The notes: generated from the sequence alone by a model not told the origin. Positions 1 through 60,283 are shown, counted from the first letter of the whole stretch. The stretch is 60,283 nucleotides of DNA, filler included, from Circinaria calcarea (GCA_051942165.1; 11 parts of 11 records of this genome joined end to end with filler, not necessarily neighbours in it); one strand, 5' to 3'. Numbers and translations are program-made.

Positions 1-406
1 GAAGGTGAGGTCGTGGTTGCCTGTGGCGGGGAGTGGCATGTCGGACATTTTTTCTGCGCCGAGTGCGGCGATCCGTTTGATGCAAATACACCCTTTGTGG
101 AAAAGGATGGGTATGCATGGTGTGTGAACTGTCATTGCAAGAGGTTCAGTGGCAAGTGTGCCGGGTGTAAGAGGCCGATTGTGGATGTGGTCGTGAAGGC
201 TCTGGAAAGGGAGTGGCATGAGGGATGCTTTTGCTGTAAGGTATGCGTCTTTCTGGGATTTTTTTTTTTTGGAGGAATGAAGAAGAGGATTACTAACGTG
301 GAAATAGGAATGTGGAGGGAAGTTCGAGGACGGGAGGTTTTTTACTCGAGGCGAGAGTGATGCTCCTGTTTGTGTCCGATGTGAGGAGAGGAGGTTGAAG
401 GCATGA
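1..406 (+). CDS. LIM-domain (paxillin-like) protein, 3' part; exons <1-240 and 308-406
   Basis: Two LIM zinc-finger patterns (WHVGHFFCAEC...CVNC; CAGC...WHEGCFCCK/ECG...CVRC). Intron 241-307 (GTATGC, CTAAC, TAG) restores the last LIM domain, ending ERRLKA*. Confidence 0.85.
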
Positions 407-1145
407 ATAATGCGACGAGTGGACGGACCATACGAATATGTATCCTGCATGACCATTCATAGCCTTGGCGCCTGGCTGGGGAGTCAATTTCTTCCTTGGC
501 CACTACGAGACCAGCTGGTCCCTTGGGACGGACTTTAACCTGCATATTTCTGTCATTCATCGTTTCGCGATGACGCTCAAACTTTTCTCGCTTTACTACC
601 GTACCAAATGAATCCGGTCGGTCGTACAGCAGCAATGGCGAACGCTCCCCCTAGCCAGCTAGCTCCCCTTTCCAAGAAAAATCACTTTCTAGCTAGCTTT
701 CCTTTTCTTCCCGGTTCCATACGGAGTAAGTAGAGGCCTGATTGATGATCTGTCAGCATATGGGGGTTCGAAATCTAGACGCGAACGTAGAATGAAAGCG
801 CTCCCTGGTTGCGTTGGGAGTGAGGCTCGTTCGTTTCATGCATAAGTATGACTATGATTATGACTCGTACATATCTGGGGGGGGGTTTGTAAAGGAGAGT
901 GGTTTGAAGCTTCGGGAGAAGAAGAGAATGGGGGAAATGTAGAGGCCGAGGCGGAGGGGAGATATAAGTGGTTAGAGATTCTTTAATGTCGGTTCGTTAC
1001 AGTGGGCCGTATTCTATATGCTTAGAATACACGAAGCTTTTGTTCTATTTAACAACCACTAGCGTAACCCTCACATAAAACTCGCTTATTCATATATGCG
1101 GGTCGTTTTCAAGTTGGCGCAACACTCTCCGCACGAGAATGTACC

Positions 1146-1357
1146 TGTTATGATGCTGTGCTATACTGCGATTGTACTAAGGTCGGGACGAGAAAACTAC
1201 CAGTAGGAGCTGGACGCTCCCAGGGCTTGGCGTGGAAGCAACAGGAGCGAGTCACGTAATATGTCCCCGGGGCTCCTTATGCTCCCTATGGAGCATAGGG
1301 GAACCAAACCAGTATATAGGCGGGCTATTGCTGCTCATTAGAATACCATCTTGCACA
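1146..1357. repeat. Possible degenerate solo-LTR-like relic
   Basis: Starts TGTTATG. The segment TATATAGGCGGGCTATTGCTGCTCATTAGAATACCAT (about 1312-1349) resembles the 3' part of the LTR-like element at 23986-24195. Confidence 0.3.
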
Positions 1358-2396
1358 GCGGGGCTCCCCGTTGCGTCATCTCTCGTGGAGCTAGCTTCTC
1401 TCAATCGACATGCTCACCACGGGATGTGAATTCACCCTGACGGAGGGGAGGGGGAGGGGGGGTAAAAACACATCTAGCCCCTCCATCTGTATCGAATGCA
1501 TAATGTTCATCCTCTGAGAGGGGCTGGTGTGATATGGAGCGTGAAAGTTGGGTCCGCTAGGTGAAGTACGTTGCGCCATTTCGCAAAGTAGAGATATACA
1601 ACAACTCTGCCGTCCTCACGCAGATTTCCTCAGCTGAGAGCATCAACAAGCAGCACTACTGTCCCCTATACCTCTGTCAATCAGATCAAATCTTCGTTGA
1701 TATCAACACGCGTCGATTGTGCTGCATCGTGCTTTGAGGACGAATGACCTAGATCGTGAAGGAAGTTAAGTAAGTCATCCCTATTTTCCTATCTGATGAT
1801 GCAAGGATGCACTACCGCTTCTCCGGCTGCAGAATTTTTGAGTCGAGTTGACGTGTTTAAAATACGCGTTGCAGCTTAGTTTTTGCTGATTATCAACACC
1901 AGCCTTGGAGAGCGTTTGGTCTGGTGCCGAGAGTGGGTAAGTTGATGAAGCCGTTACTTTTGATTAGACATGAAATCACAGCTGATTTCCTTTCCACTGG
2001 CTCATAACAACAGATCGAATGGTCAACATCGTGACAGGAATTGTTGACACATAAATGGGTACCGTTTCTATTCGAGCTCGGGCATCCAGAAGTGTTCATA
2101 TATGGAATATTCCGGAATAGAACGCACGATCAAGGGTTTCCAAGGTCCTCACCTCATACCTCGACAGGCGTTCTCCATCGGTCTCGACAATTCATCGCCT
2201 CACGCCTTAGTACTCACACCTTTAATCCTCAACAAGCTTCTTCAAATCCTGAGAAGCAAATAGCTAAAGCAACAAGACTTGATAGCCAAACTGCCAGTCA
2301 AAAGACCTCGGGAACACAATACTCACCTGGTGAGTAACAGTACTTGTACCTCGGATACATTTTGCTTATGGATAATCCTCTAGCCTTGCGAAAGAG

Positions 2397-2927
2397 ATGA
2401 CTTCCTCTGAATGGTTTACCGAAGCATGGCTACGAGACTCAGCCTCGTCCGTCTGGTATTCGCAGCCGAAAACCCTCGCGGCAGGAATCCAGCACCAAGA
2501 TATGCAAGCAAGCAGCGTCAAGCCAGACTTGAAGGCCCTGAAAGATGAAGTCGGGAAGCATGAAGTCTTGAAGGCTGAAGACTTGAAGGCTAAAGACGTA
2601 GAGGATGGAGACGTGAAGGTGGAAGATATGAAGGTTGGAGAAATTAACGGGATGAATGATAACGAGGACGAGGAAATGGACGACGGAGTGGAAGAGGACG
2701 AGCAGATGGCCAGCTCGCAAGACGAATCCGCTGAGGATAAAGGAAATGATGAACCTTCAAACGAGGGCAATGGTCCCGAGCAAGACGCCAAGGACTTGGA
2801 AGAGGCTAGAAGAGATGACGACAGAATAGAAGAGGAAGACCTTTGGGTCAGGGAGGTCCGGTTTCGAGATGCCGAAGGACTCTGGGTGTACAACGAACGA
2901 AGGCGGTGGTTCGAGCTAAGGCGTTAA
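2397..2927 (+). CDS. Hypothetical acidic low-complexity protein (176 aa)
   Basis: Open ORF with strong D/E/K bias and an aromatic C-terminus. Probable 5'UTR intron upstream (GTGAGT at about 2329 to TAG at about 2383). No family recognised. Confidence 0.5.
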   Translation: MTSSEWFTEAWLRDSASSVWYSQPKTLAAGIQHQDMQASSVKPDLKALKDEVGKHEVLKAEDLKAKDVEDGDVKVEDMKVGEINGMNDNEDEEMDDGVEEDEQMASSQDESAEDKGNDEPSNEGNGPEQDAKDLEEARRDDDRIEEEDLWVREVRFRDAEGLWVYNERRRWFELRR

Positions 2928-3597
2928 TAGATTCATTCATGGAGGCTCTAGTCTAGACGATATGGTGAATATCGACCTCGGGCCAGATGGTCAGAGGAAT
3001 AGTCGATATTGATAGCCTAGAGAGAGGTACCTTGTTAGTCGTATGAATGCGTACCAATGCCTAATGTCCAAGTTGGAAGTTGTATGTTTGACACTCGAAA
3101 GCGAGCTAAAGATGTACTGGTTGTTAGGAATCGAAAACCAACCATCTCCTTCGTAAGACCACGTCTGGACATACAAACTTCAGGCTCAAGTAGCTATGCT
3201 TTATTGAACAATAGGTTGCACTGCCTGCCAACTGCTAATTCTCTTCGTCCCCTAGCTTAGATTCGAGTATTGAATCATTCGCAGACACTGTAAATAAATC
3301 TTTTACCAGCGCTCCATTCACCGGCAAGCAAAACCCGTCTCCAAACCTGCTAAACAGAAGAGCCATCTGAGACGCGCCTTCTTCGGATAAAAGTCGAGAA
3401 GCTGCTGATCGAAGTGACCCGGTATGGCTAGCTTCCTCGCAAGATAAGTTCTCTTGCTGACAATCAAGCTCATCATACAAGAATAACCACCATTGTTTGC
3501 AGTAGGGATATTAGTATAAACTAAGAAGAATATCAAGTGAGCAGAAACGTTTTTAACAAGGCCGTCAACTAATTACCGTTTAACTTTAGCTTTCGGC

Positions 3598-4632
3598 ATG
3601 CCGTTTCCACTCTTTGAGCTTCCACGCGAGCTTCGAGACAAAATCTATCGCATGAGTTTTCGTTTCACCAAGCCAACGATCTACCCCGACCCAACCGGCA
3701 GTCTTCGCCGCCACAACTGCACCGTGATTGACACGTTCACGGTGCCTCTGCTGCAATCTTGTAAGACCATTTACGATGAAGCAAGTGCTGTCTTGTATGG
3801 CGGAAAGACAATCTGCTTCACTAGTGATGAGGCTCCTTGCTGTGCATACATAGCGCCAATTTCAGATTTCACGTTGATGGAATCGACGTTCTCCGAATCC
3901 CGCGAAGATATCCACAACAGCGGTATCACTGAAATGTACCTCTTTATGCGCCTCATAGGGCTAGAGAATCGCATGAAAATTCGCCGTCTGTCAGTTGTGA
4001 TCAAGGACTTCAGGCTGTGCTACTATCCTGGAGAGTACAGCGAGAATTTGGTGAAGCGGATGCGAGGAGGCATAACTGGGAACCTGGAAGAGTCTTTGGT
4101 CGTAGACAAGGACGCTGAGCATAATGAGAAGAATCTTGGTACGGGCAGACTCCTTGGCGATACTTTGGAGTTGCTGAAGCGGGGTCACAACCTCCAAACG
4201 TTGGGAGTAGTTCTTGAGGAAGGCAACCAGGAAATCAATGAGGACATGCCAATCCATTTCTTCCGCAAGATGCCCGAGTCGAGATTATTACGACAAATGG
4301 CGGAGGTGAAAGGCCTGTCGAGTTTTACCTGCAAGTTCAAGATCCTTTACCAGAACAAGTCTGCATATGCTTTTCAAAAGGGCGTCTTTGATCTTCTCAA
4401 GCAGGAGATGACAAAGCCGAAGCCTACGTCTGAGGGGGCCGTGGGTATCGAGGATACGTCCTCACAACTTAAAGCAGCCGCATTGTGCAAGAAGATTCTG
4501 GCAATAGAGGAAAAGCGCGAAGATCTGGTCAAGAAGCAAACAGCTGATGGCAGTGACAAGGTGAATCTGCTGATCCAGGAAATCGATGGACTGTTCGAGA
4601 GCTTCACCAATGCACTTGACAAAATAGCATAG
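3598..4632 (+). CDS. Hypothetical fungal protein with N-terminal F-box-like LPxELRxxIY motif
   Basis: 344-aa intronless ORF. PLFELPRELRDKIY and LLQSCKTIYDEASAVLYG are typical of this expanded ascomycete family. Confidence 0.7.
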   Translation: MPFPLFELPRELRDKIYRMSFRFTKPTIYPDPTGSLRRHNCTVIDTFTVPLLQSCKTIYDEASAVLYGGKTICFTSDEAPCCAYIAPISDFTLMESTFSESREDIHNSGITEMYLFMRLIGLENRMKIRRLSVVIKDFRLCYYPGEYSENLVKRMRGGITGNLEESLVVDKDAEHNEKNLGTGRLLGDTLELLKRGHNLQTLGVVLEEGNQEINEDMPIHFFRKMPESRLLRQMAEVKGLSSFTCKFKILYQNKSAYAFQKGVFDLLKQEMTKPKPTSEGAVGIEDTSSQLKAAALCKKILAIEEKREDLVKKQTADGSDKVNLLIQEIDGLFESFTNALDKIA

Positions 4633-4973
4633 ATAAAGGGCAATATCGACTCCTACCGATTCGATGAAGTTGTGTGGTCGATGGAATGAGCCTTTAGAAT
4701 ACAATACAGTGGTACCATGAAGAATCACCGGCGTGCTAGGAAATTTCCTCAATCATGTCAACAGATTCAATGCTCGATGATATGACATGTCGTTGAAAGT
4801 AAAGTATCGTGTGCGAAGTGCCGATACCAACCGAAATCTCTCGCTTGGAAGCGGACATCAATTGTGTGCCCTTTTCCCATCACCATACACCCAACATTTC
4901 CCCAGTTCTTGCGCTCCCGACTCGGAAAGAGGATAATGTCAGTGTCCGTAAGATCAATGATATTTCTACTGCT

Positions 4974-5401
4974 ATGCTAAAGCCTGGTACATGTCGACTA
5001 TGGCGTCACCTATACCTTCAGCCGTCCCTTTGTCAATGGACACGGGGGAATGGTCTCAGTCGACCATTCCATGCCTCAGCGTGCTTTGCAGTTGTAAAAC
5101 CATTTTTGCTTGCAGACATAGGTGAAGGTATGGGATCACTTAAATAAACACTAGGTCAGTAGTAGCTGACATCTAACTAGGTATCAAAGAGGTCCAGATC
5201 ATTCAATGGTTTGTCCAGCCAGGGGCTCGTGTCGAACAGTTCGACAAACTCTGCGAAGTGCAGTCGGATAAAGCAGCAACCGAGGTATACTATCCTCCTA
5301 CGCTTCTGGGCTTGGAGTTCTGAGTGTTAGAGGAATAGATAACCTCCCGCTTCGATGGGGTGATTAAGAGGCTACATTATGAGCCGGAAGATATGGCGCA
5401 G
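4974..5401 (+). CDS. Branched-chain alpha-ketoacid dehydrogenase E2 (lipoamide acyltransferase), 5' part; runs into contig end
   Basis: Mitochondrial presequence followed by the lipoyl domain VKPFLLADIGEG/IKEVQIIQWFVQPGARVEQFDKLCEVQSDKAATE/ITSRFDGVIKRLHY. Introns at about 5128-5180 and 5286-5339. Confidence 0.9.
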
Positions 5402-5501
5402 NNNNNNNNNNNNNNNNNNNNNNNNNNNNNNNNNNNNNNNNNNNNTTAATTAATTAANNNNNNNNNNNNNNNNNNNNNNNNNNNNNNNNNNNNNNNNNNN
5501 N
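5402..5501. other. Artificial contig linker (N44-TTAATTAATTAA-N44)
   Basis: 100-bp spacer with stop codons in all six frames. Confidence 0.98.
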
Positions 5502-6563
5502 TTGCTTGAGGAACGTTTTGGGATTGCCGAGCGTGGTCTCGATGCGCGCTTCGAGGCTGTTTTGGAAGTGAAGGGACCAGCCTTTGTTGATGGCATATCT
5601 GGTAATCAGGTTATCGTCATCGACGTTCATTGGTCCCACGGCACCAAATAACCAGGTTTCGTTTAAAAACGCCTTTTCGAATTCCGGAGACTGGAGGATG
5701 CTGGCTCGATACAAGGCGGTACGGCCACTGATGACAAAGAAGCCACCGTCAATGTTAATAGTCGCTGTACATTCGAAGTTGTGACGCTCAAGGTAAAGGC
5801 ATGCAATGAAGTTGCAGAAATTAGCAAGAGAAAGTGAGAAGGGGGCACGCCTCACGCGTTTTGAGGTAGCAACACCACCGATACGGGGATCCTCAAACGC
5901 AGCAAGGGCGCCTTCAAGGAAATCTGGTCTCCAGAAAACGTGATCGTCGGCTAAGACGATGATGGAGGTAGATACAAGGCGGACGGCATGGTAAATCTGA
6001 CGTCGTTTGCTAGGCAGTTCGATACTGAGGCATGTAATAGCAGAAGAGATCTCGTGGCATACTAGCTCTGCAAGTCTAAGCTTCGCTTCGCCGACGGTAC
6101 AAACCAGGATACTGTGTGGGTTGTTGGCGAGGATGGAGCGAATGCATTCCTGGAACTCATCATCAAGGTTTCCGACGGTTGGAACGATGACCGTGACGTT
6201 CCTAGGAGCAAGGACGGTAGGCCTTGCAGGGATAGGTATTGGACGGTAAAGGAGGAAGGAGATAGTATGGACGATGATCTTTAAGAATTTAAAGGCGAAT
6301 AGGAGAGTGAAGGCAAGTAGCCATCTATCAAGGTTACGGATTCCATCGAGCGAGCTGCTGATGAAGGAATGGAAAGCATAGACAAGGGATACTGCTATGA
6401 GATAGGATACCGGCGTCCACTTAATAATAGCGATTGGTAAACAGAACAAACATATTAGGAAGAGTTGGAGGTTGCCTACGGTTCAGCAAGTCATGACAAA
6501 TTAGCTCTCCGTATAAGCAACGTGAGATTGGTCCGACCAAGTACCTTTGCTGATTGACTCCAT
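5502..6563 (-). CDS. Glycosyltransferase family 2 (Cps1-like polysaccharide synthase), 5' part
   Basis: N-terminal TM helices and motifs VTVIVPT, LADDHVFW, ISGRTALYR and DDDNLITR. A short first exon MESISKG (6563-6545) and an intron at about 6544-6476 join in frame. Truncated at the linker. Confidence 0.85.
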
Positions 6564-7285
6564 GCCCAAGCATAAACTCTAGATTTCTGGATGCGTCGCC
6601 TTGTCAACGGAAGGGCTGTTATCGGTGGATAATTTGATTTTCAGAAGACCTTTATATATGGTGCATGGTTGTCTACTGCGGTAATTGACATCCTTTGAGC
6701 CGTGGGTTGGATATGTAAAGGACTTACCGCGATGCCTCATCTTTTGGAGTGAGGTAGACTTGATTCACGGCATGAGTGATAGTCTGTGAATGGTTGAGGC
6801 CAATGCGTGAAGGAGGCGAGAGGGGGATGTAAGTAAATCTCCACCCCTTTCTTTTTTTTTTTTTAAAGAGAAAAAATATCAAAAGGGGAATTAAAACAAG
6901 CTGAGCCGTGACGACAAGAACAACAGCAATCGTACTCCAAGAGAAAACAAAGAGGGGGGACACGGATATTATAAATAACGGGAGGCCAGGATTTGCATGC
7001 AAGGGTATGAGGAGTGAGTACCTATGAACTTGGAAAAGTGGGGTATACAATGGAGGGAGGGGGAAATTGTAGCAATTGCCCTAGTGGAGCTAGTTGAATA
7101 GATTGGAAGGGAATGGGAAAAGGTGGCATGCTCATATATGCAGGGAAAGCCAGCAAGTAGAAATCCCGCGGAGGGGAGGGGGCGAGTGATATGATTCGAG
7201 TATAATAGAAAGGGTAAAAGGAATAAAAGTTTCTACTACACTAGAATAGATATACAATACTAAATACTCCCCCAAATCTCCCTCA

Positions 7286-10200
7286 CTATCCCCGTTCCGC
7301 CTCCAAGAAAATCGGAACCCCGTAAACCACGGGTGCCGCTCCGTTCAAATATCGAAAGTAACACTTCTCCCTTCCCAGCGCGACGGCCTGATCGAGCGAG
7401 ACTTTGCCTCTTCCACTCCGAGACTGATCATTGGGCTGCTCTCTCGCTTCTCGGATTCTGCTTTTACCTCTGGCTTTAGTGGCTTTTGCGTCATTCTTCT
7501 TCTTTTCCCCCACGGGCTCAAGGGAAGCTTGAGCTTCTTCCCCGAATAAACCCCACCGCGTCAAACACTCCATACCCCAACGATCCACGTCCCGATCCGT
7601 AACGTCCCACAAACAACCCACCACAGCCGGTGCCCCCGCCATAAGATAGCTTTTGACGACGCCATGCGGCTCATAGCTACCCTCTTCCTTTAGCTTGGCA
7701 CTGCTGCAGCCCATCAGCAAGGCCACTGCGCAGTGGTCGAGTTCTCGGATAGTGCGAGAGCGGATATATTGGCCGCCGGAGCCATGACCGAAATAGAGGA
7801 GGAGAGAGCGGGTGGAGAGGATGGAAGCGAATTCGGATTCTGTGGGTGGACGGGCGAGGATATTGGATGGCTGGTTGGGAGCAGAAGGAGGAAGAGTGGG
7901 GAGAGAGGAGAGGGCGGGGAGAAAAGTCGATTGGGTTGAAGGGAGGTCGTTGGAGGGATTGAGGACGTAGGATGTGTTGGTTGGACTGATGTAGATGCCT
8001 TCCTCTAGGTAGGGTGACTGTTGCTGACGCATTTGTAGAATACGTCGTCGGAGACAGACGAGGGATGGGAGTCTGGAGATTGGGTGACCATTCATACAGG
8101 GAAGAGATTCCCATGGGAAGCAATGGAGGGCTTTATCGAGAATAAGAATCGTATGATTTGTTTCACCTGTTTGTTGATATTCGGATGCAGCCTCGTGGTA
8201 ATGTCGGAGAGCATCAAGTGTCTCGATAGCAATCTTGTAGGTTCGTTTAGTAAAGGTACACTATAGGGAGAGGTTTGAGTCGTACCGAGTCAAAATCTAT
8301 CTCGTCATACGCATTCCGCTCTCCATGGAATTGCAAGATATCAATAACAAAGTAGAGAAGATCTAATAATGGTTCATCAAGTTCATCTTCTTCATTCGGA
8401 TTTCCTAGTCCCACAAACAGTTCGAGAACTCTCGAGTCCAGGTTCACACGACTAGCTTTAGTCGTTTTGCCAGATTTTTGCCGCGATGGTAAATGCTTGT
8501 TCAAGACATTGTAGAATGACTGCTGAAACCGAGACAATAGATCGTTACGGGTGGATGCTTGATTAAACAATCCCCGGAATCCACCAAGCCAGATATTCTC
8601 AATGTTCACCAAGAGGTATTTCAGCCGAGCGTCAAGAGCTGCCCTTGCCTCCCACCATTCGGTCTTGGCCCCTTTTCGAGACATGTCTTGTGCGTTATGT
8701 GTTGAATAATCTGCCAAGTCGAGAATATCCAATAATTCGGACTTGCCTTGCTCAAAACCAAAAACTTCTTCATCTGGGTCTCGAGAATTTTGCCGATTGA
8801 GCGGGATAGTTACCACAAAAGGGGTCTGTCCAGAGTGTAGTTTTGAGAGGTGAAGCTCGTCACGGTTTTCGCTTAACGATATCGATATCACCGACCAACA
8901 AGAGGGGATGATGTCGATGTAATCTGCCTGAAATGACTTGACATCGAAGGTTGAGTCAACTAGCAACGATGCAACGTCTTCACTAAATAAACCCGAGGCT
9001 GATAATGCCGAATCCTGCTGAGCATAAAGGGACTTCTCTACCCGGATAGCCGAGCTTTCTTTCAAAACGGATATTGATCTACCAAGCTCTACTAGAAGTC
9101 AGTAAATTCTCTTATAGTAAGTAAGATGCACGAAAGCCAGTACCTATCGCATATACCGCAAATGTGGGGTTCATGCTGGGTTTAGATACAGAAGAACAGG
9201 CAGCTGACAGCATCATAAGAGTCTTGCCATACACGTCGGAGACTGTATGTATCATTTGCGACGAGAAGGCCACCTGCGCCTGGGTATGGATGGTTTTTAG
9301 GATGTCGAGAGCTTTACACAAAAACGCACTGAACTCATGACACGCTAACATGGGCTGTTTTACGACAGCTTTTGGCGGTAACTTGACGGGTTGTCGCTTT
9401 GACTTGGTGGTTCGTGTGGAAGTTTCAGGGATAGGTTCGACGCATACCTTGCTCTGACGGCGTCCCCCGATAATTGTCGATGGACAGGAGATCGTAGACT
9501 CGTTTAGCACGGAAAGAACCGGGTCACTAGCGATTTCTTCGAGTCCCTGGCGAAGATACATCTTAGCTTCAGCCAGGGCCTGTACCACCGAATCCTGTTG
9601 AGATGATGGGAGTATAGCAGCTTCAAGGAGGAGGTGAGCTACGGAATCCGTCTTCTTCCGGCGTAATATGCTAATGGCCTGCTGTCGTAGTAATTTACCG
9701 CGGACTCTTCCTAGTGGTACGTGATCGGCTAGCTGGGGGCTTCTCTGGATGTTGCTAGAAGAGAGCACTTCCGCAACCCTATTCGCTGTGCATTTCATAA
9801 CGGGAACCCGTTTCCTTGGGGCCGGCTTAGGTGCTAAGACGGTATCTTTGATCGTGAGTCCTTGCATCTGTGAAGCAAGTAGCTGTTCCTGTTTTGCTTT
9901 ATAGACATGCGAACCCATGAAAGGTGTTGATGCTAACCCTTCGAGGGCTTGCATAGCGAGGTAAAAGCTGGAATCCGCTTTTTCATTTTGAAGTTGAAGT
10001 GCATAAGCCTCTGCAAGCCGAATCTCGATCATTGCACTGAAGATGCTTGGTTGATGGGGGACCATGATGTCTTTAGCTTTCTCCAGGTGGACTAGTCCAT
10101 CTTCCAGTCTTGCGCCGTTCGCATCGTACATACCCTTCAAGGCATAGAAATGCGCCTTGAGTGAATCAGACGTCACGGCACAGGCAATTTTCTGACCCTG

Positions 10201-10899
10201 CTCGGCGTAGTACTGTGCTTCGGGGAGTAAGCCCTGGTACGCGAATAATCGAGATAGATGCAGCAACCGCTGAAAAAGGCAAGGGACTAATGGCCAAAAC
10301 GCAGCACACGTCAGGGATTCGTGTTTTGTGGAGAAGACGGAAGATGGCGTTGGTGCTAAAATTTTCAGTGCCGCCATGCTATCAGAGAGGATATCCCCTT
10401 CATTTGCAGAAGCTTTGACGTGTTGAAGGTTTGAAGTACTCTTACTCCGTTGCTCAAGTACCGCCCAAGCCCGATATGTCAATTTGACAGACTGTCTGGC
10501 ATACAAAAGCGCCTGCGCAGGTTGACATCTAGAGAATGCCAACAGTGATAGTAATGAAGCTGTTTCAGCGGTCATGGTTATCAACTGATAGCGTTCGCTG
10601 TAGCTTTTATTCTTAGAACTATCGTTACTTCTCTCTAATGCAAGCAATGTTTCTGCACTAGCCACATGCTCTTGGCTACCCATTGTTAGCATGCCATGAA
10701 CCAGGTTAGAACGCTTACTTGCCATTTTGGAGTGTTTCCGATTTCGAAAAAGTACCTAGCCGATGCAAGATGCCATCGAATGCCTGCACACCTTGGGGTA
10801 ACGATGGTGTCCATATGTAGTTTGGCTTTCTGTAAGCTCACGCCAGCCTCTCCTGAGTACCCAAGGTTCAAAATCTGGGTGCCGTACTCTGAAAGGTTT
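7286..10899 (-). CDS. ESP1: Separase (peptidase C50), 3' part
   Basis: Catalytic His/Cys motifs LYFGHGSG and LMGCSS, plus LWDVTDRDVDR and YLNGAAPVVYGVP. Introns at 10722-10676 (GC-AG), 9143-9089 and about 8286-8235. Confidence 0.95.
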
Positions 10900-10999
10900 N
10901 NNNNNNNNNNNNNNNNNNNNNNNNNNNNNNNNNNNNNNNNNNNTTAATTAATTAANNNNNNNNNNNNNNNNNNNNNNNNNNNNNNNNNNNNNNNNNNNN
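10900..10999. other. Artificial contig linker
   Basis: N44-TTAATTAATTAA-N44. Confidence 0.98.
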
Positions 11000-11233
11000 G
11001 GTGGTCTTCAGTGCGTCGATTCGGACTGATACATCCTGCTGGCTAAAACTTTCAGCATTGGCGGCTAATTGAGTATTCGTCGGGGTTTCAGGGCCCTTGG
11101 GACTGCGTATCAGGGTTGTAAAATTCTTTGTGATTTTGGCAAAGCCGGTTTCTGGAGCGTTGAATCGCTCTATCAACTTTAGTTCAATTGATGTCGATGT
11201 GACGTTTCGGATTGTCAATGGTGGAGACTCCAT
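11000..11233 (-). CDS. Probable phosphatidylinositol-specific phospholipase C (fungal PI-PLC X type), N-terminal fragment
   Basis: N-terminus PLTIRNVTSTSIELKLIERF resembles that of fungal 1-phosphatidylinositol phosphodiesterases (recalled similarity). Truncated at the linker. Confidence 0.55.
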
Positions 11234-11634
11234 TGTAGCTAATACTTTGTTGTACTAGTTAGTAGAAGAAGGGAAGAGATTAAGACGAAATTGCCTGAAA
11301 GTGCTCCAACAATAGAAATGTGGACTGGATGAGATCTTGGGTGGGGGAGGGGCTCATTACATATTCTTTAGCTTCAAGCCACCCGTGGTCGATTGATACC
11401 TCAGGTACTCTAATAGACAATCAATTAAAAATTCTCATAGACTATTTAATTTTAAGCAAGCATGTATATTGGTCATATAGAGTATCATAAGCATAAACCA
11501 TTTGTAGTAATAAAGACGATTAGTTCTACCTGGCTGTAAACGACTGAATCAGCATGAAGGACAGAGCAGATTTTGAGCTTGTGCACTGTTGATTGAGTTT
11601 ATAATGTATAATAAGAACTATGTTTTCAAGAAAA

Positions 11635-11768
11635 AGCATTTTGGCGCAGCGGAAGCGCGCCGGGTAAGCATTTCCGTTCAAAGTTAGCTACTTTCTATCG
11701 GCTAACTCTTAATTAAAGGCTCATAACACGTGACCCGGAAGGCCGAGGATCGAAACCTCGAAATGCTA
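11635..11768 (+). tRNA. Initiator tRNA-Met (CAT) with two introns: spliceosomal-type 11664-11718 and canonical 11726-11732
   Basis: Acceptor stem AGCATTT/AAATGCT (A1-U72), D-arm GCGC-AGCGGAA-GCGC, anticodon stem CCGG|G/CCCGG, loop CTCATA|A, T-arm CGAGG-ATCGAAA-CCTCG (A54/A60), discriminator A73. All eukaryotic initiator hallmarks are present. Confidence 0.92.
11664..11718 (+). other. Putative U2-type spliceosomal intron within the tRNA anticodon stem (position 30/31)
   Basis: 5' GTAAGC, branch GCTAAC (11701-11706), 3' AAG 13 nt after the branch A. Length 55 nt, like the mRNA introns in this window. Precise removal restores the anticodon stem. Confidence 0.8.
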
Positions 11769-11773
11769 TTTTT
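11769..11773 (+). terminator. RNA polymerase III terminator (T5)
   Basis: TTTTT immediately after the tRNA discriminator base, with a second T-run a few bases later. Confidence 0.8.
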
Positions 11774-12345
11774 AGATTTTTTGGCTTGCTAGAGGCTTTT
11801 TTTTTTGGTTCCTATTGCCAAATTTTCTCTCTGGCTCTTTTTTCCTTTATTTTGTGGTAGAAATTTCTTACTTTTGAGTTGGATATTGTGTTTTGGTGGA
11901 GGATGTGGATCGGGTGATTATGACACCGAAGCTACGCGATTTGAGTCGGCCCAGAGAATCTTCGGGCAGTACTACAGTATTAAGCAAAACAATCCCTAGC
12001 GTGGTTTCTTCAAACCCCCAGGAATCTCAATCACAACCATATGAAAATTATGGCAAAGCAGGGGGGCTATAATAAGCGCATGATCCGGAGTACACCTACG
12101 TTTTCTCTGAGAATATAAAGCGTGGTTTGGGTGTGCTGTACGGGCTGTCAAAATTTCGGGCTAGGATTCATTTTGCCCGACACCGTAGTAAATCTAACTC
12201 CACGAAGTACCATTGTAGTATTTATAAATCTTCCCAAATCCCAATCAATCCAACGCCTGCCTCCCCCACTGTAAATTAACCCACCCCCGACCTGCAACGC
12301 CTCATTTGAAAATTGCTTCCCAACAATCCTCCCATCTTTACAAAA

Positions 12346-12714
12346 ATGGCCCAACGCGAAGCCTACAGCGCCCCCTCCCCCTCCCAGAACCCTCTCGGCG
12401 CAACTTCCACCTACACGTCCTCTGCCTACGCCTCGATCGACCAAGTCGGGCCCCTGACGCAGTACATTTGCGGGGAGTGCAGCAGTAAGGTACAACTGAA
12501 GAAGGGGGATCCGCTGCGGTGCAAGGAGTGCGGGCATCGGGTGTTGTATAAGGAGAGGACGAAGAGGTAAGTTTGATTTTTCTGAGGGGGAAGAGGGAGG
12601 GAGGATGGAGGTATTTTTCTTGGAGTGGGGGAGGGAATGGAGGAGATATAGGCGGTGAGGGTGTTGGCTAATGTATGCGGGGTGTATAGGATGGTGCAGT
12701 TTGAAGCGCGATAA
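12346..12714 (+). CDS. RPB12: RNA polymerase I/II/III shared subunit RPABC4; exons 12346-12566 and 12690-12714
   Basis: YICGEC...[25 protein letters not shown] zinc ribbon. Intron GTAAGT, GCTAAT, TAG. Confidence 0.95.
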
Positions 12715-13131
12715 TGACCGATTGTGTGCGACTGCGTTGTAGGAGCATTCATTGGAGGTACAGGGGATATGGTCATGGCTATGATGGCTTATGGCTTAAC
12801 ATGGGGCGGACTTGAGGGTGATTTTGGTGAGGAATTTGTCTAAAGGTATCACAGGCTCTAATATCGCAGGGGGGTCGGAAAGGTGACCATTCAGACGTTA
12901 GTGATTCTACAGAGGAACATATCTGGGGACGGGGTAATGCATGTCCTACAGAATTCCTTGAAGTCACGATGGCGCCTTTATTCAAAGGGCAAGCTTGCAG
13001 CCATAGGATGGTGCGATGAGGTCAAACGAATAGATTAAGCAGTTCTAACAAGCACCACTTGTGCTCAACAGGATCCTGCTCTTGAAACAAGAACGGACAA
13101 CTCAGATTTTGAATTTGGCATAACTAATAGT

Positions 13132-14430
13132 CTATCCATGTTCAAGACCATTGGTAACTTGAATGAACCCGTCCAATGACTTGAACGCTTCACCGCTTTC
13201 CAAAGCCCATCTAGCTCTCCGTATTCCTTCTTTCCATCTACCCCCACCTGGACCCCTTTCTGTGATGACATTGCCGGTATCTCCATGGCCCATGTTACTT
13301 GAATCGGCATCGCAGACCCCAGAAACCACGAACAAAGCGGCTGTATTGATCAGCACGAAATGGAGTACGGGATCGTCATATGGCAGCCTGTTCTCAAGCA
13401 ACCTGACCAAAAGCTCCGCATTCTCCTTCGGTAGCTTTCCTGGAGAGACCTCGGATAGGGGATGATTTGGAAACCCGAAATCAGCAGGCTCTAACTGGAA
13501 ATCTTCGATTTCCACCAGCGTTCTTGGAGGGGCCTCGTCATCACTTGTCGTATAATCTTCGTCTTCCTCGTTCTTTGGTCCACGAAAGGCAGGATTGGGT
13601 CTCTCTGTTAGCCTCCAGCAGAAGGTCTTACCAGCACAGCTGATTTCGTCGAGATTCTCTGCGCCGCAGACAACCATGGCCTTTTTGGCGCCGCTTATCC
13701 TCAAGGCCTCTGCGAACACCGGACCTAAGTCTCGCTGCGCAACACCAACGACACGGGCTTCTATAGCACCTTCAACAGGATTTGCCAAAGGTCCAAGGAT
13801 GTTGAAGATGGTCCTGAAACCAAGGTCTTTCCGTATTGAAGCGACATGTCTCATGCCGGGGTGGAATTTCGGTGCAAAAAGGAATGCATAATTACTCTTC
13901 TCATACACCTGGAGTAGAGTGGATGCCGTCACAGCCTCGATCATCGGAGCCTTGGGGCCTATCGACTGCAAGAGGTCCGCAGAGCCAGAAGCCGACGAGG
14001 AAGCTCGGTTGCCATGTTTGCTAAGAAGAAGCAAAGACGATGCCATTATCGAAGCTGTGGTGGAGATGTTGAACGTTGAGTGTCCATCTCCACCTGTTCC
14101 AACGATATCACAAAGCCCTCCCCTATAGCTACCTTCCTTTCGCCCTCGTCTTCTAACCATCTCCCGAAGACCTCTGTGGTCTACTTGGGCTGCTGCATCC
14201 CTCATCCGTGAAGCACATTTTGCAATGACCTCGGCCTTTCGGTCTAGCTTTAGTATATGTAGAATGGTAAGGAGACTAGCGCATTGAACAGCAGACAGAC
14301 GGTTATCAAACACAAAAGCAAGAGCAGAGGCAATCTCCTCCGAAGTGACATGGCTACTTGAAGATCCCGTGAGCGATTTGAGTAGAGGTGCAATCGAGAC
14401 TGTTTGTAGAGTCCCATTTTCTGAAGCCAT
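13132..14430 (-). CDS. TRP4: Anthranilate phosphoribosyltransferase
   Basis: DIVGTGGDGHSTFNIST, KHGNRASSSASGSAD, RTIFNILGPLANP and LDEIS motifs. Confidence 0.95.
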   Translation of the reverse strand: MASENGTLQTVSIAPLLKSLTGSSSSHVTSEEIASALAFVFDNRLSAVQCASLLTILHILKLDRKAEVIAKCASRMRDAAAQVDHRGLREMVRRRGRKEGSYRGGLCDIVGTGGDGHSTFNISTTASIMASSLLLLSKHGNRASSSASGSADLLQSIGPKAPMIEAVTASTLLQVYEKSNYAFLFAPKFHPGMRHVASIRKDLGFRTIFNILGPLANPVEGAIEARVVGVAQRDLGPVFAEALRISGAKKAMVVCGAENLDEISCAGKTFCWRLTERPNPAFRGPKNEEDEDYTTSDDEAPPRTLVEIEDFQLEPADFGFPNHPLSEVSPGKLPKENAELLVRLLENRLPYDDPVLHFVLINTAALFVVSGVCDADSSNMGHGDTGNVITERGPGGGRWKEGIRRARWALESGEAFKSLDGFIQVTNGLEHG

Positions 14431-14820
14431 AGTAGCAAGGAATACTATTCAGCATTCACGAAAGAACTGTCGTCGGTACCTACTGCCTTCTTCCAGCATT
14501 CAGATGGGACAGAGACTAAATATCGCGTGGAGGACACTCCAGTTGAAATTGCAATTCTACCAAAGTGCAAGAGGGTGCTTTTAAAAGTTCCACAGAAGAC
14601 ATACGTGCTAAATGTGCCCCGAAGTACGAAAGGGGTGCGCTAGGGCCCTGTGTCAATTCTAAAGGGGTCGAGGAGGGATTTAATTGTTGTCACAGGCATA
14701 ATAAATGTATCAGCGCAATTTTGACCCTCCACACATTGATACTGTCCTTGAATCGTCCCACCTCACAGATGACTTACTTACAATATAACTCCTATAAAAG
14801 AACAGACCAATCTTAGAGAG

Positions 14821-15882
14821 ATGCCCCCCCGACTCCGACCATGCCCTCGGTGTCTTCGGGCCTCGACGCCAGTACCTCGAAGAGCTCTATACGCCTGCAA
14901 ATATGCCTCTACCGCATCAGCAATCGCACCCGCACCGTCAATAGACCAAATGGCCATCTCAGTTCCTCCCCTCACAAGATACCCACCTTCCCAACCACCA
15001 TCCCACCGCCCTCCAGAATACCGTAAATCCCAACTGCATCGCCAGTATACCTCCCTCCTCCGCTCAACCCCTCTCATGCTCCTATTCCAACATAACAACC
15101 TCAAGTCTACGGAATGGATGGGAATACGGCGGGAGCTCGTATTGGCATTACGGAAGGTGGACAACGCAAGGGAAGCGGCAGGAAAGGAGGATTCGAACCT
15201 AGCAGATGGTATCAAAGTCCACATAATCCAGACAGGCATATTCGCCGCTGCTCTACGCGTCGTGGAGTACTTCCATCCAGACCTGCAACCGCAAGCCAAA
15301 ACCCCTCATTCTTCGGACCCGGCTACCCAATCATCAACCCTTTTACCCAATACCCAACCTACCGCCAACGACCCAACGTTAAACCACGGCTTGTCAAGAG
15401 CAGCTTACGAAGCCGTTGCGAACAAGAAACTCTCTCACGCACTTACACCACTACTATCGGGACCACTTGTCCTGGTAACCTTCCCCACTGTCTCCACCGA
15501 GCATCTGAAAGCCGTCCTATCAATCCTCGCACCCAATCCCCCTACCTTTCCTGCTCCAACTCGACGCGCCAACCCAGGCTACCATGATGCTACGGTCCAA
15601 AGTGGGCTACAGAAACTTTTGCTCCTCGGCGCAAGAGTGGAAGGAAAGGTCTTCGATCTGGATGGTACAAGATGGGTCGGCGCGATTGAGGGCGGTCTGG
15701 ATGGACTGCGAGGGCAGCTGGTGGCTATGCTGCAGGGAATTGGCGCTGGGATTACGAGTACGTTGGAGAGCGCCGGGAGGAGCTTGTATTTTACGGTGGA
15801 GAGTAGGCGGGGTATGCTTGAGGATGAGACGAGGGGGGGCAAGGAGGAGAAAGATCCTCCCTCTATCACGACTCAACGCTAG
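14821..15882 (+). CDS. Mitochondrial ribosomal protein uL10m
   Basis: Presequence-like N-terminus. RKSQLHRQYTSLLR, FQHNNLKS, PLLSGPL and LLLLGARVEGKVFD match fungal mitochondrial L10. Confidence 0.8.
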   Translation: MPPRLRPCPRCLRASTPVPRRALYACKYASTASAIAPAPSIDQMAISVPPLTRYPPSQPPSHRPPEYRKSQLHRQYTSLLRSTPLMLLFQHNNLKSTEWMGIRRELVLALRKVDNAREAAGKEDSNLADGIKVHIIQTGIFAAALRVVEYFHPDLQPQAKTPHSSDPATQSSTLLPNTQPTANDPTLNHGLSRAAYEAVANKKLSHALTPLLSGPLVLVTFPTVSTEHLKAVLSILAPNPPTFPAPTRRANPGYHDATVQSGLQKLLLLGARVEGKVFDLDGTRWVGAIEGGLDGLRGQLVAMLQGIGAGITSTLESAGRSLYFTVESRRGMLEDETRGGKEEKDPPSITTQR

Positions 15883-16397
15883 TATTCGACTACCTAGCTT
15901 GTTTCTGAGGAAATTATCCCAGGTACTTTCACATACATCAAATCTTATTACCTGCTACATGTCCCTAGAAGCACTCTCTTAATACTTCCCCGCCTCCCAA
16001 TCCACCCTACGCATTCAAGAGTATTTTGCATAACAACAAATTCACTTGAAAAGCGAAATGACTGTGAATGATGACTGAACTCGGAATACTTAATTCAAAC
16101 TCACCGAATAAAAGCAAATCTATGATATATATGACCTCTCGTCCTATTCCCGTTTCTATATATGATCTTTGGATTATCACACCTCCTGTATCGGCAAACA
16201 TATCGAAGAATCAGCCTTCACCTAGGATAATCTTTAAGAAGGCTCGGGCAAGATGGGCAAGTAAAGAAGGGCGAGTAGCATAATCATGAACCAATCTTTT
16301 CGTGGTTCGCTATATAATTTTGAAGGGCGCCAACTGGTCTTATCCGCATAATCAAGGGTAGTAAATAGATTATTTTTCTATATTATCTTTATATAAC

Positions 16398-16497
16398 NNN
16401 NNNNNNNNNNNNNNNNNNNNNNNNNNNNNNNNNNNNNNNNNTTAATTAATTAANNNNNNNNNNNNNNNNNNNNNNNNNNNNNNNNNNNNNNNNNNNN
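16398..16497. other. Artificial contig linker
   Basis: N44-TTAATTAATTAA-N44. Confidence 0.98.
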
Positions 16498-17445
16498 TTG
16501 TACACCTCACCCATCAAAACGGCTTCTCTCTGCCAATCTTCTTCCGAGTCCTGAATGATACAGAGAGAGTCAATCCATATATATCTATATAAACGACAGG
16601 TTAGGTTTATGTATTCCTTGACGGTTGTTATATTATCCCCAGAGTGGTGACTTACCTAAAGCCTAAAGACTTCGTGATACTCATCGCGTCTCGAAATTTC
16701 TTCGTTAAACTCGATGGTGATATGAGTTTCTTGAGGTCCTCAAGATTTGCGTTTTGGAGCTTGGGAATTGGATTAGTCTTTTGATCGCCCCAGACATAAC
16801 TTAGAGTAAGATAATCAGAACCCGGGTTAATCTGAGTGGAAAGACAGAGGCGTGGATGGTCGATGGTTCGAGAAGAACCGACATCAATAAGACGGGTTGG
16901 GAGCCACTGCCGCCTCGATCGACGGCATTTAACGTGTGACGTTGTACAGGCTTTGAGCCATAATCTAGCAAGATCCAGGCGTGTGGCATCGGTAGAGATG
17001 TTTTCATGGACGCTATCCTCTTTATTGGGCTCTATTCATCACTTTGTGTCAGCCCCTCGAAACAAAAGAGAACATACCCGTCCTTCGACCCTGAGGCAAG
17101 TATCACTCTAAAATCAGCAACTGACGAACCTTGAATAGCATGCAGTGCGAACGATAACTCCCACTGCTCCGGGGCAGTCCAAACCATGAACCTGAATCTC
17201 AATGGTACCGAATCGCCTGGGAGCCATATTGTATAACAGACCTCCCAGCCTGGGAGCCATGGAGCTTCATGGAGGTAGTCAGTTATCAAAGAGCGTTCCT
17301 CGTGGTTCCACAGAATGGTGCAAAGGTGGCAGTCCTTTGCCGCGGAGGTTTCGATGTCTTTCAATCGCTTCGAATGAGGGTAGACGACCCGCGGTACCTT
17401 TTGCCCACTAAAGATCTCCCGACATCGATGGCATAAGTTGAAAAT
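16498..17445 (-). CDS. Heterokaryon-incompatibility (HET) domain protein, 5' part; start codon unresolved (may lie up to about 17633)
   Basis: Manual translation gives LCHRC...CHLC, WLKACTTSHVKC...LPTRLIDVG, YLTLSYVWG and FRDAMSITKSLGFR/YIWIDSLCIIQDSEEDWQREAVLMGEVY. Mostly missing from the ORF track. Confidence 0.88.
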
Positions 17446-17848
17446 CTATACAAGAACGCATCAGCTGACGTTAACAACTTCATACGGCTAGCCCGACCAT
17501 ACGTCAATTGCGACACGCCAGCCACGCTACTTGGTTCACGATTCAGCTCCATGCTATTCGATTTCAAGCTACTATGGCTTAGCGCACCCACCGCTCGCAT
17601 AGAGAACATGATTAGGTGCGCATTTCGCTCCATGTCTCAGCGATTCCCCGAGCACTCTCCCACAAACATTACACACATATCACCCATATACAGTATTTCA
17701 TAGAATCGCCATCGGTAGTATTTCAGTAGCACTTATTCATGCATACTTTCCGGTTATACCGTGCAGCCTGTTGAAGATGTAGTGCCCTCCCTATAATGCA
17801 CCTCTTTTCTGTTACCTCCAGAGGAGCCTTAGCCATCTAAGCAAACCC

Positions 17849-17990
17849 ATTATATAAACATGCTATTCCCGCTCTTTAGAATAGCATGCTTATAGCCGTA
17901 CATGGAATAAGAATAGACCAATTTTACGTTCCTAATAATCGTGCACACCGGAGTGACTCTATCCCTTATACCAGTCTAGCATATCCCAGC
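17849..17990. repeat. Dispersed repeat fragment homologous to 24386-24530
   Basis: Shared blocks ATTATATAA..GCTATTCC..CTCTTTA..CATGCTTATA and TTACGTTCC.ATAATCGTG..CGGAGT.ACT.TAT..TTATAC..TCTAGC. Confidence 0.75.
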
Positions 17991-18436
17991 ACCCTTCGAG
18001 ATACTTGCCAACCGTAATTAGTGTGGCCCTTCCCACAAGCGACGGCCTATGCTAAAAGGGTTGTCACAAACTTAGTGGCTACATCTAGGCGGTCAGCTAC
18101 GGTTGGCGTTGTTTCGGGGTTGCCCATTTTTTGGTCACCCGCGTGAGAGGGTTTCCCCGGTTTTTTCCCCCGGTAGAGTGTTTTATATTGTTTGGGGCTT
18201 TTGGTAGGGGTTACATTTCACGGGAGTGTATGCAATATCGGAAAAAGGTGATAAAATTGCTTGATTCTATTTATTGCCTGATTAAAGGCTTTAATTTAAA
18301 GCCCACTGGCCTGCCAACATGCTTCTTCCTCCTCTCCCACAACATTATACAAACCCGCGTTAACATTTGTTTTTGCTTGCGACTCAAGTCGAGTAGTTAG
18401 GTATGCTTTGATGTGATATAAACGAACCCTCTATGC

Positions 18437-20090
18437 TATGACAGAGCAGGTAAAGGTTTGCCGCCATCTAGCGCCTTCGGCTGCGGGGCCGGTGAGGCTG
18501 GTGGGGATGTCGATGCCGCCGACGATGTATCCGATCCACCACTGAGAACCCTATACTTACGCCTTCGCGGAGCACGAGGACATTCGCGCGAGAAATCCAA
18601 TGTGCTAAATCATGGATGCTGAAGCAGCTCGGTCGTGGACGGTCGCTTGCCCGGATCGTATTGGAGCATGTCTTTGATCATCGACTCGAAGATTGTTGCT
18701 TCCCGATCTGACATATCAAGAGGCCGAGCGAGCTGGATAACGTGGTGCATATCGCCATTCGCCGTCACCTCTGGATCGACGGGGTCTGGATGAAGTAACT
18801 CACCCAATTCATTAATGTACTTGTCCCTATTGGGCCGGTAGGATTGCAAGTCGGGGGTTAACGGTCCTACTCGTTCAATGATACTCACCAGATTGATGTC
18901 TTCTGTCTCTTGCTTGACCTCCTCGTCACTCTCGCCAAACGTTGAATCAGCAAAGATAAGTGGGACCAACGTAACAACGCGACACAATGTGACGCCCAAG
19001 ACCCAGATGTCAGCCTTTTCATCATACGGCAGGCCAAGATGAATTTGCGGGGAACGCACGTCGATTGGGTAAGGAATCTGTCCGTCGTTATAATCTTCAA
19101 AGCGGCACGAACTCCCAAGATCAATCAAGACACACTTGGGATGTGCGGGTGGGTCAAAGGTAAGCCTATCGGGTAGATGAATTACGCCAACGGTGTATTT
19201 CGGATCACGTTCGTGCAAAGGCTCGCCATCGAGCCGTACGGTCATGTTAAGAGAAAATAGAGATCTTCTAAGATTCATCATTTGCCATTCTGGATCGAGT
19301 GATTCGTTCACAACTTCATGTTTGATGGTTGAACCCCTGTCCTTTATATCTTGCGGAACATTGTCAACATCCCACAAACTTCGTTGAATTTCGGTCTCGG
19401 TCATCGACTTCAATGCCAATAACATGTTACCCGGTTGTATATCGCGATGCATGATTCGATTCGAGTGCAGAAAATCAAGCGCAAGGATCATTTGCCTGCA
19501 CAATTCACGTACGAGTGTCGCAGACCATACCGTGGGATGATACGCTGTTGGGGTGAAGTGGTGCTCGTCTTGAAGAAGACTTGGGTGTTGCAAGAGTGTC
19601 TCAAAAGACCGACCCAGCGGCTCGAATGTGACGCAGGTATGCAGTCCGTTTGGGCCCTTGTGGTTGAAGGAATCGAGTTTCCCTCCCACATGTTCTTTCC
19701 CGGGGTGTTCTGGTAGCGAAGCTGTTGAGAAGGTCGCCTCGGTACCATTGATGTTTGACTTGCGAGCCATGACTACTTTCAGCGCCACATAGCGGTTCGC
19801 CCTAATCGAGGTTGAGTACAAGCTAGACATTGTGAGGACCATTGGGCTGGCTTACACTATATCTCTTGCAAGCCACACCGTGGCTCCCGTGGCAAATCCC
19901 AGTTTCCGGAATACAACGTAGCGACCATTTTAGATATCCCCAAAATGAACGGGATGGAAGCCACTAGGAACGTAAGCCTCCGCGCTTTCCTGCTCTGCCG
20001 TTAGCTATAGCACGAATGGGAGAGTAGTGTTTCTCCCACCGCTGTGATGATCGGATCCTCGAATCTGCATGCAGGTGGAGGCTCAGGCAT
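18437..20090 (-). pseudogene. SRPK/Sky1-like Ser/Thr protein kinase, probable pseudogene
   Basis: YVPSGFHPVHFGDI*NGRYVVFRKLG...TVWLARD/ RYVALKV, HRDIQPGN, DLG, KADIW and LLQHP*F. In-frame TAA at 19932-19930 and TGA at 18612-18610 where Trp is expected. Confidence 0.75.
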
Positions 20091-21894
20091 TGTAAAGAAA
20101 GGTCAGAATTGGCTCGACTGTAGGTAATAGAGAATTGCGGTGATGCACGTGAGATAGAACTATGGCTGGTCAAGGTATGCGGTAGGTGAAAATGGGGAGC
20201 TAGAAGAAGGGGAAAGCCGCCGTACGTTCGACTTGTAGGTGCTTGCTAAATGCTTTCTAGGTAGGAACCACCTATGCTTACTTGCTACTCTTCAACGTAA
20301 GCACCTTTACATGAAGAAGAAAACACACATTCCATCGATCCTGTGGGGCACATTTGTTGGAGAACACCAACTCCGACCCTGACCGGTCTTTAGTTCATCT
20401 GCAGAGGGCCGTGTGGTCTTGTTGGGCTCCTTTAAGCCTAAGGTTCATCATCACCCGCTCGGCTGTATCACTTGTACAATCGTAGGCCCGAAACCCAACA
20501 CAAGGGCGCTGAAGAAGGCTGTGTTTTGGCCATGTGTGAGGTAGGGGAGCTATTGGGGGCCGATCCGGATCAGCATCAGCGCTAATGCTTACTACGGTCG
20601 CAGGCGAAATAATTCGTAGCGCTGCAGATCTCGCAGGGGTAAAATCTCTTGCCTTTTTACTCACTCATGCGACATAAATCTCTGCACGGCTGTTTAATCG
20701 ACTGTGGCATCAGGGCTGGTATATCAAAGCAGCATTGCCGAGCCTGCCAAGACGCTACGAATTATTTTACCTGCCACCGTAGTACGCACTACCAAGGCTT
20801 AACGGTTCGGATCGATCCGTGGCTTAACGTTTAATTAGCCAAGGAGGTATAACCCTGAAGTTTTCCTGATTAATGTTAGGCCTGACCCGAACTGTTAACA
20901 GCCTGAACATAAATAAGGTTCCGGAGTAAATGAACAACATCATCAGGCATTTGGGCCAACTCTCATTGAACATCAACTCAGTGTACCCGATGTCAGAGGG
21001 CGTAGTCGACCATCCAAAACATGCGTAGACACGGTGTACCCCGAAGGGGCTCGAAATGCTTCGAAACTACAACAACACCTCTAGCAGCTGAGCTTCATGT
21101 GCGTGCAGTCAACTATCCAACCTGCTCCTATGCTAATCTTCTGGAGTTACCCTAAAGAGCCCCTGAGAGTTGTCTGAAGAGATAGTGTGCGCCGTCGATC
21201 GCTATCTGAACGTGATCTCGACGTCCTTGACTTCCACCGCCGAAGCTTTTTGGAAGCCCGTAAGGCATACGCGGATGTTTTGGAGGCTACCTTGTAACGT
21301 GGCTGATGGCGAAGGCGCTTCAGAAGCCCCGTTTTGATGAGAAGGCTAACGTTGCGTCTAAAGCTACCTGTTGGGGAGGAAGAAAGGGGAAAGTCGGCGG
21401 GGACTGAGGACGAGGTGGTGAAGGTATTCGGTTTTTGGAAGGAAATACTTTGTGATGAAAAAAACAAAAGTCAGATTTATATGGTGAAAACAAATAACTT
21501 TAACCATTACTTATTTCTAGATCATACGCATTGGAGAAATCCTACCGGGAAAAGAGAATGATCAGAGAAAACATTTATCATCGCCCTGAAATAATAAAAA
21601 GTATAAGAAAATAAGAATCCACGAGGCGATAAAAAAGCCTAAAGGGGCTCCATCGGAAAATGGAAAATAATTAATAAAAAATTGGCTTTTCCAGGAGCGG
21701 CGGGCGACGGAGAAAACCAAAAGTAGAGTCCCCCCCACTCACTCCCCTTAGCCCACAGTATCCGGATCACTTTTCCCTTTCATCCCTGTCAGGATCCTTT
21801 ACGAATAGTATAACGATCTTACGACCGAGGGTCGGTAAATTGTGTGTACCCCGACGGGTTTTGTTTTTCTAGCTTAGAAATCATACCGCCCTCC

Positions 21895-21994
21895 NNNNNN
21901 NNNNNNNNNNNNNNNNNNNNNNNNNNNNNNNNNNNNNNTTAATTAATTAANNNNNNNNNNNNNNNNNNNNNNNNNNNNNNNNNNNNNNNNNNNN
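21895..21994. other. Artificial contig linker
   Basis: N44-TTAATTAATTAA-N44. Confidence 0.98.
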
Positions 21995-23165
21995 CATACC
22001 CATCTTCTGCTTCACCGGTATCGCCTACGGCATGGTCGAACTGATTCGCCGAGTGATCCCCAGAGACATTGTCGGCGGCAACGTTCAGAAACTCCGCCGC
22101 ATGGACGCCGCCGTACATATTTTCTACGAAATCGCTGGCACTTCAGCCGCCTTCTGTACATCTCTCGCTCTCATTCCGGCTCTGGGGACCAACTACTCCT
22201 TCATCATCACCCCGATCCTTTTCACCATGGCGGCCGTCACCTGGTTCTTCGTCTCCAACCTCGACTTTAAACCCACCAAACGCACCCTCCTCGCCGATCA
22301 ACCCACCTACATTCGCGCCCTCCTCGGCAGCTTCTGGCTTTTCTTTCGCTCCGTCTACGTCGGCATGAAGATTGTTTTTACCTCGCGCAAATTCATCTGG
22401 CTGCTGCCCGCCTACTCCGTCGCGCTTTACGCCCACCGCTACCTGGAAAACGGCATCGCGCCCGTCATCGCCAGGCGCTACCTCGGCAACTCCGCCTGGT
22501 CGCAGATTATGGTTGGTGGCTCCAACTTTGGGGAACTCCTCGGCGCGCTTTTCGTGTTCCTGTTCACCAACGTCGTGAGGACACCGATTCCCTGGTTACG
22601 TCTTGATGCATTGTGTCTGCTCATCGTCTGGTATCTGGCGTACTGGTTCCCGCCCATGGGAGAAGTCAGGTACGCCTGGATGGTGGCCGGAACTTTCATT
22701 CCCATCTCCTTCGGCTGGGCTGCTGGCGACGTCTCTCTTGCCGCCTACATCCAAGCCTCCCTTGCCCGCCTCGAGTCCGGTCACGATGACGTTTCCGCCC
22801 TCGGCGCCGTCATGGCATTCCTTTATGTGACGTACATCGTCACATATGCCATCACCAACCCTTTGCTCGGTGCACATGTGGACAAGATATTCAGGCGTAC
22901 GGGAGGAGATGTGCACGAGGCGGTGAGGAACATCGCGGGCGTACAATTTACGGTTGTGGCGATTGTGGTCATTGCGGCGACGTTCATTCCGCGGGGGGCG
23001 TTCAGTTTGAATCCGAAGATGTTGGAGAATGAGGAATTGGATCTGGATCTGAAGGACAGCGAGGGAGGAAGCGAGGATGGGACGAGGAATGGGGACTATG
23101 ACGGGGTGGACTTGGGGAAGGAAAAAGACCAAGAGAAGGTCTTGACTTCGTTTGTGGCGACGTAA
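21995..23165 (+). CDS. Multi-pass membrane protein (MFS-like transporter), 3' part
   Basis: Open frame from the contig start with many TM helices, GC-rich codon usage and an acidic C-tail. Confidence 0.75.
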
Positions 23166-23985
23166 TACAGTCTGGTGGAGTATATCACTCGTTTCGTGAG
23201 GGTTTTATTATGTATATAAATCAAGGCTGCGCATAGCGGGAGAGATTAGAAACGAGCAGGACAGCTCAAGAATTCATAATTTATTATCCGACAGCTAGGA
23301 GATTTTTGCCTTTTTTGGATCAGAAGAAAATTAATTCAAGATAATCGATAAAATCTATTACTACAGCTTAATTCTTATTAAGCGTAGTATAAGTCCGATA
23401 TCCTTTTTGCCTATTGCTCACGCGTAAAGTACCGTATTATTGCACGGTATAGGGGGGTTTCGGGCACTAAGAGACTCTTTTAACTCTAGCTAATCAGCGG
23501 AGAAGAAAATGCCCCATTCACACTAATAATATGTGCGGGGGATCTAGAAACCCCCACCTTACTAGTATAGCGTGCACGGCTCGGTACGCGTGTACCATAG
23601 GCAGAAAAATACCCTTTATTGCGCTATACTAACTTTAGAGTTTAATTTTCAATTTCCTAAGCAACGGAGTACTTAAAAAAAACATACAGCCGTAATCAGC
23701 GCAGAGCGAATAATATTCGGGATAACAAGCGGCCGCAAAGCTTTTTTGCCGTTTTTCTTGCACCCTCCCCCGGCGGATATTCCCCTGCCGGAGGTAAAAA
23801 GGGAGCGGGCGAGTCGTTCGTTGCAGGGCATCTCAGTAAGGAAAGCAATATAATTAATCAGAAAATCCCTCTTGGAAGGCTTAGATAAATTCATTCTCCG
23901 AGTCCAGAGGCTTCGTTTTGTTGGAAGTTGCCCTATAAACCGTATTAGGCCTAGCGTTAATATTATTCACGTATAAGTAGCGAGT

Positions 23986-24195
23986 TGTTATGGCGCCAGC
24001 ACCATGACATGTACTAGGCCAAGGGGGGGCTAGCTCCGTAACCGAGGAGCCCCTGGGCCGGTTGTTTAGTATGCTTATGATAAGGTAAGTATAGAGGGTT
24101 GCTTAGTATGTTTATGGGGATGAGCAAGGTGAGCACCGTGTTATATATAGCAGGCTGTTCCCGCCATTTAGGATAGCATGCTTATAGAACCATAA
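23986..24195. mobile_element. Solo LTR-like element (about 210 bp)
   Basis: Termini TGTTATGG...CCATAA (inverted; terminal CA missing), flanked on both sides by CGAGT (23981-23985, 24196-24200). Internal TATATA box. Confidence 0.6.
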
Positions 24196-24385
24196 CGAGT
24201 TCAATATACTCCTTTTATATTGGGCCTAGGGCAACAGTTCAACTACACCCTATGTAACCGTGCTATCACCAATCGGGACTTAATATATTTCTCATTAGGC
24301 CCCAAGGATTGCAGCGCCCTTACAAAATATTTTTAAATACTTTTAATAATCCCGGTGATTATTCAGATTATTAAAGAGCTCTATA

Positions 24386-24530
24386 TTATATAATATAGCT
24401 ATTCCTACTCTTTAAAAAACATGCTTATAAATACCAATAATTAAAATAATAATAAATATATATTACGTTCCGATAATCGTGTATCACGGAGTAACTTTAT
24501 TTTTTATACAATTCTAGCCTATTCTAGTGT
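24386..24530. repeat. AT-shifted copy of the repeat at 17849-17990
   Basis: Aligns with 17849-17990. Differences are mostly C>T and G>A. Confidence 0.75.
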
Positions 24531-24752
24531 TACGTCCCTAAGCTTCTTAGGCAAAGGCAATGCTAGTCACTGGTATAAGGCGGGGACTCGGTAATAGGCA
24601 CGAAGGTTCTATACCAATCACTTGGCAAGTAATGAGTAACGATAGAAGTATATTGCTACACTTGTAAGGTCTTGACCACACAGGTCAAATACCACGGAAA
24701 GGACTGAGACTATATAGGTCCTTCCGAGGTTACACGAACCTTCCCAAAAGGG

Positions 24753-24824
24753 GTGGACGTAGTGGACGTCGTGGACGTAGCCACGTCCAGTACGTCCAGT
24801 ACGTCCAGTACCATCAGTACGTCT
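24753..24824. repeat. Inverted array of 9-bp tandem repeats
   Basis: (GTGGACGTM)x3 followed by (ACGTCCAGT)x3, the near reverse complement. Confidence 0.85.
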
Positions 24825-26363
24825 AACCCGCGTACTGCTCAGACCTCTTGGCACAGCCTTGTGGGTTGCGCCATTACATCTAGCACCTTTACAGATATCT
24901 TAATATAAAAAACAATATAATTAATTAGAAAATCCCCCTTCGAAGGCTTAAATAAATTCATGCTCCGAGTCCAGAGGCTTCGTTCGTGTGTTTAAAATAA
25001 TAAATAAATAATTTATTTTGAAAATATTATTTAACTCGCCCCTGCTTGCAATCCTCCCAAAATTCCGATAAAATCAAAACTCTTTTAATTTTCATCGAGG
25101 ATATAGGTACCCACGAGTAAGGCACCCTTAACTCCCCTGGTAATAATTTGTTTTCTGTTCTCGATTCCCCTTCGAATAACCCCCAGCCTAGAGGAGGAGG
25201 AGGCAGATGGAAAGTGGTTTTATGTCCGGGAGAATTATAGCATACCGTGACTTCCTTCCTCGACAGACCTCGCACTAATACGACCGGTGATTTCGGTCAA
25301 AGAAAAACTGAGCAGATCGAACCTCACAGCGATAAGAACTTGCATCTTTAAATAATCTCCGGTGTCGGTGTTGGAGCGTTTTACTGGATTCCCACTAACT
25401 TCCGTGTCGACCTAGCTTTCCCCTGGAGTAGCAGCTCCATCCACAGATGAGCTCGACAGTTGTCTTCGACGATGTGGTTTAATCACACAAATGACGAATA
25501 TGCCATCGCTAGTTTCAGAGATGAATGGAGATAGAGAACTTTCGGCAGGATGGGATCGTATTGGAAATAGGTTCTCCTTTTGGGGAATAGTTACTGACGG
25601 TGATAGCCATGATTATGTTTTCCTCTGAAACCTAAGCGGAAACTGAATTGCGGGCGCTGTTAATTGAGCGGTGTGAACAATCGAGGAAGTAAATGCAAGG
25701 TGTGGCAGTACTGATAGTGCTCTGCTGATCAACAACAGTTCCACTGGACTTTTCAGTGATAATGTCGAATTGTCAATCTAGGGCTCGCTATAGTATACCG
25801 GCGGTTGCCTACATGTTGGGATGTTTAAGAGAAGGGTGCTTGGAATGATGTGTGCTTAGAGATGTGGGAAGGAGACGGGAAAGGACATGAGCCGAGAGCA
25901 GTGAACTGCGCCGTCATAAAAGAAGATTAGAAGGGGTGGTATGGATAGATATTACTGTGTGGCGAACGAACATTCCTGATTCTCTAATCGAGATCTGAGC
26001 TACCATAACGCTAAATGGTTTCAAGGCCAAAATGCGGAAGTGTTGGTCATCGATTGCCTGCCTTAATTACTTGCACTTGGCCTAGTCATATACCTCGGTT
26101 CACACCGTTTCCATACACTTGCACCTTCTCGGCCAGCTTCCTACTGGGGCATTCGGCCGAGAATAGGTGCCTTTCCCAAGTCCCCATTCGAAGCGGTTGC
26201 AAGAAGGTAGTCCTCGTCGATCGGAAACGTGGATGCAAGTGCCACTGCTGAATCGTTGGTCCCATCGTAATGGAAATCCAGAACGGGGTAGAATAAATGC
26301 TTCGTTACATGTGCTAGGAGAATTTCCATCTGTCAAAGCATACACTGAAGCTATTCAGCCACA

Positions 26364-27390
26364 TCACAAGGTGTAGACAAATTCAGGGTTTTCCCGATCA
26401 GTGAGATCTAGCCATTCCTGGTTATCCAGCTTCCTATACGTCGGCTGCGCTCTGAAGGCCGCCTTCCTCTTATTCTGACTTTGGCAGTACCACCAGATGA
26501 AGACAAGGTCAATTAAGCAAGCACCCCAGCAGCAAATTATGGTGATCTCGGCCGGCTTATACCGAGGCATATCCTTGGGACGAAAGGTTTGCGGGCCTGT
26601 GTTGTACCAGGATTAGCGCCGCATTTGGCCTACAACCCCCGGGCCGATACTTACCAATAATGTTTCCAGCACAGTAAGCAATCAGGTAAAGCGCGGCGAC
26701 TGTAGTCTTCTTGGTGTATCCAGCAACGTTGCTCGAGATCAGTGACAGTAAAGCAACAAAGGGTGTTGGGCTCGCTTGGGTCAGGTAATAGCCCGCGAGC
26801 CGGCCTCCGTTGTTCGACAGGGGAAGCGCCACGATGAGCAGCATCCCGAGTATAGCAATCACCAGACCGGAACAACTGATTAGGATTCGATGCCCGTAGC
26901 GGTCTCCGAGAAAACCGCAGACGATGAGAGCGACGATCTCAACAGCACCCCCGGGCGTACCGTAGAGAAGAGACTCCTCGGGAGTATATCCAAAGGAAAC
27001 GATGAGTTGAGAAAAGAAATTGGATATACCTCCGTTCGGAATATCTGCGGTTAAGGCATAAAAGGCGAAAGCCCAAGTTAACGGGTCTGTTAGTGCCTCT
27101 TTGAGTTGGTAAACTTTGAAGTGCTTGTTTCCAATGCCTTGCTGGTTTACGCGGACACGTTCGATGGCGAGTTTTCGGTCATCTTTGCTCAACCACCTTG
27201 CATTGAGTTGATTATCCGGCATGATGAAGAGAAAGATGCAACCGACAGCCACGGTCAAGAGGCCGGTGACGAGGAAGATGATTTTCCACGGCGCAATCAA
27301 TGATCCATGCAGACGAGCGCCCCTTGCAATCCCGTAAGCTACCAAGCCGCCAAATATCTGCGCGAATCCATTGAAGCTGAACCATATCCC
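26364..27390 (-). CDS. MFS allantoate permease (DAL5-like, ACS family), 3' part
   Basis: WKIIF...PD...ARWL, IPNGGISNF, SNVAGYTKKTT...YCAGNIIG/PQTF and DLTDRENPEFVYTL*. Intron at about 26654-26598. Confidence 0.9.
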
Positions 27391-27490
27391 NNNNNNNNNN
27401 NNNNNNNNNNNNNNNNNNNNNNNNNNNNNNNNNNTTAATTAATTAANNNNNNNNNNNNNNNNNNNNNNNNNNNNNNNNNNNNNNNNNNNN
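27391..27490. other. Artificial contig linker
   Basis: N44-TTAATTAATTAA-N44. Confidence 0.98.
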
Positions 27491-27511
27491 AGACAGGTTA
27501 GGGTACCTCTC

Positions 27512-27602
27512 GGCTATCCCTTGAGGTGTTGCTCAAGCAGCACGAGCCATATTCCGGGTGCGCACGGTTCGTGCTGCTTGAGCAACACCTTAAGGGATAG
27601 CC
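27512..27602. mobile_element. MITE-like hairpin element, copy 1
   Basis: 37-bp inverted arms (27512-27548 and 27566-27602) with 2 mismatches and a 17-nt loop. Confidence 0.65.
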
Positions 27603-27851
27603 TTATCTTGGTGAATAGCTAGATTATTTGCACACTAATGCAGCCTATAGCCACAGAGGTTAGGCTATCGGCCACTAATGCCCGGCCTGGGTGGCCAAAA
27701 TGGCCGATTGGGCAGAATGCGAGTAAACCTTTCTATGGCTTAACACTGCGTTTCCCCCCCCCTAATGTCCAGTATCGGCTTTCTACATACCAGCAAGCAT
27801 GGTGAAGATTTTGGAACAGCATTTCCCGCCACACAATGATAGATTGAAGGG

Positions 27852-29013
27852 ATGGCGCATATGGCTAGATACTTCATGGACCTTGCAGTAAATCAGGAAG
27901 CTTCGATGCTTCTTTTCCGCCAACATGATGACCTCTGGCTCTGCGTTCCACCCCAAAAGTGTGCAAAGGCATGGCGTACAATGCAATCATTCGCTAAAGT
28001 CATGGGCGTGGAGTTCAACAAACACAAAACTGGGTCGGTATACTTGACATCCGGTGGAAAGATCAAAGATAAGGAGGTTCTCAACTCATTCCCAGAAGGA
28101 ACTGTTGCAGTCGACTTTTTACAGCTTATCAGCCCAGAAACTGGTAACTGGGTCATCAATGAGGAGCCTGTAGACGCGCATGTCAGACAATTGCAGAAGC
28201 AGTTGGCAGCCTGCACCAGTGTCTTGTCCTGGGTCCAGACATGGAACAGCTGCATAGGGCGGTTCTTTGGGAGCACCTTCGGAGAGCCAGCCAATTGCCT
28301 TGGTCGTGCTCATGTAGATAACATCCTAGAAACACATCAACGCATGCAGCAATTCCTATTCTCTGGCGAGAATGGTACTGCTAAGAGTGTGGCGGAGCAT
28401 CTGAAGCAGTGGATCTCTAAGCGCTTCGGTTTCACCAACGTCCCTGACGCATTTCTGTTCATGCCTGAGCATTTTGGTGGTCTGGGGCTTCGCAACCCAT
28501 TCAACTCCCTTTTCTTGGTCCATGGTCAGTTCCCCAAAACGCCCGAGCAAAAGATGCAAGAATTCTTTGAACAGGAAAGAGAAGCGTACAAAGCCACCAA
28601 GGCAACCTTTGATGCACTTGGCGAGACAGGTCGACGGCACCGCTTCCGATCCATTTATCCGGCTGGCGATGGAGACAGCGACAGCAGGCAGTTTCCCGGA
28701 GGTGATCTAGACAGCTTTATGACGTTTGAGGATTTCACGCATTGGCGCGATTCGGAAAGTCACCTTCTATGGCGGGTCTACAAGGATCTCCGGGAAGTCC
28801 CACGCAAGAAGGACATCTGGCTCTCGGCCGACGTCAACGGTGCGCTCCGTAGGCTTGCGGAGTCGCAATCCGAAGAAATGGATCGTGCAGCTGCACTCGG
28901 TCGAGCTGTTCCAGCAGTGCGGCGGACTGACCTTGGTCGATAAGAGTCTGCTGCCATTGGGTTTTCTGACGGTTCTGAAGAATCGAAAGGTGGCCTGGCA
29001 GATGGTTCTTTGA
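27852..29013 (+). pseudogene. rvt: rvt-type reverse-transcriptase-related gene, 5'-truncated and frameshifted
   Basis: FMDLAVNQ...LLFRQHDDLW (xHDD RT motif), GVEFNKHKTGSV, SVLSWVQTWNSCIGRFF, FGEPANCLGRAH and GGLGLRNPF. The C-terminus KWIVQL...GGLTLVDKSLLPLG...WQMVL* lies in another frame after about 28875. Confidence 0.72.
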
Positions 29014-30558
29014 TATGGCGGACGTTATACCGGAGATCAAATCTCCTCTGATTTCCTACCGCAAAGGACGTAAAGCATAGAGAGCAGGCAGAGCCACCGA
29101 AACAATCAGAAAACCCAAGATACCTTTAACCCCTTCAAGCCTGCCACTGACTCTGGTAAGCCCAAGTAAATACAAAGCATTCAAATACGTACCATGCCCA
29201 CAGTAGTCTCGTATGAGAGTGACGCATCCGTTCTATTTATAACATCCTCCCCAGCACCCCCAACGTACAATCCCAACACCCATATCCCCTCCACTTCAGC
29301 ACAGGGTAACAGTCAACGGACCCATGGTACTATAAATCTGATACTAAACCCCCCAAAATCCCACATGAACCTTTCCTGTCATAACTTGCACACCAACTCA
29401 ACCCACCAAGCGAAGTCGAACAGAGTAGTTCTAGCGTAGGCCCAACTCGCCCTATTCTATGCAGCAGCCATATTTCTAAGCCTGCAGGCAAGTTCCTGAC
29501 CGAGTGAAATGCGAAAGCATGGCTTGATTTGATGTAGGCCTATACATCTGTAGTACTAAGTGCTGTGAGATGCCGGGTCCGCGATATCCTTGTTCTAGCC
29601 TAAGCTTCTGGGGCCGGGGTGGGGTTTCCGGGTTCTGTAGGATGTGGCAGACTAAGGGTGAGGTAGCTTGTTTAAAGATCGCTTAGAATATGGCTGTCGT
29701 TTATGTACTTAGTGACTTTTCTATGGAGCTGGCTGTATTTTGACCTTCGGGGCGACGTTTATGCCATCCCATGCTCGGATTACTCGGGTTGGATTTTGCG
29801 GACTTTTATGGGAAAGGGTGAGAGCGTTGTGTTCTGAGCGGGGTTTTAGTGAGTACTTTATGGAGAGTTTGATAGCTAAAGTAGCGAAACATCCTTCAAA
29901 CCTAGAGGTGGAATTAGGTGGGGACCTGATTTTCTAGTAGTTTTCATTAGTTGCTTCACTCATAAAAAAAGTACATCAAGTCCCAGCCTGGTGATGGTAG
30001 GCCTCCCTAGAGGCCGGGCTATTGGTTGGGAGCAAGTTCTGGTATCTATGTAGAACTATGGCGACGGAGTGTTCATCATAAGGTGGTGTTGTTGGCATTT
30101 TTAGGTGAGGAATAGTAAGATACTAGATGCGTAGAATGGGTAAGGTATTCGATAGTAAAGATGTACTAGGAAAGCTAAGTAGAATGGGTGCCTAATAGTA
30201 TGGTCCGTAGGAATGCAACGAACGGAGGTGCTTAGGACCAAAGTCTGGGGCTGTATTGTTATAAATGACCTGATAATGGGCTTGACAAGAGTATCGTGAC
30301 GCCGGTGGATTTAGGGCAGATTGTGTTCTTCGGTTTAGTAGTCTAGGAGGAACGCGGATATGAGTTTGGAAATGTTTGATGTTTTGAAGTGGAGGTGTGA
30401 AATTGCAATGGCCGTTTAATGTTAAATCAGTAACGAATCAAGTTCCCCATTTCTACCCTCGAGAAAGACTCAAACTGAAAACAGATGAGAAAAAGACTAT
30501 GAAAGCCCATTTGTTAAAGCAAAGCTGTCCTGCTAATAACAACCTGCAAACCGAGAGG

Positions 30559-32883
30559 TCATCCATGATGATACTCGACCGTGTCGAGAAAGATCTCGTT
30601 GCCTTCTTCGTCCTGATCCCCTTGGGTGTTAGGGGTATTTCCAGCTCCTCTATTATCTTGACACCCTTTGCTCCCATTTCTACCATCGTTATCCTCATCC
30701 AAGGCCGTTACGTTTGGGGATGCGTCCACACTGTTGATACTCCGTAGTAGAGCCTCGAAAGCTGGAAGCCATTCCGCGCCAACTCCAACGCGTCGCTTTG
30801 CGACGTCTAAGGCCGTGGATCCTCGAAACTCCTCTTTGATGTCAAGGCCTGTGAGACCAGCTCTTGTCATTTCTTCCAGAACAGGAATATCGCAGTAAAG
30901 AGCGGCGGCATGGAGGATGGTACCAGTTTCGCTTGACGTAGAACGATATGGGGCTCCTCGCTGCAATAGCAAGCATACGATTCTGCTTTCATTGCCCATG
31001 ATAGCGTGATGGACAACAGTATTACCTGGAGTTTCCACAATGTGTAGATCGGCGCCTTGTTCTACTAAATACTGTGCAAGCTGGGTACGTCCATAATAAC
31101 TGGCACCCGCTATGACTGTTGCACCCGTGCAATCTCGAGCGTTGATATCAGCACCATGATCAATAAGAAGCTCAGCAATATCTCTTGCGTCTAGTAGCTG
31201 CGGTGCTCCAAGCAGCGGTGTTTCCTGGAGTGGTCCTCGGCAGTCGACTTCTACGCGTGCGTCAAGGAGTAACCTGCAACACGAGTGTTTTCCGGAGTAT
31301 GCAGCCGCGTGAAGCGGGCTATAACCACTCTTTGAAAATATACCGGGATCAGCTCCATATTCAAGTAGTCTCTTGAGATACTCAGCATCACCCCTTCTAG
31401 TGGCCCAGAATAAGGCTGTTCTCCCTCCCGAGTCGCCTTCATCAATTTGTACCCGCGTCATTCCTTGCAGTGCTATAGAGATGTCGAGTGGCAAGATACC
31501 AAGAACTATCTTATGTAATAGTGTCAATCGGTAATTTTCAAGCCTTTCCGTACCGCCAATTACAAGTTGAAGCTTTCGAGATATCTCTATGGGAAGGTCG
31601 TTACCTAATATCATACCCCAAGCATAATCATACGGTGAACTATACTTATTAGCACAAGCCCTAGGACATGTATGAACTGCAGATGGACTCACCTGGCAGT
31701 GGTTTCTTCGTATGGATCAGCCCCGGCATGTAGTAGAACTCTGCAAACCTCTACGTGTCCATTCTGGACGGCAAACTATATAAAATCACGTGTTATTTAG
31801 CTGTTCATCTGAGAGCGTGCATTATGTACCGGTATCTCACATTTAGTGCCGAGTAACCTGAATCAAAGTCAACATCAAAGGGTGATCCACGACCATCTTT
31901 GAGTATACACTTCATGCCCTCAACATTACCTTTCGATGCATATATCAGGATTTCAGAGTTGTTATTTACACGTCTTATCACTCGAAGAAGCTGCTCCGGG
32001 CCAAGATTCTGTCGGTGTTGTATTTGAATGTGGAGAATCCTCATTAAAAACCAAGCTGGAAAGTAGTAGCTGAACGATACAATCAGGCTGCGCTGTTGGA
32101 GACAGCCACGAAGATCGCATCTTGGACCCACGATGGGAAGGCCAACGTAGCCAAGAAATACAGTTCCGAGCAATCGATCAAGTATTGAAGGGCTTCTCCA
32201 GCGCTGACGGCAATGGCATCTGCACCCGCAACTGAGTTTACATGGCTCCTGGTATGAAGTCGAAAGCCTGATTGTTTGTGTCATAGTATCATGTGAATAA
32301 CCTCTAGTACTTAGTAATGACTGAAGAGGTTCATTCATCCCAGAAGTCACAACATTCGGCTCATTAGATGGGTGAGCTAATGCGTTATTGGGTTCGTCAG
32401 CCAGAATCCGATGCCTGCCGAGATGGGTTTCAAGCAGTTGATCCAAGGTGTCTTCGATGGCTCTCTGGTGATGAGCCAAAGATTGTGACGCCTCTTGCCG
32501 TTGGATTCTGCTCGTATCATCCATAACCAACTGAATTCGCTCCAGTCTCATAGCAATACGGTACGAGGTGGAGCTTCAAAGCTAGTTAGACATGATCCAT
32601 AATCTTGGGGGCCAAGACACGCTTACGCGTTAAGCAGTCCAAGGGCTGCAACTAGATCAAGCCGGATAGAACGTAGATCGCCTTGAATCCTTTGTACGGT
32701 GGTCTGTTGACGTGCCCAAGCAAACCGATTCACAGCAGCGTTACCATGATCGTCCACAGTCATGATCTGGTATTCCAGGATCCCTTCAAGTTCTAATAAC
32801 TTCTCCTTGGCTCGCTGCAATGAGCCACTCAGGCTCTGATGGAGAGGAGGTCCGCTTGAGTCGATATCTCTTCTTAGCAATGA
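30559..32883 (-). CDS. Ankyrin-repeat protein with fungal N-terminal helical domain and Cys-rich linker, 5'-truncated
   Basis: Multiple ankyrin repeats (GRTALFWA, GYSPLHAAA, GNTVVHHA, GTILHAAA), CKLSCGCRCH and FSYYFPAWF. At least four exons (about 32883-32626, 32567-31841, 31778-31693, 31643-30559). Confidence 0.8.
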
Positions 32884-32983
32884 NNNNNNNNNNNNNNNNN
32901 NNNNNNNNNNNNNNNNNNNNNNNNNNNTTAATTAATTAANNNNNNNNNNNNNNNNNNNNNNNNNNNNNNNNNNNNNNNNNNNN
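32884..32983. other. Artificial contig linker
   Basis: N44-TTAATTAATTAA-N44. Confidence 0.98.
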
Positions 32984-34900
32984 CCTATGGTGACTTCGAT
33001 GGTTGGATCAACGCTTGCTATGACCTTGCGAACGAGTATACCGTGTCGCTCAACCTCTGCACGCGGAATGCGGGTGTTGAAATCGTTGTAGTGGTCTATC
33101 CCTATCCGTTGGTTTTTGGTCAGGTTGGCCTTTGAGGAGAGGTCTTCCAAAGTTCTATAGCCTTGGTTGATCCAAGTTGACGCCTGAGCGTGACCAACAC
33201 CATAGATCTTGAGGAACATCTGAAGCACTTCATCATTGGGCTCGAGTTCAGCATTATCTAGGCGGCGAAGTCGGTTGGTCCAGACAATTTCTTCGATCTT
33301 CTCAGCAAGACGTTCGCCGATGGAAGGCATGGCATATGCCTCCTCCTTTGTCGTGATCTTATTGCTCTGCTTGCGAAGAGCTCCGATTGCCTTCCGATAA
33401 GCCGTGAGCCGCCAATGGTCTTGTGTCCGTTCGTAATAATCGGCCATCTTCTGCAGGACCTCAATGGTTCTCGAATTCGGACTATCCTCCTTATTCAGGC
33501 CATCGTGTTTCTTCATGCAGGTGAAGTTTTCCTGCCACGATTTATTGAACGATCCTTTTGCGACCCCCTTTAGCCTTTTGCTCTTACGCTCTTCATCGTC
33601 CGATCTATCGTTAAGGTCAGAGTCTGCCGATTCGTCTTCTTCACTCGAATCCAATGGCTACGACAACAATTCAGTTGAGAGATTCATTACACAAGCTCCA
33701 TTACTCACAAGAAACTCTAGCCCTTTAGCCTCCTCGATGGCTTCGTCAAGTGCGTCGATAGGAGCCGACCGGACCTTTGTAGTCTTTACTACAAGCCTTT
33801 CTTGTTCGGCAGCCTCCTTCGCTGCGGTGTCAAAAACCCTTGTGGCAGCAATCTCGGAACTTCCTTCGGTCCGGGAAGGAGTCTGAAGCGGGCGAGCATT
33901 GCGCGATTTTAACGGAAGGGAAACCAGTGATGAAGCAGTTGAAGGTGTTGACTTTGCAGGGGCAGGAGCTTTCTGTTGACCATCCAATTGATAGTGTCGT
34001 TGTAATGGATTGAAGAGGTATCGACCAGACATGCATGACGATGGGTAGGTCTCATTCACCAACACTATAGAAGACTAAAAAAGTAAGCCTCTGTGAAGAT
34101 AAAGCTCAGGCAACTTGATGTAAAAGATTGAATATAAAGGCGGTTCATAGGAATGATTAGAATAGTAGACTCCTGGCAGCCCCTTCGAGGATAAAATGCT
34201 AGCGGTTTGATATTGGGTACATATAACTTACCGGCAACTCTGTGATTTTGAAGTATGAAATCACGTCCTTGTATGTCAGATCGTTGTCCGCGATAATATG
34301 CGTGATACCGGTATCCAACCCCCATCGTTCGATTCTTTTAGCACCCCATTCCAAGGCTCTTCTCATACGGAGTTTGCGAGCCTTGCTGATATCATCATTC
34401 GGAAGGAAGACTGCAACAGCAACGTCAGCACCAATAAAGAAGTTCCCGGGGAATCTTAATCTTCGTCACGTACAGAAGCACAAACCACGAAATATCTGTT
34501 GAGATTCAGGTAAAAGGTCAAGGCTACTCGCTCGCTTCCTTTTTCTCTGTCCTTTTGGCATAGCGGTGTCACTTCTCGTTGACGAGGTTATGTTTTTGTC
34601 CAGGACATTGAATGGTTTCACTCGGTCGTGATTCCGGACGATGGCTCTTGACGGGAACGGGGTATCCTTGACAATACTCACATCATCCGCCAAGGGAGAT
34701 TTAGACTGTACTGGTGCCGAGACTGTCCTTTCTAATCTGGCGGACTGAGGCGAATCTAGATTGAGAAGTGGCTCAAATGGTACTGTAGGTGTCTTCGAGT
34801 GTTGTAAGAACAAGGCGAATTCGCAATCCTTTGTTTCTGTTTCATCACTATCGTAGAGAACCTTGAAGAAAGCTTCCTTCTTCTGCAAGACTCCTTCCAT
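32984..34900 (-). CDS. POL4: DNA polymerase lambda (X family) with BRCT domain, 5' part
   Basis: BRCT segment (QIFRGLCF/FLPNDDI..WDTGITHIIAD..VNETYPSSC), lyase domain (DHWRLTAYRKAI, IGERLAEKI), FLKIYGVG and DFNTRIPRAEV. Truncated before the catalytic palm. Confidence 0.9.
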
Positions 34901-35657
34901 GTCTTACAGGTCCGGTTAGTAATAAGAAAGGACCTAGCTTTCTTGGAAGGTGCCAATCTACACTCGGAGAGAAAAGAAAATTGGTATTCTCTCTAATACT
35001 AGGCTTGATCATCAATGCTATCATATGTAAAACGGAAATTGAAAGTGGATCTTTCGGTTGTGAAAGAGTGGAGGGAAGCCAAGTGAATAAGGAGTGAACA
35101 CTCTTTATCGGTAGTGCAAGTGCTGAGCACGAGACTCTAAAGTAAGGAGAAAGTTTGGGTCCGAAAACTGTCCGGTGCTCCAATTGGCGTTTGTCTACGT
35201 CTGCTGCCTATAGTTGCTCGGTGCTTGATCGGTACACGGACTGACTCTACACAACAAGTGCGAAAATCTTAGCGAAGGCAGAAGTCACACTCTGATTTCT
35301 TGTGTTGACTGTTTGATGCCCTAACTCCGAATTGTGGTCGCCGGCATAACAATTGTTAGTGGCCGTTTGACTATAGCCCAGTATACTCAATACAAGCAGC
35401 ATGGAGTTTGCGGAAGAAGGAAGTGTAATGTTGAGGATATCTTCCGGTATCTAATCCAATTTTTTGGCATGTAAATAAATGTGGTTTTGCGCGCTAATAT
35501 CTAATATGGCCTGCGACCACAGTATTTTTACAATTTGTCGGACATGTAACTGACGCTAGCCACATTGAGGTTGGAGCTTTTAAACGGAATCCTCAAAGAT
35601 TTGTCCAGACTTGCCGGTATGAGGTAACAGGTAACAAGACATCAACCGCGTGATGCC

Positions 35658-36718
35658 ATGTTGCAATCATGTTCCTCTACTCTACGACTGAGGCTTCCTC
35701 CGCCCCACTCCACTCTGCCACGCGGAATCCCGCGCTATCAGCTGCTACTCTCTCGACCGGCATCCTCCACCGCCCAACCTCCCAAACCCAAAAGCAGCAA
35801 AAACGAAGAGCCCACCCCCAAGCCACTCAATAGACCTCTCGGCCAAGCGAAGCCACCATCTGCGGGTGAAAACAGTGGCGTCGACCACCGCACATGGCGA
35901 CAGCGCCGAGACGACTTCTTCAATTACGACAAGCATCTGGAAAGGCGGAAGCAATTGTAAGCCGAAAACTGGCTTTTTCCGCTCACGATCCAGCCTGACT
36001 GAAGATCCACAGGACTAAAGCGGTCGCGAAGCCCTACTTTCGAGAATGGAGCGACATGCGCTTCCATAAGGGCAAAACCTTTCTCGCCAACCCCAAACTC
36101 TTCCGTGCCGACAAGGCGCTCTACTTCCCCAATCTACAAGGCGTCACTTTAGCTTCGCCCAGAGAGATCCAAGATACCACAGCAGTACTTCAGGGCAAGA
36201 TATCGATAGTTAACGTCTTTTCGGGGACTTGGGCGGAACGTCAGACCAAAAGTTTCCATGGATCATCGGACCTGCCTTTACGGGAAGCGATTCCAGCCAA
36301 CGAAAGAGCTCTAGAGAGGAGAGCACAAAAAGTGGAAATCAACGTCGAGGAGAATGCCCTCAAAGCGGGATTGATTCGACTATTCATGCCTAGCCTGAGG
36401 AAACAAATCGAGAAGGAATTGCATGACAAGTATTTCCTCGTCAGGCGTGGAATCACAGAAGCAATCCGGGAGGGCATTGGCTTATTGAACAGTAAAGTCG
36501 GGTATGTCTACCTCGTCGATAGCGAGTGTAGGATTCGATGGGCAGGGAGCGGCAGAGCGGAAGGTGAAGAGAGGAGGAGCATGTTACAAGGAATCGTCAG
36601 ATTAGTGAGGGAGCTCGAAGCTAGCAGAGGAGAGCGAGAAATAATCAGGCAGGAGGAGACATCGAAGAGGGTTGCTACAGCATCGGAAACCCCGAGATCT
36701 ACTGCTGCTGTACCATAA
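35658..36718 (+). CDS. ATP10: Mitochondrial ATP synthase assembly factor; intron at about 35957-36012
   Basis: [20 protein letters not shown]/..[23 protein letters not shown] and [22 protein letters not shown]. Confidence 0.93.
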
Positions 36719-36803
36719 ATCTGTAGATACCCAACCGTGCAACTCCTAATCTTGATGATGCACCCTTATGCGCCAGATACTTGTACCTCCGACGCCCCTG
36801 GTA

Positions 36804-37612
36804 TCATCGGAAAAAGAACAGCACTAGGCAACAGAAAGCAATGAAACTGCCCAGGATAATGCCATCCCGCCTCTTCTTCGCTCCGATCCTATTCATCAGA
36901 CCGTTGATGCCTGGCACCTGACTTGCTGCACCCACTATCCTCCGATTGATGCTAGCCAAAGTCTCCCTCTGCGCCCCAAAGTTATCGTTGATGGCGTATG
37001 CCTGACTCAGTACCCCATCCGCCATGTTGTGACTGTTGTCTATCCGCCGCCGCTCATCGAGCATGTAATCTGCCTCGGCCTGGCCCGGGTTCGAGGACCG
37101 ATAGGCATCGATATCCGAGCGTACATTTGAGAGAAGGTTTGCTCTGTTGCGAGCTTCGGTGATGTTTGATCTGAGTCGGGAGAGTTCCCGCCTATGGTCA
37201 AGGAGGATTTCCCGGTGACGGGAGAGGTTGTTCTGCTTGAGGGCGGAGGCTGTGAGGACGGACTCGGAATCGAGCAGGCGGGCTAGTTGGGAAATGAGAC
37301 TCTCTCGCTGTAACAGAAACTATCATTACAGAGTTCTCGTAACGCGATGACGAGAGGAGTTCCCGGAGATCTTACCCTTTCCAGGATGTCTTCTATCTGT
37401 GCTTCGGTTCTCTTTTCGTCTTCGCTTGGTTTCGAGGGAATATTCGAGGTTGCTGCGTATTGGGAGTAGGTGTGGAACAGTGCTTCTGTCTGGGCATGAC
37501 TGTGTTAGCAACTGATACGACTGTGTGTTTGTCAGAGGGTACCTGCCTGGGTTTCTAAGGACCGGGCTTGCTGGCGGAGCTGCGCCCATCCAGTGCCCGC
37601 AGTGATGGACAT
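36804..37612 (-). CDS. GOS1: Golgi SNARE; exons 37612-37547, 37489-37376 and 37307-36804
   Basis: GWAQLRQQARSLETQ/TEALFHTYSQ...NNLSRHREIL...SNVRSDI...KRRDGIILGSFIAFC C-terminal TM anchor. The first coding intron is GC-AG. Confidence 0.93.
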
Positions 37613-37685
37613 GCTTGAAGATGGAGTTCAGACTCTACCATGAATGGCTGGACAGCTAGAGTCTCATAACTTACCCGTATCTGGT

Positions 37686-37853
37686 CTAGCGCGGGCGGTT
37701 TATGTATGTAAAAAAACAAAAACAAAAACCAATGATAAGAGTAACAAGACAAGTGGCCCAGCAGGCCGACTCCGAGGGATTAAATGATATTGTCCCGTTC
37801 GGAAAGACAGTGAAATTAGATGCCGTATAAGTAAATGAGGGACTAAATTCCAT
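37686..37853 (-). CDS. Candidate 55-aa single-pass membrane microprotein or uORF upstream of GOS1
   Basis: MEFSPSFTYTASNFTVFPNGTISF...CWATCLVTLIIGFCFCFFTYINRPR*: sequons NFT and NGT, a hydrophobic helix and a basic tail. Confidence 0.35.
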   Translation of the reverse strand: MEFSPSFTYTASNFTVFPNGTISFNPSESACWATCLVTLIIGFCFCFFTYINRPR

Positions 37854-38215
37854 GATAATCGTTGAATGACATTGTGGAATAGTTGGCTCCTGCTCGGGGG
37901 ACTGAAATACTACGACTTCCATAGCACTATCGCTGGGCTAAGGTGGACGGAAGGAGGGATGAAGAATTGGGAAAGAGCGAGCTTATAAACTGTTGAAAGA
38001 CTGTAAAAGTATCCAGATTCTGACTACTCTGACTACGGAGGTCCGAGTCCCTCGAAGACAAGTCGGAATCATTATTGAAGTTAGAGCATTTCGCTAGGAC
38101 TAGCGTCGGGTACTTCGTAAACCCTACCGCCGCACATGAAAGATTCCCGTATTCGAAAGACGAGGACATTTGACATCTTGCGCAATAACGACATTCCCAA
38201 TCCACTACCGCCATC

Positions 38216-38372
38216 ATGGTAGGAATACTGTATCGTAGACTATCTGCACGCTTGCTAATATGAGGCAGTCAACCGCCAAGGTCAAGGCCGGTCAGCTGTG
38301 GGGCAAGAACAAAGACGATCTGAAGAAGCAACTCGACGAACTCAAGTCAGAACTGGGTCATTTACGTACACA
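38216..38372 (+). CDS. RPL35: 60S ribosomal protein L35 (uL29), 5' part
   Basis: ATG exon, intron 38219-38268, then STAKVKAGQLWGKNKDDLKKQLDELKSELGHLR. Confidence 0.92.
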
Positions 38373-38472
38373 NNNNNNNNNNNNNNNNNNNNNNNNNNNN
38401 NNNNNNNNNNNNNNNNTTAATTAATTAANNNNNNNNNNNNNNNNNNNNNNNNNNNNNNNNNNNNNNNNNNNN
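38373..38472. other. Artificial contig linker
   Basis: N44-TTAATTAATTAA-N44. Confidence 0.98.
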
Positions 38473-38589
38473 GGGAAAAAGGTTTTATAACGAGCGTATT
38501 AACGTGGCATTTACATGTCCTCTATCATGACTAGCTCCTCCCCTCATCTTTGCCCTCCCACATTCCCACTCTCCACCATACCGCCCTCA

Positions 38590-39440
38590 TCCACTAACTT
38601 CCCGCTCTGTAAGCTGTAAAACCCGTATCAGACCAAGTATATTGCACTTCGAAATCAAAACCCAAAGCCGTGGATCGAGGATAATACTTTAGTGGTTATC
38701 TCCCAAGCGTCCGATCCTTTACTGGCCGCCAGTCTCTTCACGCCTCTATTGAAAAGCGGACTACCAGTAAAGTACCATAGAGCTGCGCCGTGTTCTTCTG
38801 GCGGAGCTAGGAAGACATCTACGCGACACTAGATGGAATTGCTCCCTGGGAGGCTGGCCGCTCCTAGCCATCGTTTACCAGTTTGGAAATTACCTGCCTC
38901 CAGTGTCCCCTTGGCGTAATCTATCCGAAAGAGTTCGGGGATCAAGTGATTGGATACCCTGCCTCTCGGAGAGCCGAAAAAGGGGGGGACATGGCGATGC
39001 CGTAATCCAAAAGTCAATGTCGCTTATGTTCGTCGACATTTTGACAATAGGGATATGCGGGATCGGTTGGCTTTTGAGGAATCTGTAGGCGAGATGGAAA
39101 GGTTGTTAAGCTATTCAAGCAAATCATGGAAACGTAGGCTTTGGAGCCTTCGGTATCTGAAGCTGCTGGACGCCTTGAATACAAACCATTTGTTTCCCGC
39201 TGGAAGCTTGCCATTCTTGGAAGCGCTCGTCACACTTATCGTCCCCGTTCAGCAGAGCCGTTGTTGGTGTTGTCCAACAGTTCCAACGCCCTCCAACTGC
39301 GCTGTCGAAAACGCTAGTTTCGTCGCATCTGAAATAGCTTTGGCAGTTAGAAAATCGAAAATCTGACCGGTCTTCTGATCGTCAATTGTTGATACAAAAG
39401 CTGTGCGATTGCTTGATGGGAGCAATGGCTGAGACATATA
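38590..39440 (-). pseudogene. Degenerate DNA polymerase X (lambda/beta-like) paralog
   Basis: Manual translation gives SDIDFWIT (about 39025-39002) and GKRWLGAASLPGSNSI*CRVDVFLAPPEEHGAALWYFTGSPLFNRGVKRLAASKG (38880-38716), with TAG at 38831-38829 and frameshifts. Boundaries approximate. Confidence 0.7.
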
Positions 39441-40912
39441 TGATGGGGCAGTGACGTTGTTTGTCGGAAGGATACGACTGTCAATGTGCCATACGCCGGC
39501 GCACTGGGACTTGGGGAAGGCCCTGGTTTCCGACTATTCTCTTATATATAATATAAATAGGAAAACAGGAAAGCGCCACCCTTGTTAGATGTTCAGCGAA
39601 CAGTTAAAAAACACAAGGAGAAGGAAGGGATGTGACCTATCGACTTATTGAGGAATACAGGCTTCTTATAGTAGAATTTGACCGCGTAGCTCACCAATTT
39701 CATGTACAGCAGCAAACATTTAGAAAAGAAATCAGCAGACGCTCATTTGGAGGAACACGCCGATTCTGAGACGGAGCTCTAAGCGGTAAAGAAAGGAGTA
39801 GCGGAAATGCACCGGACTAGAAACACTGATCTATTGGGTTCCAGCATCGAGCATCAAACAGACACCAAAAGAATAGCGGAAAAGCACTTAACCAGCCCAT
39901 TTTTGGCAGATCAGATAGTAGCCAACAAGGGAAAAGTAGGAATGCACGGGAGAGCGACACTCATGCAGCTAGGTCCCAACAGAATGTCCCGGGTGGTTGA
40001 ATGCATCAAGTTTTCAACGAACCAATCCGAGATTATCCATGCCTCCTGTAGGATGTTTCAACTGTGTACTTTTCTACTAGCACGGTTCGAGTGTACTTCA
40101 CGCCACACACCTTCATAGGTCTTATTCTCTGATATCCCCTTACATGCTGTTTATCGAAACTCAGTGGAAGTACAAGAAGGTACCCAGTGTTGTTCAAACT
40201 CAAACCCTAGCGGACTATTGAAAGAAGGTTAGGCATGGACAATATGCATGCAGACTTATACAGGAGTGGATAGCCAGTGATGTAAGATAGATGCATATTT
40301 AAAGGGAAATGAAGGCTGTGAGAACGCGTTCAATCCCAAGATCATTATCAAATGCATGGTTCCGTGATACACGAGACAACTCATGTCTAAACAATTAAAG
40401 ACTGGATAGATGCAAGAGCCAAACCTGACTTAAGCACGAGTCTACTCCATATTGGGCATTTGCGGACAATAGGCCAATTGAGAGTCGTTCAAACTCTGTA
40501 CCAAAGATATTGATGGAACACTCTCTACCATTTCATTGTAGATGGGGAGTAACAGTACACTTGCCGCTCGATGGAATGCATCAAATGATCACACTGTTAG
40601 CAGATAAAAGCACGGGTGGAAGCATGATGCCACAGCAGCCACATCCCAGATAGAAGGCAAACATGATTCAGTAGACTATTTGACAAAAAAGCAGGTATCG
40701 TACCAGTAAAAGCCGGGCTCCTAAATTGGAACGGCGGTGAACTTTGGTGGGCGGCTGCAACCTTTTGGCCGATCTCGCTGCCGCTACCTGGTAGTGCGGT
40801 CTCGCGAAGAAATTCGAACTTCCCCAGACTTTTACATCCGACCAAAGATCTTGTTCAGTCTCAGCTTAAAAACTCGTTACAATTTACTCAGACCTCTTCT
40901 CTCAGACAAACT

Positions 40913-42349
40913 ATGGCCTCCCGCAGCTTCAGTAAAGCTTTACGCATCCCTCTGACCCGCCAATTGGTCTCCCCAGCAATCCGAAGCCGCACGTTTGTAT
41001 CAACTGCATTAGCTGCGAAAGCTGGCGCAGCACGTGTGCTGAAGGCATCGGCCTATGGATCTATGCAACAGACGCGTGGTGTAAAGACCATTGAGTTTGC
41101 AGGGCACAAGGAGCAGGTTTTTGGTACGCGATTGCAAGAAATCTGGGAAAAAGAGCATACTGACAATGTGACTCAGAGCGTGAAGACTGGCCGCGGGAGA
41201 AATTACATGTAAGGGCGCAGTCTCTGGTCTTTTTGGACTATATGAGCGATAGATTGCTAATTCCTTCCTAGGAATACTTCAAGAATGATACACTGGCACT
41301 TATTGGCTATGGCTCGCAAGGCCATGGACAGGGTCTCAACCTTCGAGATAACGGTCTGAATGTCATCATCGGTGTACGAAAGAATGGACAATCGTGGAAG
41401 GAAGCTCAACAAGATGGCTGGGTCCCGGGCACCAACCTATTCGAGGTGGATGAGGCCATTTCCAAGGGCACAATTATCATGAACCTTCTGAGTGATGCTG
41501 CACAAAGCGAAACATGGCCAGCTATTAAACCACAGCTCACCAAGGGAAAGGTAGGCAAAAGCTGCTGGTTCACATTCGAGGGTGGGATGATAACAGCATG
41601 CAGACTTTATACTTTTCTCACGGATTTTCTCCAGTCTTCAAGGACCTTACAAAGGTTGACGTCCCCACTGATATCGATGTTATTCTCGTTGCACCAAAAG
41701 GTTCGGGTCGTACTGTCCGTTCTCTCTTCAAGGAGGGTCGCGGCATCAACTCCTCCGTCGCAGTTTTCCAGGATGTTACCGGTAAGGCAGAGGAGAAAGC
41801 TGTTGCTCTCGGAGTGGCTGTTGGCAGTGGCTATTTGTATAAGACGACATTTGAGAAAGAAGTCTACTCAGATCTCTACGGTGAGCGTGGATGCTTGATG
41901 GGTGGTATTCATGGCATGTTCCTTGCTCAATACGAAGTCCTGCGTGAAAGAGGCCACAGCCCGAGTGAGGCATTCAACGAAACCGTGGAAGAGGCTACGC
42001 AGAGTTTATACCCTCTCATTGGCGCAAATGGCATGGACTGGATGTACGCTGCTTGCTCGACAACCGCCAGACGAGGTGCTATCGACTGGAGCAGTAGATT
42101 CAAGGACACTCTAAAACCAGTCTTCAATGATCTCTATGATAGTGTAAGGGATGGCTCGGAAACAAAGAGGTCGCTCGAGTACAATTCCCAACCCGATTAC
42201 CGGGAGAAGTACGAAAAGGAGATGCAAGAGATCCGAGACTTGGAAATATGGCGTGCTGGGAAGGCAGTCCGGTATGTCTAATGGTGCAGGAGAACTCGAC
42301 TGCGATGCTAACTTTGCGCAGGGCTCTCCGGCCAGAGAACAATCTTTAG
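40913..42349 (+). CDS. ILV5: Ketol-acid reductoisomerase, mitochondrial (5 exons)
   Basis: LALIGYGSQGHGQGLNLRDNG, LYFSHGFS, APKGSG, SDLYGERGCLMG and CSTTARRGAIDW. Confidence 0.97.
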
Positions 42350-42643
42350 TCTGGCGTATTTGATTTTTCTTTTTTTGCACACTGGCTTTGGCTGTCTGAT
42401 CTCGCGCATCTGTACTATACCACGGTGCACTGCGATGGTCTCACGTGAAAAGTTGCTGCTGGGATACCGTGGCAGTTGGAGGTTTCAGGGTTGGCGTCCG
42501 ATAGCGGCAGTTGACCGGTTACCCGATAAAGATTTTGCAATGACATTGATTGTCTCTCTCAACTGAACTCGACAAGAGAATGCGATTTGATGATACATAT
42601 TTTGTTATGCTATTAATATTCGAACAAGGGGAACAATATCCAC

Positions 42644-43852
42644 ATGCCAATGGCAGACACATCCAAGACACTCCCGCTGGTTAGATCTTCCGTGCAGTCG
42701 GCTCACGACTTAATCAAGGACTATATTCACGAGACGCCGGTACTGACATGCAAAACCCTCAATAAGCTTGCCTCGACTCCTCAAACTACAGAAGCCCTGA
42801 TAGGTACACCGTTTGAAGGCCAGGAGCCAGCGCGACCCAGGATTAACTTTTTCTTCAAATGCGAAAACTACCAGCGCATTGGCGCTTTCAAGTCACGAGG
42901 AGCTTTCCATGCCCTTGCTCGTCTGAGTGACAAGGAGCTGGAGAAAGGAGTGGTTACACATAGCTCTGGTATCTCTGTTTCCTCTATTGGCGCCCCTCTT
43001 ATTGTCTTGTGATTCGAATATTAGCTAATTGTCGTGCTCTCTCTCCATTGCAGGCAACCATGCGCAAGCATTAGCCTTGGCTGCGCGCACCCGCGGTGTC
43101 CATGCCTACATCGTTATGCCCACAATCTCGACTCCGTCGAAAATCGCGGCTACCAAGGGCTACGGCGCAGACGTCATATTTAGTGGGAGTACATCGGAAG
43201 AACGAGAAGCAGTTGTTGAAGATGTAATCAAGCGCACGGGAGCAATACTGGTACCGCCGTATGATCATCCGAATATCATATTAGGCCAAGGAACCATGGC
43301 TTTGGAGTTGGAGAAGCAAGTGCAAGAGATGGTACACAAGGACCCCTCACTCAGTGTACACGGATCAAATAGAGAGCGCATAAATACGAGCAACGGCCAC
43401 TCAAATGATCAGGCCAACAACCAAAATTCACCACCCAACCATTCCTACCACCTCGACGCTGTCATCGCGCCTTGCGGCGGCGGCGGCATGCTCTCCGGTA
43501 TAGCCACTGCCCTCCACCCCACTCCCACCCTCGTTTTCGGCGCTGAACCTTCCTTCCAAGGAGCCGATGACGCCCGCCGCGGTCTCGCTCTCAACTCCCG
43601 AATCCCCTCCGTCAGCACCCTCACCATTGCCGACGGTCTACGTACACCCGTCGGAGAGATCCCCTGGTCCATCATCAGCGACGGGACAAAAGTACGGGGC
43701 GTGTACAGTGTCAGTGACGAGCAGATCTTGGCGGCCATGAGACTGGTGTTGGAAAGGATGAAGGTGCTGGTGGAGCCGAGTGCGGCGGTGGGGTTGGCGG
43801 TGGCGCTGTTTGATGAAGGCTGGAGGCGGATGGTGGAGAGGGAAGGTCAGGG
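42644..43852 (+). CDS. PLP-dependent serine racemase / threonine dehydratase-like enzyme, 3'-truncated
   Basis: FKCENYQRIGAFKSRGA, THSSG/NHAQ, PPYDHP..ILGQGT, PCGGGGMLSG, TIADGL and VEPSAAV. One intron at about 42969-43053. Confidence 0.92.
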
Positions 43853-43952
43853 NNNNNNNNNNNNNNNNNNNNNNNNNNNNNNNNNNNNNNNNNNNNTTAA
43901 TTAATTAANNNNNNNNNNNNNNNNNNNNNNNNNNNNNNNNNNNNNNNNNNNN
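43853..43952. other. Artificial contig linker
   Basis: N44-TTAATTAATTAA-N44. Confidence 0.98.
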
Positions 43953-44111
43953 GGGTGGGTGTCTTGAGATTGGGGGGTCACATGGAAGCTATGCGGATAG
44001 CAGTTCAGCCATTAGATTCCTTGCCGGCGCTAAGATTTTCTGACAAGGCCCTTGGGAGTGGGTAGATATTCTTACTATTCCAGTTGTACGGGGTAATAAA
44101 AAGCTACAATC

Positions 44112-45652
44112 ATGTCATCTCTGGTAGACCTTTCTAGCACCAGCATGTTTGAGCAACTAGTAACCATATCCCCGTCGACCAACAAGCCGATTGTCACCCG
44201 TGCTGGTCTCTCCGCCGCCGAGATCGCATTGCTACCGCGAAAAGCAGAGCGAGCTTTTGAGCATTACCGACTCACGTCGCTGAAGGAGAGACAAGTCATC
44301 GTTGGGAAGGCCTTGGATATCTTACACAGCCAGCGAGATGAGCTGGCAAAAGAACTTGCGGAGCAAATGGGACGGCCGATAGCATACGGCGCAAAAGAAA
44401 TCGTTACCGCTGTAGCCCGAGGACGATATTTATTGAAGATCAGCGACGAAGCTCTGAAAGATACCCCCGGCGAAGCCGAGGAAGGCTTCAAAAGGTATAT
44501 CCGTAAAGTACCAGTGGGCCCAGTCTTGGTACTTTTTGCTTGGAACGTGAGTTGTTGACTACTGTATCTGTATCTCTAAGGCCTTGCTGAGAAAAGTCGC
44601 AGTATCCCTACTTGATCCTTGTGAATTCCCTTGTACCGGCGCTACTGGCAGGGAATCCTGTCATTCTAAAGCCATCACCGCAGACACCTACAGTCGTTGA
44701 ACGAATACAAACCATATTCCATCAAGCCGGACTGCCGGAGAACGTCATACAATACTTTCACTGTGGTTCACAGGTCCAAATAGAGAGTATCGTGAGGTCG
44801 CCACAGATACAGCTGATATGCTTTACAGGGTCTGTCCAAGGGGGTCTATCGGTCCAGCGGGCTGCAGCTGGTCGGATTGTGCATGTGGGGCTTGAGCTGG
44901 GAGGCAAGGATCCGGCATATGTCAGGTCAGACGTCGACGTCAGATGGGCGGCTGGAGAGATAGTCGACGGGGCGATATTCAACTCGGGGCAGAGCTGCTG
45001 CAGCATCGAAAGAGTATATGTGGATGAGAAGATACATGATATCTTTGTTGCCGCAATGCAGGAAGTGTTGAAAGGATATAAGCTGGGTGATCCCCTCGAT
45101 ATGTCTACCAACGTTGGACCTGTGGTCTCGAAGAAGGCGGTCCAAACTATTCAAGGACATGTCAAAGATGCACTGGAGAAGGGTGCCCAGGACGTAACGC
45201 CGCCGAACCCAACCTTTTCGTCGCCGCCTCCGGATGGTAACTACGTCAGGCCAACATTGCTGATTGGTGTTACGCATGACATGGACGTCATGAACGAGGA
45301 GACTTTCGGGCCCATCATTCCAGTCATGAAAGTAGGGGATGACGAGGAGGCGGTGAGATTGATGAATGATAGCGAGTTCGGTCTTACTGCTAGTATCTGG
45401 ACTAAAGATACTAGCCGTGGGGAGGAACTCGCTGAGTCGGTGGAGGCGGGTACAGTCTTTGTGAACCGGTGTGACTTTCCAAGCCCCGTAAGTTTAACTA
45501 CCCCGGAATAATAGGCCCACCTGCTTAACGAGCTATAGGATCTTGCATGGACCGGATGGAAGAACAGTGGAAAGGGCGTCAGCCTAAGTAAATTTGGGTT
45601 CGAGCAGTTTGTCAAGTTGAAGAGCTTCCATGTCAAGGCGTACCCAGTATAG
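44112..45652 (+). CDS. Aldehyde dehydrogenase (start may be the ATG at 44145)
   Basis: AWN/YP, KPS, FTGS, LELGGKDP, FNSGQSCC, EETFGP and WTGWKNSGKG. Two introns. Confidence 0.93.
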
Positions 45653-47013
45653 TTCTGGCCCGGTAAGACCCATGGACAAGGGCGTCGTGGCAGCATGAGA
45701 GTATGACTCCTTCCAATAGAATTAATTTCGGATCTACCTCCGGATAATCACGTTTCGCAACGAGGGGCTGAAGAATGTAAGGGCATGCACAAAACTTCAG
45801 GAATGACCCGCACTTACGATGAAACAGTAAATCATCGAAAGATCCAAAAATCAAGAATACCAAGTTACGAGACAGTAAGCCGAAAAGTGAAATGGCCGAG
45901 CATTCCTTTGGGAATTTCCCTTCACGTGGCATTCACTCGATGTCATGATTTAGGATTAGTCCTTGCAGTGCTCATTTCCCTCCGTTACCCTTCCAATGTC
46001 ATGCTATGCATATCATCTCAACTCCCCTCCTCCAAAAAAAAACACCATCTTAAATACCAAGCACTTCTTCCCGGCAGGAGCTATTGTCTCGCTGCCTTTG
46101 TCCATATCTTGTCTTTCAGCACCGTCGCCTGCAATCATTCACTCTTTGTAGCGGCCACGTTGATTACTCTCCTTTTGGTGTCACCCCTCATTGCTACCAA
46201 CCGTCAAATCACCACAGTCCTCGCTGCAGTCCATCAGTTTCCCCGGTCGAGCCATGGATTGCCTCAAGAACCTTTACGTACACCACATCTGTCCTCTTTT
46301 TCGGCTCAAACGCAGTTCGTGTCGTCGATCTTGTCCCACACAAGGACCTTTGGTGATCGTACGTGAGGTTTGCCCTTTTGTAATTACCCCCAAGGCTAAT
46401 CTTGATTTAGAGCGGGCCTACGAATTTCCAAAAGTTAGATCCGTGTGCAAGCATGCAGAACCTTACCGATGACCAGTGAGCGCCTTCCATCCTACATTCC
46501 ATCACCCACGCCTCGGCTACAGATAGCACGATGTTGCAGAAGCTAATGCAGTCTTCTACAGAGAGTCTCTCTTTCTCATCCGGCAGGCAGCAATGGCCGA
46601 CCTGGGGCATCGTTACCCTCCGCCGTCGAGGATGGAGAAGATGGGAAACAGCGTTCGGGTCCATGCTCGGAAGCTGAGCGCCAGCATCACGGGTGTTCCT
46701 GCTTCTTCCGAGAGCGACATCTAAATAGCTTTGATACTCGAACAATAGTTATCCGTTGGCACACCTATGAGATGCGTAGTACACTGGACTGGTTCCGGGT
46801 GGAGAACGGAGGGTTATGCAAGAATGGCACCTTTTTTGCAAGGAAGGGGGATTCGTAATGCCGGTGGCTCACAGAATATATCTTTGAGGTTGTAATGGAC
46901 ATGTTAGTCAGATGTGATAGGATAGTTGAGGTATAATTAATAGAGTTCCTTTCGTCCATTAAAGTTGATTGTCACGCTTGTTCAGAGTAGTTGGTCTGTC
47001 AGGGTTTTCAGAA

Positions 47014-47041
47014 TACTCGGGGTAGGCGCCTACCCCGAGTA
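47014..47041. repeat. Perfect 28-bp palindrome upstream of the MDR oxidoreductase gene
   Basis: TACTCGGGGTAGGC|GCCTACCCCGAGTA is its own reverse complement. Confidence 0.9.
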
Positions 47042-47277
47042 ACTGCCGCCCTCCGCATCCTCGCTTTGCTTGGAAATCCGCATCAGTATGAATTATTCAG
47101 CTGCACGTCATCTTCAACCGTTCTTTGTGGGCACAAAACCCCACTTTGCTGAACGATGGACGCCGAATCTGTAGAGTACTCGGACGCTTCACTTGATCAA
47201 TTCTCCATTGCCCACTACCAGCCGCCTTGAAGAGAATTGCCTGCCAATATCATCTACCGGTGCTATCTGACTTCAGT

Positions 47278-48523
47278 ATGGCACCTACCACCACCAAGCA
47301 ATGGACCATTGAGGGCAAGAATGGATTTGATAGTCTTGTTTTCAACGAGAAAGCATCAATTCCCGAACTGAGCCAGCGTGATGTGCTGGTCCATTTCCAC
47401 TCGGCCTCCCTCAATTACCGTGATTTGATTATTTCCAAGGTCCGGTTTTCGCCTCGTCCCTGATATCACGTTTCGTTGGCTAACCGTATGAGTCTATAGG
47501 GCATGTACTTTATGCCAATCCGCGACCATGTTGTCCCCGCCTCAGATGGAGCCGGGACCGTCGAAGCCGTGGGATCCGGTGTGACCCGCTTCAAGCCGGG
47601 CGACAAAGTCCTTACCCTCTTCAACCAAGGCCATCTCGCAGGCCCAATGACGGCTGAGGCAGTCGGGACAGGTTTAGGTGCAGCAATCAATGGGACACTC
47701 AGTCAGTACGGGGCCTATGATGAGCAGGGCCTGGTATCGATGCCGGAAACATTGGATTTCAGGCAGGCTAGCACCTTGACCTGTGCTGGAGTGACAGCTT
47801 GGAATGCATTATATGGATTGCGCTCAAACGCTCTGAAGCCCGGAGATACTGTACTGACGCAGGGTACCGGGGGTGTTAGTATCTTTGCATTGCAGGTCCG
47901 TATTCACTTCCATCTACTCTCGATCTTCCAAATCTCCTCACAGCATCTGAATTGATGACAACCCCAGTTTGCCAAAGCTGCCGGGGCACGTGTAATCGCC
48001 ACAACCAGTAGCGACTCCAAGGCCGAGACGCTGAAGAAGCTCGGCGCCGATCACGTCATCAACTACAAGACGGACGAAAACTGGGGCGAAACTGCCGCCA
48101 AGCTCACTTCGGGCGGAGCCGGTGTCGACTTCATTATCGAGGTCGGCGGCCCAAAATCCATGGCCCAATCCTTGCGAGCGATCAAAATCGACGGCCTCAT
48201 TTCCGTCATTGGATTTTTGGGAGGTCAGAGCAAGGATCAGCCGGGGTTTTTGGAGTGTCTGACCAATGGCTGTATTGTCAGAGGCATCTTGGTGGGCAGT
48301 CGGCAGTCGTTTGAGGAGATGAACAGGGCAATTGATGTGAATGGAATCAAGCCGGTGGTGGATGAAAAGGTGTTTAAGTTGGAAGAGGTCAAGGAGGCCT
48401 ACCAGTACATGGTAAGTCTTGGAAGGGACAGTTTTTTGCAGTCCTGGAATCGGTATGCTGACACTAAGTTACAAACAGTGGGATCAAAAGCACTTTGGCA
48501 AGCTTACCATCAGTATCGACTAG
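47278..48523 (+). CDS. MDR-superfamily (zinc-type ADH-like) oxidoreductase, 4 exons
   Basis: SLNYRDL, VPASDGAG, TLTCAGVTAWNAL, QGTGGVS, LGADHVINY and HFGKLTI. Confidence 0.92.
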
Positions 48524-48590
48524 ATAGAACCCTTTGATAGTCATTCAATCTTTGCAACATTCCCAAGAAAAAAACTCCACCGTACCCTCA

Positions 48591-48751
48591 CGTATCCGCT
48601 AAGCCGTTGCTCTGGCAGACCGAACCGTGCCACCCCAGCCTCTGGTCCGTGCCAGCCTACGGGAGTAGCTTGACCGATCCTAATCTTGTATCCAAGGAAC
48701 TGGAACGCACGGTTCGGTTCTGCCAGAGCAACTAACAGCTTAAGGGATACG
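48591..48751. mobile_element. MITE-like hairpin element, copy 2
   Basis: Arms CGTATCC.CTAAGC.GTTGCTCTGGCAGACCGAACCGTGC and GCACGGTTCGGTTCTGCCAGAGCAAC...GCTTAAGGGATACG. Shares motifs with 27512-27602. Confidence 0.65.
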
Positions 48752-49331
48752 GGATACAGTGTTGCCTACCCTACCCCTACCTCTAACCAAATGAAATGTA
48801 AATGTAAATATCCCTCCCTCATGATCTTCTATCAATCAAAAATCAAAAATCTCCTTTTGCCATCCATGTCTTTTGAACCCTTCCCTCTCGTCGTCCCTCT
48901 CACCCCTAATCTCTACCCTATCTTATCCTAACCCTAACCCCTGACTCCGCTGGCATTTAAAATCCAAATCCCCCTTACCCTTACCCCCTTATCACTACCG
49001 TACCGTACTCCATCTTACTCCATCTTCGTTGTTTAATTCATCCGATCCGGCTGTTCTTTTCCGTCTCTTGGATTTTTTTTTGGGGGGGGGGAGAGTGGGG
49101 GGGTAATGGTGTGATGGGAAAGGGAGAAAATTTTGGAGAACCCGGGTACTCTGGACTCTTGAGAATTCAAAAACTTGGGGAAAATCTTAGAAAATGTAAA
49201 GAATCACCCGGGAAATTTTTTTTTTGGTGGGGGGGGGAAGAGATTTGGGCAATTAGAATTTAGGGTTCCCTTCTTTCCCCCCTTTCCTTCTCTTTTCTTT
49301 CCCCCTTTTCTTTTTCTTTTCTTCCCTCCCC

Positions 49332-49431
49332 NNNNNNNNNNNNNNNNNNNNNNNNNNNNNNNNNNNNNNNNNNNNTTAATTAATTAANNNNNNNNNNNNN
49401 NNNNNNNNNNNNNNNNNNNNNNNNNNNNNNN
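49332..49431. other. Artificial contig linker
   Basis: N44-TTAATTAATTAA-N44. Confidence 0.98.
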
Positions 49432-50453
49432 CCCCCGAACACGCTCTCCCTAATAATCCTCCAGGGTTTTCTTTAATCCCAATCCCAACCCCAACCCATC
49501 CATCCGGGGATTATAACAAAAACGATAGCAATGCACAGCAATGAAATACCCCCCCGAATTTCGTTATGGATAGTTTAGATGTTCGCTTTTTTCGTGTGCT
49601 TTGGAACTAGGTAGCTGGCCCCCGGGGGGGGGGGGAAACGCACAAGAACAAAAGAGGAGGGGGAAGAGTGTTGGAAGTCATAGGGCTTACCGAAGCATGT
49701 GTTGCATAGGAGGTCCATGCTCAACACTTCCTACACACCCCATAAAAGCACTTTTTCGCTGCATAGATAGCTTAGATAGTTACACACTCGTACATAGCAT
49801 AAATGCCACCACACATTACTGCATGTTCAACAAAGAGGAAGAGGAAGGGGAAAGGGGGACCGTAATTCAAGACAAGACACATTTTGGGACGAAAACTTGG
49901 GACGAGGACTTGGGAGGGAGGAAGCGGAAAGAGAGCAGAAAGAAGACGCACGGGACAAAGTAGGGGTAACGACTTGGTTTTAGTTAGAGAAATAGCGGGG
50001 GGATAGATGGATGGATGGATGGATTTGGACGCCGTCAGAGGAGCTATCTAGAGAAGGGATGAAATAGACGATTAATCATAGATGCTTAAGAGAAGGGGGC
50101 AAGGTTTTTAGTCTCGGCTTATCTATATACAACGAGGTTGACCTCCCTTGGTAGCCAACCATCCCGGGCCGCTAAATCCAGTAAGCCTGGAATTCTTAAC
50201 CTATGTACAGAGAAGATGAGAAAAAGGTAAGTTAAGGAGGAAGAGAGAGAGAGATGGTTTTGAGAGTTGGGCAGTTGACCCTGTCTATTGCAAGGGTAGC
50301 GCCTCCAACATTCCCCAAGGTCCGAAGTAAGACAGGAGCGTTTTAAAGTCGCTGGACAGGGGAGGGACTTGGCGAGATTGTTTTGTCCGACACTTGAAGC
50401 CGCGCCTGTCGTAGGGGTTATTTTTCTTTTGTTCTTACTCATCCCAGGCCCCC

Positions 50454-52402
50454 TCATACCTTCTCTCCCATCTTCTCCTTCTCCCTCGCCCTCTCCTCAT
50501 CTTCATCTTCCGGCCATTCCTTCAGCGCGGCAGACGCCCATCCCCCACCCTTCCCCCAGGCCTTCTCCTCCCCAATCGGAACCACAATCGCAGTACTATC
50601 TCCCTCGTGATCCGTCGACGGCCCACTCCCACTTCGGTAACTGCCGAGACGGGAGAAATGCGACTGCATGGCGGTGGAGATGACGCGGATGAGGGGTTTC
50701 ATGGTGGGCAAGCAGGCGCAAACGATGCCCAGTTTGGTTTCGAGATTGACCCAGATGGCGGCGGGTACGACGGTGTCTGTTCGTGGGAGTTAGCGAGGAC
50801 GCAGATAGGAGTTTGGAGGGAAAGAAAAAACATTGGACTTGAGCTCGGAAAAGCTTTTTTGGTTTGAACTGAGGAGGAGAAGTCGGGGAGGGAATCAAGG
50901 GATACTTACATGTAAGATCTCTCACGTCAAGCTGGACCAGAAACGGGATTCGGACGGTGCCTGCGATACATACGCTACGATCAGATCAAAGCGTTAGTAC
51001 TCTCGGTGTTTCAAGGGAGAAACAGGAAAATAAAAACTACATACATAGCACCAACGAGAAACACGGCGATTAAACTGAGCCGTTGGGGTAAGGACTTTTG
51101 CAATTTCATCAATGGGGGGATCGGAATGACGAAGAGGACCAGATCGGTGACCAGGCTGGCGGAGGTAGTAGCATACGCCAGGTTGTTCTCATTGGCGCAG
51201 TGACCGTTGGGGATAGTCTTGTCCCAGGTGTAGAGGAAAGGTCGGCAGGTGAGGAAAACAGATAGAAATGAAGCGAGGAACCACGCGAGGATGCCAACCC
51301 CGGTGATGATCAGCGTGATTTTCATGTGTCGAGAAACGAAGATGCGGCGGTAAAAAAAGATGATGGAAAGTTTAATGAGGCCAGCCGAGAAGGCGAAGAG
51401 AAATTGGACCATCCAGAACGCCTAAGCAATTAGTCGGTGGAGTTGAAATGACTCGAGGTGTGGGAATTACCTTGAGATAAACGGTGATTTCTGAGGCGCT
51501 GAGCATAATGAAATGTTTCCCGTTTCCTCCAATGCTTGTGCCTATCCAATCCAGCCATTCAATTAGCTTCTCCATGACGATAATCCGAAACCGGGTGTGG
51601 ACACCGAAGATGGTGAGGCTTACTAATAAAGATGTTGATAGCTTCAGCAATGCTTACAACGCTGCAGATCCGTAAGCTGGACTGTTCGTTCACAAGTCAG
51701 GTGATCCGTTTAGAGCAAGGACGTTTCGTACCATGCCGCGAATATTAAATAGTCATCCCACCCGTACTTGACGTGACCGATTCTTTTCGAAACAGCCCGG
51801 AGGATCACAGAGATTATAGCCAACGCTTCCAACACCGCGACGGACCCAATTACTTGACTCGTCCGGCTTTCTTTCAACCTCGGGCAGAGCTGCGAAATCC
51901 AAGTCTGGGTCTCTGTGCTTCTCTGTAAGCAAATTCTTCCGGCACCTATCGCAAGAGAGGGGGGGGGGAGGGAGAAGGAGGGCTTACCGTGCCATTCGGT
52001 TGGAATGCATTTCAGATGCATGGTGTCCATCAAGGAGGACATGAATGCTTTATCTTCACAGATACACTGGCGATCCGCGCCGCAGCTTGTCATAGCAGCG
52101 GATTGGATTGCAGCAGGTTTCTATACACGATCCAGATCAGCCGGAATGTCATCAATGCGGAAGGCTCCGTGCCCCGTCCATGAGCTTACTATACATTGCG
52201 GCGCCCGAGAAAGTAGCTGCTCAATCTGGAGCATAGGATTGGCAATTGGGGTCACGGCTGCCCCTGCCATTGAGGCTGAAGTGGTCAGGATAGCTGGTAG
52301 GGTAGTCGTCGTCGGTATGGTGCTCACGGGAAGGAGTACCGTCGTTGCCGCCACCGTCACGGTAAAGTTGGCCAAACCGGTCATGTTCCCCGAGAGCTGC
52401 AT
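50454..52402 (-). CDS. Pth11-like integral membrane receptor with CFEM domain (multi-exon)
   Basis: CFEM-like Cys pattern (PQC/..SCGADRQCIC..KC/..LC), then YGWDDYLI, IKLSIIFFYRRIF, CRPF..WD..GHC, DLVLFVIPIP and ETKLGIVCACLPTMKPL. Confidence 0.85.
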
Positions 52403-52822
52403 GGCCGACGGTTGACTATTCAGCGATGAAGACGGGACTATGCCTCTGAGAAGTCAAATGAAGAAAATAACGGTCATTGACAATATAATAATCCAAAGAG
52501 ACGGCCTCTGTACTTGGGGATTCGCGGAGCATTCGCACTACCAGACTCCGTGCACTCGTCGATACATGGACATGAAATGAGGAGCAAGCCCCAACCGCGG
52601 TGCTGGGCATGGCCTTATATCTGGGAATCCATTTCGAGTGTAGAGAAGAGATCCATTCGCCGCTAACGAACAGTAGTGAGGATCGGTGGTTGACCGACCT
52701 CCTGCTTAGGCCCGTTTCTCCCAACCCAAAGTATAGATTCTCTCAACGTGACGGAACTATAATTAGAGCGTCTCCACGGCATCAACTCCCCAGATGCCGG
52801 AGTCAATCCGGCTCAATGGTGG

Positions 52823-52844
52823 GTGTGTGTGTGTGTGTGTGTGT
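52823..52844. repeat. (GT)n microsatellite
   Basis: About 11 GT units. Confidence 0.9.
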
Positions 52845-54807
52845 TCCGTACGAGTGCTGTGTTTCCAAGGCCTAAAAGTGCGGTCGGCTTGAAACGGCGG
52901 GATGGTTGGATTGCCTGGCAAAGTTCCAAGTTCCGGTACCTCGACGGGCGCGATGGTGTGTGCCCACGACCAGGTACCGTGTACCTCTCCACCGACCATA
53001 GCGCACCACTTGGCATCTTTAGCTTAGGTCATGGATCCCTCGGCATGCCCCGGGGGCGAACGACGGTGGGCCAGGACGGATGCCTGGATGCGAAGAGAGC
53101 GTTTCATCTTAAGCTTAACAACTCTCCGCCGATCCTGATGGATGCATGCTTGCTGCACGTCCGAGTCGTATCAATCCGTCGCAATGCTGCGTCCGACATC
53201 GGTAGGGAGAAACAGCAACCGAAACCAATCCTGCCTTTGGGTGACTGGAGTCTGGAGAGCACAGAAGAGTTGGCAGGCTACTCCCCGTACCCCTGATGGA
53301 CTTGAGGGACTTTGGGACCCGCCATCGCTCCTGCGTAGCGTAAACTCGGCCGGTATCGAATGTGTCGAGCAACCTAATGGACAAAGGTTTTCGGCGTATG
53401 TCAACAGCATCATCTTCGTGCGCACAGACAAGTGTGGCGGCCCGGTCCGAATCCTTCGTATGCAGAGGTGGTGGCTGGGCTTGCGTGATGGAAAGGACGG
53501 CACATTGTCTGCAGCAGCAACAGATTACTATCACCGTCAAAGCGGAACCGACACGACGATCGCCCCATCCAGCGACAGGAGCCCATCCGACGACGCGGCC
53601 CATGGCACCTTCTGTTCGGAGTACAACCATCTCATCTTAATCGTAATCATCCAAGTTGATCCCAACGATGACAGCCGATGAGCCTCTGCCATTGTCGACA
53701 GTTGCCTCTGGACCGGCTGCCGATACTCCGTACAAAAGTCCTCCCGTACCGCGAATCGAGCAATGGGCAGGGGCAAGAGGGTGGAGTCGAAGGTCCGAGC
53801 ACTCACTCACCGTCTCGCCGCCCGCTGGTGGCGTCGACCGACCGCTGTGTTGGTGAACCGGGATTACGCCTTTTCTCCACTCGATCTTCTGGTTGGCGCG
53901 CCTCTAATCTGTCGGAGAATTGATGCTGGAACGTCGATTCTTTCGCTTAGGCCTTGGGCGGCCGTCGCAATAGCCCAAAGCATCAAAGCACCAAAGCATC
54001 AGTCACTGGCGATGGTCTACGGCCAAGATTCTCCACACGCTAGCTGCATAAGAGATCTCGCTAGCTTCATCATGGCCTCGGCGTGCTTGTAATGTATATG
54101 CCTGGAGGTAGATATGCACCAACCCCGTTCAACGCGGGGTGCAATTGTGGTGCTACTGGGTAGATGGGATTCGATTGGATTGCCCCTTGGAGCTACACTC
54201 GGACTACAGTGCTACCTGCTACTGTTCAAGCCACACGGAAGACCAAACACAAGGTCCATGGAGTCAACCCCGTTGTTCTCTGCAGAGTAAGGGTCTTTAA
54301 TAAAATCACCGGTTGGACCCGCACCACCAACGCGTCCGTTCCATCTATCCACCACATGCCAATGGTGGTAAATCGAACCAAGAGAGAACACCACCAAACG
54401 CCCCTGCCCCCGAAAATTGCCTTTGATTTCTCATTGACTCCGTTGCTGATGGCTCCTTCCTTTCCTTCGCCACACGCTCCCCGTTCCAGTAATAGACATC
54501 GCCCCCTTTCGTCGAGACATCAAAGTTCCAGAGTTCCAACCCTTCCCCCAGCCTCGGTACTCCCACCCAACGGTCCTTGGTTGATCCGTCGTCGGATGCT
54601 CTCGAGGAGATCTTGCCAATGTGCAGCATCCTGAGAAGCTGGGTCCGCCTCTTGCGCATCCTTTAGCCTGCGATGGAGCAGGATCAACACATCATGCTTT
54701 GCAATGGCAACCTTGTACGCTGCACTCTCCGCGTCCCCTCTGCCACCGACGAGATTACTGAAAGTTTGAGCCGGTTTCAGAAGGTACGGAAGGACGATGG
54801 GAAGGGC

Positions 54808-54907
54808 NNNNNNNNNNNNNNNNNNNNNNNNNNNNNNNNNNNNNNNNNNNNTTAATTAATTAANNNNNNNNNNNNNNNNNNNNNNNNNNNNNNNNNNNNN
54901 NNNNNNN
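54808..54907. other. Artificial contig linker
   Basis: N44-TTAATTAATTAA-N44. Confidence 0.98.
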
Positions 54908-57900
54908 TATGATGAAACACTCTGTTTCTATCTCAATGGCACAAAGGTCATACTCGATTCCATTGACCCAGAGATTACCCTGCTGGAGTATCTAAGAGGC
55001 ATAGGGCTGACAGGTACGAAACTGGGATGTGCCGAAGGAGGATGTGGGGCGTGTACGGTGGTGGTCTCACAATTCAATCCAACTACAAAGGAAATATATC
55101 ATGCATCCATTAATGCATGTTTGGCGCCCCTCATCAGTGTCGATGGTAAACACGTCATCACGGTGGAAGGGATTGGCAATGTCAAGAACCCCCATCCAGC
55201 ACAAGAACGCATAGCGATGGGCAGTGGGAGTCAGTGCGGATTCTGTACACCCGGTATTGTTATGGTACGACGACAGAATGTCATGCAAAGTCTTTAGGAC
55301 TGACTTGAATCCAGAGTCTGTATGCGCTCCTTCGAAATAACACTGAGCCCTCAGAACTGGAAGTTGAGGAGGCCTTTGATGGAAATCTCTGTCGATGCAC
55401 AGGGTATCGTCCCATCCTCGATGCAGCGCAATCATTCAGTGTGAAGAAGTCGTGTGGTAAATCTACAGCAAATGGGGGTGCTGGTTGCTGTAAGGAAGCC
55501 ACCAACGGATCTACTGACAAGGCATGTTGTAAGCAAGCTGATGGAGTTAATGGGAACCAGCCCATCAACAAGTTCACACCCCCTGGATTTATTGAGTACA
55601 ACCCCGATACCCAATTAATATTTCCACCGTCCTTGACAAAACATCAATTCAAACCACTTGCACTCGGCAACAAACGCAAACGCTGGTATAGGCCCCTCAC
55701 ACTAAAGCAATTACTCGAAATAAAAAGCGTATATCCTTCTGCCAAGGTTATCGGTGGTAGCACCGAGACCCAGATTGAGATAAAGTTCAAAGCAATGCAG
55801 TACTCTGTGTCTGTGTTCGTCGGTGACATTGCCGAGCTACGTCAATACACATTCAAGGAAGACCATGTCGAGATTGGTGGCAATGTTGTGCTTACAGACC
55901 TTGAACATATTTGCTTAAAAGCTTTGGAGCATTATGGTCCTGTCAAAGGACAGCCCTTCAAGGCCATACATAAGCAGATACGATACTTCGCAGGAAGGCA
56001 GATCCGGAACGTAGGTACGCCAGCAGGAAACCTGGCTACTGCTTCCCCAATCTCTGATCTGAATCCCGTGTTCGTTGCTACGAACACTGTCCTCGTGGCA
56101 AAGTCGTTGGACAAAGAAACCCTGATACCAATGTCCGAGTTCTTCCAGGGATATAGAATTACCGCGTTACCTCCTAATGCCATAATTGCGAGCCTACGCA
56201 TCCCGCTTACAAAGGAGTCAGGAGAGTATCTTCGTGCTTATAAGCAATCTAAACGAAAAGATGATGACATTGCCATTGTCAATGCCGCCCTGAGGGTATC
56301 GCTAGATGATAGGCATCACGTTACTGGCGTTGATTTGGTATACGGAGGCATGGCACCTATCACAATTGCTGCGAAAGCAGCAGTGTCCTATCTTCGAGGC
56401 AAGAGATGGACCGATCCTGAAACACTAGAAGGCGTTATGAATGCTCTGGAAGAAGATTTTGATCTACGGTTTGGTGTTCCTGGCGGAATGGCCACGTATC
56501 GGAAATCACTTGCATTTGGTTTCTTCTACAGATTTTACCATGAAGTCCTGTCAGAGTTAAAAGCCGAAGAATCAAACATCGACGGAGATGTGCAAGGCGA
56601 AATAGAACGGGCTATATCGTTTGGTAGAAAGGACCATGATGCTACCCAAGCCTACGAGCAAAGGGTTGTAGGCAAGGCTACTCCGCATGTTGCTGCACTA
56701 AAACAGTGTACTGGTGAGGCACAGTATACAGATGATATCCCAGTGCAGAAGAACGAACTCTATGGCGTGATGGTCCTGTCGAGCAAAGCCCATGCAAAGA
56801 TCCTTAGTGTGGATGAATCTGCTGCAATGGATCTGCCCGGAGTCACAACATGGGTTAACCATTACGACTTACCAAACCCTGAGGCAAACTGGTGGGGCGC
56901 TCCAAACTGTGATGAAGTTTTTCTGGCCGTTGACGAGGTTTTTACAGCGGGACAACCCATTGGAATGATACTGGCAGACTCGGCAAAGCATGCTGAAGCT
57001 GGCGCACGGGCTGTCAAAGTTGAATACGAAGATCTCCCAGCAATCTTTACCATTGAAGAAGCAATAGTCAAGGAGAGCTATTTTCCACATTACAGGTACA
57101 TCAACAAAGGCGACGTTGAGGGTGCTTTCAGAAATGCAGACCACGTCTTTACTGGAGTTGTCCGCATGGGAGGACAAGAACACTTTTATTTGGAAACTCA
57201 GGCATGCGTGGTAGTCCCAAAGCCTGAGGATGGGGAGATCGAAATATACAGTAGCACACAGAACCCCACAGAAACGTAAGTGCAACTTACTTGAAATAGT
57301 TTCATTTACTAATACTCTTGATTAGGCAATCGTATGTAGCACAGGTTACTGGCGTCCAGGCAAACAAAGTGGTTTCCAAGGTTAAACGATTGGGGGGTGG
57401 TTTTGGTGGTAAGGAAACTAGGTCTATCCAACTTTCCGGCATTTGTGCCGTGGCCGCAAACAAAGTCAAACGCCCCGTTCGTTGCATGCTGAATCGAGAT
57501 GAAGACATGATGACCTCCGGCCAAAGGCATCCTTTCTTGGCACGTTGGAAAGTAGCAGTCAATAAGGATGGTAAGCTACAAGCGTTGGATGCTGATGTCT
57601 TCTGCAACGGTGGCTGGAGCCAGGACCTTAGCGGAGCTGTCTGTGATAGGGCGCTGTCACATATTGATGGTTGCTATCTAATCCCGAATGTTCATGTCCG
57701 AGGCCGTGTAGCCAAAACGAACACCATGTCGAATACAGCCTTCCGAGGGTTCGGTGGTCCTCAAGGTATGTATATCGCGGAGAGTTATATGGAACAAGTG
57801 GCAGATCACCTTGGTATGCCAGTTGAAAAACTTCGCGAGATCAACATGTACAAGCCACACGAAGTTACCCATTTCAACCAGGAGCTCAAGGATTGGCATG

Positions 57901-59012
57901 TACCTTTGATGTACCATCAAGTCCTTAATGAAGCAAATTACGAAGCTCGAAGAGAGGCAGTCGACCAATTCAACGCTACACATAAATGGAACAAACGTGG
58001 ACTTGCAATTATTCCCACAAAGTTTGGTATCTCGTTCACAGCGATATTCCTCAACCAAGCTGGGGCCTTGGTCCACATATACCATGATGGTTCAGTGCTT
58101 GTGGCACACGGCGGAACGGAGATGGGACAAGGGTTGCATACTAAGATGACCATGATCGCCGCTGAGGCTCTCGGGGTTCCGCTCTCTGATGTCTTCATCT
58201 CAGAAACGGCAACGAATACTGTTGCAAATACTTCATCGACGGCGGCCTCTGCCTCTAGCGATCTCAATGGCTATGCTATTTTCAATGCTTGCGAACAACT
58301 AAATAAACGTCTCGCCCCATATAGGGAGAGGCTTGGGAAAGACGCACCTTTAAACAAGCTCGCTCACGCGGCATACTTTGATCGGGTAAACCTCTCCGCC
58401 AATGGCTTTTACAAAACACCCGATATCGGTTATGTTTGGGGTCCCAACGTTGGTCAGATGTTTTACTACTTTACCCAAGGAGTAACAGCCGCCGAGGTCG
58501 AAATCGACACCCTGACCGGTGATTGGACATGTCTACGAGCAGACATCAAAATGGACGTCGGCCGCTCGATCAATCCTGCAATTGACTACGGTCAGATCGA
58601 AGGCGCATTTATCCAAGGTCAAGGGCTGTTTACGACCGAGGAAAGTCTCTGGCATCGTGGATCTGGCCAGCTCTTTACGCGCGGACCGGGTACATATAAG
58701 ATCCCTGGGTTTAGGGACATTCCGCAAGAGTTTAATGTGAGTCTGCTGAAGGATGTGGAATGGGAGAATCTACGAACCATTCAGAGATCGAGGGGTGTCG
58801 GAGAACCCCCGCTGTTTATGGGAAGCAGCGTCTTCTTTGCGATTAGAGATGCGCTCAAAGCTGCGAGGAAGGAGTACGGGGTCAATGATGTGTTGACCCT
58901 GCAGAGCCCGGCTACCCCTGAGAGGATCAGGGTCAGCTGTGTGGATCCGATTATCAAGAGGGCACATGTGCAAGCAGAGGAAGGGGAGAAGAGCTTCTTT
59001 ATATCTATATGA
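54908..59012 (+). CDS. hxA: Xanthine dehydrogenase; exons <54908-55264, 55315-57275 and 57326-59012
   Basis: 2Fe-2S motifs [18 protein letters not shown] and [12 protein letters not shown] domain QIRNVGT. Moco domain [17 protein letters not shown] and GVGEPP. Confidence 0.96.
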
Positions 59013-59507
59013 GGCTTCAGATGAGAGATGATTTATGACGTTGTGATAGTCATTTCATGTTTCTATATATATATCAGTTGGTCGATCATTATAAACATAT
59101 GGAGTACTCAGTCCCAGCAATTGCCTGTGCTTGTGATTTTTAACCACCAACCAGATAGGTAACCTGTTAATGTTTCGCTATAAGTCCACCATAAATTGGA
59201 CACTGCGATAACGAAGATGATCGTCGGTTCTGTACACATCACGCAACCAGCATTCCGCACTCCCTTCTTTAGACTCAAATGGTTGGCCGATTGGTACCTT
59301 CGCGTTCTATAGGATGCCGGCAAAGGTCCCTTAGGATCGATCAGGACGCAGAGTGCCAGCTCTTGACACTGGTCCCCCTCGCGTTCCCTTCTGAATCAGG
59401 AAATATTGATCTCCTGAGACAATCTATCAAACACGAGGACTGCCTACGAAGGCTCCCTGACCAGATTTTGACTTCATCAAAGGCCCCTGATGTAGCCATG
59501 GACATAC

Positions 59508-60257
59508 TCACCTATCCTCTGACAACGCTTCCTTGACAGCTTCAACCGCCCACACCAAAACCTCTTCCATACTCCATTCCCCCTCTCCAGGACAAACTCT
59601 AATGCCCAAATCGCTCACCACCTTCTCATTCACCTTCCCTTCCACATCCCCGCCCTCAAACAGAAACCCATGCTCTTCCACATAATTCGGCCATACGACC
59701 TCGTCCACATAGCCCGGCGGGTCTTCCCAGAACCCTTCGAGCGTGACGTATCCACTCCTCTTCTCCCGTCGCTCCTTTGCCTTGTCATACTTTGCCCGCA
59801 GCAAAACCTTCACGTCGATTTCTTCCCGCACGTCCCGGACACTCTCCCCGAACAGCAAGAACCCATCCAGAATCACCAATCTCCTCTCGGCACTCAACTT
59901 CCCCTGCCCCTCGCCGCGCATCCACTCCTCCACCTCCCCCTGTAACCTCCTCTCCACCCTTTCACTAACCCCATTCGCTCCCACCTCGTTCTGATCCTCC
60001 TTACTCACCAACCCTTCCGGCAATTTCCCCTCGGCTTTTATATACCTCAGCGCATCCACTAAGCCGGCGATATCGAGCGACGCGGCGCAGTCCCAGTCGC
60101 GTAGGCCGCTGCGGAGGGGCAGCTGCGCTTCGGGCAGGTAGAAGTCGTCTTGGTGCAGGATGAGGGTGTGGGGGAATAGGGAGCGCAGGAGGCGGGCGAG
60201 GGTGGTTTTGCCGCTCGAGGAGCAACCGGAGATGCCAACGATGGTGGCGGTTGGCAT
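59508..60257 (-). CDS. NRK1: Nicotinamide riboside kinase
   Basis: IVGISGCSSSGKTT, LHQDDFY, DWDC, LDGFLL and RSGYVTLEGFWEDPPGYVDEVVWPNY. The stop overlaps a GTGAGT donor, so the C-terminus could be spliced further. Confidence 0.9.
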   Translation of the reverse strand: MPTATIVGISGCSSSGKTTLARLLRSLFPHTLILHQDDFYLPEAQLPLRSGLRDWDCAASLDIAGLVDALRYIKAEGKLPEGLVSKEDQNEVGANGVSERVERRLQGEVEEWMRGEGQGKLSAERRLVILDGFLLFGESVRDVREEIDVKVLLRAKYDKAKERREKRSGYVTLEGFWEDPPGYVDEVVWPNYVEEHGFLFEGGDVEGKVNEKVVSDLGIRVCPGEGEWSMEEVLVWAVEAVKEALSEDR

Positions 60258-60283
60258 TGAGATATTCTGGAGGTGCTTTAGGG

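Follow-up and report, generated by a model that had tools for sequence, protein, structure and literature searches.

Introns of the spliceosomal kind and introns of tRNA genes are treated as unrelated classes in the available part of a 2025 paper (PMC12530127), which places the former in transcripts of RNA polymerase II (Pol II). Among fungi, the U6 snRNA genes of Schizosaccharomyces pombe and other species contain mRNA-type introns (Tani and Ohshima 1989, 1991, cited in PMC5855946), whose origin is thought to lie in reverse splicing into an abundant RNA (PMC5855946), and some fungi also have spliceosomal introns in their rRNA genes and in the genes for U1, U2 and U5 snRNA (Takahashi et al. 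1993, 1996; Bhattacharya et al. 2000, cited in PMC5855946). The introns described for tRNA genes include canonical ones, which span a length range of 6–133 nt, and non-canonical ones, known from archaea, Cyanidioschyzon merolae and nucleomorphs, for which a bulge-helix-bulge motif is required (PMC4090602).

The locus described here can be set beside each of these systems. The window, by which we mean the whole stretch of DNA that was analysed (60,283 nucleotides, filler included, from Circinaria calcarea, GCA_051942165.1), contains the body of an initiator tRNA-Met gene, as the first-pass annotation had described, in which 72 nt of tRNA are divided by two inserts into pieces of 29, 7 and 36 nt (Table 1). 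As in the U6 genes, a short insert of GT-AG type with a branch motif is found inside a small, conserved non-coding RNA gene of RNA polymerase III (Pol III) layout. The two cases differ in that the host here is a tRNA and not a component of the spliceosome, in that splicing is here read from sequence signals, and in that a tRNA-type intron lies 7 nt downstream, which would bring two unrelated splicing systems to one precursor of 134 nt. The fungal U1, U2, U5 and rRNA introns offer a similar parallel, being mRNA-type introns in non-coding genes, of which the rRNA genes are not transcribed by Pol II, whereas the list of hosts in the available part of PMC5855946 is without tRNA. The non-canonical bulge-helix-bulge introns are alike in occupying unusual sites (30/31 is among the archaeal ones) and in occurring together with a 37/38 intron in one gene (PMC4090602), but the motif cannot form at this locus, where spliceosomal signals are present instead and the host is an ascomycete. 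Canonical 37/38 introns resemble the small insert in its site, in a length within their range and in a free sequence of kept length, and this comparison covers the small insert alone. The novelty that had been claimed for tRNA genes agrees with the full-text literature, in which no description of a tRNA gene with a spliceosomal intron was found, subscription journals lying largely outside its coverage.

Table 1. Coordinates of the split initiator tRNA-Met gene, its signals and the related features discussed in the text.
Feature	Coordinates	Strand	Content or basis
Initiator tRNA-Met body, complete once inserts are removed	11635-11768	+	Sequence reading
Exon 1	11635-11663	+	tRNA positions 1-30, 29 nt, position 17 absent; acceptor 5' strand, D arm, first four anticodon-stem bases
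Insert of GT-AG mRNA type	11664-11718	+	55 nt, between tRNA positions 30 and 31
Micro-exon	11719-11725	+	7 nt, positions 31-37 (G31 + CTCATA); anticodon CAT at 11722-24
Insert of tRNA type	11726-11732	+	7 nt, canonical 37/38 site; ARAGORN i(37,7) after removal of the long insert
Exon 3	11733-11768	+	tRNA positions 38-73; anticodon-stem 3' strand, variable loop, T arm with A54/A60, acceptor 3' strand, A73
Acceptor stem	11635-11641 with 11761-11767	+	A1:T72 included; pairs checked base by base
D stem	11644-47 with 11655-58	+	Pairs checked base by base
Anticodon stem	CCGG 11660-63 and G11719 with 11734-38	+	Pairs checked base by base
T stem	11744-48 with 11756-60	+	Pairs checked base by base
A box	11642-11652	+	Sequence reading
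B box	11747-11757	+	Sequence reading
Pol III-type terminator	11769-11782	+	T5 at 11769-73 directly after A73, T6 at 11777-82
TATA-like A/T stretch, putative upstream promoter element	11600-11614	+	About 21-35 nt upstream of position 1
RPB12 gene (RNA polymerase subunit), one intron	12346-12713	+	Pfam PF03604, E 1.5e-18
Truncated initiator-tRNA-like copy	L002:1729-1840	+	A+T-rich 3,123-bp metagenome contig

Eukaryotic initiator tRNAs are marked by an A1:U72 pair, by three G:C pairs at 29-31:39-41 and by adenines at positions 54 and 60. All of these features are present on direct reading of the body, with A1:T72 in the acceptor stem, three G:C pairs closing an anticodon loop that reads CTCATAA, with CAT at 11722-24, and a T loop, ATCGAAA, that supplies A54 and A60. 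A paired initiator body with A1-U72, A54/A60, internal boxes and a T5 terminator had been noted earlier, and every one of its coordinates matches on re-reading. The acceptor stem contains four A:T pairs in a row, at positions 4-7 with 66-69 (11638-11641 with 11761-11764). Position 64, the site of ribosyl-phosphate modification in fungi and plants, at which a purine is expected, is a C here (11759, in the T-stem 3' strand CCTCG). Beside the initiator tRNA of budding yeast, a C at this position is unusual. Both the A:T-rich acceptor stem and C64 are identical in a related soil-metagenome contig that is described below.

The signals for transcription follow the layout of a type-2 Pol III gene, with internal A and B boxes separated by a gap of 94 nt, a T-run terminator and a longest internal T run of 3. 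The first-pass annotation had stated that the long intron is free of T4 runs; its longest is indeed T3, so Pol III could read through it. These short T runs are weak evidence that agrees with passage of Pol III through the insert.

Automatic tools overlook the gene in its intact form, as had been predicted of standard tRNA finders. ARAGORN with default settings reported no tRNA in the entire window, and Rfam at its gathering score gave no match for the intact gene; when the Rfam threshold was relaxed to E<=10 over 11550-11850, there was still no tRNA match, and a single chance match to a snoRNA (E 8.4) was returned. The inserts were then sliced out of the window and ARAGORN was run on four versions of the sequence, each with default settings and with introns allowed. 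The intact version gave nothing by default and a tRNA-Thr(cgt) with a 62-nt intron, i(32,62), when introns were allowed, a call also made with introns allowed on the whole window. With the short insert alone deleted, the default run was again empty, and allowing introns produced tRNA-Met(cat) with i(31,55). Deletion of the long insert sufficed for a default call of tRNA-Met(cat), accompanied by i(37,7) when introns were allowed, and deletion of both gave a clean 72-base tRNA-Met(cat) by default and tRNA-Met(cat) with introns allowed. The excision of 11664-11718 that had been put forward as a check accordingly turns a gene missed by both ARAGORN and Rfam into a tRNA-Met(CAT) with initiator features. 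The Thr(cgt) mis-call of the intact 11635-11768 is an artefact that automatic annotation could spread.

The long insert interrupts the 5' strand of the anticodon stem, and its deletion rebuilds the stem with all five pairs, both in the ARAGORN output and in base-by-base pairing, which bears out the claim that GT..AG excision restores it. The boundary can be slid by one base in either direction, giving three equivalent registers, of which one alone has GT..AG. The donor, branch and acceptor signals attributed to the insert were found where they had been placed. The donor is GTAAGC (11664-69), which fits the GTRAGY pattern of a 5' splice site in U2-type introns, the branch motif is GCTAAC (11701-06), whose A11705 lies 13 nt from the insert end and fits a rule of CTRAY at 8–35 nt, and the acceptor is AAG (11716-18) and not YAG, the commoner of the two. 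How readily such a combination occurs was assessed on the N-free 55-mers of the window, both strands included. A strict definition (GTRAGY at the start, CTRAY with its A 8–35 nt from the end, AG at the end) is passed by 1 of 117,376, presumably the insert itself, the test having printed the count alone, and a loose definition by 22 of the same number. It is very unlikely that the splice signals arose by chance. A looser scan of the whole window for GT..CTRAC..AG was set aside as uninformative, with 33 sites against a mean of 42.5 in shuffled sequence.

Beyond chance matches of 9–13 nt, no further copy of the 55-nt insert was found in the window, so nothing there suggests a repeated element. 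In the predicted fold, an 8-bp hairpin inside the insert (11683-11706) pairs GTTAGC with its reverse complement, the branch motif GCTAAC; in the related contig, one of the hairpin pairs is lost and another has become G:U, and neither change is compensated. Sites of the IRE1/HAC1 type were dropped on inspection by eye, the junctions being unlike the loop consensus.

The insert had also been likened to the mRNA introns of the window, and both length and signals agree with the RPB12 intron and with six candidate introns. The RPB12 gene, on the strand of the tRNA and about 580 nt downstream of it, has an intron of 123 nt (12567-12689) with the signals GTAAGT..GCTAAT..TAG, the removal of which continues the frame to a stop and restores the C-terminus. 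The six candidates, of 50–119 nt, were obtained by the joining of open frames with 80 or more codons, and the gene models are heuristic rather than annotated. A version of the same procedure accepting any AG acceptor was noisy (30 candidates, 11 of them passable) and was not used for acceptor statistics. T5 is present in three of the seven mRNA introns compared, against a maximum of T3 in the 55-nt insert. Of the two neighbours named by the first-pass annotation, RPB12 is upheld by its Pfam match and PI-PLC is not confirmed, the open-frame fragment examined for it (11003-11233, minus strand) having no Pfam match and being partly masked. A neighbouring anthranilate phosphoribosyltransferase has ascomycete proteins in its nearest clusters, and it is on this ground that the host is taken to be an ascomycete. 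Runs of 44 N stand in pairs separated by 12 bases, at intervals of about 5.5 kb (5402-5501, 10900-10999 and onward), and make up 20 runs with 880 N altogether; they have the look of deliberate masking rather than of assembly gaps, and one pair interrupts the gene upstream of the tRNA.

At the 37/38 site, nuclear tRNA introns are excised by the SEN endonuclease, after which tRNA ligase joins the halves. The claim of a second, 7-nt intron at this site is confirmed by ARAGORN, as listed in Table 1, with a register that is ambiguous by one base (ACACGTG or CACGTGA). We know of no intron in the initiator tRNA genes of model yeasts. In the related contig, four of the seven bases differ and the length is kept, and a length of 7 nt falls inside the canonical range quoted above (PMC4090602). 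G11730, which lies 3 nt before the 3' cut and could form the anticodon-intron pair of such introns with C32, is also kept in the relative. In the predicted fold, by contrast with the bulged 3' splice site of this intron type, the anticodon is paired with GTG and the 3' cut of this insert falls within a helix. The insert also contains an E-box-like palindrome, CACGTG (11727-11732), which is probably coincidental, since the related contig, where four of the seven insert bases differ, has lost it.

Comparative evidence comes from one contig of 239 nt, at a depth of 3.4, from a soil metagenome (run X1, share 0.07), which aligns to 11624-11786 and has the same two-insert layout, with insert lengths that match those of the window within 1–2 nt. 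Relative to the window it carries 17 substitutions and 3 indels, and every one of these falls within the inserts. The long insert takes 13 of the substitutions and the 3 indels, at 11671-11713, and the short insert takes the other 4, at 11727, 11729, 11731 and 11732. Substitutions thus affect none of the 72 exon bases and 17 of the 62 insert bases (Fisher p = 5e-7). Within the inserts, the donor (11664-70, GTAAGCA), the acceptor (11714-18, TTAAAG), the TAAC of the branch motif and G11730 are unchanged, as is the anticodon CAT in the micro-exon; two changes, 11700 G>T and 11702 C>T, convert the branch motif from CTAAC to TTAAC. The T runs of the terminator are unchanged as far as the alignment extends (11786), after which the contig continues for 72 nt unlike the window, so that it represents another locus or another organism, assembled separately. 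The contig was recruited by shared exact 31-mers, a sampling biased toward conserved stretches, and a local alignment stops where matches stop, so the identical flanks of 11 and 18 nt mean little. The conservation check that had been suggested for relatives thus comes out with splice signals kept in an otherwise diverged insert and all 72 exon bases identical. Such exon-only conservation is the pattern expected under selection on exons and splice sites, for which it argues, and the confinement of all 20 changes to the 62 insert bases argues against a pseudogene that is drifting neutrally. The presence of the same layout in an independent contig argues against an assembly error.

Metagenome contigs were also scanned with a pattern consisting of a D arm followed by GGGT, which yielded eight loci, one of them relevant. 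This locus (L002) has an intact initiator-like 5' half, with an acceptor strand that differs from that of the window gene, and at the identical 30/31 site carries an insert of 54 nt with GTTAGT, TTAAC and AAG, followed by GCTCATA. An internal deletion then reaches into the T loop and is followed by T8, and the 3' half is absent from the 3,123-bp contig by motif search, BLAST and Rfam at E<=10. The copy looks dead and is best counted as a truncated relic; it shows that a second lineage or paralogue has an insert at this site, and no more. As it looks dead, intron-bearing copies can be relics. Of the other seven loci, six (L001, L003, L004, L005, L007 and L008) were dropped as GC-rich sequences without tRNA shape, and one (L006) as an unrelated, uninterrupted tRNA. 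A scan of bacterial and archaeal genome contigs, in which an insert of 35–65 nt was required, gave six chance matches (L009-L014), all in bacterial bins, and scans of viral contigs gave none.

Taken with the related contig, the sequence of the locus supports the spliceosome reading offered by the first-pass annotation, and we consider it fairly probable that this is a working, selected initiator tRNA-Met gene whose product depends first on the spliceosome and afterwards on the tRNA endonuclease. Maturation would begin with transcription by Pol III, from the A and B boxes up to the T5 (11635-11773). The nuclear spliceosome would next remove the 55-nt insert by way of GTAAGC, the branch at A11705 and the AG, and the tRNA splicing endonuclease would cut out the 7-nt insert, after which tRNA ligase would join the halves. 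The spliceosome is placed first because the anticodon stem is complete only once the 55 nt have been removed, and also because the tRNA endonuclease of budding yeast sits on the mitochondrial surface and acts after nuclear export (PMC4090602), a location that may differ in this fungus. A functional tRNA would thus be the inferred product of the split gene. Several features count against the spliceosome reading, namely the branch motif weakened in the relative (CTAAC to TTAAC), an acceptor of AAG rather than YAG, the enclosure of the branch motif in the predicted 8-bp hairpin and the normal coupling of spliceosomal splicing to Pol II. The four consecutive A:T pairs of the acceptor stem count against a working gene, and the main reading is also weakened by the thought that the cell may draw its initiator tRNA from uninterrupted genes and that this copy might be a minor one.

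An unlikely alternative retains a real and selected gene and has the 55-nt insert removed without the spliceosome, either by the tRNA endonuclease acting at a non-canonical site or by another endonuclease and a ligase. The machinery would be close at hand, for the gene already relies on the endonuclease for its 7-nt intron and Pol III transcripts encounter that enzyme anyway, and non-canonical tRNA introns, some of them in the anticodon stem, are excised in a few eukaryotes (PMC4090602). The eukaryotic cases reported in the available part of that source are, however, algal and not fungal, and no bulge-helix-bulge motif can be drawn for the insert in any of the three registers: of the 4 pairs of the central helix, 1, 3 and 2 can form, and of the 3 pairs of the outer helix, 1, 0 and 0. 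The predicted fold is likewise free of the motif. The insert differs from the endonuclease type in both site (30/31, not 37/38) and structure (no bulge-helix-bulge). Removal by such a route would also leave unexplained why GTAAGC, CTAAC and AG stand at the correct spacing, a combination passed by 1 of the 117,376 55-mers, and why donor and acceptor are conserved in the relative.

It is similarly improbable that the gene is a dead or dying copy, disabled by an intron-like insertion, with uninterrupted genes supplying the tRNA. The rejection of the intact gene by tRNA finders, its weak, A:T-rich acceptor stem and the existence of L002, a truncated copy whose insert is of this kind, would all suit a relic of this sort. 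Neutral drift should, however, alter exons too, and the relative shows 0 changes in 72 exon bases against 17 in 62 insert bases and 3 indels; stems, anticodon, A and B boxes and terminator are all intact, and splice signals as complete as these are very unlikely to be there by chance.

We give comparably little credence to a third alternative, under which the insert is spliceosomal and is removed from a Pol II precursor, either a non-coding RNA that hosts the tRNA or a neighbouring gene extended upstream, from which RNase P and RNase Z then release the tRNA. The spliceosome normally acts on Pol II transcripts (PMC12530127), a TATA-like stretch is found at about -21 to -35, and RPB12 lies on the same strand about 580 nt away, downstream of the tRNA. 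Against this, intact A and B boxes and a T5 directly after A73 form a standard Pol III layout, the insert is free of T runs longer than 3, and the splicing of a Pol III transcript has a precedent in U6 (PMC5855946). Last, that the insert is an assembly error, or that the locus encodes tRNA-Thr(CGT) interrupted by one intron of 62 nt, the call made by ARAGORN for the intact sequence with introns allowed, is hardly credible, given an independent contig from another data set with the identical two-insert layout, a body that bears initiator features, and a Thr reading that would put A at position 33 and the intron between 32 and 33 and of whose CGT two of the three bases (11729, 11731) are altered in the relative, in which CAT (11722-24) is kept.

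If the reading of a spliceosome-dependent initiator tRNA-Met gene is true, a tRNA requiring the spliceosome would cross the textbook divide between spliceosomal introns and tRNA introns, and tRNA would join the non-coding RNAs with mRNA-type introns, that is, U6, U1, U2, U5 and rRNA. It would be a second natural case of spliceosomal splicing in a Pol III-type gene. Standard tRNA finders would then undercount the tRNA genes of fungi, both of those used here having missed this one. The finding also bears on the birth of new spliceosomal introns, one possible route being reverse splicing into RNAs that are abundant.

A stronger claim, that the spliceosome is obligatory for the initiator tRNA in this fungus and its relatives, of which this is possibly the only or main gene, is one that we advance as a tentative possibility. 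Under it, no initiator tRNA could form until an mRNA-type intron had been spliced from a Pol III transcript and the SEN endonuclease had then taken out a tRNA-type intron. Were it true, the 30/31 site shared with the truncated metagenome copy would mean an old, inherited intron and no recent accident, and the supply of initiator tRNA, and hence the capacity for translation initiation, would depend on splicing capacity.
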